Virus record (IMG/VR): IMGVR_UViG_3300026085_000093
Coordinates: 160,001 to 224,000 of that record
Strand: one strand, 5' to 3'
Origin: a virus
Lineage: Duplodnaviria; Caudoviricetes
Length of the DNA stretch: 64,000 nucleotides
Within the stretch, counting starts at the first letter, position 1, and the number at the start of each line of letters is the position of its first letter. The position numbers were made by a program, and so were the translations under genes. Of this stretch, positions 1 through 64,000 are shown one piece after another. The notes under the pieces are model-generated. The model was not told where the DNA came from, searched no databases, and saw only the letters and a program-made list of their open reading frames with translations.

Positions 1-2
1 TT

Positions 3-1385
3 GGAGAACTCGAACAAGGACAAAATGGAGAACAGTTAAGAAAGGGCGGAATATTTTTAGGTATTAAAGAAAGTTTGATTGAGTTTTTTACAGGAACAGA
101 ATTTGGACAAGCAATTACCGGAGGTATTACAACTGCATTTAACACTGTTGATCGGCATTTATCTAGAATATTAGGAATGCCAGCAGGTACAACAGTATCA
201 GATTGGCTTAGTACTCAATTAACAGCAATTCAGAATGCATTTAACGGTCCAGACGGTGTATTATCTAAAATAACTACATTGTACAATGATATAAAGGGAT
301 TTATAGGCACAAGCGGCCAAACAAGTCTAACACAATGGTTTGACAATACGTTAGCAACTATAAATTCTATGATAGAAACTGTAACAACGACAATGAATAG
401 TACTGTTCAATACTTTAGAGATGCACTAGGTTTTGGACAAGGACAAACACTTCGTGAATGGTTTGACAGTACTTGGACAAGTATTGAAAATACCATGAAT
501 ACCATTAATAACACTATCATTAATGTAATGGAAACAATAGCAAATACATTTGGATTTGCACCAGGAGGCCAAACGTTTCAAGAGTGGATGAACACAACAC
601 TCACCGATTTACAAACTAGAATGCAATCATTTATTGATACCCAAATTACTGCTGTAAGAAAATTACTAGGCATGGAGGCTAACGAAACTTTTGATAGTTA
701 TATTGATAGATTAATTCAATCGATGATAACTTCAATGGAAGCAGGCATATTGCAAATTCTAAAATCTTTAAGTGCTTATGCAAAGTCATTTATTCCAGGT
801 GCTAGGATGACAAGCGCTCAACGTGATGATGCTATGAGTCGCTTTATGGCAGGCGAAAAACTTGACAGGAACGAATTACAAAGTTTAATACAAACTATAC
901 GTGCAGAACAAGTTGATCAATCAATTGCAAATGGCAATGTTATTTCTGGAAATTTTGCTAAATTTTTAAACTTAATAACTGATCCTGTCTCAGACGCACT
1001 TAATTTAGATGCTCTTATGACCGATCCTGATGCATTACGTCAGAGTATCATAGCACTTTATGGTAATGCTCCTACCTTTCCTGAATTTTACAATGGAACA
1101 AATGGGTTCCGAGAGTTTGGTAGAGGAACTCATGCAATATTGCACGGTAATGAAGCAGTTGTGCCTAGGAATACAGAAGCAGGACAACTTCTAGATGCGT
1201 TCTACGAAAGGCAAGGTTCTATAGGCTCAAGTACGGACCAGACTCAGTTAATTCAGAAGCTAGATCAGTTAAATAACAATATGAAAATGGCTGTGCATTT
1301 GCTAAGTGAAGGACTAAGTGTTGAAAAAGGCATTGCTAGAAATACAAAAGGCAGTACTAACCTGTATAGGAGTTTAGGTAGATGA
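3..1385 (+). CDS. Tape-measure-like virion protein, C-terminal part (5'-truncated by window edge)
   Basis: Frame is open from nt 3, so the 75 start is not the real start. Amphipathic Thr/Gln-rich ~40-aa repeats (e.g. GQTLREWFDST, GQTFQEWMNTT) and C-terminal GTHAILHGNEAVVP motif as seen in large-phage tape-measure proteins; stop overlaps portal start (ATGA). Confidence 0.6.
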   Translation, partial: GELEQGQNGEQLRKGGIFLGIKESLIEFFTGTEFGQAITGGITTAFNTVDRHLSRILGMPAGTTVSDWLSTQLTAIQNAFNGPDGVLSKITTLYNDIKGFIGTSGQTSLTQWFDNTLATINSMIETVTTTMNSTVQYFRDALGFGQGQTLREWFDSTWTSIENTMNTINNTIINVMETIANTFGFAPGGQTFQEWMNTTLTDLQTRMQSFIDTQITAVRKLLGMEANETFDSYIDRLIQSMITSMEAGILQILKSLSAYAKSFIPGARMTSAQRDDAMSRFMAGEKLDRNELQSLIQTIRAEQVDQSIANGNVISGNFAKFLNLITDPVSDALNLDALMTDPDALRQSIIALYGNAPTFPEFYNGTNGFREFGRGTHAILHGNEAVVPRNTEAGQLLDAFYERQGSIGSSTDQTQLIQKLDQLNNNMKMAVHLLSEGLSVEKGIARNTKGSTNLYRSLGR

Positions 1386-3112
1386 GTTGGAAAAAATATT
1401 TTACACCAGTAGCAACAAGTGCCAATCCTACCGGTAACTTCAGTCCCTTTAGTTTTACGCAAGGTCAAGGAATGGGACCAGCAGCAGCAAACTATTCATC
1501 TCACCTTCCTGATGTTTATGTTGGATCACCGAATCGTGTTGAGCGATATGGTCAATATAACACAATGGATAATGACTCAGAAGTTAATGCTGCACTAGAT
1601 ATCCTTGCAGAATTTTGCACACAAAAGAACAAACAGAACAATACACCTTTTAACATTTTGTTTAACAAAGGTGCAACAAAAAGCGAAGTACAAATTCTTA
1701 GTCAGTATCTAAAACAATGGTGCAAGATACAAGAATTTGAAAAACGCATGTTCCGTATCATAAGAAATGCATTTAAGTTTGGTGATCAATTTTTTATTAG
1801 AGATCCTGAAACACAAAAATGGTATCATGTTGATCCTGCTAATGTAACAAAAATTATTGTTAACGAATCGGAAGGCAAGCGTCCTGAGCAATATATTGTA
1901 AGAGATCTCAACATTGCTTTTGAAGGTCTAAGTGCAACAAAAATTAACACAAATCAAGTTTATGGGCCAGGAGGTAACAATCCTGGATACCAAACACTTG
2001 ACAACAAATATATGACAGGTAGAACTCCTGATCAAAGCACAAGCCGTTGGAGTCAAGATGCAAATGAAACTGCAATTGATGCAGAACATGTTGTGCACCT
2101 ATCAATGAGCGAAGGCCTAGACAACAACTACCCATTTGGTAACAGTCTACTAGAAACAATTTTTAAAGTTTACAAGCAAAAAGAATTATTAGAAGATGCG
2201 ATTATTATCTATCGTGTCCAACGTGCGCCAGAGCGCAGAGTATTCTACGTTGATGTGGGCAACATGCCTTCACACCTTGCTATGCAGTTTGTAGAGCGTG
2301 TAAAAACGGAAATACATCAAAGACGTATCCCATCCAAGACTGGTGGTGGCCAAAATGTCATAGACTCAAGTTACAATCCACTGTCAATCAACGAAGACTA
2401 CTTCTTTCCACAAACTGCTGAAGGCCGCGGCAGTAAAGTTGAAACGCTACCAGGTGGTACAAACTTAGGAGAGATTGATGATCTTAGGTATTTTACTAAC
2501 AAGTTGGTTCGTGGTTTACGCATACCTAGTTCTTATTTGCCCACAGGCGCTGATGACAGCAATTCACAGTACAATGATGGACGAGTAGGTACAGCATACA
2601 TTCAAGAACTACGTTTTAACAACTACTGTGAACGTTTACAAAAATTACTTACAGACAAATTTAATCAAGAATTTAAACTTTATCTAAGCAAAAAGGGTGT
2701 AAACATAGATGTAAGCATGTTTGATCTTGTTTTACAACCTCCACAAAACTTTGCAAGTTATAGACAAGCAGAACTTGATAACAACAGAATTTCAACATTT
2801 GCTCAAATGCAACAAATTCCGTTTATATCAAATCGTTTTGCACTGAAACGTTTTCTTGGACTATCAGAAGAAGAAGTCAAAGAAAATGAACGTTTATGGA
2901 TGGAAGAAAATGATGAATTCTTTGCAGCACAGGAGCAAGATGCATCTGCACAAATGAGAGGCGCAGGCATTACTGGTTCTGATATTGCAGGAGATCTTGA
3001 AGGCGCACAAGGCGAAGAACTAACAGGAGATGATGCTATTGGAGGCGATGATGGAAGTGTAATTGGCGGTGAAGAAAACGCTGCTGAGCCATCTCCGCAA
3101 GCAACAGCATAA
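1382..3112 (+). CDS. gp20: Portal vertex protein (T4 gp20-like)
   Basis: Motifs LEDAIIIYRVQRAPERRVFYVDVGNMP, EDYFFPQTAEGRGSKVETLPGG, LGEIDDLRYF..KL.RGLRIPSSYL typical of T4-type portals. Confidence 0.95.
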   Translation: MSWKKYFTPVATSANPTGNFSPFSFTQGQGMGPAAANYSSHLPDVYVGSPNRVERYGQYNTMDNDSEVNAALDILAEFCTQKNKQNNTPFNILFNKGATKSEVQILSQYLKQWCKIQEFEKRMFRIIRNAFKFGDQFFIRDPETQKWYHVDPANVTKIIVNESEGKRPEQYIVRDLNIAFEGLSATKINTNQVYGPGGNNPGYQTLDNKYMTGRTPDQSTSRWSQDANETAIDAEHVVHLSMSEGLDNNYPFGNSLLETIFKVYKQKELLEDAIIIYRVQRAPERRVFYVDVGNMPSHLAMQFVERVKTEIHQRRIPSKTGGGQNVIDSSYNPLSINEDYFFPQTAEGRGSKVETLPGGTNLGEIDDLRYFTNKLVRGLRIPSSYLPTGADDSNSQYNDGRVGTAYIQELRFNNYCERLQKLLTDKFNQEFKLYLSKKGVNIDVSMFDLVLQPPQNFASYRQAELDNNRISTFAQMQQIPFISNRFALKRFLGLSEEEVKENERLWMEENDEFFAAQEQDASAQMRGAGITGSDIAGDLEGAQGEELTGDDAIGGDDGSVIGGEENAAEPSPQATA

Positions 3113-3120
3113 ATAATTAC

Positions 3121-3372
3121 ATGATACTAAGAGAGCTTTACTATTTTGATAAACAAACAATGGAACCTGTAGAGGATCAGCGTTACAATAGTGACGATGA
3201 TACAACTTCTGTTGTTGCAATGGATGACACTCGTAAAACAAGATTGACATTTAAAGACATTAATAAAGCACGTAAAGCAGATGATATGCATAGACAAGAA
3301 AGTCAAAAAGATCTTGTGTATGTGAGGGCAATGTACGGATTGGCAGCAAATGCTGGAGAAGCCGCAGTGTAG
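3121..3372 (+). CDS. Small hypothetical protein in head operon
   Basis: 83-aa ORF directly after portal, TAAATA late motif at 3110-3115 five nt before ATG. Confidence 0.75.
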   Translation: MILRELYYFDKQTMEPVEDQRYNSDDDTTSVVAMDDTRKTRLTFKDINKARKADDMHRQESQKDLVYVRAMYGLAANAGEAAV

Positions 3373-3384
3373 GAGTAACCAGCC

Positions 3385-4125
3385 TTGCCCGATAAGGAAA
3401 AAAATCGTATAGACGGCGAAACTAAACTACAAAGAAAAGCAAGAAAACGTTTAGAACGCTACCAGAAACAACAAGAAAAATTAAGAAAACATTTAGAAAA
3501 GTCAATTAAATTTGACGACGGCACACCTTCGACTAAAACTAATATTGCATTTGTATTAGGTAACGGAACTAGTAGAAAAGATATTCCTTTAGAACCATTA
3601 AAACAATACGGCTTAGTTTATGCATGTAATGCAGTTTATAGAGTATTTAGACCTGATCATTTAATTGCAGTTGATACAAAAATGATGAGAGAGATTACCG
3701 ATACAAGATACAACTATGACAATATGGTTTGGACAAATCCTAATAGATATTCGAGAAGTTTAGAATCTGTAAATTTAATGAACCCTAATTTAGGTTGGAG
3801 TAGCGGACCTACTGCACTTATGCTTGCAACACAACACAATCATGAAGAAATTTATATTTTAGGATTTGATTATAAAGGACTTGAAAACGGTACTAAAGTT
3901 AATAATATTTTTGCTGGCACTCCGAATTACAAACAAAAAGAAGATAGAGCAACTTATTACGGAAATTGGTCTAGACAGACAAATACATGTATAAAAAAGA
4001 ATTCGACTGTGAGATATATAAGAGTGATTGAAGACAAATCAAGTTTTATACCAGATAATTTATTAGGATTAGATAACTTAACGCATATAACTGTTGAAGA
4101 TTTTAGAAAAAAATTCAGCCTTTAA
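3385..4125 (+). CDS. Maf/DUF115 (MptE-like) or GT42-like sugar transferase fold protein
   Basis: TTG start with GGAG SD; motifs AFVLGNGTSR, YACNAVYR, PDHLIAVD, WSSGPTAL, EEIYILGFDY resemble Maf/DUF115 and CstII-type sialyltransferase motifs. Confidence 0.6.
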   Translation: MPDKEKNRIDGETKLQRKARKRLERYQKQQEKLRKHLEKSIKFDDGTPSTKTNIAFVLGNGTSRKDIPLEPLKQYGLVYACNAVYRVFRPDHLIAVDTKMMREITDTRYNYDNMVWTNPNRYSRSLESVNLMNPNLGWSSGPTALMLATQHNHEEIYILGFDYKGLENGTKVNNIFAGTPNYKQKEDRATYYGNWSRQTNTCIKKNSTVRYIRVIEDKSSFIPDNLLGLDNLTHITVEDFRKKFSL

Positions 4126-4230
4126 ATAGGATTCTTCTCAAAATAGTTCATTTTGAGCCTATTTCTACGTATATTTTCCCATTCTTGTTAAATAATACTG
4201 ACAGCCTTGTAATCAGTAAAGGAGAATAAC

Positions 4231-5160
4231 ATGACTGACACTAATAAGTTCGAGGAAATGCTCGAAAAACTAGTTAATGAGGACCGTGAAGGTGCTGAAG
4301 AATTATTCCACGAGATTGTTGTAGAAAAATCACGTGAGATTTATCAATCAATTATTGAATCAGAAGAAGAAGTTGAAGAAACTACAGACGAAGAAGTAGA
4401 TGAAGCAACTGACGAAGAAGTAGACGAGTCAGAAGATGACTTAGACGAAGCAACTGACGAAGAAGTTGATGAATCAGAAGATGACATTGACGAAATGTTT
4501 GGCCTAGACGACATTGAAGCAGAAGCAGATGATCCAGTAATGGACCTAATGAAAGATGCAGGTGCAGATGATGCAGAAGGCGACGATATGGACATGGACG
4601 CAGACGACGAAGAAGGCGACATGGATAATGATGATCTAGAAGATAAAGTTATGGATCTAGAAGATGCTTTAGAAGACCTAAAAGCAGAATTTGAAAAAAT
4701 GATGGGTGATGAAGCAGATGACGACGAAGGCGATGAAGAGCCAGAAGAAGAAGCATTTGCTTTTGAATCAGACGATGAAGAAGTAGACGAAGCAGCAGAC
4801 GAAGAAGTTGACGAAGCAGCAGACGAAGAAGTTGAAGAGTCACGTACAAAAAGCGCAAGCGAACAAATGCGTGAGTATGTTGAAAAAGTTAGTGCTACAA
4901 TGGGCGACAACGGCGCACATACAAAATCACCAGTAGCAGGCAAAAATGATATGGGCGGCACAGCAGCAAATATCGCAACAGGCGGTGAAAGCAAAAGCGA
5001 AGGAACTGGTGCAGGTGCACCAAAAGAAGATAACGCAGGGAACGTAAATGTTCCAGGCGGTAAGGCTTCAAAATCAATGAAGTCACAACCTGGCCACGGC
5101 GCTGAGAAAAAGGGCAAGCCAGAGACTGCTGATAATAAAAAGTCTAACATAGGCTCTTAA
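4231..5160 (+). CDS. Highly acidic prohead core/scaffold-like protein
   Basis: Extreme Asp/Glu content with DEEVDEA(A/T) repeats; position between portal and prohead protease; AAGGAG SD and late motif at 4189-4194. Confidence 0.7.
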   Translation: MTDTNKFEEMLEKLVNEDREGAEELFHEIVVEKSREIYQSIIESEEEVEETTDEEVDEATDEEVDESEDDLDEATDEEVDESEDDIDEMFGLDDIEAEADDPVMDLMKDAGADDAEGDDMDMDADDEEGDMDNDDLEDKVMDLEDALEDLKAEFEKMMGDEADDDEGDEEPEEEAFAFESDDEEVDEAADEEVDEAADEEVEESRTKSASEQMREYVEKVSATMGDNGAHTKSPVAGKNDMGGTAANIATGGESKSEGTGAGAPKEDNAGNVNVPGGKASKSMKSQPGHGAEKKGKPETADNKKSNIGS

Positions 5161-5184
5161 ACAGCAGTATAATAGGACGAACGG

Positions 5185-5808
5185 ATGAATTTACTACGTG
5201 AACATATGAGTTTTGACCAGGCCAGAATGGTCGTTGAGTCTGCTAACGAAGGCAAAGACCTTTACATGAAAGGTATTTGCATACAAGGTGGTGTTAGAAA
5301 CGCCAATCAGCGTGTCTATCCTGTACAAGAGATTAGCAGGGCTGTCCAAACTCTTAATGATCAGATAGCCGGCGGATACTCAGTATGTGGCGAAGTTGAT
5401 CATCCTGAAGGACTAAACATTAACTTAGATCGTGTAAGTCATATGATCACAGATATGTGGATGGATGGCCCAAACGGTTACGGCAAGTTAAAAATTTTAC
5501 CAACACCGATGGGATCCCTTGTTAAAACAATGCTAGAAAGCGGCGTTAAACTTGGGGTTTCGTCACGTGGATCTGGAAACGTAAAAGAAGATGGATCCGG
5601 CGAAGTATCAGAATTTGAGATAATCACTGTAGACGTTGTTGCTCAACCGAGCGCACCGGGTGCTTATCCAACACCGATTTATGAACACCTAATGAACACA
5701 AATGGTGGATACAAGGCAATACTCACTTCGAGAGAAGTTCAAGGCGATAAAAAGGCACAAAAATATATTGCAGAGAGTCTATTTAAAATAATAGACAAGC
5801 TCCAATAA
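5185..5808 (+). CDS. gp21: Prohead core protease (T4 gp21-like)
   Basis: NANQRVYP, GEVDHPEG..INLDRVSH, GKLKILPTPMG, LGVSSRGSG, DVVAQPSAPGA motifs. Confidence 0.95.
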   Translation: MNLLREHMSFDQARMVVESANEGKDLYMKGICIQGGVRNANQRVYPVQEISRAVQTLNDQIAGGYSVCGEVDHPEGLNINLDRVSHMITDMWMDGPNGYGKLKILPTPMGSLVKTMLESGVKLGVSSRGSGNVKEDGSGEVSEFEIITVDVVAQPSAPGAYPTPIYEHLMNTNGGYKAILTSREVQGDKKAQKYIAESLFKIIDKLQ

Positions 5809-5820
5809 AAGGAGAAAATC

Positions 5821-6909
5821 ATGGAAGCTATCAAAGACCTTTTAGAGAGCGATGCAATTACAGAAGCAATGGCATCTGAAATACAAGAAGCATTTGACGC
5901 AAAAGTTAAAGAAAATAAACTTGCTGTTACAGCAGAACTACGTGAGGAGTTTGCAAAGAAATATGAACACGACAAAGGTGTTATGATCGAAGCAATCGAC
6001 GCTATGGTATCTGAAAAACTTTCAGAAGAAATGGCAGAATTCCACGAAGATCGTAAACAACTTGCAGAACAAAAAGCAAAATATGCTTTAGCAATGAAAG
6101 AAAATGCTAATCTAATGTCTCAGTTTGTAACTAAGACACTAGCAAATGAAATTTCAGAACTACACGAAGATCAAAAAACAATGGCAACTAAGTTTTCAGT
6201 GTTAGAAGACTTCGTAGTAGAGCAACTTGCATCAGAAATTGCAGAGTTCCAAGAAGATAAAAAGGACCTGGCTGAAACAAAAGTACGTTTAGTACGTGAA
6301 GCCAAGGCTCACTTCGAAAAAGTACGTAAGAACTTTATCGAAAGAAGTGCAACAGCAATTGAAAATGTTGTATCTACCGGTCTAAAGGCAGAAATATCTC
6401 AACTAAAAGAAGATATTGAAGCGGCTCGCAAAAATGATTTCGGACGTAAGATTTTTGAAGCATTTAGTTCTGAGTATATGAACTCACATCTAAATGAAAA
6501 ATCAGAAACTGCAAAACTTCTAAAACTTGTTGATGCAAAAAATAAACAAATTGCAGAAGCAAAAACTTTCGTAACGAAAGCAAAAGAAATTGCAGAAAGC
6601 AAAGATGCAGAAGTTAAGCGTCTTGTTGAAGCACAAAAACGTGCTAAAATCATGAGTGAACTTGTTTCACCATTGAGCAAAGACCAAAAAGACATTATGA
6701 CGGATTTACTGGAAACAGTTCAGACTACAAAACTACGTGAGTCGTTTGACAAGTACCTACCATCAGTTATTGACGGTAAAAGTCCAGCAAAGCAGAAGGC
6801 ACCACTAACAGAGGCAAAAGAAGTAACAGGCAATAGAGAAATTAGTTCAGACAGCAAGCAGATTGACACAAACGTTGTGGACATGAAAAGACTTGCTGGT
6901 TTAAATTAA
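5821..6909 (+). CDS. gp22: Prohead core scaffolding protein (T4 gp22-like)
   Basis: Long coiled-coil Glu/Lys/Ala-rich protein between protease and capsid gene; AGGAG SD. Confidence 0.85.
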   Translation: MEAIKDLLESDAITEAMASEIQEAFDAKVKENKLAVTAELREEFAKKYEHDKGVMIEAIDAMVSEKLSEEMAEFHEDRKQLAEQKAKYALAMKENANLMSQFVTKTLANEISELHEDQKTMATKFSVLEDFVVEQLASEIAEFQEDKKDLAETKVRLVREAKAHFEKVRKNFIERSATAIENVVSTGLKAEISQLKEDIEAARKNDFGRKIFEAFSSEYMNSHLNEKSETAKLLKLVDAKNKQIAEAKTFVTKAKEIAESKDAEVKRLVEAQKRAKIMSELVSPLSKDQKDIMTDLLETVQTTKLRESFDKYLPSVIDGKSPAKQKAPLTEAKEVTGNREISSDSKQIDTNVVDMKRLAGLN

Positions 6910-6919
6910 GGAGATAATT

Positions 6920-8098
6920 ATGTCAGAACTATTAGAAAGTCGCTGGCAGGAGACAAAAGGTGCACTTCTTGAAGGCCTAAATGGTAACAAGAAAGCTGTA
7001 ATGGCGACAACACTTGAAAATACACGCAAGTATTTGTCAGAGAGTGCAACTTCAGGCGCAACTGCTGCTGGTAACATCGCAACACTAAACCGTGTGATCC
7101 TTCCTGTGATCAGACGTGTAATGCCAACCGTTATTGCTAACGAGTTGGTAGGCGTTCAGCCAATGACTGGTCCAGTCGGACAAATCCATACTTTAAGAGT
7201 ACGTTATAGTGACGCATTCACAGGTTCAGCAGGCGGAAGCACTGTCGCTGGCGAAGAAGCACTATCACCGTTCAAAATTGCAGAAGGTTATTCAGGTAAC
7301 ACAACATCTGCAGACACAGCCGGTGCAACAGGTGCTCTAGAAGGTATTGCTGGTAACAGACTAAGCATTCAGATCTTGAAGCAAACAGTCGAAGCCAAAT
7401 CACGTAAACTAAGCGCACGTTGGACATTTGAATCAGCGCAAGACGCTCAGTCACAGCATGGCATCGACGTAGAAGCAGAAATCATGGCAGCACTTGCTCA
7501 AGAGATTACTGCTGAGATCGACCAAGAAATCATCCGCAGCCTAACAACTCTTGCAGGTTCAGCGGTTGAAACATACGACCAAGCCGCTGTATCAGGTACG
7601 GCTACTTTTGTTGGCGACGAACACGCAGCACTTGCAGTTCAAATCAACAGAGTGTCAAACCTAATTGCACAGCGTACACGCAGAGGCGCAGGTAACTGGG
7701 CAGTTGTATCACCAACAGTACTAACACTACTACAAAGTGCAACAACATCTGCATTTGCTCGTACAACAGAAGGTACATTTGAAGCACCAACAAACACAAA
7801 AATGGTTGGTACACTAAACAACAGCATGAAAGTATATGTAAACACATATGCAGGTAATGACAATGTTCTAGTTGGCTACAAAGGTACATCAGAATCAGAC
7901 GCAGCAGCGTTCTACTGCCCATACATTCCATTAATGAGCAGTGGTGTTGTACTAGATCCATCAACATTCGAACCAACAGTGTCATTCATGACACGTTATG
8001 GTTACGTAGAACTATCAAACGCAGCATCGTCACTAGGCAATGCAGCGGATTACCTAGGTCTAGTTGGTGTAACAACAGCAAACCTAAGCTTCGCGTAA
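6920..8098 (+). CDS. gp23: Major capsid protein (T4 gp23-like)
   Basis: LPVIRRVMPTVIANELVGVQPMTGPVGQIHTLR, TVEAKSRKLSARWTFE.AQD, AEIDQEII, AFYCPYIPL, FMTRYG motifs. Confidence 0.97.
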   Translation: MSELLESRWQETKGALLEGLNGNKKAVMATTLENTRKYLSESATSGATAAGNIATLNRVILPVIRRVMPTVIANELVGVQPMTGPVGQIHTLRVRYSDAFTGSAGGSTVAGEEALSPFKIAEGYSGNTTSADTAGATGALEGIAGNRLSIQILKQTVEAKSRKLSARWTFESAQDAQSQHGIDVEAEIMAALAQEITAEIDQEIIRSLTTLAGSAVETYDQAAVSGTATFVGDEHAALAVQINRVSNLIAQRTRRGAGNWAVVSPTVLTLLQSATTSAFARTTEGTFEAPTNTKMVGTLNNSMKVYVNTYAGNDNVLVGYKGTSESDAAAFYCPYIPLMSSGVVLDPSTFEPTVSFMTRYGYVELSNAASSLGNAADYLGLVGVTTANLSFA

Positions 8099-8120
8099 GT
8101 TTTAGAATATATATTTTTAA

Positions 8121-8145
8121 GATAGGCCCTGCGGGGCCTATTTTT
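8121..8145 (+). terminator. Rho-independent terminator after capsid gene
   Basis: ATAGGCCC-TGCG-GGGCCTAT stem followed by T tract. Confidence 0.85.
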
Positions 8146-8170
8146 ATGTAAATACTGTAAGGAGATACTA

Positions 8171-8383
8171 ATGGAAACAGGTACAGTATATAAAAAATTA
8201 AAAATGCATGGATTTATTAGACCAGATCGTTGGAAAGCGACACGTAAAGATATTGTGTTTGATCCACGTTTGTATGATCTAAAAATTGGCGACAGAGTGC
8301 AATATCTTGCAGATGATTTTAAAGATAGAAAATTTGCAACAAAAATAGAAAAAATTGAAAAAAAAGATCAAGATTATCGTTGA
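8171..8383 (+). CDS. Small hypothetical protein
   Basis: 70-aa ORF with AAGGAG SD and TAAATA at 8149-8154. Confidence 0.7.
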   Translation: METGTVYKKLKMHGFIRPDRWKATRKDIVFDPRLYDLKIGDRVQYLADDFKDRKFATKIEKIEKKDQDYR

Positions 8384-8407
8384 CAAACTTTTTTTAGATG
8401 TTATATT
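8380..8407 (+). promoter_or_regulatory. Sigma70-type promoter driving the non-coding element
   Basis: TTGACA (8380-8385), 16-nt spacer, TG-n-TATATT extended -10 (8399-8407). Confidence 0.7.
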
Positions 8408-8413
8408 AAGTAC

Positions 8414-8630
8414 ATAACAAAGACGACGGTCCGAGTTAGATAGTGCAAGGAAACGATGCTTACCCAGGCATTAACTTGACTCACACGCTGTGGTGGCGCT
8501 GTAAGACTTTGGAGACAAAGCATTGCAGGAAAAGTAGAACTAACCATTCTATTGTGAGGTTCCGTGCTGATCTGAGCCTGATGGGGCATAGTGCGGTTGT
8601 TGGTAATCAGTAGTCCAACCTATCACATAT
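8414..8630 (+). ncRNA. Candidate standalone structured ncRNA (family unidentified)
   Basis: 97/200 G+C in 8421-8620 in an AT-rich genome; no credible ORF on + strand; CTTTG-GAGA-CAAAG GNRA hairpin, several other stems, 3' pseudoknot candidate; bounded by promoter and terminator. Ends are approximate. Confidence 0.7.
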
Positions 8631-8635
8631 TATAG

Positions 8636-8670
8636 AAAAAGGTCTGCTATATTTTAGTAGGCCTTTTTTT
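8636..8670 (+). terminator. Rho-independent (possibly bidirectional) terminator closing the ncRNA
   Basis: AAAAAGGTCTGCTA / TAGTAGGCCTTTTT stem with flanking A and T tracts. Confidence 0.8.
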
Positions 8671-8701
8671 ATGACATAATAACCCATTTTAATCTTTTGG
8701 A

Positions 8702-8793
8702 TAAATACTTGTGTCAAGAGGAGTGCCTCTAGATGAGGACTTATGCGGTGCCCGCCGCGTATTACCTAGAACGTAACATAAAAGGAGAAAACA
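8702..8793 (+). promoter_or_regulatory. Late promoter plus structured 5' leader of the tail/fibre operon
   Basis: TAAATA 8702-8707; stems AGAGG/CCTCT, TATGCGG/CCGCGTA, TCTAG/CTAGA; AAAGGAG SD before ATG 8794. Confidence 0.6.
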
Positions 8794-9243
8794 ATGGGAC
8801 GTCCAATTAATAAATCAAAAATAGGATACGGTGCAGGTAAAATTGCTGTAAGCCGTCACTATTTTACAGGTGGTTCAGAAGCAACTACAGCAGCACACAT
8901 TTACAAAGTAAAAGGTGCTAACCAATTTTGGGTACGCTTAGATAGCGACAATGCAGATCCAACAGCAGGCGAAGTTCTAAAATTAACGACAGAAGGCAAC
9001 GGAGCGATGCCAGAAGGTACATTTAGAATTGATGCAACTGGTTCTGACTCAACAGTTTATCAAGTAACACAACTTCGTAACAGAACAGTACAAATTGAAA
9101 ATACTGCAAAAGGTACTGCTACACCTCCAGATGGTGACAAAGCAGACAATGTAATTTACGAAATTGGTAATCATCCAGATGCAAGAGAAGATTCAGGTGT
9201 ACCAAACGCAGTATTAAGTGTATCTCTACCAAGACAATCATAA
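8794..9243 (+). CDS. Hypothetical virion structural protein
   Basis: 149-aa ORF with strong SD, first gene of a late operon of structural-type proteins. Confidence 0.7.
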   Translation: MGRPINKSKIGYGAGKIAVSRHYFTGGSEATTAAHIYKVKGANQFWVRLDSDNADPTAGEVLKLTTEGNGAMPEGTFRIDATGSDSTVYQVTQLRNRTVQIENTAKGTATPPDGDKADNVIYEIGNHPDAREDSGVPNAVLSVSLPRQS

Positions 9244-9256
9244 GTTGGAGATATAA

Positions 9257-10582
9257 ATGTCAGCGTCTAGAATCGAGCAGTATGGAGTCGACAATTATAA
9301 GTTAACAATTAACGATGGCGGAACTATTGAAATTAATGTAGGTTCCGGCACTGTCGTTATCAATGGTGACTTAGATGTCAATGGTTCCCAAACTTCGATT
9401 ACTTCGTCTGAATTAATTGTAAGTGATAAGACCCTAACACTAAACAATCAATCTAATACACTATACGATATTGTTGGTATTACACAAACAAACCCAGCAC
9501 AAATAGAATTATCAGATGCACACAGTTTTACTGATGGTAGCGAAGTAATCATTACTAATGTTTTAGGAATGATAGAATTAAACAATAACACTTACTATGT
9601 AAATGTTGTTGATCCTACCACAGTTGAATTGTTTGCAGATTTTCTATTAACAACGCCTGTAGATTCGTCAGGGTTTACTGCATACGTAAGTGATGGTAAT
9701 ATACAAAGGGTAATTGCAACTGGTATTGGTGGAGATGAAATTTCAGGTATCATAATGGATAGAGGTACATTACCTAATGCTGTTATGTTTTACGATGAAA
9801 ACTTACTTTCATACACTAACGGTGTGTTAGAAGCAAATGCAGGTGCATTTAAGTTTGGTTTAGAAGGTTCAGGATACTTAGGTATCTACACTAGCAGTAT
9901 TAAAACTGAAGACGGTAATGATCTTAACTTGTTACCAGGATCAAACTTAGGAGGTGTTGTTTCTGTATCAGGATCACTTGATTATGAAAAACGCCTTGCT
10001 GAATATGATGGCAGTGAAATTAAAAATATGCCTACAAATTCTGACAGATTGTCAGGGGCAGATTGGCCAGGATATGAACCAGATGCAATTCCTAATTTGC
10101 AGTTCTTGAAAGACTATGTTAGAGACTATCACAAATACAATTGGCAATATAGAATTAATGCTATTGAACCGGATGGAACAACAAAAGTAGAAGCATTCAG
10201 TACACTAGATGGTACTACAACATTAAGTAATGTTAGAATTACTGTAGACGGTAGTGAAATTGCATACTTTTATGAAACATCTGCAGAAATTGCACAAGTT
10301 ACCATAGACGGCTCTACAATTTCGTCAACTGGACTTGATAGTGATTTGAAAATATCAGGTAATAATTTAGGTGATGTGCAAGTATTAACACCTATGTTGT
10401 TTCCTAAATTGACAGATCCTGCATTAACTGCTACAGAAGCAACACCACCAACTGATGGTACAAAGATATATGCAAAAGACGAGGCTGATGGCGGCACAGG
10501 TTTATATTTTATAAACGAGTTAGGTACACAAGACGAATTTATAAGCAGGAATAAAGCTCTGCTTTATAGTATTATTTTTTAA
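9257..10582 (+). CDS. Virion structural/baseplate-associated protein with E1-FCCH-like beta domain
   Basis: Beta-rich Thr/Gly/Asp/Ile composition; segment ITQTNPAQIELSDAHSFTDGSEVIITNVLGMIELNNNTYYV resembles the FCCH-like module common in phage structural proteins. Confidence 0.6.
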   Translation: MSASRIEQYGVDNYKLTINDGGTIEINVGSGTVVINGDLDVNGSQTSITSSELIVSDKTLTLNNQSNTLYDIVGITQTNPAQIELSDAHSFTDGSEVIITNVLGMIELNNNTYYVNVVDPTTVELFADFLLTTPVDSSGFTAYVSDGNIQRVIATGIGGDEISGIIMDRGTLPNAVMFYDENLLSYTNGVLEANAGAFKFGLEGSGYLGIYTSSIKTEDGNDLNLLPGSNLGGVVSVSGSLDYEKRLAEYDGSEIKNMPTNSDRLSGADWPGYEPDAIPNLQFLKDYVRDYHKYNWQYRINAIEPDGTTKVEAFSTLDGTTTLSNVRITVDGSEIAYFYETSAEIAQVTIDGSTISSTGLDSDLKISGNNLGDVQVLTPMLFPKLTDPALTATEATPPTDGTKIYAKDEADGGTGLYFINELGTQDEFISRNKALLYSIIF

Positions 10583-10591
10583 GGAAGAAAG

Positions 10592-10924
10592 ATGGCGATT
10601 AACAGTGTAAAAATACTTGAAACTGATACAACATTGCTAGATGTTCCAGCAGGAAAGAAATATGCCATCACGACCGTGTTAGTTAGCAACTATTCTACTT
10701 CGACAACAAGTGTAAACGACAGTAGTTTTGATATGCATGTAATACAAGGAAGTGGCGGAGTTAAATCAGACAGTAATAAAGTCCTTAACAATATATCGAT
10801 GCCTGCTCAGGAAACATTTTCTTTTAATGTTGAGAGATTGATTTTAGAAGAAGGTGACAGAATAGTAATGATTAGTCCGGATTCGGATAAACTGAATGCG
10901 ACAATAAGTTATTTGGAAGTATAA
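10592..10924 (+). CDS. Small beta-rich virion protein
   Basis: 110-aa ORF, AAGGAAG SD, in structural operon; ends LILEEGDRI..ISP....LNATISYLEV. Confidence 0.65.
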   Translation: MAINSVKILETDTTLLDVPAGKKYAITTVLVSNYSTSTTSVNDSSFDMHVIQGSGGVKSDSNKVLNNISMPAQETFSFNVERLILEEGDRIVMISPDSDKLNATISYLEV

Positions 10925-13900
10925 ATGAAGTATGTAAAGCAGCAGATATTACACGATAGGAAAATAGGAGACCGTCAACTTGTAATTAAAGGTGACGGTA
11001 CAATTGAACTTAATCCTGGTAGCGGAACTGTTGAAATCAACGGTAACTTAAAAGTTACAGGTAGTTCAAGTGGTCCTACTGATACACTGATCTATTATGT
11101 GTCATTACAAGGTAATGACGCAAATGATGGGTTAGGTGCAGGTCCTGATCGTGCAAAAAGAACAATTAAATCTGCTGTTGAAGCAGCACCAGCAGGATCA
11201 ACTATTAAAGTTGCACCAGGAGACTATTACGAAGATAACCCAATTACGTTAAAAGAACGTATGACTGTTAGAGGCGATAGTTTACGTAACTGTCAAGTTT
11301 GGCCAAACAATAAAACACAAACAATTTTTTATATGGATTGTGCATGTTATTTGTTCCAACTTACATTTAGAGGATTAGCAGATCCAGGCTGGTGTGCAGA
11401 AATTAGACCAGGCGCACTTGTAACCGTTTCGCCGTATGTACAAAACTGTACAAACATGAATGGCCCTTGGTTAAACGACGGAACAGAATTTGTTCCGTTC
11501 CAAACAGAACAGATTCCAGGTGTACCAGCAGGTGCTAGACCAATTATAAACGATCCTAATGTACCATTTGAAAAACGTGTAAATGACAACGGTGGCGGCA
11601 ACGGTCTGAAGTGTGATGGTTCTGCTTACGATCAGCGAAGTCTTGTGAGATCGTTTGTTGCTGACGCATTTACACAAGTTGCACAGGGCGGTATTGGCTT
11701 TTGGCTATTAAATGAAGGATATACACAGATTGTTAGTTGCTTCTCAGTTTTTACAAGAGTTGGCTTCCAAGCAACTACAGGCGGATATCTTTCAATCTCA
11801 AACTCTGTTAGTGACTTTGGTACATATGCTATCATTGCTGACGGTTTATTTGATCAAGTGTTTACAACTGCAAGGCCTACAGAAGATTATTATTCTGTTG
11901 TTGGTAGTGTAACTATAAACAATCAAGGTGCAGGTTATACAAATGCACCTACAGCAACTATTGATCCTCCTACTACGCCAGGCGGTATACAAGCAACAGG
12001 TACTGCAAGTATTGACCCTGCAACAGGTAAAGTTGTTGCTGTAAGTATTACTAACCAAGGTACCGGTTATGACTTTATTCCTACCATTACATTTACAGGC
12101 GGCGGATTTAGTATTCCTGCAACAGGTACTGTAAACCTAATCACAAACCGAATTATCGAAGTAGATAGTTTACGTGATATTCCGCAAACAGGTTCTATTA
12201 TTACGTTCGAAGGTGATTCAACAAAATATTATGTAACCGAATCTAATATTACAACACAGCCTTTCATTTATGATGAAACAATTTGTAGAAGAGATATACA
12301 AAGAATTATTGATGCAGTCTCAGGAGATTCTGCACTAGGTACAAATTATCAAAGTATCAATGCAGGTAGAAGTTATCTTCGTGCAACATCGCAAAAAGTT
12401 CTTAATCAACAGTTAGCACCTACAATATACGGTATCGAAGCAGCAAGAGACGAAATGCTGAAATGTGTTCCTGATACAGATCCTGCTAACTTAGACTATA
12501 GATATAACATAATTGAAAACTTTGCAATTATTACAAATACTATTACACAAGGAGATAGCACTGCGGTACCAGATGTAGTGTACAACGAACTTGTAGGTAT
12601 AGATAGCGGTGTTATAGCAGCAAAAGATAACATTGTACAAAATAAAGATTTTATTATTGACGAAGTTGTAAATTATATTTCAGATCAATTTACAGATTTA
12701 TCATACGACCAAGACAAGTGTGAAAGAGATGTAAGACAAATCACAACTGCTGTTGCATATGATACTGCATTAGGAACAAACTATTCAAGCGTTACAGCAG
12801 GTAGAGCATATGCTCGTGCAAATGCAAGTATAGTTTACCAAAAACAAAAAGTGCAAACTATTGCAGCATACCAATACTTAAAATCACTTATGCTTGCATT
12901 ACCTAATGTAGTAGCAAGTTCAACTGCTACAAGCAGAGTTAACAATGCTATGGATGAGATTATTGAAATCCTTTCAGCAGGTGATAGCACAAGTGCAGAC
13001 GATTACACATATCCTTCACCAACAGGTGTTATTGCAGCAAGAGAAAATGCAAGAGATCAACTTGTTAACAACAAAGACTTCATTCAAGAAGAAATTATAA
13101 AGTGGGTAGATGAAAATTATCCTACGTTAGATTATGACCAAGATAATTGTTACAAGGATGTAGGACATATTGTTGACGGATTAGTTTATGATATTTTATA
13201 TGGCGGCAATTATGCAACTAGAGATGTAGCACAAGCATATTTTGTAGGTGCAGCAAGTCAATTAGGAGCAGACGAAACTACTGCTACTATTGCAGCATAT
13301 GGTAGATTAAAAGAAATTACAACACAGATTTTGCAAGGAGATCCAGTATTTAGGTCTTCCGGCAACTTGTTAGTACAAGATACATCAGCAGCAAATGCAA
13401 CAGGTGTTGAAGCAGAACGTGCAGACGAATATATTGATATTATTATTGAAGTAATTAACACAGGTGCATTGACAAACTTACCTGAAGTACAATATCCAAG
13501 TGTGCTTTGGGCAGCAGCAGATGTACAAGCAGCAAGAAGTTCATTGTTTGCAGCACAAGATAATTTTGCAACTAATATTACAAGTTATTTGCTTACAACA
13601 TATCCAAACTTTACATATGATAGAACAAAGTGTAAAAGAGATGTAGAACTTATTTTAGATGCTGTTGTAAGAGATGTTAAACTAGGCACAAACCACAATA
13701 GTATTCAAGCAGGACAAGCATATCAAAGAGCAACAGCAACATATTTTGATGTTGCACAAAAACCTGCAACAATTATTTCAATTAGATATCTAAAAACACT
13801 TGCCGCAGCAGGTGCAGCAGGTAGCAGTGTTGCTGTTGAAAGAGTCAATGACAGATTTGATATTATTCTAAACTTAATTGAATTTGCAGATCAAACTTTA

Positions 13901-16900
13901 ACTACTGTACCAGATGGAGGCTTTGGTGCACAAACTGCATTACCTAGTGAAGGTAGAACATTCCCTGCACCGACACCAGCAAGTCAAGAATTAATCGATG
14001 CCAATAGATTATTACAAGCAAACAGAGATTTCTTAGTTGAAGATACAATTGCGTATATTGCAAATAACTATTTTGTTTACGATAGTGCAAAGTGTGCTAG
14101 AGACACTGCATTAATTCTAGATGCTGTAACATATGACTTAGTTTTAGGTACAAATTACAATAGTATTCAAACAGCACTTGCATATTATAATGCTAATGCA
14201 TCTTTAGTGATAAGTGATCAACTTACAGAAACTGTTGCAGCAATTACATATTTAAGAACAGAAGTTGCTACATTAGTAGCAGCAGACGGACCAAGTGTAG
14301 CAGCATGTAATGCATTGTTTAATGAAATTATCGACATTCTGCAAAATGGTGTCGGTAATGCAGATCCTTTGACATTCACCGATCCGGGTGCAGACGTAAA
14401 CAAAGCATATGCAAGAACATTACTACAAGCAAACCGTACATTTATTATTAGTGAATTAATTGCTTGGATTAATTTAAGTTTTCCAACTTTAGTCTATGAT
14501 CAAGCAAAATGTGAAAGAGACACAGGATACATTATTGATGCTGTATCGCATGATATACAGTACGGTACAAACTTTGCAACAAGAACAGCAGCACTAGCAT
14601 ATTTTGAAGGTACTGCATCACAGATTCCTGCGTCACAAAAAGATGAAACAATTGCTTCATATCAGCAGTTAATTGATATTGCCGATGATGTAATTATAGA
14701 AAACAGAGCAGGACAAATTCTTACAGGTAATCCAGCAAGTTCAGCAGAAATGGATGAACTAGCAGGGTTAGTTACCTACATTGTTGATGTTTTACAAGAA
14801 GAAAGCACAGAAAATCTTCCATCACTTTATGAGCCTGATCTAACTTGGGTTGCTTCTAACTTAACAGACTCAAGAGATTTAATTTTAGCAAGCGGTGACA
14901 GTTCTCAATCAGATCTTGTACAAAGTGTAATTGATTATATTAACATAAGTTTAAATGGATTAAGTTACGACGAAGCAAAATGTCGTAGGGACAGTGAATA
15001 TATTATTGACAGTGTGTCACACGATATGCTGTACGGCGGAAACAGAAGTATACTAATTAGCACTAGAGCATATTTTGATGACGGTGTTTCTACTATTGTT
15101 GGACAAGAGTTCCAAACTGCTGATGCTATTGAACACTTGAGAGATATTAGTGTTAGTATCATTGAAGGTGTTCCAATTGCTGTACAACCTGGAAACGGCG
15201 AAACACAAGATCTAAGCGGAACATTTGGTACTTCAACAGAAAGCGAAGTTGCAAACGAACTTTATAATATTTTAATTCTTGCAATCACAGACAGTTTAGG
15301 ACTGGGTACTACTCCACAAAATACTAATCCAGATTATAGCTGGATTAGTAGTAGTCTTGTAGAAGCAGCAGACAATATCCTTACAAATAGCACAACATAT
15401 CAGCAGCAAGTAATTGATTATATTACTGCAAATATAATCGGTTTTAGATATAATGTAGAAAAGTGTAGAAGAGATACAAATTACATTATTGATGCAGCAG
15501 TTTATGATATGATGTATGGCGGTAACAAGCAAACACGTAGAGCAGCAGAAGCTTATTATAGTGGTACAATTCTAAGTGCAGCAACCGTAGGTAATGCAGA
15601 TCAACAAGATATAACTGAATTTACATATAAGCATCTAGCAAGAGTGTTAAGCGATGTTGCACAGAACATAGATATTACACCTAGCGGCACACCTACCTTA
15701 CTGCAAGAAACAGACGGTACAAATGGTAGTGCAGCAGCAGGATTAATTCTAAAAACTCTTGTATATAAAATTGCTGAAGTTATTGAAACTACTGTAATTT
15801 CTGATTCAGGAAACACAGTATATCTTCCTATCGAACAAGATCACAACTATGAAGGCCTAGCATCTATGGAAGACTATGCTGACAGACAATTGATTATGTT
15901 CAAAGCACAAGACATTGAAGATGAAGCAATTAGATTACTAAACTTAGAATATGGTGGTGTTGCAGAACTTACATTATTCCCAGGTGTACTATCTGTAGAA
16001 AAAGGTACACTTGGTAACATGCAACGTGTAAGTACTGTATCAACTTCAGGACATGCATTTGAATATGTTGGCGCAGGTATCACTTACAATGCACTTCCGT
16101 TCTTTGGCGGTTCACCGATTGCTGCAAACGAAATTGTTGAAACAAACACTGGTAAGGTATTTGCAGGCGGTACTGTTGACCAAATTGGTAACTTTAGAGT
16201 TGGTAATTTCTTTGCAGTTAATGCTCTAACAGGTGCTATTACTCTTAATGCTAACCAAATTGATTTAACAGGTATTGCAAGCATTGGTCCTTTCCAAAGA
16301 TTTGGTATTCCAGTTGGTGTTGAATTAAAAGAAGTAAGTAATAATACAAACCTTATAGCAAGCACAGGTGCAGCAGATATCAATACTGTACCTACACAAA
16401 ACGCTGTAGTACAATTCCTAAGCAACAACTATCTAAATAAAATCACAGGCGGCACAGTTGAAGGCGATGTTACTTTTGAACTAGACATTGCGGTCGATGG
16501 CGGAGACTTAACAACTACTGCAAGTGAGTTTAACCTAGTTAATGATAATGCTAATACTGTTAACTTTGCTGGCGGCGCTGCAAACATTAACATTGGTGAT
16601 TTGATTGGTACAACAACTATTAACAACAGCCTAGTTGTTAAAGATGATATCAAATTAGGAGAAAATCCTACTACTAATGTTACAACTGATTCATTAATTG
16701 TAAACTTACTAAACACAACAGTAACAACAGTAAATGCAATGGGCGACGCGACTACAATTGTTATGGGTGCAGATACTGGTACGATGACGATCAACAACGA
16801 CTTTGTTGTTATTGATAGTGATAAAAGTATTCAAGTACCGGTAGGAGATACAAGTGCTCGTCCGTCTGTACCAGTAATCGGTCAAGTACGCTTCAACACA

Positions 16901-17929
16901 GACTTACAGTTTTATGAAGGTTATAACGGTGTAAACTGGAGTTCACTAGTTGGCACTATCGATGCTGATCAAGATACATTTATTAGACCAGAAGTTGGCC
17001 CAGGTACTGACGAAGATACATTAGAATTCTACGCTGATGGTACAAAGAGAATGTTCTTAAATTCAAGCACATTGAATATTGATGAGACAATTGATGTTAT
17101 AATTAACAGCGATACACAATCAAGAAGTACTGAAAGCGGTGCAGTTGTTGTTACAGGCGGCATGGGTATAGGTGGCAACTTATATGTTGGCGGCACGATA
17201 GGCGGTGATATTCAAATTGGCCATTTAGGAACAAGCACTCTTACAATTAGAGGCGAGACTGTTTATGCTCCTGACACAATTAGACTTATTACAGATGCAC
17301 CTGATAGCGCAGCAGATGATATTGTATATCCGTTAACACTTGCACACCATACTACCACTGGTGCAATTACTGCCGGTGCTGGTACTGGTATGAAGTTTGA
17401 GTTAGAAACATTCCTAAACAACTTTGAAACCGCAGCACAAGTTGATGTTGTTAGCACAGATGTAACAGGTGGTGGTGAAGACTTTGATATGATTATTAGC
17501 ACCATGCACAATGGATTGCTAACTGAAAAGTTTAGAATCAGCGAACTAACTTCAACATTAACAACAAGTTTAGCGATTGAACAAAATCTTACTGTAACAG
17601 GTATATTAGATGCAGCAGCGTTTACTGGTTCTTTATTTGCAGATGACAGTACAGAAATTATTGATGCAATTAATAACAAATTAACTGTTGTAAATGCTGA
17701 CATTGGAACGCTTATTTTAACTACTGATCTTGAAGTACAATATGGTGGTACTGGTGTAAGCACATTCACTGAAAACGGTATACTATATGGAAACATAGCA
17801 GACCCTGTACAAGTTACTGATGCAGCAGGTACAAGTGATATTAACGAGTCATTCCAAATACTAACTGTAACCAGCGATGTTGATTCAACACCAGTTTGGA
17901 CTGATACAATCGATGGTGGTAGTTTCTAA
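10925..17929 (+). CDS. Giant baseplate/tail fibre protein: split beta-helix domain, eight globin-like helical repeats, fibre C-terminus
   Basis: 2334 aa; YYVSLQGNDANDG...RTIKSA beta-helix start, SPYVQNC, AFTQ..GG; eight YDxxKCxRD repeats; C-terminal VQYGGTG...PVWTDTIDGGSF. Confidence 0.8.
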   Translation: MKYVKQQILHDRKIGDRQLVIKGDGTIELNPGSGTVEINGNLKVTGSSSGPTDTLIYYVSLQGNDANDGLGAGPDRAKRTIKSAVEAAPAGSTIKVAPGDYYEDNPITLKERMTVRGDSLRNCQVWPNNKTQTIFYMDCACYLFQLTFRGLADPGWCAEIRPGALVTVSPYVQNCTNMNGPWLNDGTEFVPFQTEQIPGVPAGARPIINDPNVPFEKRVNDNGGGNGLKCDGSAYDQRSLVRSFVADAFTQVAQGGIGFWLLNEGYTQIVSCFSVFTRVGFQATTGGYLSISNSVSDFGTYAIIADGLFDQVFTTARPTEDYYSVVGSVTINNQGAGYTNAPTATIDPPTTPGGIQATGTASIDPATGKVVAVSITNQGTGYDFIPTITFTGGGFSIPATGTVNLITNRIIEVDSLRDIPQTGSIITFEGDSTKYYVTESNITTQPFIYDETICRRDIQRIIDAVSGDSALGTNYQSINAGRSYLRATSQKVLNQQLAPTIYGIEAARDEMLKCVPDTDPANLDYRYNIIENFAIITNTITQGDSTAVPDVVYNELVGIDSGVIAAKDNIVQNKDFIIDEVVNYISDQFTDLSYDQDKCERDVRQITTAVAYDTALGTNYSSVTAGRAYARANASIVYQKQKVQTIAAYQYLKSLMLALPNVVASSTATSRVNNAMDEIIEILSAGDSTSADDYTYPSPTGVIAARENARDQLVNNKDFIQEEIIKWVDENYPTLDYDQDNCYKDVGHIVDGLVYDILYGGNYATRDVAQAYFVGAASQLGADETTATIAAYGRLKEITTQILQGDPVFRSSGNLLVQDTSAANATGVEAERADEYIDIIIEVINTGALTNLPEVQYPSVLWAAADVQAARSSLFAAQDNFATNITSYLLTTYPNFTYDRTKCKRDVELILDAVVRDVKLGTNHNSIQAGQAYQRATATYFDVAQKPATIISIRYLKTLAAAGAAGSSVAVERVNDRFDIILNLIEFADQTLTTVPDGGFGAQTALPSEGRTFPAPTPASQELIDANRLLQANRDFLVEDTIAYIANNYFVYDSAKCARDTALILDAVTYDLVLGTNYNSIQTALAYYNANASLVISDQLTETVAAITYLRTEVATLVAADGPSVAACNALFNEIIDILQNGVGNADPLTFTDPGADVNKAYARTLLQANRTFIISELIAWINLSFPTLVYDQAKCERDTGYIIDAVSHDIQYGTNFATRTAALAYFEGTASQIPASQKDETIASYQQLIDIADDVIIENRAGQILTGNPASSAEMDELAGLVTYIVDVLQEESTENLPSLYEPDLTWVASNLTDSRDLILASGDSSQSDLVQSVIDYINISLNGLSYDEAKCRRDSEYIIDSVSHDMLYGGNRSILISTRAYFDDGVSTIVGQEFQTADAIEHLRDISVSIIEGVPIAVQPGNGETQDLSGTFGTSTESEVANELYNILILAITDSLGLGTTPQNTNPDYSWISSSLVEAADNILTNSTTYQQQVIDYITANIIGFRYNVEKCRRDTNYIIDAAVYDMMYGGNKQTRRAAEAYYSGTILSAATVGNADQQDITEFTYKHLARVLSDVAQNIDITPSGTPTLLQETDGTNGSAAAGLILKTLVYKIAEVIETTVISDSGNTVYLPIEQDHNYEGLASMEDYADRQLIMFKAQDIEDEAIRLLNLEYGGVAELTLFPGVLSVEKGTLGNMQRVSTVSTSGHAFEYVGAGITYNALPFFGGSPIAANEIVETNTGKVFAGGTVDQIGNFRVGNFFAVNALTGAITLNANQIDLTGIASIGPFQRFGIPVGVELKEVSNNTNLIASTGAADINTVPTQNAVVQFLSNNYLNKITGGTVEGDVTFELDIAVDGGDLTTTASEFNLVNDNANTVNFAGGAANINIGDLIGTTTINNSLVVKDDIKLGENPTTNVTTDSLIVNLLNTTVTTVNAMGDATTIVMGADTGTMTINNDFVVIDSDKSIQVPVGDTSARPSVPVIGQVRFNTDLQFYEGYNGVNWSSLVGTIDADQDTFIRPEVGPGTDEDTLEFYADGTKRMFLNSSTLNIDETIDVIINSDTQSRSTESGAVVVTGGMGIGGNLYVGGTIGGDIQIGHLGTSTLTIRGETVYAPDTIRLITDAPDSAADDIVYPLTLAHHTTTGAITAGAGTGMKFELETFLNNFETAAQVDVVSTDVTGGGEDFDMIISTMHNGLLTEKFRISELTSTLTTSLAIEQNLTVTGILDAAAFTGSLFADDSTEIIDAINNKLTVVNADIGTLILTTDLEVQYGGTGVSTFTENGILYGNIADPVQVTDAAGTSDINESFQILTVTSDVDSTPVWTDTIDGGSF

Positions 17930-17954
17930 AAACTACCACTATTAATTTCCTTGA

Positions 17955-18035
17955 TAAATACATTTAGCAATTTCTATTGCTTTAACGTGGGCGTCTACAT
18001 AGACTTGACCCGTACCTTGATAGGAGATAAGCCTT
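17955..18035 (+). promoter_or_regulatory. Late promoter and structured leader of the 3373-aa fibre gene
   Basis: TAAATA 17955-17960; hairpins AGCAAT-TTCT-ATTGCT and GTCTA/TAGAC nested in GGG/CCC; AGGAG SD. Confidence 0.5.
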
Positions 18036-21000
18036 ATGGCAACCAGAATTAGACACAAGCGAAGTGCGGTCGCTGACAAGAAACCTATAGTTTCACAATT
18101 AGACAGCGGCGAATTAGCAATTAACACAGCAGACGGTAAAGTTTTCCTACTTAGAGATGACAATACTGTTCAAGATATTACAAGAAGAATTTTTTCTAAA
18201 GATACTGAATTAGCAGTTAACGAACCTGATGATAGTACATCTGGCACCATTGATATGACAATTGACGGTGAAAAGAAATTTATCGGTTCTATTAGCGACT
18301 TAGAATTTCTTGATGATGTTACTATTGACAATGCTAAGTCACTGAAGATGAGAGAAGCAACTGCTTCAGGTCTTGACAGTATTAATATTAAAGCGCCTAC
18401 TACTATTCCAAGTTCATATGATATTGTTTTACCAACAGAAAATGGAATCGATGGACAGGTTTTACGTCTAACAAGTGATGGTTCTTTAGCATTTGAAAAC
18501 CCAGATGTTTACGGTGGTAACGTTGTGTATGTGTCTGCAGAACGTGGTAATGATGCTAATGATGGTTTGAACAAACCTGTAAGAACAATCAAACGTGCGT
18601 GTCAAATTGCTTCTGGTTTAGTTTATAATGTAGACGGTACAACAAACGGTATACGTGTAAACGTCAAAATTGCTGTAGGTGATTACGAGGAACAAAACCC
18701 GGTTATTGTTCCAGACAACACAGTTATCAAAGGTGACGGTTTGCGTGGTTGTATTATCCGTCCTGCAAACGCAAACCAAGATATTCTACGTGTTAGAAAC
18801 GCTTGTTATTTTGGTGAATTTACATTTAGAGATAAGGTTGATGCTAACTTTGTTCCTTTATGGACTGGTGATTATTGTGTTGCATTTGACGATCCGAATG
18901 ATGCAACTGTAGATAGAACAGGTTACACTAACCTACCTGATACTGCTCCATTCATTACTGTTTCGCCATATGTACAAAACTGTTCAATTCTTTCTTTCCT
19001 TGGTCTAAACGGTGCAAAAATTGACGGTGCTAAGATTGTTTCTCCAAACATTGGTCTAATTCCATTAGAACAAGAAAATCCAGTGCTCGGTGCTACTCCT
19101 GAACAAGGTAAGTCTATGGTTGCTAACGCATTTACTATGCTTAGTTTCGGTGGTACAGGTTGGCGTCTACTAAACGATGCTTATGCACAGATCGTTTCTT
19201 GTTTCCAAATTTTCCTACTAAACGGTGTTTATACACAGTCAGGCGGTTATTGTTCAATTACTAACTCTGCTACAAACTTTGGTTTGTATTCACTACGTTC
19301 ATCAGGTTATTCACCTAAAGCATTCGTTTTTGACCGTGCTTTTGTTACAGCAACAGGTCAAAGTGAAGGCTTACAAACAGTTAGTATTGTTGGTTTAAAT
19401 CGTACTGCACCAGTTGAAGAATTCGTTTTACGCTTTAGAGATCCTGAATATAAAATTGCTTACGATCTTATTCAAGGCGAAACACAAAATATTATTGACG
19501 ATACTATAACTTATATCACAAACAGTGTTGCAGCCGCAACGCCTGGCGATATATGGTATTTGTTTAATTACGACGAAGCAAAGTGTCGTAGAGATTTAAG
19601 TATTATTTTAGATGCTGTTAGTAGAGATACATGGGCAACTGCTAATGCTTTGACTAGACAGGCAGCACTTGCATACTATTCTCAACGTATTGCAGATAGT
19701 TCTAACATTACTATCAGTGGACAAGAAGAACAAACAATTGATGCAATTGAAGAAGCAAGTAGACTAACAGGTATTGTACTTACAGATCTTGATAGTGAAC
19801 CTAGAGCATACGTAGATGAACTATTTGATTTGGTTAAAAATGCAATTGCAGATCCGGACAGTATTCCGGCATCGTTTGACGTAAGTTCAGAAGGTGAAAT
19901 TACAAACCAATTTAAAGATCCGCCCGATGAAGTTTTATTTAATGGTGGATCAGGTGTTTCTGAAATTACAAATATTTTTACAAAAACAGCACACGGACTT
20001 GTAAATGGTGAACAAGTTGTATATAGTGCTAACGGAAATGTTCCAATTCAGGGACTTGACGAAGAGCAAACCTATTATGTGAAACTAATTAATGTAAATG
20101 AATTTAGTTTGACATTTGATGACAGTTTAGAGTTTGATGTTAATATTATTGCAACATCTAGCGGTACTCACAAATTCCTTACAAACATCAAAGAATTCTT
20201 TGTAAAAGAAATTATTTCAAGTCACACAACATATCAAAAGCTTATTTTACCTTCAGGTAGTGAAGGTTACGCATTTGTTCCAGGTAGACAAATTACTGCT
20301 ACAACAGGTGCAGCAAATAACCGTGCTATTGTTTATAGTTGGACACCTAACCTTAGAGAACTTGTAGTTTCAATCGAAGAAGTTGCAGTAGGTGAATCTA
20401 CACAGAGAGTACAATTTAGTAATTTAAGTATTATTGATGACGATCACACACCTAGTCCTAACACAAATATCGGTGTAAGTGAAGTACAACCATTTGTCGG
20501 TTATTCAACCGCAACATTTACAATTGAACCTACAGTTGCAGGCGAACTACTAACAAATCTTGTCGCGCTTCCTGAGAAAGCAATTTGGTTACATAGACCT
20601 TCAATTGTTAACAGTTCATCACACACTTGGGAATTTGCAGGGTCGGGTACAGACTATAACGCCTTACCACAAAACGGCGGTAATACAAGAACAGAATACG
20701 AACAGTTTGAAGAATTACCAGGACGTTGTTACTCATCAGGTACAAACGAACTTGGTGACTTTAAAGTTGGTGACTTTATTACAGCGTTTAACAGAACTGG
20801 TAACATTACGTTTAGAAACAAAGTTCAGGTGGACGAACTTGATGCTTTGAGACTAAGTCTTTCTAATGTTGCCATTGAAGAAATTTCAACAAGTGTTAAC
20901 TTAGGTGACGATGAAATTGGCGGTCCGAGTGATTCAAGACTATCTACACAGTTAGCAACAAGAAGTTTCTTATCAAACAGATTAGGAGGATTTATTGATA

Positions 21001-24000
21001 AATCTGTTTCAACTGCGGCAGTTCCTGGTGCTATTGTTCAGTTGAATACTAATGGTCAGTTGAATCCAGATTTGATTCCTGCTACACGACAGTTTACAAG
21101 TACAAACACAGATGGATATGAATCAAGACTTACACAAGTTGACGAAATTCCAGCAATCGATCTAAAAGCAGGTGATATCGGTACAGAAGAATATGATCAA
21201 ATCGAATTAACATTTTCATCACCAATTTCAGCAAATGACGGTGATTTAATTACACAACCTGTAACAGGCGCTAGGGGTTTAGCAAAAGGTAATTATGCTT
21301 CATCAACTAACTTATTAGTTGCTAGTGAAGATAACCAATTCAAGCCAGGTGAGGACTCAACAGGCACCGACTTTGATACTACAAACAATATCTTCATTGC
21401 GGGGGTTGACACTGGACAAGCACCATTAACACTTGGTTCGGTATCAGAAATTACTGATAACTTCTTCTTAAAAAGTTCTAACTCTAGTCAGTATCTTGTA
21501 TTAGATTCAAGTGGTGCGCCTTTCAACTTTACAGTTGAAACAATTACTAATGTTGAAAGAACAGGCAATGTTGCTACAATTACAACAAGCGGCAACCATA
21601 ACCTTGCAATTGGTAACAATGTTGAAGTTGAGTGTAATGATACACTTTACAACGAAAACGGCCTAGTTACAGGTGTACCTAGTACAACAACATTTACAAT
21701 AGAAAACACAGGATCTAATGAAGGCAGCAAAGCAGCAACAGGTACAGTAAGGACCATTGTTACTTCTGCAGACGGCAACGCACAAGGTGCAGTTACAGAA
21801 ACACGTTTTGGTGTATGTACGAACGTGGATAACGCTAATATCACTGGCGGTAGTGGTTATACACCTACACTAGGTACTCTTGTTTACGAAATGGTAGACT
21901 TACAAGCAAAAACTGGAGTAGGTACAGGTGCAAAAGCAGATATTACTGTTACAGCAGGACAAATCAGTGATGTGGATCTACGTAGAGGCGGTACAGGCTA
22001 TGCAGCAGGTGATTTACTAGAAGTAAATGCAAGTGATGTAGGCGGTACAGGTAGTGGTTTTGAAATTGAAATTGCTGCTATCGAAGATAGAGCATATGTA
22101 AACATTTTAGGTGGCGAACTTTACGTGGCAAGTGCATCATCGATTGACTTTATTGAAGACAATGATGCAGTAAGTTCTAAAATTACTACTACACTAGATG
22201 ACAGCATTGTGAATCAGTTTTTAGCAGGTACTATAGCAGGCGGCGGCGATGTTGACTATACAACCTATAGAATTACAATGACCGCCCATGGATACTCAGA
22301 CGGTGATCCTATTAGATATAATACATTAGGTAATGTTGCAATCGGCGGATTACTAAATGGTAGTGTGTATTATGCAAAGCGTATTGACGCAAATACTATC
22401 GAAGTATACGAAGATTTTAGTTTGTTAAATCAAATTGAATTCTTAACAACTCCTGCTAACAACGCCCATCAATGGACAAGATTTAACGTTAACATTTATG
22501 ATAACAGTATTATTGTTCTAAACCACGGCTTAACAACTGGTGACGCTATTAGAATAGAAGAAGAAGATGATGGAAGTTCAGGAACTGGACTATTTTCTAT
22601 AAACGGTACTCAAGTTATAACAGGTTCAAGATTCTTTATTGGTTCTGTTACAACTAACAGTTTCACCCTACATACACTACGTTCAGATGCTTTAAGCAGT
22701 ATTAACGGACTTGTAACAAATGCTTCGGATATTACTGCAACCGGTACAGGTGATGCAGATGTTATTCCAAATAATGTGCAAGTTAACACAGTAGTCAATA
22801 CATCGAGTAGATTGAAAGCAAACTGGAATACACTTGCTGTTACAAACATTGATGCAAGTAACATTATTTCAGGTACTGTATCGCCGAGCAGATTAGGTTC
22901 AAGTGGTATTGCAAGTAGTGATACATTCTTAAGAGGTGATAGTGCTTATGCTGTTGCAGTTCAAACACTTACAAAAGCCAGCACAACTGACAATCCAATT
23001 ACACTTACTGGTCCAAACACCAGTGGCGACTATTATGGTGCAGTCGATATCGGTATTGCTAATGTTGATTATGACCCAGGCGGTACATATTCTACACTAG
23101 GTACAAGTAGATTCTTCCAACAACAATTTGATGTTGACGCTGCTGGCACAGGTCAAGTGTTTATCAAAGATGGTGTAGTTGATGCAGGCACATTAGACGG
23201 TTTAGATAGCAGTTATTTCCTTAACCCTGCTAACCTAACAAGCAATGTGCCTGTTAACAGAGGCGGTACTAACCTAAGTACATATGCTGACGGTGACTTG
23301 ATTTATGCACAAACATCAGGTACACTAAATGCCCTTAATATTGGTAGACAAGGAAATATACTTGTAGTAAACAGTGGTTATCCTGTATGGGGTGATGCCG
23401 TTGATGTCTTAAATAATTTAGATATAGGTGCAGCAGATACAAGTTCTAAGAGTACTGCTACTGGTAAAGTTTACAATGAAAATCTTACAACTGTTGAAAT
23501 AAGCGGTGAAGCAGATGTTACTAGAATTGGTGCAAGTACATCAACTAGAGCAATTACTTCATTTATTGACGGATATGATGCTGCAACAAGTCAAGTTGTT
23601 GCTATCAATTTAAATAGTTTTACAAGAAACACAAATGAAAACGTAAACAACACAGACGACTTTATTCCGCTTTCTAGCACAGCAACAATTGAAGTTGGCA
23701 TGGTTGTTACAGGAAGTGCAAGTTTACAAGCAAACACAGTAGTAACAGGTGTTTCAGATGATGTAGTATATATTGACAAACCTACAACAGGCACTATTCC
23801 AACAACATCTACTTTAACTTTTACTTACACACCAGAAGTACTAGGTATTAGAGCAGGCGATTTTGTTACTATTGCAAGTAGCGGTGTTGCTTCATTAGAT
23901 GGTACATGGCCAGTATTAGGTGCAACAGTCAATGCAACTTCGTTTACTATACAAACAGAATTAAATGTTACAGTAAGTAGTTCAGGCGGCGTTGCAGGTA

Positions 24001-27000
24001 GTGCAGTAATTAATAATAAACTAATTGTTAAACATCGAAAAGTAATTTTTGGCGATGCAGAAGCAAGTGCAACACCAGCAGATGTAGAAATACATGGCGC
24101 AGCAGGTATCGGTACAGACATCGGCGGCGGCGAAATTAAAATTGTAGGCGGTCTTGGAACTGGTGCAGGTACAGGTGGAGACTTTGTTGTAGAAACTGGC
24201 ACAGTTACAACAACAAGCGATTTCCTACAAAGTCCATCAGAAAGATTGCGTATCGATACAAGCGGTGTTTTAACTTATACAGGTTATGCAAAATTTACAA
24301 CTACTGCTGGTATAAAAATTCCAGTAGGTACAAGCGCACAACGTCCAGGCGCACCTGGTGTAGGTACAGCAGCAGCGCAAGGCCAAATTCGTTATAATAC
24401 TAGCGACAGTACATTTGAAGGTTACGATGGAAGTAACTGGGGTTCATTGGGCGGTGTTAAAGACGTTGACCAAGATACCAAAATTGAAGCTGAATCTAGT
24501 GCTGGAGTAGATAATGATCAGTTAGATTTCTATACAGCAGGCACACAGCGTATGCAAATCGGTGCAACTGGTGACCTAGCATTTGGTGATTCGTTGAATA
24601 AGTTTACTGTTGCTTATGCAACTGGTACTGCAACATTTGCAGGAGACTTAACAGTTTCAGGTAACCTAACAGTAGATGGTACAACTGTTACACTAAACAC
24701 AACAACACTAGACGTTGAAGATATCAACATCACAGTAGCAAAAGGCGCAGCGAATGCTGCCGCAGCAGACGGCGCTGGTCTTACAGTAGACGGTGCAAAT
24801 GCAACATGGACTTATGATGCATCAAACACTAGTTGGGATTCAAGTGAAGATATTAATCTTGTAAGCAGTAAAGCATATTTTATCAATGACGTAAGTGTTC
24901 TAAACTCTACAACACTTGGTGCAAATATTGTAAACTCTAGTTTAACTGTTGTAGGAACACTTAATACTGGTTCAATAAGTTCAGGCTTTGGTAATATTAA
25001 TATTGGATCATCAAATCTAACAGCAACAGGCACAATAAGCCTAGGTGCAACTAGTTTCAACGATAATAATATTACAAACGTTGGTACAATTAGTTTAGAT
25101 ACAATCCAAAAAGATGCAGGCACAGGAATCAACTTTGCATCAGGAACAATTGTAACAGTAAGCGACACAACTGAATCTACAATAGCAACAGATGGTGCAT
25201 TAATTGTTTCAGGCGGTGTTGGTATTGCTAAAAAACTAAGAGTTGGCGGTGTTATATACGGCGATGGTAGCGGACTAACAAATCTAAATGCGTCACAGTT
25301 ACTAAGTGGTACTATTCCGGATGCAGTGCTTCCTACTTCACAAACAGGAAAAACATTTACAAGTGATATCACAGTAAATGGACACTTGATCGGTGAAGGC
25401 GGTGGAAGCAGTGCTACTAACTTCTTTGCAGGAGGAGGTGCTGCTGTAACAACTGGTATAGACTCAGTCGGTGTAGGAGACGGTGTATTTGGTGCTGTAT
25501 TAACAGGCAATCAAAACACCGGTGTTGGTAAAGATGCTCTTGCATTAGTTACTGCATCAGCAAACAACACAGCAATGGGTGCATACACACTTTCACAGAT
25601 TGATGCAGCAACAGGCGGCAACACAGCAATCGGTGCTGAAAGTATGCAGAACTCAATTACTGCTAATGCAAACGTTGCTATTGGTTATAAAGCACTAGAA
25701 ATTGCAAATGCAAGTAACAACGTAATTATTGGATACGGCGCAGGTGCGACAATTACAACAGGTAGTAACAACATTGTTATTGGTAAAGATGCTGCACCAA
25801 CAGCAAATACCACAGACAATGAAATTACATTAGGTACTTCTTCGCATACAAATCTAAGAATACCAGGTGTAGGACTAACTGTTAACACTACAACATTGTC
25901 ATTTAGTGGTACTACTGGTTTTGCAGGTGTCGGTACTTCACTTACTGCACTTAATGCAAGCCAACTTACAAGTGGAACTGTACCAGATGGTAGAATTTCA
26001 AGTTCAAGTGTAACACAGCACGAAACTGACATTGATGCTGTAGGTACACTAAACGCAGGTGCAATTAGTTCTGGCTTTGGTAACATTGATATTGGTACAA
26101 GCACATTTACTGGTAACGGTAGTGGTCTAACATCACTAAACGCAAGTAACTTATCAAGTGGTACTGTTGCAGGTACAAGACTAGGCGGCAACCAGTCAAT
26201 GAGTGGTATTAAGACGTTCTCAAACACTACTGAAGCAAGCAGCACAACAACAGGTGCTGTTAAAGTAAGTGGTGGTGTTGGTATTGCTAAAAACCTACAT
26301 GTTGGCGGAACAATTACAGGTAATGGTAGTGGTCTAACATCACTAAACGCAAGTAACTTATCAAGTGGTACAGTACCTAACGCAAGAATTAGCGGTAGTT
26401 ACACAGGTATTACTGGTACTGGCGCACTAGATGCAGGTCAAATTACCAGCAACTTTGGTAACATTAACATTGGTACAAGTACATTTACTGGTAACGGTAG
26501 TGGGCTTACAAATGTTAGTGCAGATACGCTAGATGGTATTGATAGCACACAGTTCTTACGTTCGGATGCTAACGATACAGCAAGTGGCGTTATTAGTTTA
26601 GTAGGTGCAGGCGCACAAAGACTTGTTATTAGAAACACAACAAACGCAGGCGGTGCTAGAATTGACTTTACTGACCATGCATCTAATACGCAATATGGTA
26701 GACTAAACTTTGAGCATTCAGACAGTGCGTCACCTGGCAGTGCATATGGTGCAGTATTCAAATTCCAAACAACAGAAACAAACTTAGCAGTTACTATTGA
26801 TGGACCGGGTGACTTCTATGTCAACGGAAACAAAGTATGGCATGCTGGTAACGATGGTGCAGGTTCAGGACTAGATGCTGACACAGTTGACGGACAAGAC
26901 ATTGGCGATTTTGTTAACGGCGCAGGAGTAGACAACGGACTTACTACAATTAGAGTAAACGATGCAGACTTTATTGTTCAAGATACTACAGACACCACAA

Positions 27001-28157
27001 CAAACTATATATGGAGAGATCATAGTGAAAACGCCTTGTATTTAGGTACAGCAAATGCTGTTGTTACACTGCGATCAACATTAGACTTAAACTCAAATAA
27101 TCTCACTAACGGTGGTACTATTAGTGGTACGTTTAGTGGTAATGGCGCAAGTATTACAGATATCAATGCTGGTAACATTACATCTGGTACATTCCCAGAT
27201 CTATTTAGTTCTAGTACACGCTACAACATTGGTCTTATTGATGGCTACGGAGCAAACAGTTACGATAAGATCAGAGTTTGGAATTCGAGTTCATATACAA
27301 TTGGTATGACAAGTGCTCAAAGTTATGGTTGGCTAAATGACTATGCAATGACATTTACTATGAACGATGATACTGATAGAGGCTTCTTATGGAGAGATAC
27401 CAGTGATGTAGCATCAGATGGTGCTATGTCACTTACTACAAACGGTAACTTGATGGTTAAGAATGCTATTGGTTTAGCAGGTAATACTGGTGCTTATATC
27501 CAAGCAGCAAACACTCAAAACTACGGTACTATAAGAGTAGAAGGTTCCAACGGCACCAGCGGATCATACGCAGGTTATTCAGTTAGAGATGACTGGGTTA
27601 TGATGTCAAGCAGCGCAAGTAACTGTGGACTTTATAATGATACTGACAACGAATGGGCATGGTATGCACAACAAAACTCTTACACATACATCTACTATAA
27701 TGGTTCATGGAGAGCAAGAGCACAAAACGAAGGTTGGTATGTAAACGGTCAATTGCTTGCAACAAGCGAAGTTACAGCATACTACTCAGACGAACGTTTG
27801 AAAACATTCACAGGTAAACTAGAAGGTGCCCTTGATAAAGTAAAAGCACTCAATGGTTATCTATATGTTGAAAACGAAACTGCTAAGAAGTACGGATACA
27901 ACAATGACAATTCACAAGTAGGTGTTAGTGCCCAAGAAGTACAAAAGGTACTACCAGAAGCAGTTGTTGCTGCACCGTTCGACTTAGACGAAGATGGTAA
28001 CAGTAAGTCAGGTGAAAACTATCTAACAGTTAAGTATGAGCGTATGGTTCCGTTGTTAATTGAAGCAGTAAAAGAAGCAGATGACAAAATTGAAGCACAG
28101 GCTGCTGAGATTGCTGAACTAAAAGCAATGGTGCAAAAATTAATTGAAAAAAATTAA
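18036..28157 (+). CDS. Giant tail fibre protein with Mtd-N-like N-terminus, beta-helix, YadA-like head repeats and C-terminal peptidase S74 intramolecular chaperone
   Basis: 3373 aa; N-term RIRHKRSAVADKKP...GELAINTADGKVF; NTAIG/NVAIG repeats; C-term YYSDERLK...ALDKV...GVSAQEVQKVLPEAV...YLTVKYERMVPLLIEAVKE. Confidence 0.88.
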   Translation: MATRIRHKRSAVADKKPIVSQLDSGELAINTADGKVFLLRDDNTVQDITRRIFSKDTELAVNEPDDSTSGTIDMTIDGEKKFIGSISDLEFLDDVTIDNAKSLKMREATASGLDSINIKAPTTIPSSYDIVLPTENGIDGQVLRLTSDGSLAFENPDVYGGNVVYVSAERGNDANDGLNKPVRTIKRACQIASGLVYNVDGTTNGIRVNVKIAVGDYEEQNPVIVPDNTVIKGDGLRGCIIRPANANQDILRVRNACYFGEFTFRDKVDANFVPLWTGDYCVAFDDPNDATVDRTGYTNLPDTAPFITVSPYVQNCSILSFLGLNGAKIDGAKIVSPNIGLIPLEQENPVLGATPEQGKSMVANAFTMLSFGGTGWRLLNDAYAQIVSCFQIFLLNGVYTQSGGYCSITNSATNFGLYSLRSSGYSPKAFVFDRAFVTATGQSEGLQTVSIVGLNRTAPVEEFVLRFRDPEYKIAYDLIQGETQNIIDDTITYITNSVAAATPGDIWYLFNYDEAKCRRDLSIILDAVSRDTWATANALTRQAALAYYSQRIADSSNITISGQEEQTIDAIEEASRLTGIVLTDLDSEPRAYVDELFDLVKNAIADPDSIPASFDVSSEGEITNQFKDPPDEVLFNGGSGVSEITNIFTKTAHGLVNGEQVVYSANGNVPIQGLDEEQTYYVKLINVNEFSLTFDDSLEFDVNIIATSSGTHKFLTNIKEFFVKEIISSHTTYQKLILPSGSEGYAFVPGRQITATTGAANNRAIVYSWTPNLRELVVSIEEVAVGESTQRVQFSNLSIIDDDHTPSPNTNIGVSEVQPFVGYSTATFTIEPTVAGELLTNLVALPEKAIWLHRPSIVNSSSHTWEFAGSGTDYNALPQNGGNTRTEYEQFEELPGRCYSSGTNELGDFKVGDFITAFNRTGNITFRNKVQVDELDALRLSLSNVAIEEISTSVNLGDDEIGGPSDSRLSTQLATRSFLSNRLGGFIDKSVSTAAVPGAIVQLNTNGQLNPDLIPATRQFTSTNTDGYESRLTQVDEIPAIDLKAGDIGTEEYDQIELTFSSPISANDGDLITQPVTGARGLAKGNYASSTNLLVASEDNQFKPGEDSTGTDFDTTNNIFIAGVDTGQAPLTLGSVSEITDNFFLKSSNSSQYLVLDSSGAPFNFTVETITNVERTGNVATITTSGNHNLAIGNNVEVECNDTLYNENGLVTGVPSTTTFTIENTGSNEGSKAATGTVRTIVTSADGNAQGAVTETRFGVCTNVDNANITGGSGYTPTLGTLVYEMVDLQAKTGVGTGAKADITVTAGQISDVDLRRGGTGYAAGDLLEVNASDVGGTGSGFEIEIAAIEDRAYVNILGGELYVASASSIDFIEDNDAVSSKITTTLDDSIVNQFLAGTIAGGGDVDYTTYRITMTAHGYSDGDPIRYNTLGNVAIGGLLNGSVYYAKRIDANTIEVYEDFSLLNQIEFLTTPANNAHQWTRFNVNIYDNSIIVLNHGLTTGDAIRIEEEDDGSSGTGLFSINGTQVITGSRFFIGSVTTNSFTLHTLRSDALSSINGLVTNASDITATGTGDADVIPNNVQVNTVVNTSSRLKANWNTLAVTNIDASNIISGTVSPSRLGSSGIASSDTFLRGDSAYAVAVQTLTKASTTDNPITLTGPNTSGDYYGAVDIGIANVDYDPGGTYSTLGTSRFFQQQFDVDAAGTGQVFIKDGVVDAGTLDGLDSSYFLNPANLTSNVPVNRGGTNLSTYADGDLIYAQTSGTLNALNIGRQGNILVVNSGYPVWGDAVDVLNNLDIGAADTSSKSTATGKVYNENLTTVEISGEADVTRIGASTSTRAITSFIDGYDAATSQVVAINLNSFTRNTNENVNNTDDFIPLSSTATIEVGMVVTGSASLQANTVVTGVSDDVVYIDKPTTGTIPTTSTLTFTYTPEVLGIRAGDFVTIASSGVASLDGTWPVLGATVNATSFTIQTELNVTVSSSGGVAGSAVINNKLIVKHRKVIFGDAEASATPADVEIHGAAGIGTDIGGGEIKIVGGLGTGAGTGGDFVVETGTVTTTSDFLQSPSERLRIDTSGVLTYTGYAKFTTTAGIKIPVGTSAQRPGAPGVGTAAAQGQIRYNTSDSTFEGYDGSNWGSLGGVKDVDQDTKIEAESSAGVDNDQLDFYTAGTQRMQIGATGDLAFGDSLNKFTVAYATGTATFAGDLTVSGNLTVDGTTVTLNTTTLDVEDINITVAKGAANAAAADGAGLTVDGANATWTYDASNTSWDSSEDINLVSSKAYFINDVSVLNSTTLGANIVNSSLTVVGTLNTGSISSGFGNINIGSSNLTATGTISLGATSFNDNNITNVGTISLDTIQKDAGTGINFASGTIVTVSDTTESTIATDGALIVSGGVGIAKKLRVGGVIYGDGSGLTNLNASQLLSGTIPDAVLPTSQTGKTFTSDITVNGHLIGEGGGSSATNFFAGGGAAVTTGIDSVGVGDGVFGAVLTGNQNTGVGKDALALVTASANNTAMGAYTLSQIDAATGGNTAIGAESMQNSITANANVAIGYKALEIANASNNVIIGYGAGATITTGSNNIVIGKDAAPTANTTDNEITLGTSSHTNLRIPGVGLTVNTTTLSFSGTTGFAGVGTSLTALNASQLTSGTVPDGRISSSSVTQHETDIDAVGTLNAGAISSGFGNIDIGTSTFTGNGSGLTSLNASNLSSGTVAGTRLGGNQSMSGIKTFSNTTEASSTTTGAVKVSGGVGIAKNLHVGGTITGNGSGLTSLNASNLSSGTVPNARISGSYTGITGTGALDAGQITSNFGNINIGTSTFTGNGSGLTNVSADTLDGIDSTQFLRSDANDTASGVISLVGAGAQRLVIRNTTNAGGARIDFTDHASNTQYGRLNFEHSDSASPGSAYGAVFKFQTTETNLAVTIDGPGDFYVNGNKVWHAGNDGAGSGLDADTVDGQDIGDFVNGAGVDNGLTTIRVNDADFIVQDTTDTTTNYIWRDHSENALYLGTANAVVTLRSTLDLNSNNLTNGGTISGTFSGNGASITDINAGNITSGTFPDLFSSSTRYNIGLIDGYGANSYDKIRVWNSSSYTIGMTSAQSYGWLNDYAMTFTMNDDTDRGFLWRDTSDVASDGAMSLTTNGNLMVKNAIGLAGNTGAYIQAANTQNYGTIRVEGSNGTSGSYAGYSVRDDWVMMSSSASNCGLYNDTDNEWAWYAQQNSYTYIYYNGSWRARAQNEGWYVNGQLLATSEVTAYYSDERLKTFTGKLEGALDKVKALNGYLYVENETAKKYGYNNDNSQVGVSAQEVQKVLPEAVVAAPFDLDEDGNSKSGENYLTVKYERMVPLLIEAVKEADDKIEAQAAEIAELKAMVQKLIEKN
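26118..26371 (+). repeat. Identical 47-bp direct repeat inside the tail fibre gene
   Basis: GGTAGTGGTCTAACATCACTAAACGCAAGTAACTTATCAAGTGGTAC at 26118-26164 and 26325-26371 (207 nt apart, in frame). Confidence 0.9.
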
Positions 28158-28166
28158 AAAAAGTTC

Positions 28167-28195
28167 TTGACAAAGATTCTATTTGCAGTTAGTAT
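28167..28195 (+). promoter_or_regulatory. Sigma70-type promoter
   Basis: A-tract, TTGACA (28167-28172), 17-nt spacer, TAGTAT (28190-28195). Confidence 0.7.
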
Positions 28196-28224
28196 GTATA
28201 TATTAACTGTAGATAGGATCACTT

Positions 28225-28398
28225 ATGGCATTACCTCCAACAGGATCACAAATTACTATGAGCGAAATTAGAAACTATTTTGGCTCTTCAACAACCCCAA
28301 TTACAATGAGTTTTTTGGGTAGCTACTTGGGTATCTCAAGTGGTACAACAATTCCTATGAGTTCAACATTTGGCGGTTTAGGAACTCCAGGAGTATAA
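28225..28398 (+). CDS. 57-aa protein missed by ORF track; resembles fibre-tip attachment (adhesin N-terminal) module
   Basis: MALPPTGSQITMSEIRNYFGSSTTPITMSFLGSYLGISSGTTIPMSSTFGGLGTPGV; AGGA SD; directly after S74-ended fibre. Confidence 0.7.
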   Translation: MALPPTGSQITMSEIRNYFGSSTTPITMSFLGSYLGISSGTTIPMSSTFGGLGTPGV

Positions 28399-28422
28399 CT
28401 AGCAAAGTAAAGGAGCAGACGT

Positions 28423-28821
28423 ATGCTAACACGTTATCAAATTGAAAATATCGAACTTGCAAATGAATACAGCAAGGCACGCAAATTAACTAAACTTTCA
28501 TCACTTGAAGTAGATGAAAGTATTCTAACAGAAATCAAAGACGCTATTCTTGACGGTGAAAAAGAAACTGATGTAATGGCGCGAGCAGCAGATGACGATA
28601 GAGAACATTGGATTCGTGCTATCGGTAAAAAAGCCGCTGCTGATCTACTAACACTTGGTAAGGTTCAGCCTGAAACAATGCTTGAAATGGGCAACCTTCC
28701 ATCCGAAGATTTCCGCGAAGCAGTAAAAGTAGCAACTGGTACTGCAAGACAGTGGAATAATGATACTGTGGCTGCAGAGCAAGAACTAAACACAGACACA
28801 GTTGATGATTCTCTAGTTTAA
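28423..28821 (+). CDS. Hypothetical helical protein
   Basis: 132-aa ORF with AAGGAG SD; no recognised motif. Confidence 0.75.
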   Translation: MLTRYQIENIELANEYSKARKLTKLSSLEVDESILTEIKDAILDGEKETDVMARAADDDREHWIRAIGKKAAADLLTLGKVQPETMLEMGNLPSEDFREAVKVATGTARQWNNDTVAAEQELNTDTVDDSLV

Positions 28822-28822
28822 G

Positions 28823-29434
28823 ATGAGAATCGCGATTTGTATTCCAGCACGGGATACAGTTCACACAGGATTTGCTTTATGTTTAGCAAATCTCACAGCA
28901 CGTCTGCAACGAGACGGAATAGAATTTGTTGTTCTATTCAATCTTGGCAGTGTGATTGCCAACCAAAGAAACTCGCTAGTTTGGGATGCCTTTGCCAAAG
29001 GGGCATCCCACATACTTTGGTTAGATAGCGATATGCACATACCATCAAATGTTGTTGATGTGTTCCTTAAACATAAAAAAGATATTGTTGCTGCAACCTA
29101 CAGCACACGAGTCAAACCGCAACGCAGTGTTGCGTTTACCGATCAATACAACTTAGACAGTAGACTGACAGAGTCAAAAGGTTTACACGAAGTTTTTGCA
29201 GTAGGTCTTGGATGTATGTTAGTTGATAGAGATGTGTATCGTGTATTAGATGCACCTTGGTTTAACTATACATGGAACGAGGACACACACGACCTTAGCG
29301 GTGAAGATATTCACTTTTGTAAGTTAGTCAGAGATAATGGTTATAAAATATATGTAGATGCTGATATAAGTGAAAAGGTTGCACACTTCGGCACTAAGGC
29401 ATATATGTTAAGAGAAACAAATGAATTCAGTTAG
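28823..29434 (+). CDS. GT-A fold glycosyltransferase (GT2-like)
   Basis: IAICIPARD, RNSLV, HILWLDSDM (DxD), GLGCMLVDRDVY, GEDIHFCK motifs. Confidence 0.8.
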   Translation: MRIAICIPARDTVHTGFALCLANLTARLQRDGIEFVVLFNLGSVIANQRNSLVWDAFAKGASHILWLDSDMHIPSNVVDVFLKHKKDIVAATYSTRVKPQRSVAFTDQYNLDSRLTESKGLHEVFAVGLGCMLVDRDVYRVLDAPWFNYTWNEDTHDLSGEDIHFCKLVRDNGYKIYVDADISEKVAHFGTKAYMLRETNEFS

Positions 29435-31949
29435 TAGATTTGAAAGATTTAGTAAAAACATTTATAACGGACAAGATGTCCTAAAAAATCACATTTTTCA
29501 ATGTTATCCAATACTACACACAGACGATGTAGAAGATTATGAACAAGTAAGAGATTATGCAGAAGTTGCTGATTATGTTTGGCTTGTTGACAAATCAATT
29601 AAAGTATTAAATACATTTCCTTGGCATTTTAGGCCAAGCATTGAACAAAGTAACGGCATTCACTTGTTTCCGTATGTAAGAAAAAAGAGTAGACATCCTA
29701 AAAGTTGGAATAAAGTACAACTAGTTCCAACAAAGTTTGATGCAAAAAAGAAATATACTCACAACAATATTTGTGGTGTATATGATCCATATTACGGTAA
29801 AGAAAAATTTGATATATTCTTCTTAGGTAGCCGTAAAGATAGCGAATATAAAAAATTAAAAGAAAAATACAATATACAAATTGTTGACACTTATAGTCAA
29901 GCACAAGAACTAACTTCGACTGATATGTTTTGGTTAATACCAAATGATGTTACAGTATCAGAAAACTTCGACTTTTCTTTTGAACCAGACGAATGGAGTT
30001 ACAAATATAATCATGTGTTTGGAAATGGAAAAAGAAATCAATTTGACGGCATATTTTTGTGTAACAAATTCTATAATCCCTCAAATAGAGAAATTGACTA
30101 TAGATTTTTAATTAACAAAAAAGAAGTCCGTATGATTGCAAGTACACCTAAGCCATATGACTTTTTTGAAATTGATAATTATGACGAATACAAAACTGCA
30201 CTTGAATCATCTACAACAGAAATGTTTTGGATGAGCAGTAAAAATATAAAAGTTAATATTGATCTTGACTTTTATATTTCACACCATGAAAAAGATCTTA
30301 AAAACAAAACACATGCATTTTTGCATAGCAATAACAAGTACAATGGATTATTTTTGTGTTCTAAAAACAAAGTACTCTCAGAAAAAGAAGTTACTTATAG
30401 ATTTCCTGTAGAACGCATTGAACATGATATTGTAGCAACAGGACCTGTAACTTATGATAGATTCTATGTTGATTCGTATGAAGAATATGAATATGCACTG
30501 AATAATTCCAAAACAGAAATGTTTTGGATGGACAGTAAAAACATCAGCAGCGATATACCAGAGATATATTTTGACTTTGAAAACGAATACGACAGACAAA
30601 CAAATCATGCTTTTGTACACGATGCTGATGGAAGGCAATTATACAACGGCTTGTTCCTTTGTTCAACAAAAAAACCTCTTAACAAAAAAGAAGTTGAACA
30701 CAGACACATCATTGAAAGAAAAGAATGGAAAGTTATTGGCTCAACAGGAGTCAAGTATGAAAAATTTTATATTGACACTTATGGTGAATATCTAAATGCG
30801 CTAGAGCAAAGCAAAACAGAGATGTTTTGGGCATTAAGTAGAAATATAAAAATAAAGAAAAACTTTAAATTCGACAAGTATTTTACACACGACAATATGT
30901 TTGATAGAAAAATTAATCATGCGTTTTTACATGATGTTGATGGTGAAAAACTTTATAGTGGTGTATTTTTATGTAGCAAGTACTCAAAGCTTTCTAAAAA
31001 AGAAATAGAATTTAGACATCCGGTAAACCGTAAAGAATGGAATGAAGTTGCAAGTACAAAAACTAGATATGATGTATTTGATATAACATCGTACGATGAT
31101 TACTTAGATGCAATGCAAAAATCTAAAACAGAAATGTTTTGGGGTAAGTTACAAAATTTATCAGTTATTGATGAATCAATTTTTGATTTGTATTTTACAC
31201 ATGACAATACGTTTGATAGAAAGACCAATCATGCGTTTTTACATAAAGTAAATGATAAACTAACTTATGACGGACTATATTTGTTTTCAAAACATAAGCC
31301 TGTAACTAAAAAAGAAATTGATTACAAACATATTGTTGAAAGAAAAGAGTATGAACGAGTAATAAGTGGACCTGTTCTTTACGACATTTTTGACGTAGAT
31401 AATTATGATGAATACTTGGAAGCACTAAGCAAATCTACAACAGAAATGTTTTGGATTAAAAGTAGAAATGTTGAAATTGATCCTAACTTTAAGTTTGATT
31501 TATTCTTTGATAACAGAGACAATGAATTTGAATACGAAAGAAATGAAAATCATGTTTTTGTACACAAAGTAGGAAATAAAGAATACTATAACGGTGTGTT
31601 TTTAATGAGCAAAAACAAACCTGTAAGTAAAAAAGAAATTGAACATAGACATCTTGTTACTAGAAAAGAATGGAATACTGTTGCAAGTGGGCCTGTAGAA
31701 TATGATAGATTTATTATTGATACCTATGAAGACTATCTTAAAGCACTAGATGAATCTACAACAGAAATGTTTTGGGCTATTTCGTCAAACGTTGATACAA
31801 GTAATTTTAACTTTGATATTTACTTTACACACGATAATGAATATGATAGAAGTACTTCTCATTCATTCATACACGAAGTCGAAGGTAAGCAATATCATAA
31901 TGGTATTTTTCTATTACCAAAAAATGTATCAAGAGATAAGATTAATTAA
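29421..31949 (+). CDS. Tandem ~100-aa repeat protein, probably degenerate glycosyltransferase-like repeats
   Basis: Seven copies of T[DE]MFW embedded in a unit YDxFxIDxYxEYxxAL..S.TEMFW...FD..F...NHAF....YNG.FL.SK.K...KKE. Confidence 0.7.
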   Translation: MNSVSRFERFSKNIYNGQDVLKNHIFQCYPILHTDDVEDYEQVRDYAEVADYVWLVDKSIKVLNTFPWHFRPSIEQSNGIHLFPYVRKKSRHPKSWNKVQLVPTKFDAKKKYTHNNICGVYDPYYGKEKFDIFFLGSRKDSEYKKLKEKYNIQIVDTYSQAQELTSTDMFWLIPNDVTVSENFDFSFEPDEWSYKYNHVFGNGKRNQFDGIFLCNKFYNPSNREIDYRFLINKKEVRMIASTPKPYDFFEIDNYDEYKTALESSTTEMFWMSSKNIKVNIDLDFYISHHEKDLKNKTHAFLHSNNKYNGLFLCSKNKVLSEKEVTYRFPVERIEHDIVATGPVTYDRFYVDSYEEYEYALNNSKTEMFWMDSKNISSDIPEIYFDFENEYDRQTNHAFVHDADGRQLYNGLFLCSTKKPLNKKEVEHRHIIERKEWKVIGSTGVKYEKFYIDTYGEYLNALEQSKTEMFWALSRNIKIKKNFKFDKYFTHDNMFDRKINHAFLHDVDGEKLYSGVFLCSKYSKLSKKEIEFRHPVNRKEWNEVASTKTRYDVFDITSYDDYLDAMQKSKTEMFWGKLQNLSVIDESIFDLYFTHDNTFDRKTNHAFLHKVNDKLTYDGLYLFSKHKPVTKKEIDYKHIVERKEYERVISGPVLYDIFDVDNYDEYLEALSKSTTEMFWIKSRNVEIDPNFKFDLFFDNRDNEFEYERNENHVFVHKVGNKEYYNGVFLMSKNKPVSKKEIEHRHLVTRKEWNTVASGPVEYDRFIIDTYEDYLKALDESTTEMFWAISSNVDTSNFNFDIYFTHDNEYDRSTSHSFIHEVEGKQYHNGIFLLPKNVSRDKIN

Positions 31950-32360
31950 TTCAAACACAGTTTGTAATTTGTTTTGATTAGTTTTACTACGCAAAGTATT
32001 GGCTAAGCCTTGATGTAAAGGCTTAGGCCATTTTCCAAATTCTACCCATGCATATCCATCGTGTTCTACATTTAAAATAGGCAAAAATTCATCTTGAACT
32101 ACACAAAGATATGTATGAAAGTGAAAATGTTCATCGTTACTAACAAAAGTTTCTAAAGGAATAGTTTTTTTTATTTCAGGAAGAAATCCTATTTCTTCTT
32201 TGATTTCTCTTTTAAGTGCTTCCCAAGCAGTCTCATTTTCTTCATTAGTACCTCCTACTAATCCCCATACTGAATTTTTCTTTGCTGTTCTGTGTAAGGT
32301 AAGAAATCTTTTAGTCGAGAGGGTATAAAACAATGCACCACTACATATTATCTTTTTCAT
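31929..32360 (-). CDS. NUDIX hydrolase
   Basis: Nudix box-like GGTNEENETAWEALKREIKEEIG. Confidence 0.9.
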   Translation of the reverse strand: MKKIICSGALFYTLSTKRFLTLHRTAKKNSVWGLVGGTNEENETAWEALKREIKEEIGFLPEIKKTIPLETFVSNDEHFHFHTYLCVVQDEFLPILNVEHDGYAWVEFGKWPKPLHQGLANTLRSKTNQNKLQTVFELINLIS

Positions 32361-32368
32361 AAAAATAA

Positions 32369-33853
32369 TTAGCCGTCTAAGAATAGCATCCAGTTACCTC
32401 CTGAATACTCACCTTCCCAACTCTTAATCCAATCAGTACCTGTCCATTTATACTGTATACCAGTATTAAGATTCTTAATATGTGTTATATCAGTTGTTGC
32501 ACTAGCGTCAAACACAACTTGCCATGCTGTACCAGTCCATTCAATAATATCGTTTGCTTCTGCAACAGGATCACTTGTGTCTGTATTTTTCCATGCATCA
32601 GGACCATCATATCCTGCTTTACCTACTTGATCGCTTGGATTAATATCACTTACTATTAATACTCTTAATCCTGTTGTTTTATATGAAGTTGGATTCCATT
32701 TTGAAGGCTCTATTACATAATCTATGCTTGTATAACTTGCAGGATTTCTAGCAGGTCCTGTGATTACATCATTGCTAGGTAATGTATCAGAATCCCATGT
32801 AACACTAATAATTCTTTCATCAAGCGGATTTAAAGCAAATGTACCAACAATAAAGTTATCAGATCCTTCAGTTCGCATCCTAATTTGACTTAAACCTGCT
32901 GTGTACGTTCCTGGATATGCTTCTAGTAATACTCTCCAGTTAGTTGTTCCTACTTCACGATTATAAACAATACGTGCTTGTGTACCTTCAACATACAACC
33001 CATAATCTCTAAATGTCGTGCTTTGTGTTACTCTCTCATTCAATAATGGATCTACTTTTCTTTGTGTCTCAATATCAACTTCACCCGAAGAATCTGTCGA
33101 TTGTGTAGTTTGTTCTATAGGATGCAGTGCATCTTTATATGCACCTAATTCTGCTTCGCTATTACCTAGGTCAATGTCACCATTTTCTTCGTTAAAGATG
33201 TTTGCAATGATATTTGTAATTACGCCTAGTCGTTTAACTTTAGCAGGCGCACTTAGATAGATAGGAGTAGAAAATCCTAAAGTTGCAATATCTATTTCAC
33301 TATCAACGCCTACTGGCACATTTCTATTACTAAAATTTACTAATTCTAAGTTGACTACACTTAAACTTGTCCAGTCAATAAAATTGTCTGTTGTTTGAAT
33401 TTCTAAACTAGGATTAAACAGTGTTAAAATTTGCTCCATAATTTGCAACTTCATTTCTGTGTTAGTTGCCCATATGTCAGCATTTACACTCAATGTATAC
33501 GGAGCAGGATGTAGTCTCTCAACTGTATAGTTTTTGCCTTGTTCGTTTAAGTATTCTTTTCCTTGTGAATCGTATGCACGTTCTCTAATATTAACTTTGT
33601 TAACATAACTTGCATCGCTTAATCTTTGCCTATCTAATTCAATCCCTGTAATATAAACTGCCATCCGTGGCGCACTAGGAATTTTATTTTCGCTGTTGTC
33701 ACGTATAATACTTGCAACTTGTCTTGTTAAATCACCGTATGTCACAGGTATTTGACGCAATTGACCATCACCGTCTTGGTAACTAAAATTACTCAGTAAG
33801 CGTATAATCTGTGTTAGATATCTACGTATTTGTCCGTCATAAAAAAACTGCAT
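32369..33853 (-). CDS. gp15: Tail completion / sheath stabiliser (T4 gp15-like), extended
   Basis: N-terminal FFYDGQIRRY...IPVTYGD, PRMAVYITGI, QIMEQILTLFNP motifs. Confidence 0.75.
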   Translation of the reverse strand: MQFFYDGQIRRYLTQIIRLLSNFSYQDGDGQLRQIPVTYGDLTRQVASIIRDNSENKIPSAPRMAVYITGIELDRQRLSDASYVNKVNIRERAYDSQGKEYLNEQGKNYTVERLHPAPYTLSVNADIWATNTEMKLQIMEQILTLFNPSLEIQTTDNFIDWTSLSVVNLELVNFSNRNVPVGVDSEIDIATLGFSTPIYLSAPAKVKRLGVITNIIANIFNEENGDIDLGNSEAELGAYKDALHPIEQTTQSTDSSGEVDIETQRKVDPLLNERVTQSTTFRDYGLYVEGTQARIVYNREVGTTNWRVLLEAYPGTYTAGLSQIRMRTEGSDNFIVGTFALNPLDERIISVTWDSDTLPSNDVITGPARNPASYTSIDYVIEPSKWNPTSYKTTGLRVLIVSDINPSDQVGKAGYDGPDAWKNTDTSDPVAEANDIIEWTGTAWQVVFDASATTDITHIKNLNTGIQYKWTGTDWIKSWEGEYSGGNWMLFLDG

Positions 33854-35007
33854 CAGTTATCCGTCTTTATCTTCAATGCTTTTGATAGTGATTGTCTTTC
33901 TTGAACAATTTCACCGCCAATAGTACTTGTGTTTGTGTTATTAATGAACGTACCTTTTTGATGCGCTCTTGTTGATGTATTAGTTAGTGTTTGTCTTACG
34001 TTATCTTCAACCTTCACCCATCTTCTCCCATCATATCTAAATAGTCTGTTTGGAAAAAAGTCCGTTCTTAAAAAATAATCTCCAGATGCACTTGCATCAG
34101 GAAATGATAACCCACTGCCAAACGGTGAACCATTTGGTGCAAGTCCATCTCCTATTAGATAACCATCATAACCTTCACGTATAGGAGTATCTAAGATAGA
34201 GTCTGCAAGTTCACCGCCGCTTGCATCTATTTCTGTTGTATCTGCTGTCCTTAATGTAGGTACACCATTATCGTCTACTGCTACTGTAAAAAAGTGACTT
34301 GTTTCATATCCTGCGGCTTTTGCATTTGCTTCTGCTTGTTGTACAATAGCATTATTGATATTCATTTCAGTTTCAAATGTGCTCAGTACATCACGTAGTG
34401 TGTTTCCTGCTTCATCACCTGCAGGTAGATCAAGTATGTCTTTAAACTCTTGTGAATCGAATATTTGTTTTAGTTTAACTCTATATAAATGAGGATACCA
34501 AGTCTGTGAAAAACCTTCTGCTGCACGAGTAATTTCATCAACTACATAAAAACGTTTTAGTGCAACACTGTAGTCATTTGCAGCATACTCGTCTTTTAGG
34601 TGAGGTAATTCAAATACATCACCCGCCATAATTTTTCTACCAAGAGTTTTTACACTTTCATTTATATGAATTGTCATAAACAACGTGTCGTTGCTTAAAA
34701 ACAAACCAAACTGACTTAAATTAAAATCGTTATCTATAACATTATAAATGCCACGTATTGTGTAGATATCTTGATCATATTTTCTATCTCTATTTTCTAA
34801 GAACAACATGTCTTGAATGTTAGTCTCTTTAACTGCGTCATACCGCGGCTGTTCTGCTGTTGCTTCTTCTTCTGTAGGATTTCTTGGCCCTAAGTACTTG
34901 TGTACATTCACGTCGGTGCCGCCGATGTAAAATTGTTCTCTAATTACATCATCTAAAAATGTATAATCATTTGTTTTATTTGGTCTATATAAGCTTAAGC
35001 GTGGCAT
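33853..35007 (-). CDS. gp14: Neck / head completion protein (T4 gp14-like)
   Basis: Start revised to ATG 35007 (MPRLSLY), 5 nt after minus-strand TAAATA; IREQFYIGGTDVNVHKY, LSQFGLFL, GDVFELPHL motifs. Confidence 0.75.
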   Translation of the reverse strand: MPRLSLYRPNKTNDYTFLDDVIREQFYIGGTDVNVHKYLGPRNPTEEEATAEQPRYDAVKETNIQDMLFLENRDRKYDQDIYTIRGIYNVIDNDFNLSQFGLFLSNDTLFMTIHINESVKTLGRKIMAGDVFELPHLKDEYAANDYSVALKRFYVVDEITRAAEGFSQTWYPHLYRVKLKQIFDSQEFKDILDLPAGDEAGNTLRDVLSTFETEMNINNAIVQQAEANAKAAGYETSHFFTVAVDDNGVPTLRTADTTEIDASGGELADSILDTPIREGYDGYLIGDGLAPNGSPFGSGLSFPDASASGDYFLRTDFFPNRLFRYDGRRWVKVEDNVRQTLTNTSTRAHQKGTFINNTNTSTIGGEIVQERQSLSKALKIKTDN

Positions 35008-35012
35008 ACATA

Positions 35013-35034
35013 TATTTATCGCAACGAATAAATA
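35013..35034. promoter_or_regulatory. Back-to-back divergent late promoters
   Basis: TAAATA on minus strand (35018-35013) and plus strand (35029-35034). Confidence 0.75.
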
Positions 35035-35051
35035 CAATACGGAGAACTTTT

Positions 35052-35813
35052 ATGGCAGCAAACTACATTGAACAAAAACAGGAAGTTTTCGACTATGTAA
35101 AGGCCTTTTTAGGCGGTGGTATGGTCGATGTTGAACTTGATCCAATACATTATGAAACTGCATTAACTAAGGCACTTAGTAGATATAGACAACGTGTTGA
35201 TCATAGTGTAGAAGAAAGTTATGTTACATTAACTTTAGTCGAAGATCAAAACGATTATATTCTTCCAAATGAAATACAGGAAGTAAGACAGTGTTTTAGA
35301 AGAAGTGTAGGTAGTAGATCTGCCGGAGGCGACGGAGGAACAATATTCGAACCGTTTAATCTTGCATACACTAACACATATTTGTTAGCAAGTTCTGCTG
35401 TAGGTGGACTTGCAACTTATTATATGTTTGCAAGTTACCAAGAATTAGTAGGTAGAATGTTTGGTTCTTTTATTGAGTTTACATGGAACAATCCTACAAA
35501 AAAATTAACAATACTACAACGCCCGAGAGCAGATGAAGAAATTTTGTTATGGTGTTATAATTTTCGCCCTGACTCGCAACTGTTGGAAGACTATCTTTCA
35601 AAACAATGGATTAAAGATTACACATTAGCAGCATGTAAGTATATGTTAGGCGAAGCACGTGAAAAGTTTGCAACTATTGCCGGGCCACAAGGCGGCACAA
35701 GTTTAAACGGTGCAAGTTTAAAAGCAGAAGCACAAGCAGAAATGGAAAAACTTGATGCAGAAGCAGCATTGGCTGTTGCAGGCGGCGTAGGTTATAGTTT
35801 TGTTATAGGATAA
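35052..35813 (+). CDS. gp13: Neck protein (T4 gp13-like)
   Basis: Start revised to ATG 35052 (GGAG SD); VFDYVKAFLGGGMVDVEL...ALSRYRQR, WIKDYTLA.CK.MLGEAR.KF..I.GP.GG.SLNG motifs. Confidence 0.85.
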   Translation: MAANYIEQKQEVFDYVKAFLGGGMVDVELDPIHYETALTKALSRYRQRVDHSVEESYVTLTLVEDQNDYILPNEIQEVRQCFRRSVGSRSAGGDGGTIFEPFNLAYTNTYLLASSAVGGLATYYMFASYQELVGRMFGSFIEFTWNNPTKKLTILQRPRADEEILLWCYNFRPDSQLLEDYLSKQWIKDYTLAACKYMLGEAREKFATIAGPQGGTSLNGASLKAEAQAEMEKLDAEAALAVAGGVGYSFVIG

Positions 35814-35838
35814 ACTACGCATTTAATATAAATACACT

Positions 35839-36531
35839 ATGCAACAATTTAGCAGTAGTGTAATTCAATTTCTAAACGGTTTAGAATTTTTATACCCTGA
35901 AAACGTGACTGTATCTCAACTTAAACGAACTTTACATAAATTTCCTCAAGTTGAATATGCAATGGTAGATGCGTATAGTTTAGGACAATTGAAAAGTAAA
36001 AAATGGATGATAGAAAATTTGCCTAATGATATGGGTATAGTTTTCATATGTGCAGGTTGGTTTGGCACTCTTGCAGGTATGATGTTTGAACACATTCCTG
36101 ATAAGTTTGAAAAGATTAGAAGCTTTGATATAGATCCTAGTTGTGCAGATGTTGCTGATAATATTAATCGTCCTTATGTAATGGATGGATGGCAATTTAA
36201 AGCAAGTACACTAGATATTAGAAAAATGACTTACCCAACTACACATGAAACTTTTAGAGCAAATGGTACAAGTTTAGAACTTACTGAAATGCCTAATACA
36301 ATTATTAATACAAGTTGCGAACATATAGAAGACTTTACACAGTGGTATAATAACATTCCGTCAGGAACAATTGTTGCACTACAAAATAACAATTATTATG
36401 AACATGACCAACATATAAATTGTGTACCTAATTTACAAACCTTTGCTGAACAAACGCCTATGCATGTTTTTTATGAAGGCGAGTTATCTTTAACAAAATA
36501 CACTAGATTTATGCGGATAGGCATGAAATGA
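35839..36531 (+). CDS. SAM-dependent methyltransferase-like protein
   Basis: VFICAGWFGTLA glycine-rich motif, IRSFDID, IINTSCEHI; TATAAATA 4 nt before ATG. Confidence 0.55.
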   Translation: MQQFSSSVIQFLNGLEFLYPENVTVSQLKRTLHKFPQVEYAMVDAYSLGQLKSKKWMIENLPNDMGIVFICAGWFGTLAGMMFEHIPDKFEKIRSFDIDPSCADVADNINRPYVMDGWQFKASTLDIRKMTYPTTHETFRANGTSLELTEMPNTIINTSCEHIEDFTQWYNNIPSGTIVALQNNNYYEHDQHINCVPNLQTFAEQTPMHVFYEGELSLTKYTRFMRIGMK

Positions 36532-37010
36532 ATATCGAACAAACAATCAAATACAAAGGAAAACCTAATAGAAAACATTTTTTAAATTGGTGGATAAAAA
36601 AACACAATATTAAAACAATGACTGAAGTAGGTGTAAGAGATGGTAGAACAACATTTCATTTGTTAGATAACAATCCTGATCTTGTAATGTATGCAATAGA
36701 TAAAAGCATTAAAGGATTTTATAATAAAGAAGTTCAAGAAAAGTACGGAGATAGGCTAAGGCCATTTGCAGGGTTAAGCGACTATTGTGCAAAAAATATT
36801 CCTGATAATTCTCAAGATTTAGTTTTTATAGATGCAGATCACAGTTATCCGTGGGTATGCAGAGATATAAAGGCATACACACCTAAGGTAAAAAAAGGCG
36901 GCTGGCTAACCGGACACGATATAGATTATGAAGGTGTTTATAAAGCAGTTAATGAACTTATAGTGAACTATGACATTGGTACAAATAATGTTTGGCTAAA
37001 ACAACTATAG
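36528..37010 (+). CDS. Class I SAM methyltransferase (Methyltransf_24-like)
   Basis: EVGVRDG, VFIDADHSY..V..DI......VKKGGWLTGHD. Confidence 0.85.
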   Translation: MNIEQTIKYKGKPNRKHFLNWWIKKHNIKTMTEVGVRDGRTTFHLLDNNPDLVMYAIDKSIKGFYNKEVQEKYGDRLRPFAGLSDYCAKNIPDNSQDLVFIDADHSYPWVCRDIKAYTPKVKKGGWLTGHDIDYEGVYKAVNELIVNYDIGTNNVWLKQL

Positions 37011-37280
37011 ATCGTTATCATGCACATATAACTGTATAAGTGCATAATGCAAAATTTTCATTAAATCTTTACGAGCATCATCCCGTGTACCTTTTTTACC
37101 ATAACGATTAGAATACTTGTCAACATTGCCCATGCAAAATCCAGTTCCATGTCCTCTATCAATGATTACTTCAGTTGACTGAAATTTATTTGTACTATAA
37201 TGCCCGTCATATGTTTTATCAATATATGCTTGAAATTCTTCAATATATTTGTTTTCGTCAAACTTGTAATCTATGCTCAT
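37005..37280 (-). CDS. DUF3310/SaV-like small protein
   Basis: Start revised to ATG 37280 (AGGAG SD); TYDGHY, GFCMGNVDKYSNRYGKKG...DL.K..HY motif. Confidence 0.7.
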   Translation of the reverse strand: MSIDYKFDENKYIEEFQAYIDKTYDGHYSTNKFQSTEVIIDRGHGTGFCMGNVDKYSNRYGKKGTRDDARKDLMKILHYALIQLYVHDNDL

Positions 37281-37302
37281 AATATCTCCTAAGTTATTCG
37301 TA

Positions 37303-37331
37303 ATTGTAGCAAAAAATCTTATATTTGTCAA
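37303..37331 (-). promoter_or_regulatory. Sigma70-type promoter (minus strand)
   Basis: TTGACA (37331-37326), 17-nt spacer, TG-C-TACAAT extended -10 (to 37303). Confidence 0.8.
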
Positions 37332-37429
37332 CTATAAAGTGCGTGTTTTACCACTGATTTTAGGTATATTTCTAGGCATACTGGTAAATATAATATAGCA
37401 ATAGTGAAATCCCAAAGGAGATTAAAAAA

Positions 37430-40400
37430 ATGGCTTTAACATCACCAGGCGTACAGGTCAGCGTTATAGATGAGAGTTTTTACACTCCTGCTGAACCAGG
37501 TACAACACCACTAATTTTTGTGGCAACAAAACAAGATAAATCAAATCCTGCAGGCACAGGTATTGCCCCAGGTACAACAGCAGCAAATGCTGGCAAAGTA
37601 TATTTAATAAGTTCACAGCGTGAACTATCAGAAACATTCGGCGATCCATTGTTCTACACAGATAACAATGGTGCTTCGATTCATGGGGGCGAACAAAACG
37701 AATACGGTTTACAAGCAGCATACAGTTTCTTAGGCGTAGCAAATAGAGCCTATATTGTAAGAGCACCAGTAGACACAAATGCAATCACAGCAAGTGCAAC
37801 AGAAACAGCAGGTAAGCCTGCTAATGGTGCATGGTGGTTTGATACAAATGATTCATTCTACGGTGTGTTTGAATGGAACGGTGCAGCGGCTACTACAACA
37901 GGCGGACAAACATTTACTAACAAAGTTCCAACTGTAATTACAGATACAACAAAAGTTGTTGACTATGCAGGCGCAGACTATACACCAAAAACATCAGTAG
38001 GTGCTGTAGGTGACTATGCACTAGTAGCAGTTACAACTACTAACAAACTATGGTACAAAAATGCAGACGGTACTTGGGTAGAAGTAGGCGGTGCTGCATG
38101 GAGAAAAAGTTGGCCAGCAGTAACTGGTACAGCAGCAAATCCAACACTAACAATTGGTCAAGAACTAATTATTCGTGTTGAAGAAGCAAATAGTACTTCA
38201 ACAGAGCATACAATTACACTTACAGGTACAACTGTTACATCTTTGGTTAGCCAAATTAATGTAGATGCAGGACTTATAGCCGCAGGTGTTACTGCAAAAA
38301 ATAACAACGGAAGACTTTCACTATATAATGCTGGTGGTACAACTGGCGGCAAGGGCGACTTGATCGATGTTTTTGGTGATGCAGCATTGTTAAGTGCTCT
38401 AGGCATTACAGCTGGCGAATATTACTCACCAGAACTAACTATTGCTCCACATACAAGTGTTCCAGAGTATAAAACAAATGACACAGAACCAAGACCAACA
38501 GGTTCTATTTGGGTCAAAACAACAACACCTAATTTGGGTGCAAACTGGAATGTAAAACAGTACAGTTCAGCAACAGATGCTTGGACAACTGTAAGTGCTC
38601 CAATCTATGCAAATAACCACACAGCAATTTATCAAATGGATTCATCGGGTGGCGGCGCTGGTATTGCAGAAGGTGCTATCTATGTACAAAGTAACACAAG
38701 TGAAGAAGATTACGACAACTTAGCAAACTTTAAGATCTATCGTAAGAGTGGAAGCGGTGCAGTTACAATTACATCAGCAAAAATTACAGCATCTACATTT
38801 CCAGCAGGCACATATTCATTTACAATGTCAGAAAGTTTATCAGGACAAAACTCAATGGATAGTGCAAAAACAATTTCGTTTACAGCAGCAGGTGCAACTG
38901 CTGATGCAGATACACTAGCAGGTGATATTAACTCAGCAGGATTTACAAATGTAAGTGCAAGCGTAGATTCACAAAACAGAGTTGTTATTTCACATGCACT
39001 AGGTGGCGAAATTCGTATTGTTGATACAGACGGCATTGTTGATAACGCATATACAGTGTTTGATTCAACAGATGCTACAACTACTACAAACTTCTATTAC
39101 ACACCAGGTACTGACTCTAGCACATCACCTAAGCAATATATTGTTACATGGTGGAAAGCATTGTCATATACTGCTTCAGAAGGTGCACCTACAAGTACAC
39201 CAGCAGACGGTGCTCTATGGTACAGCAGCGTAGTAGATGAAGTAGACATGATGATTCATAATGGTACATCATGGGTTGGTTATCATAATTTTGACCACAC
39301 AGGCGGCGGCTTAGTAGGCGCAAGTAGCACAAACGATCCAGCAGGACCGATTGTTGCAGCAAGTGCTCCAACACAACAGTCAGACGGAAGTGCGCTAGTT
39401 GTTGGTGATCTTTGGATTTCAACAGCAGACTTAGAAAACTATCCACAAGTTTACAGATGGACAGCAGCAGGTGTTTGGGCATTACTAGACAACACAGATC
39501 AAACAACTGAAAACGGTGTACTATTTGCAGATGCACGTTATAACACAGCGGGTGCAAACAGTGACGAAGCAGGCACAATTGCAGATCTACTAGTAAGCAA
39601 CTACTTAGACCCAGATGCTCCAGATCCAGCACTATATCCAAAAGGTATGTTGCTATGGAATACACGTAGAAGTGGGTTCAACGTAAAAGAATTCAAGCGT
39701 GATCATATTGATATCAATGCTGAAAACGCTCGTAATGGCGACGAATCTATGGCAGGCTACTATGCTAACCGTTGGGTAACAAAATCAGCAAACAACGAAG
39801 ATGGTTCAGGATCATTTGGACGTAAAGCACAACGTAAAATTGTTGTACAAGCGTTACAAGCAGAAATGAACAGCAACCAAGATATCCGTGATGACGAATC
39901 AAGAATCTTTAACTTGATTGCAACTCCAGGCTATCCAGAACTTATTGGTGAAATGGTAACACTAAACAACGATCGTGGATTAACAGCGTTTGTTGTGGGT
40001 GATACTCCAATGAGACTAACACCTGATAGCACATCATTAACAAACTGGGCAAACAACATTGCAGGCGCAGTAGAAGATAATGATGACGGTGCAGTTACTA
40101 GTGATGAATACTTAGGCATGTATTATCCAGCAGGATTTACAAGTGATAACGCAGGAAACAACATTGTTGTTCCAGCATCACACATGGCACTAAGAACAAT
40201 TGCATTAAACGACCAAGTTGCGTTCCCCTGGTTTGCTCCAGCAGGCACAAGACGTGGTAGTGTAACTAATGCTACAGCATCAGGATATATCACAAGTGAA
40301 GGTGAGTTCCAAAGTGTTGCACTTAACGAAGGACAAAGAGATACATTATATTCTAAGAATATTAACCCTATTTCGTTTATTAACGGAGCAGGACTTGTTG

Positions 40401-40759
40401 TCTTTGGACAAAAAACTCGTGCAGCAAATGCAAGTTCACTAGATAGAGTTAATGTTGCTAGACTTGTAGTTTACTTACGTAGTCAACTTAAAACACTTGC
40501 TAAACCTTTTATCTTTGAACCAAATGATAAGATTACAAGAGATAGTATCAAAGGACAAGTTGAAAGTCTACTAATTGAACTTACATCACTAAGAGCAATT
40601 TTTGACTACCTAGTTGTGTGTGACGAAACAAACAACACTCCGACAAGAATAGATAAAAACGAACTATATGTAGACGTTGCTATCGAACCAGTTAAGAGTG
40701 TTGAGTTTATTTACATTCCACTACGCCTTAAAAACACAGGAGAAATTGCAAGTCTATAA
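37430..40759 (+). CDS. gp18: Tail sheath protein (T4 gp18-like), unusually long
   Basis: MALTSPGVQVSVIDES, FPWFAPAGTRRG, LY..NINPI, GQKT...SSLDRVNVARL, AIEPVKSVEFIYIP. Confidence 0.95.
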   Translation: MALTSPGVQVSVIDESFYTPAEPGTTPLIFVATKQDKSNPAGTGIAPGTTAANAGKVYLISSQRELSETFGDPLFYTDNNGASIHGGEQNEYGLQAAYSFLGVANRAYIVRAPVDTNAITASATETAGKPANGAWWFDTNDSFYGVFEWNGAAATTTGGQTFTNKVPTVITDTTKVVDYAGADYTPKTSVGAVGDYALVAVTTTNKLWYKNADGTWVEVGGAAWRKSWPAVTGTAANPTLTIGQELIIRVEEANSTSTEHTITLTGTTVTSLVSQINVDAGLIAAGVTAKNNNGRLSLYNAGGTTGGKGDLIDVFGDAALLSALGITAGEYYSPELTIAPHTSVPEYKTNDTEPRPTGSIWVKTTTPNLGANWNVKQYSSATDAWTTVSAPIYANNHTAIYQMDSSGGGAGIAEGAIYVQSNTSEEDYDNLANFKIYRKSGSGAVTITSAKITASTFPAGTYSFTMSESLSGQNSMDSAKTISFTAAGATADADTLAGDINSAGFTNVSASVDSQNRVVISHALGGEIRIVDTDGIVDNAYTVFDSTDATTTTNFYYTPGTDSSTSPKQYIVTWWKALSYTASEGAPTSTPADGALWYSSVVDEVDMMIHNGTSWVGYHNFDHTGGGLVGASSTNDPAGPIVAASAPTQQSDGSALVVGDLWISTADLENYPQVYRWTAAGVWALLDNTDQTTENGVLFADARYNTAGANSDEAGTIADLLVSNYLDPDAPDPALYPKGMLLWNTRRSGFNVKEFKRDHIDINAENARNGDESMAGYYANRWVTKSANNEDGSGSFGRKAQRKIVVQALQAEMNSNQDIRDDESRIFNLIATPGYPELIGEMVTLNNDRGLTAFVVGDTPMRLTPDSTSLTNWANNIAGAVEDNDDGAVTSDEYLGMYYPAGFTSDNAGNNIVVPASHMALRTIALNDQVAFPWFAPAGTRRGSVTNATASGYITSEGEFQSVALNEGQRDTLYSKNINPISFINGAGLVVFGQKTRAANASSLDRVNVARLVVYLRSQLKTLAKPFIFEPNDKITRDSIKGQVESLLIELTSLRAIFDYLVVCDETNNTPTRIDKNELYVDVAIEPVKSVEFIYIPLRLKNTGEIASL

Positions 40760-40768
40760 TCAGTTAAA

Positions 40769-40796
40769 TTTAGGGTCAGCGAAAGTTGACCCTAAA
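40769..40796 (+). terminator. 12-bp GAAA-tetraloop hairpin between sheath and tube genes (terminator or processing/stability element)
   Basis: TTTAGGGTCAGC-GAAA-GTTGACCCTAAA; no T tract on + strand; late motif TAAATA at 40801-40806. Confidence 0.6.
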
Positions 40797-40829
40797 CTGA
40801 TAAATACTTGTGAATAGGAGAAATATTAA

Positions 40830-41447
40830 ATGGCAATCTCATCATTAACAAAATTAAGTGTTCCATTAGCAAGCGATCAGAGTGCAACATCTGAAGGCTT
40901 ATTAATGCCTAAATTACAATATCGTTTTAGAGTAAACTTTATTAACTTTGGCGTCACTGCATCAACCACAGAATTAACAAAACAAGTAATTGATGCTGCA
41001 AGACCAAACTTGACGTTTGAAAACATGCCAATTCCAGTTTACAATTCAACTGTACATTTAGCAGGTAAACATACATGGAACCCAATTACAATTACGCTTC
41101 GTGAAGATGTAAACAACAGTGTTCAAAAACTAGTTGGCGAACAGCTTCAGAAACAATTTGACTTTATTAACCAAGCAAGTGCTGCATCTGGTATTGATTA
41201 TAAGTTCCAAACTAACATTGAAATTTTAGATGGTGGTAACGGAGCAGCAGAAGCAGGTGTACTAGAAACTTGGGAAATTTATGGTTGCTACTTAACAGAA
41301 GTTAACTACAATTCTTTAGCATATGCAAACAGTGAACCAGTACAAACATCAATTACAATACAGTATGATAATGCTGTACAAACACCAAATGGTGAAGGAG
41401 TAGGAGCAGCAGTTCCTAGAACTATTGGAACAAGTACAACTGGTTAA
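40830..41447 (+). CDS. gp19: Tail tube protein (T4 gp19-like)
   Basis: LMPKLQYRFRV, LAGKHTWNPITITLRED, ILDGGNG, WEIYGCY, ITIQYDNA; follows sheath. Confidence 0.9.
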   Translation: MAISSLTKLSVPLASDQSATSEGLLMPKLQYRFRVNFINFGVTASTTELTKQVIDAARPNLTFENMPIPVYNSTVHLAGKHTWNPITITLREDVNNSVQKLVGEQLQKQFDFINQASAASGIDYKFQTNIEILDGGNGAAEAGVLETWEIYGCYLTEVNYNSLAYANSEPVQTSITIQYDNAVQTPNGEGVGAAVPRTIGTSTTG

Positions 41448-41470
41448 TAGCAAATAAGAGATTGCTTTAG

Positions 41471-41496
41471 AAAAGGGAACTTCGGTTCCCTTTTTT
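41471..41496 (+). terminator. Rho-independent terminator with UUCG tetraloop
   Basis: AAAAGGGAAC-TTCG-GTTCCCTTTTTT. Confidence 0.9.
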
Positions 41497-41532
41497 ATTA
41501 TCTACACACTTTACATAAACGATAAATACAGT

Positions 41533-42744
41533 ATGGCATTTAACGGATTTTTTGATAATATAAAAAACTATAATGGTCCTAAAGGTAATTTAGGAGATTA
41601 TGATCATGCATCTAGAGTATTCCGCTCTAACAATATGCGTCTTGCTCCTAAGCACAAGTTTCTGTATCATGTTGTGTTAAACATAAATCCAGATGTTAAA
41701 CCAGATACACTTATAGATAATTTTACACAAGAAGATATTCATATTTTGGCAAAAAGTGCTGACTTACCAAAATACAGACCGCAAGTAGAAGTTTTAAATC
41801 AATATAATAGAAAAAAACTTTTACAAACAAGAATAGATTATCAGCCAGTTAGAATTGAATTCCATGACGATAATGCAGGGTTGACAACATTGTTATGGGA
41901 AGCATATTTTAGATATTATTATGCAGACGGTGATCATCAAAAACAAAGTGCGTCAGCAGCCCCAGATATTGCACCAGACGAAAGATATAGAAGAAGTGCA
42001 TTTGGATCTAACAATACATATTTTACAAACTTTACCCATAGATATGGTTTAGATAAACCAAATAAAACCTATCAGTTTTTTGATTCTATTCAAATTTTTC
42101 AATTGCATCCTTTGAATAAAAAATCACATTATACATGCTTTACTTTAGTTAATCCTTTAATAGAAGACTTTTCTCATGATAATGTACAATCTGAAGGTAG
42201 CGAATTTTCGACTAATACAATGACAGTTGCATACGAAACAGTTCATTACGAAAGAGGAGAACTATTAGAAGGCGTAGCACCTACATCTTTTGCAGACCCA
42301 AGACACTATGATACTAGACCAAGTCCTATACAAGAAGGAGGCAGTAGTTTCGGAACCAGTAAAGTTACAACTACACCATTTGGCAGTGTTTCACCACAAA
42401 AAGGAAGAACTAATTCTATAGAAGCGTTTGCAAAAAGTTTCCTAAAAACATCTGCTTCTAAATTTTTAGGAGATAAGATAAATTTAGATAGATTAGGTTT
42501 ACAACCTAATGCAAATGCAGGACTTACATCTAGAGGAATAAATCAGTCAGGACAAGGCGGTATTAATTGGGCAAACACAAAATCATCAGGATCAGAACAA
42601 CGATCTGCAAAACAAAGAACTGATTTGACAGATAATTTACCTGCTAACTCAAGACCTTTTAAGGGCAGTTACAATAATAGAAATGAAAAATTAGTTAATG
42701 TAAACGGAAAAACTTATGTTGTACCTAGAGAGGAATCTGCATAA
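41533..42744 (+). CDS. Tail-tube-fold baseplate/tube initiator protein (gp19/gp54-like)
   Basis: KSADLPKY....LNQYNRKK..QTRIDYQPVRIEFHDDN and NTMTVAYETVHY resemble tube-fold motifs. Confidence 0.65.
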   Translation: MAFNGFFDNIKNYNGPKGNLGDYDHASRVFRSNNMRLAPKHKFLYHVVLNINPDVKPDTLIDNFTQEDIHILAKSADLPKYRPQVEVLNQYNRKKLLQTRIDYQPVRIEFHDDNAGLTTLLWEAYFRYYYADGDHQKQSASAAPDIAPDERYRRSAFGSNNTYFTNFTHRYGLDKPNKTYQFFDSIQIFQLHPLNKKSHYTCFTLVNPLIEDFSHDNVQSEGSEFSTNTMTVAYETVHYERGELLEGVAPTSFADPRHYDTRPSPIQEGGSSFGTSKVTTTPFGSVSPQKGRTNSIEAFAKSFLKTSASKFLGDKINLDRLGLQPNANAGLTSRGINQSGQGGINWANTKSSGSEQRSAKQRTDLTDNLPANSRPFKGSYNNRNEKLVNVNGKTYVVPREESA

Positions 42745-43199
42745 TGTCTACATACGAAAACATAACAGTAGTCAATGATAGTAATTTAGACACACGAAGA
42801 ACTTTTAATTCATTCTTTGATAAATCACTTCATTACAACTCATCAGATATTGATGCAGTAATTGGGTTTTTTGTAAAAAGAGGATTTGAAGAACTTTCTT
42901 CTATAAGCATAGCATCAGTTATACTTTCACAAGCAAAAGCGGACGGAATACCTGTTTTTGATTTATTAGATACCTTAAAGGGTTATGATAAGGTACAATT
43001 AACAAATTTAGTAGCAGTTATATTAAATAACAGTAGAAGTTCTATAACAAAATTAGGATTTAAGGCAGATATAGATGTAGCAAATAATTTTGAAGCACGG
43101 AACGTTGATAGCTTTAATTTTCCATTGTTACCAGAACCCACAGAAGAAACAAGTGGATACATAACTCCGGGATATGTTGCCCCTGGATATGTAGCGTAG
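42744..43199 (+). CDS. Hypothetical virion protein
   Basis: 151-aa ORF coupled by TAATG; ends GYITPGYVAPGYVA. Confidence 0.7.
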   Translation: MSTYENITVVNDSNLDTRRTFNSFFDKSLHYNSSDIDAVIGFFVKRGFEELSSISIASVILSQAKADGIPVFDLLDTLKGYDKVQLTNLVAVILNNSRSSITKLGFKADIDVANNFEARNVDSFNFPLLPEPTEETSGYITPGYVAPGYVA

Positions 43200-43209
43200 G
43201 AGAAATAAA

Positions 43210-44931
43210 ATGGCAATTACGTTAAGAACAGTCAAAGGATCGACACTTACATTTGACGAATTAGACGGTAACTTTACCGATCTTAATACTCGTGTTATTG
43301 CATTAGAAGGCGGCACACTTGCAAGTCTATCTGATGTTGCAAGTGTAGCACCAAATGTAGGCGAAGTGTTAAAATGGAACGGTGACGAATGGGCACCAGC
43401 AGCCGGCGGCGGCACGGATGCAGACACCCTAAATGGACAAGACGGTTCGTACTATCTAGATTGGGCAAACGTAACAGGTGCTCCGACAATTCCAACAGAT
43501 ATCAATCAGTTAAGCGATGTATCAAGTTTATTGTTTAGCGGTGTATATAACGACTTGACGGGTACTCCTACTATTCCTACAGATATTGCTCAACTTAATG
43601 ATGCAAGTGATTTGTTATTTGACGGATTATATAGTAGTCTTACTGGCAAGCCTACAATTCCAACAGATATAAACCAATTGACTGATGCAAGCAATCTTTT
43701 ATTCGACGGTTCCTATTCTAGTTTAACAGGAAAACCTACTGTTCCTACAAGTATACAAGATTTAAGTGATGTTGCAGGTGATGCAAGTACAACCGCACTT
43801 ACAGGACAAGTTTTGAAATGGAATGGGTTTGAATGGGCAGCAGCAGACGATGTAACATCAGGAGGAGGCGGCTTAGATGCTAGTACTCTTAACGGACAAC
43901 CAGGTAGTTATTACATAGATTATACAAATTTTGTAAATGTTCCTAACATTCCTGCAGATGTTAATGATTTAACTGACAACAGTAGTTTACTTTTCAGTGG
44001 ATCATTTAATGATTTAGTAGATGTTCCTCCAATTCCTGACATTGCAAATTTTGAATTTTCTGCAAACACAATTGATACAGACGACTCTAGTCAAATTATT
44101 ATTGTTCCTAGTGTTAACTTCCAAAGCGGAATATATGTAGATGATGTTGTAAACTGTGCAGATTTAGAAATTCAAGGTACTGGACCATTCTATCTTAGAG
44201 CAGGTAATGATCTTATTCTAGCGGCTACAAATAGAACACAAGTAACTTCTCCGTTGAATTTAAATAATGTTACTACTACAGAAAGAAATGCATTACTAGC
44301 AACAGATGGTGATGTAATTTATAATACTACTACATCAAGTATAGAAGTTTATGATGGATTAGCATGGGTAGCATTAGGTGCGTCAGGTGGCGGCTTAACA
44401 GATATTGTACAAGATACAACTCCACAATTAGGTGGTACGTTAGATGCTAACCTTAACGACATTGACATGGGCACAAACATAATTACTGATGCAAAAGTAG
44501 GACAATGGGACACTGCATTTGGATGGGGAGATCACAGCACAGCAGGATATGTTAGTGCAGCATCTCCAACTGTTACAAACGATATTACTATGGACGGTGC
44601 TGTTACAAGACATATTTTTGATGTTGTAGATGACGGACTAAACACAGCATTTACAATAAGTGACAGTGGAAATAATTGGTTTCCGGTAGCAGAAGATAAT
44701 CCTGTACTATATCTAAGACGTGGTGAAAGATATGATTTTTCAGTAAATGCAACAGGACATCCATTTGATATTAGAGTAAGCAACGGCGGTGCGCAATATA
44801 ACACAGGTGTGACAGGAAATGGCACTGCTGTAGGAACTGTTAGTTTTACAGTTCCAATGAGTGCTCCTAGCACACTTTACTACCAATGTCAAAACCATTC
44901 TGTAATGGGTAACACAATAAACATTATTTAA
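43210..44931 (+). CDS. Fibre-like virion protein with C-terminal cupredoxin-like domain
   Basis: LLFxGxYxxLTGKPTIP repeats, duplicated VLKWNG.EW...TLNGQ.GSYY module; C-terminal GHPF...YYQCQNHSVM. Confidence 0.75.
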   Translation: MAITLRTVKGSTLTFDELDGNFTDLNTRVIALEGGTLASLSDVASVAPNVGEVLKWNGDEWAPAAGGGTDADTLNGQDGSYYLDWANVTGAPTIPTDINQLSDVSSLLFSGVYNDLTGTPTIPTDIAQLNDASDLLFDGLYSSLTGKPTIPTDINQLTDASNLLFDGSYSSLTGKPTVPTSIQDLSDVAGDASTTALTGQVLKWNGFEWAAADDVTSGGGGLDASTLNGQPGSYYIDYTNFVNVPNIPADVNDLTDNSSLLFSGSFNDLVDVPPIPDIANFEFSANTIDTDDSSQIIIVPSVNFQSGIYVDDVVNCADLEIQGTGPFYLRAGNDLILAATNRTQVTSPLNLNNVTTTERNALLATDGDVIYNTTTSSIEVYDGLAWVALGASGGGLTDIVQDTTPQLGGTLDANLNDIDMGTNIITDAKVGQWDTAFGWGDHSTAGYVSAASPTVTNDITMDGAVTRHIFDVVDDGLNTAFTISDSGNNWFPVAEDNPVLYLRRGERYDFSVNATGHPFDIRVSNGGAQYNTGVTGNGTAVGTVSFTVPMSAPSTLYYQCQNHSVMGNTINII

Positions 44932-44940
44932 GGACATACC

Positions 44941-46500
44941 ATGAGTGAAAAAGAATATATTGTAACATTAAACAAAGGTGTAGATCCTGCTAGTTTTGCA
45001 GCAGAAATGACACAAAGTACAGGCTCATCTACTGTTCCTAATAGAAGTGTTGATGTTGCAAATGCAAGATTAGCAAGTCAACGTAACACTCACTATGTTT
45101 TGTCTGAAGCAGAAGCAGAAGCACTTAAAAATGATTCTAGAGTAATGGATGTAGCAGTGCCACCTGATCAAGATGATACATTACAAATTGGACATTTTGC
45201 AACACAAGATGCTAACTGGCAAAAGACAAGTAGCGACACAGGTGATTACACAAACTGGGGGTTGTATCGTTGTCATTTTGCAAATAATCCTTATCCTAAC
45301 ACATTGGACGCAACACCTAATTCTACCGAACCGTTTAGATATAGTTTAGATGGATCAGGTGTAGATGTTGTTATTCAAGACAGTGGATTGCAAATGGATC
45401 ATCCTGAATTTACGGATGAATTTGGCGGGTATAGAACACAAGCAATTGATTGGTATGATGGATTTAGCGGCGGCGGCACTCAAAGTGTAAATCATTATAG
45501 AGATTACAATGGGCATGGCACACACTGTGGAGGTATTGCAGCAGGTAAAACATACGGCTGGGCAAAAGCAGCAGAAATTTATAGTGTAAAAGTTAGCGGC
45601 TTGGAAGGTTCTGGCGACAGTGGCACTGGTATTAGTGTCACTGATTGCTTTGATGTTATTAAAGAATGGCACACAAATAAACCTGTAAGTCCTAGTACTG
45701 GCAAGAAAAGACCAACTGTTGTAAACATGAGTTGGGGATATGGTAGAAGTTACACAAGCGTAAGTGAAATAAACTATAGAGGTGTTTCAGAAACAGGCGC
45801 AGCCATCGCAACTACATCACAATGGTACGATTTTGGTTTAGTGCCTAATCTAATAGGATTGTCAACTTATCGAACAAACGTGCGGATTGCTAGTGTAGAC
45901 GCAGATGTAGAAGAACTAATAGATGCAGGAGTTCATGTTTGTATTGCAGCAGGAAATAGAGCACATAAGGTAGATATAAGTGGTGGTTTAGATTATGATA
46001 ATTTTGCTGTGCTTAGTAGCGGTACAACATACTATCATAGAGGAAGTTCACCATATAGCACACGAGCATTAATGACAGGTAATGTAGAAGCAGACATGCA
46101 TAACGATACATTAGAAAAATTAAGATCCTCTTCTGAAAAAGGTCCAGGTGTTGATATCTATGCACCAGGTTCAGATATTATGAGTGCTTGTAGTACAACA
46201 AATGAATTTACAACAGGCGCTTATCATTTGAACAGTGCTTATAGACAAATGAATATTAGCGGAACTAGTATGGCCGCACCACAAGTTTGTGGTGTAATTG
46301 CTACTATACTGCAAGCAAATCCAGGAGCAACACCTGAACAAATAAGAAATTATATTCATAATAACGCACAGACTGGAAAACTTTATACTGATGGTACTAC
46401 AGACAATTACACAGACACATCTGGTATATTAAATGGTCCTAATAGATTTTTATATACACCATTCAACCTATCTATAGTAGGACAAATAGGTAGAACATAA
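44941..46500 (+). CDS. Subtilisin-like (S8) serine protease
   Basis: Catalytic triad motifs VDVVIQDSG, NGHGTHCGG, ISGTSMAAPQV; oxyanion AAGN. Confidence 0.93.
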   Translation: MSEKEYIVTLNKGVDPASFAAEMTQSTGSSTVPNRSVDVANARLASQRNTHYVLSEAEAEALKNDSRVMDVAVPPDQDDTLQIGHFATQDANWQKTSSDTGDYTNWGLYRCHFANNPYPNTLDATPNSTEPFRYSLDGSGVDVVIQDSGLQMDHPEFTDEFGGYRTQAIDWYDGFSGGGTQSVNHYRDYNGHGTHCGGIAAGKTYGWAKAAEIYSVKVSGLEGSGDSGTGISVTDCFDVIKEWHTNKPVSPSTGKKRPTVVNMSWGYGRSYTSVSEINYRGVSETGAAIATTSQWYDFGLVPNLIGLSTYRTNVRIASVDADVEELIDAGVHVCIAAGNRAHKVDISGGLDYDNFAVLSSGTTYYHRGSSPYSTRALMTGNVEADMHNDTLEKLRSSSEKGPGVDIYAPGSDIMSACSTTNEFTTGAYHLNSAYRQMNISGTSMAAPQVCGVIATILQANPGATPEQIRNYIHNNAQTGKLYTDGTTDNYTDTSGILNGPNRFLYTPFNLSIVGQIGRT

Positions 46501-46937
46501 TGACCAAATATGCTCAGGGTAAATTCAGGCCAAAAAACCCTGACAAGTATATAGGCGGATCAATGCCAACTTATAGAAGTAGTTGGGAATTTCACTTTAT
46601 GAAGTTTTGCGATGAGAATCCAAGTATATACAAGTGGGCTAGTGAAGCAATAAAGATTCCGTATAGAAATCCTTTCACTGGCAAACAAACAATTTATGTT
46701 CCTGACTTTTTTATACACTATGTAGATCAAAACGGTAAACAAAAAACAGAATTAATAGAAATTAAGCCTGAAATGCATACATTAAAAGAAAAAACAGGAC
46801 GTAATAGAAGAAATCAATTGCATTGGGCATTGAATCAAGTAAAATGGGAAGCGGCTAGAAACTATTGTAAATCTAAAGGAATTGCTTTTAGAATCATAAC
46901 TGAAAAAGATATGTTCCACACAGGGAATAGGCGCTAA
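46500..46937 (+). CDS. gp4: Head completion nuclease (T4 gp4-like)
   Basis: QGKFRPKNPDKY, YRSSWE..FM.FCD.NP....W.SE...IPY, YVPDF, ELIEIKP. Confidence 0.9.
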   Translation: MTKYAQGKFRPKNPDKYIGGSMPTYRSSWEFHFMKFCDENPSIYKWASEAIKIPYRNPFTGKQTIYVPDFFIHYVDQNGKQKTELIEIKPEMHTLKEKTGRNRRNQLHWALNQVKWEAARNYCKSKGIAFRIITEKDMFHTGNRR

Positions 46938-46944
46938 ATATTAT

Positions 46945-47442
46945 ATGAATAAAAAACTAGAAGATCTTTTAAACTTGCCAGATTCAAAAGAAATAATCAA
47001 AGAGCAAGAACGTCGACAAAGAAAAGAAGACAAACAGGCACTTGTACAACAAGAGCAAACTTTTCGTGACATAGAAGAATTTGATAAAATAGCAAGTGCA
47101 TTACCCGCTGTTAAAGGCCTAGGGGAAATGGCAGATAAAGAATTAAACGAAGTAGCAGATAGAGCTATGCAAGCATACGAAGATCTAATGGATTTGGGTA
47201 TGAATGTTGAGTCACGTTATTCTGGTAGAGTATTTGAAGTTGCAGGTGCAATGCTTAAAACCAACCTAGATGCAAAAACTGCTAAAATTGATAAAAAATT
47301 AAAAATGATAGAATTGCAACTTAAGAAGCAAAAACTAGATAGCGATACTGTCGACCATGGATTTACAGAAGGTGACGGCTATGTTGTGACTGATAGAAAT
47401 AGCCTACTAGAAAAGTTAAAAGGCATGGATAAGGATAAATAA
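46945..47442 (+). CDS. Probable terminase small subunit
   Basis: Helical protein with RVFEVAG.ML...LDAK..K...LQ pattern and C-terminal VTDRNSLLEKL; near large terminase. Confidence 0.55.
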   Translation: MNKKLEDLLNLPDSKEIIKEQERRQRKEDKQALVQQEQTFRDIEEFDKIASALPAVKGLGEMADKELNEVADRAMQAYEDLMDLGMNVESRYSGRVFEVAGAMLKTNLDAKTAKIDKKLKMIELQLKKQKLDSDTVDHGFTEGDGYVVTDRNSLLEKLKGMDKDK

Positions 47443-47465
47443 TACTAGTAACAGGATCCATTACT

Positions 47466-48011
47466 ATGAAACAATTTAAAGAATATTTAACAGAAGCCAA
47501 GAAAACCTATCCTTTTAAAATAGGAGTAGCAGGTGATTTGGCTGATGATTTTGAATCTAAAATGAAAGCGTGTTTAGGAAAATTTGAAGTAGCAAATTGC
47601 AGCGCAGGCAAAAAAACACCTATTCAAGAACGTCCATTAGATTTTCCACAACTAGAAAACATGGAAGTAACTTATTGGGAGTGTGAATTAGGCTATCCAA
47701 CTACCACTTTAGTTTTACAAGAATACATTGAAAAATGCTGTTCATGCCAGCCAGGATACGTAATTGTACGCAGTCCAGGAGAAGCACAAGAACAATACCA
47801 AGAACAAGTAGAAGAAAAAACATATGAGCCTATGCTAACTAAAGAAGAATTAGAAGGCGAATCTGCACAAGATCAAGTAGGCGAAAAAAGAATAATGGAT
47901 CTTTTAAAAGAATTAGAAACGGCTCGTAAAGAAAAAGACGAAGGCAATGCTCACAAAGCAGAACCAGTTAAAGAAGAGCCACAAAACACAGAAAGTGTAA
48001 TAGGAGGTTAG
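47466..48011 (+). CDS. Putative internal head protein
   Basis: N-terminus [10 protein letters not shown] resembles the T4 internal-protein capsid targeting sequence (MKTYQEFIAE). Confidence 0.55.
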
Positions 48012-48012
48012 T

Positions 48013-49119
48013 ATGGCTGATCAAAAAATGCTGAACATTTTACAAGGTTTTGACAGCGTTGAAAAGAAAACTTTAAACGAGTCATTTGTTGTAGAATGTC
48101 CACCAGATATGACAGAAGCAGAAGGCCCACTAACAATTAATATTTCTGGTGATACAGAATCGATGGCACAAGTAATGCAAGCACTAGCAGGCATTAAAGG
48201 TGGATCAATGCGTATACCAGCAGCAATGGACGATGATCCAAATATTCCAGGTATCGATGATGTACCAGACGATATGGATTTAAAAGCAGGAATGTTAGGT
48301 AAATTAGGCGGCGCAGCCGTTGGCGGATTAGCAGGCGGTGCATTAGGCGGACTACCTGGTGCAGCATTAGGAGCATTAGGCGGCGCAGCAGCAGGTGACG
48401 AGATCACAGATGTAGATTACGACGATCCAAACATTCCAGGAAGAGATGGAGATCCAGATGATCAAGACCTTTCAGCAGGTGCAATTTCGGACTTTGCAAA
48501 AGGTGTAATGGACAAAGGTGCAGAAATTGGTAGCAACGTTGGAAAATCAGTAGGTCAAGCAGCAGGCGCAGCAATTGGTGCTACAAAAGCAGGACCATTG
48601 GGCGCAGCAGGTGGTGCATCAATGGGTGCTACAAAAGGTGCAGAAATTGGTGCAAAAATTGGTAAGTATGCTCCAGCGGCAGCAGCAGCAGGCGCAGGCG
48701 CAGCAGGCGCAGCAGCACTAATGAGAAAAGACAAAGATGAAGAATCAGTTGAAGAATGGGAAAACACTCCAGCAGGTTCAGAAGGTGAAGAGTCATACAT
48801 GGATACACAGTATATGACAAAGGCTCTTTCGAGCGGTCTTAATAGATCTAAAAAAATGTATAAGCCAGCAGCAGCAGGGGATAATCCAATGGCAACAGAA
48901 ATGAAGTCTAGGTTACTAGCAGCATTAAATGAAAAGAAAAATAAACTTGATCCAGTTGGTAAAGAAGACGATGATGTTAACAATGATGGTAAAAAAGATA
49001 AAACTGATGACTATCTAAAAAATCGTCGTGAAAAGATAGCAAAAGCTATTTCTAAAGACAAACCACAGAAAAACGAACAAGAAGCATTGAACTTGCTAAC
49101 AAAACTAGCAGGTCTTTAA
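48013..49119 (+). CDS. Putative internal head/core protein with glycine-zipper-like segments
   Basis: Two DDPNIPG.D..PDD.DL.AG repeats followed by Gly/Ala runs; C-terminal [19 protein letters not shown] motif; ends LAGL. Confidence 0.55.
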
Positions 49120-49134
49120 GTCCCCCCAGACATC

Positions 49135-49159
49135 AATAGCGCCTTAGGGCGCTATTTTT
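49135..49159 (+). terminator. Rho-independent terminator
   Basis: AATAGCGCC-TTAG-GGCGCTATT followed by T tract. Confidence 0.85.
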
Positions 49160-49174
49160 GTGGCTAAATATTGT

Positions 49175-50761
49175 ATGAGCAAATCACTTGATGGCGTATT
49201 AGTCAAAAAGGCTAATAAACAAGAAACATATACCGAATCACAAGTACAAGATTTAATGCAATGCATGGATCCTGATTTAGGGTATCTATACTTTGCCGAA
49301 CACTTTGCCTACATTCAGCACCCTGTAAAAGGCAAATTGTTATTTGCACCGTATGAATATCAATTACGATTGATGAATAGTTATCATAGTTATAGATTTA
49401 ATATCAATATGATGCCTAGACAAACAGGCAAAACTACTTGTGCAGCAATATATCTTGCGTGGTACGCAATGTTTAATCCAGATCAAACTATTCTTATTGC
49501 TGCACACAAATACACAGGTGCGCAAGAAATTATGCAACGTATTAGGTATGTATATGAACTTTGTCCTGATCATATTAGAGCAGGTGTTGTATCCTATAAC
49601 AAAGGCTCAATAGAATTTGAAAATGGCAGCAGAATAGTAAGTCAGACAACAACAGGCACTACAGGGCGTGGTATGAGTATTTCATTACTATACTGTGACG
49701 AGTTTGCATTTGTGCAACCTAACATTGCAGATGAATTTTGGACTTCGATTTCACCTACACTTGCAACAGGCGGTCGTGCTATTATTACAAGCACACCTAA
49801 CTCAGACGAAGATACATTTGCTAATATTTGGAAACAAGCAGAAGATAAGTTTGACGAATTTGGAAACGAAAGCGAAACAGGTAGAAACGGATTTCATAGT
49901 TTTCTTGCTAGTTGGGACGAACATCCTGATCGTGATAAAAAGTGGAAAGAAGACGAAATTGGACGTATAGGAGAAGAACGTTTTCGTAGAGAATATGGTT
50001 GTGAATTTTTGGTATTTGATGAAACACTTATATCAAGTTTACACCTTGCAACTATGGAAGGTATTTCACCTACTATCAACATGGGGCAAACACGTTGGTA
50101 TAAAAAGCCTAGTGCCAAATATAACTATGCTATTGCATTAGATCCATCAATGGGCACAGGAGGTGATAACGCAGCAATACAAATCGTAGAACTACCTACA
50201 TATGAACAAGTAGGAGAATGGCAACACAATACAACAGGTATTCCAGGACAAATTAGAGTTCTTAGAGATATTTGCACGTACTTAGAATCAGAAAGAAAAA
50301 CTGATAACGGTATATATTGGAGCGTTGAAAATAACGGATTAGGCGAAGCAGCATTGCTTGTTATTTCTGATCTAGGCGAAGATCAAATACCTGGACTGTT
50401 TATAAGTGAACCTATTAGAAAAGGCCACGTTCGTAAATTCCGCAAAGGATTTAACACAACGCACAGTGCAAAAGTTACTGCATGTGCTAGAATGAAAACT
50501 ATGATAGAAAACAATAAACTAATTGTTCGTAGCAAACCATTTATATCAGAACTAAAAAACTATGTTGCAACAGGAAGCAGTTATCAAGCAAAGCCGGGTC
50601 AAACAGATGACTTAGTAAGCAGTATGTTACTTGCTTTACGAATGATAAATGTAATGAAAGATTGGGATGTAAACATTTACAATTCTTTTTCACAAATGGA
50701 CGGACCAGGAGAAGAAGACTATGAAATGCCGATGCCTATCTTTATTAGCAGCAACTATTGA
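49175..50761 (+). CDS. gp17: Terminase large subunit (T4 gp17-like)
   Basis: Start revised to ATG 49175; MPRQTGKTT Walker A, LLYCDEFAFV Walker B, IITSTPN, FRREYGCEF, nuclease ALDPSMG and DDLV. Confidence 0.96.
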   Translation: MSKSLDGVLVKKANKQETYTESQVQDLMQCMDPDLGYLYFAEHFAYIQHPVKGKLLFAPYEYQLRLMNSYHSYRFNINMMPRQTGKTTCAAIYLAWYAMFNPDQTILIAAHKYTGAQEIMQRIRYVYELCPDHIRAGVVSYNKGSIEFENGSRIVSQTTTGTTGRGMSISLLYCDEFAFVQPNIADEFWTSISPTLATGGRAIITSTPNSDEDTFANIWKQAEDKFDEFGNESETGRNGFHSFLASWDEHPDRDKKWKEDEIGRIGEERFRREYGCEFLVFDETLISSLHLATMEGISPTINMGQTRWYKKPSAKYNYAIALDPSMGTGGDNAAIQIVELPTYEQVGEWQHNTTGIPGQIRVLRDICTYLESERKTDNGIYWSVENNGLGEAALLVISDLGEDQIPGLFISEPIRKGHVRKFRKGFNTTHSAKVTACARMKTMIENNKLIVRSKPFISELKNYVATGSSYQAKPGQTDDLVSSMLLALRMINVMKDWDVNIYNSFSQMDGPGEEDYEMPMPIFISSNY

Positions 50762-50772
50762 TAAATAATACT

Positions 50773-52179
50773 ATGCAGAACTTTGACAACATAGCATCTG
50801 ACCTATTTAATAAAATCAGAGGTCGTTTTCCTAGCGTAACAATCGGCAACGAAAACGGCGAAATAACCAACGAACCAAAAGAAGCACGTTTTTTTGATTT
50901 TGGTTATTATAACGAAGGACGTGATTTAGGCAAGGTAAGTATCAATTTAGATACTGAAGACGGACTAGTGGTAATTGTAGGTAGAGACATTGTATCAAAT
51001 GAAGAGCAAAATGTACAAACAGAATGGTATAACTTTCTAAAAGAATTACGTACATTTGCTAAAAAAAGGCTTATGAAGTTTTCAGTAAGAGACATTAACA
51101 AATCAAATCTAAACAAAAGAGATTATGACTTTTTAGCCACAAATCGCAAATCGGAGAATCCCATGTCAGAATCGAGAATGTATGGAACTAACAAAACAAG
51201 TTATCAAAAAATAGGTAATGCAAGACTTGCTATTAAACATACAGCACCAATTGAAGAAGGCGAAAATCGTACTAAAAAAATTGGTGCTATTTACATTGAA
51301 AGTGCAGGCGGCGAAAGATTTAAATATCCTTTTAACCATCTAAGCGGTGCGAGAGCAATGGCAAGACATGTTAGTGAAGGCGGAAATGCTTATGATTCAT
51401 TTGGCAAATATATCTCCGGTTTGTCAGAAGAATTAAGTAAACTAAATTCATTTAAAAAGTATATGAATCGTTCAAGCGTAATGGCTGAAAGTTTAGCAGG
51501 CTATATGGATGTAGTAAGTGAAAGAGTAAACGAAGTTAGAAAAACAATTCAAAATTTACAAAAAGAATCATACTATTCACAGGCTGTAGAAAATTTTGTA
51601 GAAACAGAAGCAAAAGAAGTTCCAGAAGATATTGCAGATAGCTGGATTGATCAACTTACAATTAAGCAGTTCAACGAAGAACTAAAAGATGTATTTCCTT
51701 ATATCTATAACTTAGTAGGCGAATCAATGAAGCCAGAAGAATTAGGTCCAGATGATTTACTAGGCGAAGAAAGTGCTAGTGTAGAGGCTGAAGAACGTAA
51801 GGAAAAAGCAAAACAAGAATCAATCGATGATATGTTAGAAGCAGGAATTGCTGCCCTAATGGGACAATTTGCTGAAGGCGAAGATGATATGCCAACAATG
51901 ACTATTGCTCCGCCCGATCAAGAGCCTATGCAACAAAAACCAAAAACACCAATTGGAGAATTTATTCTAAGTTATTTTGACAGAGAAACAGGCAAATTTC
52001 CAAAAGGCGAGACAGCAGTATTAACTGCGGTGCAAAAAGATTACGGCGACGAATATGTCAAACCTGCCGCTAAAATGATTAAAAAAGTAGAGGCTATGGT
52101 TGCGCAACGTAAGGCTAACGAATTACGTAATAGTATGCATCCTGAAACAGACGCAATCAAAACGTTAGCAGGAGTTTAG
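50773..52179 (+). CDS. Conserved-looking hypothetical protein, probably virion/head-associated
   Basis: Start revised to ATG 50773 (5 nt after TAAATA); GERFKYPFNHLSGARAMARHV..GG motif; ends LAGV. Confidence 0.7.
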   Translation: MQNFDNIASDLFNKIRGRFPSVTIGNENGEITNEPKEARFFDFGYYNEGRDLGKVSINLDTEDGLVVIVGRDIVSNEEQNVQTEWYNFLKELRTFAKKRLMKFSVRDINKSNLNKRDYDFLATNRKSENPMSESRMYGTNKTSYQKIGNARLAIKHTAPIEEGENRTKKIGAIYIESAGGERFKYPFNHLSGARAMARHVSEGGNAYDSFGKYISGLSEELSKLNSFKKYMNRSSVMAESLAGYMDVVSERVNEVRKTIQNLQKESYYSQAVENFVETEAKEVPEDIADSWIDQLTIKQFNEELKDVFPYIYNLVGESMKPEELGPDDLLGEESASVEAEERKEKAKQESIDDMLEAGIAALMGQFAEGEDDMPTMTIAPPDQEPMQQKPKTPIGEFILSYFDRETGKFPKGETAVLTAVQKDYGDEYVKPAAKMIKKVEAMVAQRKANELRNSMHPETDAIKTLAGV

Positions 52180-52181
52180 AA

Positions 52182-52309
52182 TTTCTTACAAAAATTCTCT
52201 TATTATCGATCTACGCGAAAGATATTAAGACCTTTTTGTAGAAACAGTGACAGTGCCAGGGGCTCCCAACCGTCTGCTTAGGTGGACAAATGAGGCCCCG
52301 GCGCAGTCC
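52182..52309. ncRNA. Candidate structured RNA element (two long hairpins) upstream of the SSB promoter
   Basis: AT-rich hairpin 52182-52244 and GC-rich rod 52249-52308 (GTGCC/GGCGC, GGGGC/GCCCC, GTCTGC-TTAG-GTGGAC). Strand unknown. Confidence 0.45.
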
Positions 52310-52332
52310 AAGTTAAAAAATAAAAAAAACAG

Positions 52333-52361
52333 TTGACAAGATAAATAACTTTGTGTAGTAT
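52333..52361 (+). promoter_or_regulatory. Sigma70-type promoter with nested late motif for the SSB-uvsX operon
   Basis: A-tract, TTGACA 52333-52338, 17-nt spacer containing TAAATA 52342-52347, TAGTAT 52356-52361. Confidence 0.8.
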
Positions 52362-52422
52362 AAAGATAATGTGCTACACATAAAGGCACATAGAACATAG
52401 GCATATATAAGGAGGCATTACT

Positions 52423-53397
52423 ATGGCATCACTAGCAGAAATTCGTGCAAAGTTAAAAGAACAAGAAAATCGCCCAAGTGGCACGACATCAGGCGGCGAT
52501 AACGCAATTTACCCATTTTGGAATATCAAGGAAGGCGATAGTGTAACTATGCGCTTCTTGCCAGACGGCGATGATTCAAACACTTTCTTTTGGAAAGAAC
52601 GTTTGATGATCAAACTGCCGTTTGCAGGAATTAAAGGTCAAACTGATTCACGTCCAGTACAAGTACAAGTACCTTGTATGGAAATGTATGGCGAATCATG
52701 TCCAATCTTGGCAGAAGTTCGTGGTTGGTTTAAAGATCCAAGTCTTGAAGATATGGGTCGTAAGTATTGGAAAAAACGTTCTTATATCTTTCAAGGATTT
52801 GTATCAGATAATCCATTGGCAGATGACAATACTCCAGAGAATCCAATTCGTCGATTTATTATTGGTCCTCAAATCTTTCAGATCATTAAGCAGGCTCTTA
52901 TGGATCCTGATATGGAAGAATTACCAACAGATTATACTGCTGGTGTGGATTTCCGTCTTAATAAAACTTCAAAAGGTGGTTATGCTGATTACGGTACATC
53001 AACTTGGGCACGTAGAGAGCGTCCACTAAGCGATACTGAAATGGCAGCAGTGAACACACACGGCTTGTTTAATCTCAATGACTTCCTACCTAAAAAGCCA
53101 GGTGAAGTAGAAATTAAAGTTCTTACTGAAATGTTTGAAGCAAGCGTTGACGGTGAAGCATATGATGCAGATCGTTGGAGCAATTACTTCCGTCCAGCAG
53201 GTATGTCAGCAGCAACAGGTGATCCAAATGTAGCACCTGCTAGTCCTGCACCACAGCCAGTAACAGCACCTGCTCCAGTAGCGGAAACTGTAAGTGACAC
53301 TGGTTGGCAAGATCCTGCTCCAGCAGCAGCACCTGCACAAGAAAGCGGAAACGCACAGGACATTCTTGCAATGATCCGTGCAAGACAAAACCAATAA
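52423..53397 (+). CDS. gp32: Single-stranded DNA-binding protein (T4 gp32-like)
   Basis: TMRFLPDGD, VPC.EMYG..CPI, YWKKRSY, DYTAGVDFRL.K...GGYADY..S.W. Confidence 0.9.
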   Translation: MASLAEIRAKLKEQENRPSGTTSGGDNAIYPFWNIKEGDSVTMRFLPDGDDSNTFFWKERLMIKLPFAGIKGQTDSRPVQVQVPCMEMYGESCPILAEVRGWFKDPSLEDMGRKYWKKRSYIFQGFVSDNPLADDNTPENPIRRFIIGPQIFQIIKQALMDPDMEELPTDYTAGVDFRLNKTSKGGYADYGTSTWARRERPLSDTEMAAVNTHGLFNLNDFLPKKPGEVEIKVLTEMFEASVDGEAYDADRWSNYFRPAGMSAATGDPNVAPASPAPQPVTAPAPVAETVSDTGWQDPAPAAAPAQESGNAQDILAMIRARQNQ

Positions 53398-53411
53398 TAT
53401 AGGAGACAAAG

Positions 53412-53603
53412 ATGCAAGTATCTGACAAACTAAAATCTATTGACAATTATTTCAGTGTGAATATTCTAGATAACGGATATTTCATTGAAGTCTCGGGTAG
53501 AAATCATGAAGATGATTATGCTACAGCCAAAGTAATGTACAATACTGCCGATGAAATGATCGAAGGTGTACGTTCACTTACATCAATGGACTTGGGTGAC
53601 TAA
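53412..53603 (+). CDS. Small hypothetical protein
   Basis: 63-aa ORF with AGGAG SD, coupled to uvsX by TAATG. Confidence 0.75.
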   Translation: MQVSDKLKSIDNYFSVNILDNGYFIEVSGRNHEDDYATAKVMYNTADEMIEGVRSLTSMDLGD

Positions 53604-54685
53604 TGGCAATTAAGGCATTTGATCCGAGTAAATTCCGTAAAGACTTGACAAAGTCAATTAGCGGAATGAGTGCAGGTTTCAATGATCCGACTGATTGGAT
53701 CAGCACTGGTAACTATGCACTCAACTATTTGATCTCAGGGGACTTCCATAAGGGAGTCCCATTGGGAAAAGTTACTGTTTTCGCTGGCGAGTCTGGCGCA
53801 GGCAAATCTTACATTTGTTCAGGCAACATTGTTAAGGCTGCACAAGATCAAGGTATCTTTGTAGTTCTTATCGATTCTGAGAATGCACTCGACGAGTCAT
53901 GGTTGAAAGCACTTAATGTAGATACAAGTGAAGAAAAATTACTTAAACTAAACATGAGTATGATCGATGACGTTGCTAAAACTATTTCAGTATTCATGAC
54001 AGACTATAAATCTATGGCAGAAGAAGATCGTCCAAAGGTACTATTTGTAGTCGACTCATTAGGTATGTTACTAACACCTACTGATATTGATCAGTTTAAC
54101 AAAGGTGATATGAAAGGTGATATGGGTCGTAAGCCTAAGCAATTGACCGCACTTGTTCGTAACACTGTTAACATGATCGGTAGTTGTAATGTAGGCTTAG
54201 TATGTACTAATCACACTTATGCATCACAGGATATGTTCGATCCAGATGATAAGATCAGTGGTGGTCAAGGCTTTATCTATGCATCATCTATCGTAGTAGC
54301 AATGAAAAAATTGAAACTAAAAGAAGATGAAGATGGTAATAAAGTTAGCGAAGTACGTGGTATTCGTGCAGGTTGTAAGGTAATGAAAACACGTTACGCA
54401 AAACCTTTCGAAGGCGTACAAGTAAAGATTCCATACGAAACAGGTATGAATCCTTATAGTGGACTTGTTGATTTGTTCGAAGCAAAAGGCATGATTGAAA
54501 AACAAGGCAATAGATTAAAATATACAACAAGCACAGGCGAAGAATTGTTAGAATATCGTAAAAACTGGAAAGGCGAATTACTCGACAGGGTCATGACGGA
54601 TTACCTCGAAAAAGAACGTAATGTGGTAAATACCGGCACTACAGAAGAAGTAGATGACCACGAGGAGTTAGTCGAAAATGAATGA
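53603..54685 (+). CDS. uvsX: RecA-like recombinase (UvsX)
   Basis: FAGESGAGKSY Walker A, LIDSENALD, VVDSLGML, VCTNHTY, SGGQGFIYASSIVV. Confidence 0.95.
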   Translation: MAIKAFDPSKFRKDLTKSISGMSAGFNDPTDWISTGNYALNYLISGDFHKGVPLGKVTVFAGESGAGKSYICSGNIVKAAQDQGIFVVLIDSENALDESWLKALNVDTSEEKLLKLNMSMIDDVAKTISVFMTDYKSMAEEDRPKVLFVVDSLGMLLTPTDIDQFNKGDMKGDMGRKPKQLTALVRNTVNMIGSCNVGLVCTNHTYASQDMFDPDDKISGGQGFIYASSIVVAMKKLKLKEDEDGNKVSEVRGIRAGCKVMKTRYAKPFEGVQVKIPYETGMNPYSGLVDLFEAKGMIEKQGNRLKYTTSTGEELLEYRKNWKGELLDRVMTDYLEKERNVVNTGTTEEVDDHEELVENE

Positions 54686-54899
54686 AGAGCAGGCATGCGA
54701 CATTTGGGACGTTTTTAAGATACACTTAGACAAAAAAGAAATAGAAGCCGCTGCAGAGCGATATGTTGATCTTTTAGTAGACTACGGGTTTGATGATGTG
54801 CAATTAGAAGAAATTCTAGGGCACGATAAAGTATTAGACAACGCTATCCTTTATTTCCTTGAAATGGATGAAGAAGATCAAGATGATTATGAGGAATAG
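54678..54899 (+). CDS. Small acidic hypothetical protein
   Basis: 73-aa ORF between uvsX and uvsY with GAGGAG SD. Confidence 0.7.
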   Translation: MNEEQACDIWDVFKIHLDKKEIEAAAERYVDLLVDYGFDDVQLEEILGHDKVLDNAILYFLEMDEEDQDDYEE

Positions 54900-54901
54900 A
54901 T

Positions 54902-55357
54902 ATGGGATGGTACTCAGAAGTATCAAGAAATATTTCTAAAATTCCAGACGCAATTTTGTACTTTGAAAAAGAGTTACAAGATGCACGTCAAGAATGTAAA
55001 CTTGTAGGAAATGTTGAAAAGTCAGCAGCAGCAATGCCTGGTATTGTTGAACATAGATTTAATCAACTTCAAGAAATTGAAGCAATACTCAACTATCTAA
55101 ATATTGAGCTACGTAGATTGCGTAGCTCATTTTTCAAAAAATATCTTGAAAATTATCAACGTGCGCTATCAAGTCGCGATGTTGAAAAATATGTCGACGG
55201 CGAAGCAGATGTTGTAGACTATGAAAAAATTATTAATGAATTTGCATTAATGCGTAACAAGTGGTTAGGTGTTTTAAAAGCACTTGATCAAAAACAATGG
55301 CAAATCACTAACGTTGTAAAGTTACGTGTAGCAGGTATGGAGGATGCAACACTTTGA
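54902..55357 (+). CDS. uvsY: Recombination mediator (UvsY-like)
   Basis: FFKKYLENYQRALSSRDVEKYVDGEADVV and KALDQKQWQITN..KL motifs; position after uvsX. Confidence 0.8.
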   Translation: MGWYSEVSRNISKIPDAILYFEKELQDARQECKLVGNVEKSAAAMPGIVEHRFNQLQEIEAILNYLNIELRRLRSSFFKKYLENYQRALSSRDVEKYVDGEADVVDYEKIINEFALMRNKWLGVLKALDQKQWQITNVVKLRVAGMEDATL

Positions 55358-55914
55358 CTGCAACTGAATGGTTTTATAAAGAAATTGGTAAAGATATCAA
55401 AGATGGATATTTTATTGAGATTGGCGTAATGAATGGCAAAACTCAAAATACTACAAAAGTTTTAGAATTCAAAGGATGGAAAGGTTTACTAATTGAACCT
55501 GTTCCTTCAAATGTAAGAGCAATTAAGAAAAATAGAACAACACCAGTTATTCAAGGTGCTGTGTGGAAAGAAGATGGGTATGTTGATATTATCGACGTAG
55601 GAGTAAGAGGACACACAGGTATAAAAGAAACACATGCTTATCCTGAAAAAGCAATTAAAACAATAAAGGCAAAAAGTTATAAATTTAGTAGTTTGCCTAT
55701 TCCTAAACATATCAACTACTTGCAAATTGATACAGAAGGTAGTGAACTAGAAATACTAGGTGCTATTGAAGATGATTATACAATAGATTATATTTGTATA
55801 GAAGATAATGCAGGTGTACAAAATAATGATAGTACATATCATAATTTTATGACTGATTGGGGGTATAAATTAATTTTTTCTGTCGCACAAGATAAAATTT
55901 ATTGGAAAGGTTAA
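55354..55914 (+). CDS. FkbM-family methyltransferase
   Basis: FIEIGVMNG...NT..LE..GWKGLLIEP, YLQIDTEGSELEIL..I. Confidence 0.85.
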   Translation: MTATEWFYKEIGKDIKDGYFIEIGVMNGKTQNTTKVLEFKGWKGLLIEPVPSNVRAIKKNRTTPVIQGAVWKEDGYVDIIDVGVRGHTGIKETHAYPEKAIKTIKAKSYKFSSLPIPKHINYLQIDTEGSELEILGAIEDDYTIDYICIEDNAGVQNNDSTYHNFMTDWGYKLIFSVAQDKIYWKG

Positions 55915-56885
55915 TTGTATCTTTCCATATCTGCTTGTACCATCATTGTAATTAATTCTTCAAAACTTACACTAGGCTCCCAGCCTAGTTTTTCTTTGGC
56001 TTTTGTACTGTCGCCTTTTAGATAATAAAGTTCTGCAGGTCTTACAAATGCAGGATTTGTTACGATTTTATCTTCCCAATTATCTATTCCAGCAGCACTA
56101 AATGCAGCATTACACAATTCTTTAATGCTCCAAGTTTTGCCTGTTGAAATTACATAATCTTCTGGTGTATCTTGCTGCATCATTAGCCACATTGCTTCAA
56201 CGTAATCACCTGCAAATCCCCAGTCTCTTCTAGGATCTAAATTTCCTAATTCAATTGTATCTTGTAGTCCTGCTTTAATGCGAGCGACACCGTCTGTAAT
56301 TTTACGTGTAACAAATTCTTTACCTCTAATAGGCGATTCGTGGTTAAACAAAATGCCACTAGTTGCGTATAAACTATAACTATCTCTATAATTTACAACC
56401 GCATTGTGTGCAAATACTTTACTAAAACCGTAAGGTGATCTAGGACGCATAGGTGTAAGTTCGTTTTGTGTATGATTATCTTCATAACTATTGCCATACA
56501 TTTCGCTTGTGCTTGCTTGATAAAATTTTGTATCAGGTGAATGTTGTCTCAAAGACTCCATGATATACAATGGACCCATTGCATCAACATTTGCTGTATG
56601 GATTGGCTCTTGCCAACTTAGACCTACAAAACTCATGGCTGCAAGATTATAAAATTCGTGCGGTCTAGAAACTTTAATAGCATGATTAACACTACTAATA
56701 TCAGTTACATCGCCATGTACAAATTTAATTTTTCCAGTGATGCCTAAATAATCAGTATTTGAATAATTTTGGTTGACTCGTCTACTTGCAAAACCATATA
56801 CTTCATAGTCTTTTTCTAATAACAGTTTTGCTAGATAAGCACCATCTTGTCCTGTGATGCCTGTAACTAATGCACGTTTTTTCAT
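55911..56885 (-). CDS. gmd: GDP-mannose 4,6-dehydratase
   Basis: ALVTGITGQDGAYLA, YNLAAMSFV..SW, FYQASTSEMYG, PRSPYG, GILFNHESPIRG.EFVTRKI, RDWGFAGDYV. Confidence 0.96.
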   Translation of the reverse strand: MKKRALVTGITGQDGAYLAKLLLEKDYEVYGFASRRVNQNYSNTDYLGITGKIKFVHGDVTDISSVNHAIKVSRPHEFYNLAAMSFVGLSWQEPIHTANVDAMGPLYIMESLRQHSPDTKFYQASTSEMYGNSYEDNHTQNELTPMRPRSPYGFSKVFAHNAVVNYRDSYSLYATSGILFNHESPIRGKEFVTRKITDGVARIKAGLQDTIELGNLDPRRDWGFAGDYVEAMWLMMQQDTPEDYVISTGKTWSIKELCNAAFSAAGIDNWEDKIVTNPAFVRPAELYYLKGDSTKAKEKLGWEPSVSFEELITMMVQADMERYN

Positions 56886-56913
56886 GTTATGCTCCGAACT
56901 TTTAATACGCAGT

Positions 56914-56930
56914 TATTTATTTACTAAATA
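56914..56930. promoter_or_regulatory. Divergent late promoters (gmd versus glycan operon)
   Basis: TATTTA at 56914-56919 and 56918-56923 (minus-strand TAAATA) and TAAATA at 56925-56930. Confidence 0.7.
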
Positions 56931-56957
56931 TACGTACTTAATTGAATAAGGATTCTC

Positions 56958-57722
56958 ATGCGAACTTATAGAGTAGTTACATCACAACACGAACCGTACT
57001 ACAATCAAATCGGAAAAGATTGTATTACTAGTTTTTTAGAATATTGGCCTGAAAATATTTCAATAGAATTATGGGCTGAAGGGTTTGTACCTGACATTGA
57101 TAATCCTAGATTGATTGTAAAAGATTTTGAAAAGGTTCGTAATGACTTAGATAAATTTTTAGAATTAATATATCCACATGTACCGCATGATCCTAAGGGA
57201 AAAGATTTATTTTCTAGATACAAATTTAGTTGGATTAAAGGCCATGTAATTACAGCAGCATTACAAGAATGTGAACAAGATGTTTTTATATGGTTAGATA
57301 GTGATGTAATTACCAATAAAAAAATACCTTTAGAGTTTATAGAAAACTTATTACCAGAAGACACACTTTCTGTTGATATTCCAGCAGGCGGCAAAGTAAA
57401 AGGAAAAGAAGCAGAAACTGGATTTTTTATGCTTAATATGAAAGATAAAAATATACAACATGTTATTGACTTTTACAAATTGTGTCATAATTCCCTACAA
57501 ATATTAAAAGTAAGTAGGAGACTAGATACAGGTGTATGGTGGACTGCTATACATACTGCTGAAAAGAAAGGCTCTAAATTAAAACATCTTGCAACAGCAG
57601 TTGATAGTATTGTACCTTTTATGCACACAGAATTAAAAGAATATTTAAGACACTGGGTAACGAAAGCTAACAAGAGTAACTATCAAAAAGGTAAAGAAGT
57701 TACCATAGAGGAGAAATTATGA
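56958..57722 (+). CDS. Nucleotide-diphospho-sugar transferase (GT-A, DxD)
   Basis: VVTSQHEPYYNQIGK..I.SF, VFIWLDSDV, EAETGFF; paralogue of the partial ORF at 63483. Confidence 0.65.
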   Translation: MRTYRVVTSQHEPYYNQIGKDCITSFLEYWPENISIELWAEGFVPDIDNPRLIVKDFEKVRNDLDKFLELIYPHVPHDPKGKDLFSRYKFSWIKGHVITAALQECEQDVFIWLDSDVITNKKIPLEFIENLLPEDTLSVDIPAGGKVKGKEAETGFFMLNMKDKNIQHVIDFYKLCHNSLQILKVSRRLDTGVWWTAIHTAEKKGSKLKHLATAVDSIVPFMHTELKEYLRHWVTKANKSNYQKGKEVTIEEKL

Positions 57723-59023
57723 AAACAGTAGCATTTGTACCTGCAAAAGGAACTAGTGAAAGAATTGAAAATAAAAATTTACAAGTATTAGACGGAGAAT
57801 ATCTGTTTAAGCGTAAATTGAGACAGTTATTAGAATGTGAAGAAATAGACGAAGTTTGGCTAGACAGCGAAAGTGAAGAATTGCATAGATTAGCAAGAGA
57901 CTTACCTATTAAACATCACTATAGAGATCCTAACCTAGCAAACAACAAAACCGACGGACATGCAATGTTTGCTAATGAATCTAGAGTTACAGATGCAGAC
58001 ATAGTGGTGCAAGTATTATGCACAGCACCGTTTATAGACAAATCTGTGATTGATCCTGCACTAAGAGATCTAAAGAAAAGTCCTACTACAAGTTTAGTTG
58101 CTGTATCTGAGCAAAAATTATACTTATGGGACGATCACAAACCTGCATATGGCAATAGTATTCCTAATAGTGTAGATTTGCCAAATCACATCATCGAAGC
58201 AATGAGTTTCTATGCTGTAAAAACAAATGGTCAGCCTGTTGAAAAACGTTATACAGATAATGTTATGTTATGGCCTGTTACACCTTTACAATTAGTAGAT
58301 ATCAACAATCAAGAAGATCTTGTATTTGCAAGGGATATTTGTGCAGGACAAAGAGCAAAAAAAGTACAACAACTTAAAATGTTAAGTAAAAGTATTAGTA
58401 GTTGTTTGTTAAGTGATATTTGCAAAGAAAACGGTATTGATCATTTTTTAAGCAGTGAAATAAAATCTATGAACAACGGTACATTTTTAGGATATGCAAA
58501 AACTCTAAAACTAAAAGAATTACCACAAGATCAAAAAGACCCTGCATTACCGCATTGGGAAGGCATATTTGATGCATTAGGAAGTTATGAATTTGTTGCA
58601 CCGGGTGATGTAATTATAGTTTCTACAGATGTAAAAGACAAAGCATACTTTGGTGATTTAAATGCACATTTTGCATATAGAAGCGGAGCAGTGGGTGTTG
58701 TTGTAGATGGACCAACACGTGATGTAGATAGAGTTACACAAATTGGTTTACCATTATTTGCACATACTAGAATGCCTGACGATATTAGATACGAAGGCAC
58801 ACTTGAAGAAATGAATATGCCAGTAATTGTTAACGGTGTTAAAGTACGTAACAATGATATTATTTTTGGTGATCCTGACGGTGTTGTATGCATACCAGCA
58901 GAAAAATGGCAGTTTGTTTTTGAAGAAGTAAAAGCAGCACTTAAAAAAGAAATGCTTGTGAAATTTGAAGCAACGTTTGGCTCAGATCCTTTTGATGTAC
59001 TAAACAATGTCGGACTCTTTTAA
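57719..59023 (+). CDS. Fusion: acylneuraminate/CMP-ulosonate cytidylyltransferase-like + RraA/HMG-aldolase-like domain
   Basis: N-term AFVPAKGTSERIENKN...VWLDSESE...TAPFI...DIN..ED; C-term LSDI..., GDVIIV, AYFGDLNA, GVVVDGPTRDV, GDIIFGDPDGVV.IP. Confidence 0.85.
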   Translation: MKTVAFVPAKGTSERIENKNLQVLDGEYLFKRKLRQLLECEEIDEVWLDSESEELHRLARDLPIKHHYRDPNLANNKTDGHAMFANESRVTDADIVVQVLCTAPFIDKSVIDPALRDLKKSPTTSLVAVSEQKLYLWDDHKPAYGNSIPNSVDLPNHIIEAMSFYAVKTNGQPVEKRYTDNVMLWPVTPLQLVDINNQEDLVFARDICAGQRAKKVQQLKMLSKSISSCLLSDICKENGIDHFLSSEIKSMNNGTFLGYAKTLKLKELPQDQKDPALPHWEGIFDALGSYEFVAPGDVIIVSTDVKDKAYFGDLNAHFAYRSGAVGVVVDGPTRDVDRVTQIGLPLFAHTRMPDDIRYEGTLEEMNMPVIVNGVKVRNNDIIFGDPDGVVCIPAEKWQFVFEEVKAALKKEMLVKFEATFGSDPFDVLNNVGLF

Positions 59024-59765
59024 TACCTATATTATAAACTATAATATGCCAGAGCATACAGACAAAATGTATCGTATGCTTTGTAGATCAATGTTAGAAG
59101 AAGATATCTATATATTAGATAACGGTTCTGACAAAGAAACTATTCATCCTAGAACACGGATTCCATTACCGACAAATAGAAAAGTAAGTGGCGCTTATAG
59201 AGTTATTTTTGATAGAGAAATAATTCAAAAAAAATCTTTCTTTGTTACTATTACTACTAGTGCAACATTATTAAAACAAAACTATAAAAAAACTATTGTA
59301 AAAACTACAAAATCTTTAAAGAAAGAAAAATGGAGTGCAATATATTCTAAAATAGAAAATGTTGATGGTTGGGTAGATGTTGCTATACCTGAACAAATAG
59401 GAGTTGATAATTTTATTAAAAATCCTATGTTTGCTCAGCCTATACTTACAATATGGAATACAAAATATATCAGCGAACTAAAAAGAAAAAAACATGGCTG
59501 GTATGATGTTGCATATCACCACGGACAAGGTGCAACTGAAGATATGCGTATGTACAATTTAAATACAGGATGGGATGAATTTACTACGCCATTGTTAAGT
59601 ATAGATTGGTATAGAAATAGTACATTTAGAGAAGGCAGAGGAGAACATTCTCAGAGAGAATATTTTAAGCATAATAAACAAGAATTTAATGCTAGATTCA
59701 AAGAAAAATTTAACATGACACATCACCAAGTAAATGATTTTTTAAGTAAAAATAGGCGTAAATAA
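59007..59765 (+). CDS. Divergent GT2-like glycosyltransferase
   Basis: YIINYNMPE...IYILDNGS N-terminal motif; no clear DxD. Confidence 0.45.
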   Translation: MSDSFNTYIINYNMPEHTDKMYRMLCRSMLEEDIYILDNGSDKETIHPRTRIPLPTNRKVSGAYRVIFDREIIQKKSFFVTITTSATLLKQNYKKTIVKTTKSLKKEKWSAIYSKIENVDGWVDVAIPEQIGVDNFIKNPMFAQPILTIWNTKYISELKRKKHGWYDVAYHHGQGATEDMRMYNLNTGWDEFTTPLLSIDWYRNSTFREGRGEHSQREYFKHNKQEFNARFKEKFNMTHHQVNDFLSKNRRK

Positions 59766-59768
59766 ACT

Positions 59769-60320
59769 ATGATTACTTGGCAAGAACTTTGGGCACGTGA
59801 TGATTACATTCACGGAAAGACTGTAAATTTTAATATAGTTGATTCCTATATTAAATTTAAACCTAAATGTATCCTTGATATAGGATGTGGCTTTGCTACT
59901 GAATCAAAATTATTTCAAGAAAAATACGGAAGTGAATTATATTTACTAGATGGTGAATTTTCTGAAAGCAATGGCACTAGACAAGTTAGATACGGGTCTG
60001 TTGAAAACATGTCTTTTTATAATAAAATTACAGACTTAAAACGTTATTACGATAGTCAAAATATGCAATATAATTTTGTAGATGCAAACAATATTCAAAT
60101 AGATGAAAATGTAACATTTGATCTTGTTTATAGTTTTTTAAGTTGTGGATTTCATTATCCTGCAAATACATATATGGATCTTATCAACAAACATACAAAT
60201 GAAAACAGTTTTATTATTATGGACATACGTAATTTAGAATCACAACAGAACATAGAAATTTTAGACGAAATTGTTGCACAACAAAAAAGTAGAAAATATC
60301 GAATACGTTTTGTTTTTTGA
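59769..60320 (+). CDS. Class I SAM methyltransferase-like protein
   Basis: ILDIGCGFA, FDLVYSFLSCGFHYP. Confidence 0.7.
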   Translation: MITWQELWARDDYIHGKTVNFNIVDSYIKFKPKCILDIGCGFATESKLFQEKYGSELYLLDGEFSESNGTRQVRYGSVENMSFYNKITDLKRYYDSQNMQYNFVDANNIQIDENVTFDLVYSFLSCGFHYPANTYMDLINKHTNENSFIIMDIRNLESQQNIEILDEIVAQQKSRKYRIRFVF

Positions 60321-60377
60321 TATACTAGGATACAACCAATAAACTTTTTTTAAGTTATATACGTATATAAATACAGT

Positions 60378-61148
60378 ATGGAAAAAATTGTATTAGTAAC
60401 AGGTGGTTTTGATCCACTTCACTCAGGTCATATTGATTATATGAAATCAGCAAAAGAACTTGGTGACAAGTTATTTGTCGGAATCAACAGTGACGAATGG
60501 TTAACACGAAAAAAAGGAAGACCATTTATGCCGTTTACAGAACGTGCAGCCATTATTGAAAATCTTAATTTTGTAGATAGAATTGTTGCGTTTGACGATA
60601 GTGATAATAGTGCCTGTGGAGCAATTTTTAAAACTATGTCAACAACTGGAAAGACTAAAATTATATTTGCAAATGGTGGAGATAGAGACAGTGCTACAAA
60701 CACACCAGAATATAAAACATTTGGCGATCATGCAGATGTAGAATTTGTTTGGGGTGTAGGCGGTACAGACAAGAAAAATTCAAGCAGTTGGATACTTAGT
60801 AATTGGGATAAACCTATAACAAAACGTGCTTGGGGAGAATACAAAGTATTAGACCGAAACGGAGAATGGCAAGTCAAAGAACTTACATTTTACCAAGGCA
60901 AAGCGTTAAGTGATCAAAGACACTTTAAACGTAGTGAACACTGGCATGTTGTAGACGGTGTTATCAATATGTTTTTAGAAGATAAACAAGGTAAAAGAAC
61001 TAGCACACTGTTAACACCAGGTGATAGTATTGATATACCTGTCGGCTGGTGGCATAAGGCAGTAAACATAGATAACAAAGACGCTAAAGTAATCGAAGTG
61101 TGGATGGGTAAAGAATTATCAGAAGACGATATTGAAAGAAGAGATTAA
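60378..61148 (+). CDS. Cytidyl/nucleotidyltransferase (HxGH; RfaE/TagD-like) fused to cupin (mannose-6-phosphate isomerase C-terminal-like)
   Basis: VTGGFDPLHSGH, GINSDEWL.RKKG, ANGGDR, KNSSSWIL; cupin RAWGEY, QRHFKRSEHWHVV, IPVGWWH. Confidence 0.85.
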   Translation: MEKIVLVTGGFDPLHSGHIDYMKSAKELGDKLFVGINSDEWLTRKKGRPFMPFTERAAIIENLNFVDRIVAFDDSDNSACGAIFKTMSTTGKTKIIFANGGDRDSATNTPEYKTFGDHADVEFVWGVGGTDKKNSSSWILSNWDKPITKRAWGEYKVLDRNGEWQVKELTFYQGKALSDQRHFKRSEHWHVVDGVINMFLEDKQGKRTSTLLTPGDSIDIPVGWWHKAVNIDNKDAKVIEVWMGKELSEDDIERRD

Positions 61149-61831
61149 TGAAGATATTTGTAGGTTATGATACTAGAGAAGATATTGCGTATCAAGTTTG
61201 TAAACATAGTATACTAAGCAAACAGCCAGCAGCTGATATACGTCCGTTAAAGCAGCAAGAATTAAGAGATTCAGGCTGGTATAAAAGAAAGGCTGATAAA
61301 CTTGCTAGTACAGAATTTACATTTACAAGATTTTTGATCCCTGAACTTACAGATTTCAAAGGCTGGGCACTGTTTATGGATTGTGACATGATTCTTACAA
61401 CAGACATTAAAGAATTGTTTGATCAAGCAGATGACAAATATGCTGTAATGTGTGTGAAGCATGATTACACACCTAAAGAAGGTACAAAGATGGACGGGCA
61501 AAAACAAACTATCTATCCACGTAAAAATTGGTCAAGTGTAATGTTGTTTAACTGTGCGCATCCTAGTAACAAAGCATTGACACAAGACCTTGTAAATAAT
61601 CCGGAAATAAACGGTGCATACTTGCATAGATTTAGTTGGTTAAATGATGAAGAAATTGGAGAACTGGATCACACTTGGAATTATCTTGTTGGTGTTTATG
61701 ACGATGTAGAGACACCAAAATTAATACATTATACAGAAGGTGGTCCTTGGTTTGAAAACTACCGTAACTGCGAATTTGCTGATCTATGGAAAAAAGAACT
61801 ATACGAGATGATGGATGATATGTCTCTCTAA
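61148..61831 (+). CDS. GT8-like glycosyltransferase
   Basis: IFVGYDTRE, STEFTFTRFLIP, ALFMDCDM, YPRKNWSSVML, WNYLVG, IHYTEGGPWF. Confidence 0.85.
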   Translation: MKIFVGYDTREDIAYQVCKHSILSKQPAADIRPLKQQELRDSGWYKRKADKLASTEFTFTRFLIPELTDFKGWALFMDCDMILTTDIKELFDQADDKYAVMCVKHDYTPKEGTKMDGQKQTIYPRKNWSSVMLFNCAHPSNKALTQDLVNNPEINGAYLHRFSWLNDEEIGELDHTWNYLVGVYDDVETPKLIHYTEGGPWFENYRNCEFADLWKKELYEMMDDMSL

Positions 61832-62585
61832 AAATAAAACTGATCAATTTATTAATTTATTTGCAAAAGGATCTGGATTAGAAATTGTAACATCGCCCGG
61901 AACAAAAGGTGATATTATATTTAGATCTATGGTAAAAAGAAAATTAATAAAAGAATGTTGGGAAACAGGTAGACAGTTTTATTATATGGACAGCGGATAT
62001 ATAGGAAATTATAAATCTCCAGGCAATCCATTAGGTTGGAAAGTTTGGCACAGAATTGTAAAAAATGATTTACAGCACAATCACATTATAGATCGACCAG
62101 ATGATAGATGGCTTAGATTAGGACAAGAAATACATAAACCTAAAAAAGGCAAACATATATTGTTAGTAACACCTAGTGAAAAACCTTGTAAGTTTTACGG
62201 CATAGATAGAGACAATTGGGTCAAGGAAACAGTAGAAAAAATCAAACAATACACAGATAGACCTATAGTGATTAGAGACAAAGCATCTAGACCAGAACGT
62301 ATTGTAAAAACAATATATGATGATTTAAATAACTGCCACGCATTAGTAACCTATCAAAGTATAGCAGCAGTAGAAAGTGTGTTATATGGAGTACCTGCAT
62401 TTACTCTAGCACCAACAGCAGCAGATGTTGTATGTGATCAAGACTTGAGTTTGTTAGAAAATCCTACAATGCAAGAAGAAGAAAAGATATATAAATGGGC
62501 ATGTCACTTAGCCTACGGACAATTTCATACAGAAGAACTTAAAAGTGGCAAAGCATATAGGATGTTGTTAAATGAAAAAAGTTAG
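61815..62585 (+). CDS. KpsC/KpsS-like (capsule biosynthesis, GT-B) transferase candidate
   Basis: YYMDSGY, HILLVTPS, TDRPIVIRDK, LVTYQSIAAVESVLYGVP; paralogue of next gene. Confidence 0.5.
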   Translation: MICLSKNKTDQFINLFAKGSGLEIVTSPGTKGDIIFRSMVKRKLIKECWETGRQFYYMDSGYIGNYKSPGNPLGWKVWHRIVKNDLQHNHIIDRPDDRWLRLGQEIHKPKKGKHILLVTPSEKPCKFYGIDRDNWVKETVEKIKQYTDRPIVIRDKASRPERIVKTIYDDLNNCHALVTYQSIAAVESVLYGVPAFTLAPTAADVVCDQDLSLLENPTMQEEEKIYKWACHLAYGQFHTEELKSGKAYRMLLNEKS

Positions 62586-63486
62586 AGTTTATTACGCAGG
62601 TATCCCGCCGAGAAATAAGAACCAAGAAAAAGTAAAAGTACTTGACAATTTTCACGAAGGTGTTCCTATGCCCTGGAGTGAACAAGTTCATACTAAACAC
62701 TGGCAGCCTTCCGATCTTGCTGTAATACAAGGATGGGTACATCCTGGAAGTCAGCGTACACCGCATCTACAATTTAGACGTCTTATAATAGACAATCAAA
62801 AAGCAATAGGCAAACACACACTTGCAATTGATAGTAATCTTTTTCTTTATAGAGATCCAGGCAATACAAAGACTTATTTAAGATTTAGTTTAAATGATAT
62901 ATTTCCAAATACAGGTGTATATTTTGATAATAATCCAGATCCTGAGCGATGGCAACAAATACAAAGAGATTTAAATATTGGGTTAAAACCTTGGCGTAAA
63001 ACAGGTAAACATATTCTTATTTGTATGCAACGTAATGGCGGTTGGAGTATGGGAGGACAAGATGCTAATAAATGGCTAATGGCAACTATACATCAATTAA
63101 GACAACATACTGATAGACAAATTATTGTACGGGGACATCCTGGAGATAAGAAAAACACTAGATGGCAAAAAATAAACATACCTGGTGTAAAAATAAGCAA
63201 ACAAGCAAGTATACTTGCAGACTTTCATAAATGTTGGGCAGTAGTAACATATAATAGTTCTCCTGGTGTAGCAGCAGCAATTGACGGAATTCCAGTGTTT
63301 GTAACAGACCCATCACCTAACAAAAGTCAAGCATTTAAAGTTGCAAATTTTGATATTAGTAAAATAGAATATCCTCAAATGCCTGTGAGAGAACAATGGA
63401 TTGAACAAATTGCAATGAGTCATTATAACTTTGATGATTTGAAATCAGGTAAAGCGTGGTCAGTAATGAAGGATTATTTAAAATGA
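62572..63486 (+). CDS. KpsC/KpsS-like (capsule biosynthesis, GT-B) transferase candidate
   Basis: HILICMQ, IIVRGHPGD (HP motif), VVTYNSSPGVAAAIDGIPVF. Confidence 0.55.
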   Translation: MKKVRVYYAGIPPRNKNQEKVKVLDNFHEGVPMPWSEQVHTKHWQPSDLAVIQGWVHPGSQRTPHLQFRRLIIDNQKAIGKHTLAIDSNLFLYRDPGNTKTYLRFSLNDIFPNTGVYFDNNPDPERWQQIQRDLNIGLKPWRKTGKHILICMQRNGGWSMGGQDANKWLMATIHQLRQHTDRQIIVRGHPGDKKNTRWQKINIPGVKISKQASILADFHKCWAVVTYNSSPGVAAAIDGIPVFVTDPSPNKSQAFKVANFDISKIEYPQMPVREQWIEQIAMSHYNFDDLKSGKAWSVMKDYLK

Positions 63487-64000
63487 ATATTAGCGTAGTA
63501 ACAACATTTCATCGAGAAGGTTTAGAAAAATACGGTCAACGCTTTATTACGTCTTTTGAAGACAACGTAGATAAAAAAATTAAAATGTATGTATATGCAG
63601 AAGATTGCAATCCTATTGTAAAAGATACTGACCAAATTATAGTTTTAGATGCAAAGCAAGTATTACCAAAACTAAACAAGTTTAAAGAAACTTGGAAAAA
63701 TGTTCCTAAGGCAAATGGTAAATGTCCATGGCCAGAAAGACGTCCAAGAGACCATCATAAAGAATTTAAATGGGATGCTGTAAGATTTGCTAACAAAGTA
63801 TATGCAGTATTTGACGCAGCGGAACGTTGTAATGACTGGTGTGTATGGATGGATGCAGATACATACGTGCATAGTCCTTGGTCATACGAACAATTTAAAG
63901 AACTGTTGCCAGATGACAAATGGATGACATATGTAGGCCGCGGTAAAAAAGCAGCAACATGGCCAGAGTGTGGGTTTTATGGTATGAATCTAAACAACCA
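63483..64000 (+). CDS. Nucleotide-diphospho-sugar transferase, 3'-truncated by window edge (not in ORF track)
   Basis: MNISVVTTFHREGLEKYGQRFITSF...FKWDAVRFANKVYA...VWMDADT...PECGFY; open to 64000. Confidence 0.75.
   Translation, partial: MNISVVTTFHREGLEKYGQRFITSFEDNVDKKIKMYVYAEDCNPIVKDTDQIIVLDAKQVLPKLNKFKETWKNVPKANGKCPWPERRPRDHHKEFKWDAVRFANKVYAVFDAAERCNDWCVWMDADTYVHSPWSYEQFKELLPDDKWMTYVGRGKKAATWPECGFYGMNLNN

Follow-up and report, generated by a model that had tools for sequence, protein, structure and literature searches.

A manA-family RNA gene with its own promoter and terminator behind the capsid gene of an uncultured jumbo phage: a candidate self-assembling RNA

The non-coding stretch behind the capsid gene in the window (the whole analysed piece of 64,000 nucleotides from the virus record IMGVR_UViG_3300026085_000093) is best explained as a manA RNA gene in the genome of an uncultured jumbo phage from an aquatic source, which has a T4-type capsid; the product of the gene would probably be an abundant, early, free RNA that may self-assemble. 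The parts of this explanation differ in firmness, in that membership of the manA family is close to certain and a free-standing transcript is very likely, while action through self-assembly, suggested by the loop complementarities of the RNA and by structures of other manA RNAs, is a serious possibility that falls just short of probable.

The sequence-only reading of this DNA had held that the RNA matches no known family, which proved wrong when the Rfam scan that it had itself proposed was run (cmscan, Infernal): positions 8420-8629 on the + strand match the manA RNA (RF01745) over its full length (model positions 1-192 of 192) with 54.9 bits, at E 3.5e-13 in an 801-nt search and E 2.5e-14 in the 236-kb record. 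Because this score lies 0.3 bits below the gathering score of the family (55.2 bits), which is a curation threshold and no biological feature, the copy is absent from the gathering-mode listing and is overlooked by default Rfam annotation. GOLLD, ROOL, other catalogued large phage RNAs, tRNA and tmRNA gave no Rfam match in 8100-8900, either at gathering scores or at E up to 10, and ARAGORN found neither tRNA nor tmRNA over the window. Weinberg et al. 2010 (PMC2864571) described the manA motif, an orphan riboswitch candidate that occurs in T4-like cyanophages, in Photobacterium and in marine metagenomes. With this family the window RNA has in common the order of its helices, a 5' hairpin that bears a GACG loop, loops with GUGGUG and with ACCA, a GNRA loop, a terminal hairpin GGUA...UCC and the complementarity of loops L8 and L9, and like the marine copies it begins right behind a near-consensus sigma70 promoter. 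On the other hand, its P1 is AU-rich (GAUAG/CUAUC versus GGGAG/CUCCC), its P2 internal loop is unlike that of the family, its P3b is lengthened to 30 nt (a trait common to S-CREM1), and its carrier is an aquatic jumbo phage.

Of 80 related jumbo phages, all uncultured and aquatic, 24 have the same RNA directly 3' of their gp23-type capsid gene, as detected with our own covariance model (R1), which also finds the annotated manA RNA of S-CREM1. The Rfam model detects 18 syntenic copies at 29.7-78.6 bits, five of them above the cut-off (55.5-78.6 bits). Among cultured phages, the closest capsids (65-71% at the amino acid level) belong to phages that infect Vibrio, Sinorhizobium, Cronobacter and Pseudomonas; no RF01745 match was obtained in the four cultured jumbo phages whose capsids are closest, nor in Syn9, S-RSM4 and S-SM2 at E 0.001. 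A blastn search of 50,697 phage records with the RNA region and with the S-CREM1 manA returned only the queries themselves, indicating that members of the family have diverged too far to be found by sequence comparison alone. The manA family thereby reaches jumbo phages of non-cyanobacterial type, a branch that the Rfam cut-off misses.

Since RNAalifold on a plain MAFFT alignment gave 25 pairs only, the Rfam-derived structure was mapped and the homologues were realigned with a covariance model, yielding the following fold:

8420..8629, + strand: manA-family RNA core of 210 nt, from the RF01745 match and covariation
8419..8434, + strand: 5' hairpin with a GACG tetraloop (8425-8428), all 6 pairs changed on both sides
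8439-8443 with 8620-8624, + strand: closing helix P1, which encloses P2, the P3 domain (P3a, P3b, P3c), P4 and P5
8446..8478, + strand: P2, with outer stem CAAG/CUUG (8446-49/8475-78), internal loop and inner hairpin (8455-60/8467-72)
8461-66, + strand: loop L3 UACCCA, apical loop of P2
8480..8558, + strand: P3 domain, with closing helix CUCACA/UGUGAG (8480-85/8553-58)
8486-88 with 8496-98, + strand: P3a, with loop L5 GUGGUG (8490-95)
8499-8528, + strand: P3b, a long hairpin with GNRA loop L6 GAGA (8512-15)
8534-39 with 8547-52, + strand: P3c, with loop L7 CUAACCA (8540-46)
8562..8596, + strand: P4 hairpin, with outer stem 8562-67/8591-96 and apical L8 holding CUGAU (8578-82) followed by GGGG
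8599..8619, + strand: P5 hairpin GUUGG/CCAAC, with 11-nt loop L9 UAAUCAGUAGU (8604-14), 100% paired, 3 pairs covarying

Across the homologue alignments, 75.5-80.4% of cells are paired compared with 62-64% in shuffles, and the covariation score is 0.354-0.415 versus 0.16 in shuffles and 0.06-0.15 in slid controls (at most 0.149). Compensatory changes occur in 47-52 pairs, with changes on both sides in 52 of 64 pairs, and a MAFFT alignment made without structure gave a similar covariation result. P1, the outer stem of P2 and P5 are 100% paired, the inner hairpin of P2 83%, and the 5' hairpin, which has 6 clean pairs in several relatives, has just 3 in the copy of the window. The + strand folds much better than its shuffles (z -3.74, 0 of 200 as good), whereas the - strand does no better than shuffles (z -0.22). 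The covariation in homologues that had been put forward as a check on the structured RNA was thus found (0.415 versus 0.162 in shuffles, with 80.4% versus 63.6% of cells paired), as was the raised G+C content (0.46 in 8400-8599 versus 0.30-0.34 just upstream). Among the stems drawn earlier, ATGCT/GGCAT at 8456-71, TAGAA/TTCTA at 8535-51, CTGTA/TGCAG with its CTTTG-GAGA-CAAAG cap at 8499-8528 and GTTGG/CCAAC at 8599-8619 all covary and are retained. CTCACA 8480-85 does pair with TGTGAG 8553-58, as a real helix and not as the alternative pairing that had been supposed, and GAGTTA 8433-38/TGACTC 8477-82 has to be abandoned, as it clashes with two covarying helices and its changes are mostly absent or one-sided. 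A coding explanation was rejected, since the longest stop-free stretch switches strand and frame from one homologue to the next, and most indels measure 1-2 nt; no ORF is conserved among the homologues, in line with the earlier non-coding claim.

Beyond the helices, two pairs of loops are complementary. In the first, UGGU of L5 (8491-94) can pair with ACCA of L7 (8543-46), with 93-95% of cells paired and a second pair that alternates between G-C (10) and A-U (9); 18 of 2000 permutations reach the observed value, in a test that ignores sequence relatedness. In the second, CUGAU of L8 (8578-82) is complementary to AUCAG of L9 (8606-10), and the two loops covary through the variants CUGAU/AUCAG, AGGAU/AUCCU, GAGAG/UUCUC, AUGA/UCAU, CAGAA/UUCUG and UGGU/ACCA. 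Permutations reached the observed L8-L9 value in 0 of 5000 and 0 of 2000 cases, again in a test that ignores sequence relatedness, and the same covariation is seen in 52 marine manA RNAs. The pseudoknot suggested earlier was therefore right as to a loop-loop pairing of AUCAG 8606-10 and mistaken as to its partner: TGCTGAT 8565-71, which is mutated in the nearest relatives, pairs in just 46.9% of cells, and the conserved partner is CUGAU 8578-82. The window RNA also has an L3-L8 complementarity, CCCA/UGGG.

The significance of these loops comes from a recent cryo-EM preprint, which presents manA as the first natural RNA-only icosahedral cage and reports RNA-only pentamers, decamers and a 60-mer cage formed in vitro, from concentrated RNA in 10 mM Mg, through the intermolecular kissing loops L5-L7' and L8-L9' (bioRxiv 10.64898/2026.07.01.735769, unreviewed). 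By position, with loops L5, L7, L8 and L9 matched to the numbering of the preprint by hairpin order and not by its figures, the two loop pairs of the window RNA appear to be these same intermolecular contacts. As far as can be told from sequence alone, the window RNA retains both complementarities of the manA_A0F1 pentamer, and its L3-L8 complementarity is of the kind used by manA_pho34_A767; a conserved GNRA loop L6 is present as well. Covariation does not show whether loops pair within one molecule or between molecules, and it has to be considered that the RNA is a free trans-acting monomer in which both loop pairings are intramolecular pseudoknots and the compact fold binds a host or phage protein or a metabolite, as the sponge or decoy supposed in the sequence-only reading would. 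The evidence from cassette, expression and covariation applies equally to such a monomer, a possible intramolecular manA pseudoknot was drawn by Weinberg et al. 2010 (PMC2864571), and the depositions of the manA variants 67AA and 6FAB are listed as monomers, although the preprint text speaks of decamers and octamers. However, L5-L7 is intermolecular in the cryo-EM structures of both manA_A0F1 and manA_pho34_A767, as is L8-L9 in that of A0F1 (bioRxiv 10.64898/2026.07.01.735769), and gene linkage points to no partner protein or ligand, as the neighbours of the RNA vary between phage groups. The monomer is thus considered unlikely, and pairing between molecules is preferred.

The RNA lies within a compact transcription unit, followed by elements of the neighbouring gene:

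8380..8407, + strand: sigma70-type promoter, with -35 TTGACA (8380-8385), extended -10 TG (8399-8400) and -10 TATATT (8402-8407)
8640..8670, + strand: intrinsic terminator, with a 10-bp stem (8640-49/8655-64) and a U-run (8664-70)
8701-07, + strand: late-promoter-like ATAAATA, an element of the neighbouring gene and not of the RNA unit
8724-8796, + strand: freshwater-2 RNA (RF02980), 55.6 bits against a gathering score of 49.9, belonging to the neighbouring gene

The promoter has 11 of 12 matches and a 16-nt spacer ending in TG, and the stop codon of an upstream 70-aa ORF falls inside its -35 hexamer. The pattern TTGAC[ACT]-16/17-(TGn)TAnnnT is present in 21 of 21 non-redundant homologous loci and stops 8-17 nt short of the RNA model start. 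In the full transcript the terminator (dG -13.7, 7 U) has a probability of 0.997, and it has a counterpart at the same place in 19 of the 21 loci, with differing stem sequences. Transcription would start near 8414, so that the transcript is inferred to be ~257 nt long (about 8414-8670), its 3' end set by the terminator. Both signals had been called in the sequence-only reading, and its view of a stand-alone unit with its own sigma70 promoter and terminator is borne out by the conservation of the cassette and by the RNA contigs described below. As for the next gene, ATAAATA would be a T4 late promoter by the known consensus TATAAATA, and the freshwater-2 RNA takes in the ribosome-binding site and ATG of ORF 8794-9243; both elements recur 3' of the terminator in most relatives. 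Neither Pfam nor PHROGs assigned a function to the small flanking ORF or to the two downstream genes.

In metatranscriptomes, the RNA is covered by contigs at roughly 200-340x with flanks near zero, where depth is taken from assembled RNA-library contigs instead of raw reads and is no measure of ends, strand or level. In run X15, the two bins spanning 8372-8605 average about 196-210 and the contigs sum to 340.7 where placed, compared with 0.3-2.6 upstream and 0 in 8606-8722; in run X17, the RNA has a depth of 12-15 versus 0. Runs X16 and X18 show an RNA depth of about 0 despite capsid mRNA in the thousands, and expression of the RNA is therefore uncoupled from that of the capsid gene. The contigs, whose coverage of the RNA and not of its flanks supports the postulated transcript, also contain compensatory variants of helix P3b.

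These observations bear on the view under which the family is catalogued (Rfam type Cis-reg), namely that manA is a cis-acting riboswitch whose ligand would decide between a stop at 8664-8670 and read-through into the downstream gene. It was rated cis-regulatory and a probable riboswitch by Weinberg et al. 2010 (PMC2864571), in whose text supplements manA is one table row without discussion, and is still regarded as a putative cis-regulatory element, without in vivo context, in the cryo-EM preprint (bioRxiv 10.64898/2026.07.01.735769). The RNA always stands at the transcript start, and in the Prochlorococcus phage P-SSM2 a gap of 16 nt separates its end from the start codon of purL. However, the terminator stem has a probability of at least 0.95 (0.95-0.999) in 18 of 18 full transcripts, its sequence varies freely, and its 5' arm is no more complementary to the last 45 nt of the RNA than shuffled arms are; the terminator was thus rejected as an expression platform, there being no sign of antiterminator pairing. 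A promoter-like element and a leader RNA belong to the downstream gene itself, locus L062 has a tRNA between the RNA and the terminator, loci L044, L049 and L041 have a different next gene, and contig depth is 0 in 8606-8722 as against RNA bins averaging about 200. The literature on the family knows no small-molecule ligand. The 5' UTR position on which the Cis-reg label is based is an interpretation attached to the family and no defining structural feature, and it does not apply where a terminator follows the RNA, as in 19 of 21 loci. A riboswitch is accordingly improbable here, and the free-standing transcript is preferred.

A related view, that the RNA is a cis element at the 5' end of an early transcript, modifying the polymerase (processive antitermination, as known from the phage HK022 put RNA and the Bacillus EAR RNA) or stabilising the 5' end, draws on the strong promoter that precedes its start by 2-17 nt in all 21 local loci and in 49 of the 55 marine ones, and on the terminator often found behind it. 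On the other hand, the metatranscriptomes show nothing beyond the terminator, the manA RNA is far larger and more elaborate than put or EAR, Rfam scans gave no match to either family, and the S-CREM1 copy lies within a tRNA array, with tRNAs on both sides and no promoter of its own directly upstream. Such a role is considered very improbable, more so than that of a riboswitch, and the free RNA is again favoured.

The picture is less uniform in the wider family. In the marine loci, 49 of 55 have a sigma70 promoter with 10-12 of 12 matches ending 2-13 nt before the RNA (5.5% at random positions), and only 15 of 56 have a terminator right after it. This, together with the purL spacing in P-SSM2, indicates that much of the family has the RNA as the 5' portion of an mRNA, a placement that a cis role fits better. 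By comparison, in the clade of the window phage manA is consistently a terminated stand-alone unit, which argues against the catalogued label at least in that clade. An orphan riboswitch candidate since 2010, manA is seen at this locus and in its relatives as a complete RNA gene.

In the proposed mechanism, host RNA polymerase would produce a discrete RNA of ~257 nt at an early stage of infection, without dependence on the late capsid mRNA, and this RNA would work as a free molecule, not as the leader of the next gene. L5-L7 and L8-L9 would pair from one molecule to another, as they do in other manA RNAs solved by cryo-EM, and many copies would form pentamers and then closed shells, which might for instance sequester or scaffold something. 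Self-assembly would depend on a free RNA that is abundant and of defined length; the terminator hairpin and 5' leader that the transcript keeps might get in its way. It is at present a better lead than the decoy, sponge, RNAP mimic or ribozyme-like roles conjectured in the sequence-only reading. A broader proposal, that manA RNAs across T4-type phages are strongly promoted genes for early self-assembling RNAs and not riboswitches, with the ~250-nt transcript of the jumbo phages forming RNA-only shells in infected cells, is speculative and rather doubtful at present. If it were true, the shells would enclose or display something that the phage needs, as a nucleic-acid counterpart of a protein compartment, and the jumbo phage clade with its clean promoter-to-terminator cassette would be a natural system for demonstrating this. 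The loop pairs 8491-94/8543-46 and 8578-82/8606-10 are concrete targets for mutational work.

Among known systems, the ornate RNAs GOLLD and ROOL are phage-associated and often lie close to tRNA genes. Like manA, they form RNA-only closed homo-oligomers (Weinberg 2010; cryo-EM in PMC12286853), their assemblies being reported as dihedral and not icosahedral multimers. They are several times longer than the window RNA and unrelated to it in sequence and fold. The window cassette is without a tRNA, and tRNAs adjoin manA in L062, in S-CREM1 and in 5 of 56 marine loci, where they lie behind the RNA. The species 1 and 2 RNAs of phage T4 are stable small RNAs made by the host polymerase and co-transcribed with tRNAs; they resemble manA, by description, as non-coding RNAs of T4-type phages with a tRNA association.

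The RNA at 8420-8629 (+) almost certainly belongs to the manA family (Rfam RF01745), an orphan riboswitch candidate whose 2010 description (PMC2864571) drew on marine metagenomes, T4-like cyanophages and two gamma-proteobacteria. The sequence-only reading had matched it to no known family and had proposed an Rfam comparison; in gathering mode, the sole match in the window was a freshwater-2 RNA at 8724-8796, and with an E-value threshold RF01745 aligned over its full length (model positions 1-192 of 192, E 3.5e-13) at 54.9 bits, 0.3 bits below the gathering score of 55.2 bits. It is a new, divergent member of the family that default Rfam annotation misses, and the only copy found by the Rfam model in the 236-kb IMG/VR virus record. 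Directly upstream of it, the window encodes a T4-type prohead protease and the gp23 major capsid protein, and around it lie the following features:

8171-8383 (+): ORF of 70 aa, between the capsid terminator (~8124-8148) and the manA promoter
8380-8407 (+): sigma70-type promoter, TTGACA, 16-nt spacer with TG at its end, TATATT; 11/12 matches
8640-8670 (+): intrinsic terminator, 10-bp GC-rich hairpin followed by 7 U
8724-8796 (+): freshwater-2 RNA (RF02980), 55.6 bits, ~17 nt past ATAAATA (8701-07) and extending into the ATG of ORF 8794-9243

The promoter and terminator read earlier from the sequence are thus confirmed, as are the structured nature of the RNA (between the two signals the + strand folds with z -3.74 versus shuffled sequence, and the - strand, at z -0.22, no better than shuffles), its raised G+C (0.46 versus 0.30-0.34 immediately upstream), its non-coding character (no conserved ORF among homologues, in which the longest stop-free stretch shifts strand and frame and indels are mainly of 1-2 nt) and the exclusion of tRNA and tmRNA, neither of which was found across the window. 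The 70-aa ORF has its TGA stop within the -35 hexamer of the manA promoter, and copies 31-49% identical (tblastn) occur in 11 relatives, seven with manA and four without.

The nearest cultured capsids (65-71% amino acid identity) are those of jumbo phages of Vibrio, Sinorhizobium, Erwinia, Cronobacter and Pseudomonas; manA RNA was searched for in four of these cultured phages and not found, and the window represents a new kind of phage for the family. Among 80 IMG/VR contigs with capsids 81-99% identical, the Rfam model located the RNA in 18, each time directly downstream of the capsid gene (29.7-78.6 bits, five above the gathering cut-off). R1, a covariance model made from these sequences, located it in 24 of the 80 (three cut by contig ends) and also recovered the manA RNA annotated in Synechococcus phage S-CREM1. 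Of 51 relatives whose sequence continues for 1.3 kb or more past the capsid gene, ~18 carry the RNA, at 111 to ~1000 nt from the capsid stop; it thus behaves as a facultative cassette in a post-capsid intergenic slot. This slot gathers structured RNAs: in four relatives the stretch between the capsid gene and the cassette also contains a glutamine riboswitch aptamer (RF01739, 43-58 bits), ~150-330 nt upstream of manA RNA:

L083, 1172-1221: RF01739 aptamer
L084, 1985-2034 (-): RF01739 aptamer
L085, 1217-1266: RF01739 aptamer
L095, 512-558 (-): RF01739 aptamer

The transcription unit recurs in these phages. All 21 non-redundant full-length loci possess TTGAC[ACT], a 16-17 nt spacer with TGn at its end and TAnnnT, ending 8-17 nt before the RNA start, and at 19/21 the RNA is followed by an intrinsic terminator (dG -8 to -17, 5-7 U), with a U-run beginning 26-38 nt past the RNA and a stem sequence unrelated to those of the other loci. 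L062 and L009 are the two exceptions. In L062 (5494-5620; L098 is the same record), manA RNA shares its promoter and terminator with a tRNA gene that starts 4 nt past it and precedes the terminator. At L009 (4627-4830), ~185 nt of non-coding, ORF-poor sequence between RNA and terminator may be a second, co-transcribed RNA module. The terminator stem has a probability of 0.95-0.999 in full transcripts, and complementarity of its 5' arm to the 3' part of the RNA is not above shuffled controls; as the stem always forms and no antiterminator pairing was detected, the terminator does not resemble a riboswitch platform. At most loci the terminator is followed by ATAAATA, a match to the core of the T4 late promoter, and then by a freshwater-2 RNA (at most 73 bits) reaching the start codon of the next ORF, an arrangement which suggests that a late transcript of these jumbo phages has freshwater-2 as its 5' leader. 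Pfam and PHROG searches with the window's ORF 8794-9243 (149 aa) gave no match.

Part of the region was present in six metatranscriptomic runs, from four of which depth was plotted over 6500-10000. In run X15, depth, which derives from assembled contigs and is not a measure of strand, exact ends or level, averages 196-210 in the two bins over 8372-8605 (contigs there total 340.7), compared with 0.3-2.6 over 8138-8371, 0 over 8606-8722 and 2-6 where the downstream gene lies; the X17 values are 12-15 versus 0, and in X16 and X18 the RNA is at ~0, with the capsid gene up to thousands. Because the peak is restricted to the RNA, DNA carry-over is ruled out as its cause. Bin averages taken together with distances to contig ends lead us to infer that the RNA contigs extend over ~8421-8561; their variants (8502C, 8510A with 8517U, 8519G, 8521A, 8522G) are the compensatory changes seen in relative L002 in P3b, the long hairpin 8499-8528. 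In the best-supported reading, host polymerase would yield a discrete, abundant early RNA acting as a free molecule, and that manA RNA is a free transcript is very probable. Two readings in cis agree poorly with the cassette and with the RNA-library data: a terminator-type riboswitch is improbable, and a cis-acting antiterminator or stabiliser slightly more so.

Elsewhere in the family, manA RNA of the Prochlorococcus phages P-SSM2 and P-SSM4 is immediately preceded by TTGACA, a spacer of 16 or 17 nt and TATAAT, and in P-SSM2 it ends 16 nt upstream of purL. In 56 distinct marine-type copies (an IMG/VR pattern scan filtered with R1, plus these two phages), a sigma70 promoter with 10-12/12 matches ends 2-13 nt 5' of the RNA in 49/55 (5.5% at random positions), so that manA RNA is nearly always the first product of a strong promoter; a terminator lies within ~60 nt in 15/56 (versus 5.5%) and a tRNA 0-55 nt downstream in 5/56 (four tRNA-Asn, one tRNA-Gly). 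Immediate termination thus characterizes a minority of marine copies versus almost all copies of the window's clade, and the 5'-UTR-like layout of P-SSM2 and many marine copies makes a cis role possible in other manA branches. In S-CREM1 (L104, OP535465; 1633-2003), the annotated manA is flanked by tRNA-Leu and tRNA-Asn at a distance of 0-1 nt, in a tRNA array also containing a wcaG RNA, and tRNA processing would free a discrete RNA. Of three sequences of the 2010 alignment whose flanks were examined, two adjoin tRNAs, and a terminator is annotated for one. The gene-like architecture and the near-universal promoter of manA RNA seem to be unreported in the literature searched. In P-SSM4 (L112, AY940168), the hypothetical gene PSSM4_169.1 (57 aa, 164884-165057), almost wholly within manA RNA (164829-165014, 184 bits), is probably a spurious ORF call.

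The Rfam consensus, mapped onto the window RNA, is supported by its homologues. In a MAFFT alignment built blind to structure, 75.5% of cells are paired versus 62.1% in shuffles, with a covariation score of 0.354 versus 0.165 for the shuffles and 0.08-0.18 for slid controls; in the model-fitted alignment of 26 sequences these values are 80.4% versus 63.6% and 0.415 versus 0.162, with both-sided changes in 52/64 pairs and complete (100%) pairing of the closing helix P1, outer P2 and P5. Most stems of the sequence-only reading are these covarying helices; its stem 8433-38/8477-82 was rejected, being without support in the homologue alignment.

Loop L5 (UGGU 8491-94) is complementary to L7 (ACCA 8543-46), the second pair switching between G-C and A-U among relatives, and L8, the P4 apical loop (CUGAU 8578-82), to L9, the P5 loop (AUCAG 8606-10), with concerted changes in the clade (AGGAU/AUCCU, GAGAG/UUCUC, AUGA/UCAU, AAUGAUC/GAUCAUU, CAGAA/UUCUG, UGGU/ACCA). 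In an all-against-all test of seven hairpin loops with 2000 permutations, which ignores kinship and somewhat overstates significance, L8-L9 stood out (4.21 versus 3.43; 0/2000), followed by L3-L5 and L3-L8 (1/2000 each) and L5-L7 (18/2000), the other 17 pairs being unremarkable; L8-L9 covariation is also present in 52 marine manA RNAs. The pseudoknot partner proposed earlier for the P5 loop, 8565-71, finds no support and becomes CUGUU in the nearest relatives; the conserved partner is in L8.

As these kissing-loop complementarities are conserved, self-assembly is the leading mechanism, although we put the chance that manA RNA works in this way at somewhat below even; the main rival, a monomeric sponge or decoy holding the same contacts as intramolecular pseudoknots, is rather unlikely. 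Covariation is blind to intra- versus intermolecular pairing, and hence the covarying loop pairs may be assembly interfaces. Ren et al., in a preprint, describe cryo-EM structures of manA RNAs forming a 60-subunit T=1 icosahedral cage, decamers and octamers, with a pentamer as common building block; these are in vitro structures presented with no in vivo data, and manA is still termed a putative cis-regulatory element (bioRxiv 10.64898/2026.07.01.735769). Intermolecular kissing loops, L5-L7' and L8-L9', hold the manA_A0F1 pentamer together; in manA_pho34_A767 this is done by L5-L7', L3-L8' and a GNRA-receptor contact made by L6 (10.64898/2026.07.01.735769). With numbering matched by hairpin order, the covarying loops of the window RNA appear to correspond to the assembly loops of these structures, and the window RNA also has a GNRA L6 (GAGA 8512-15).
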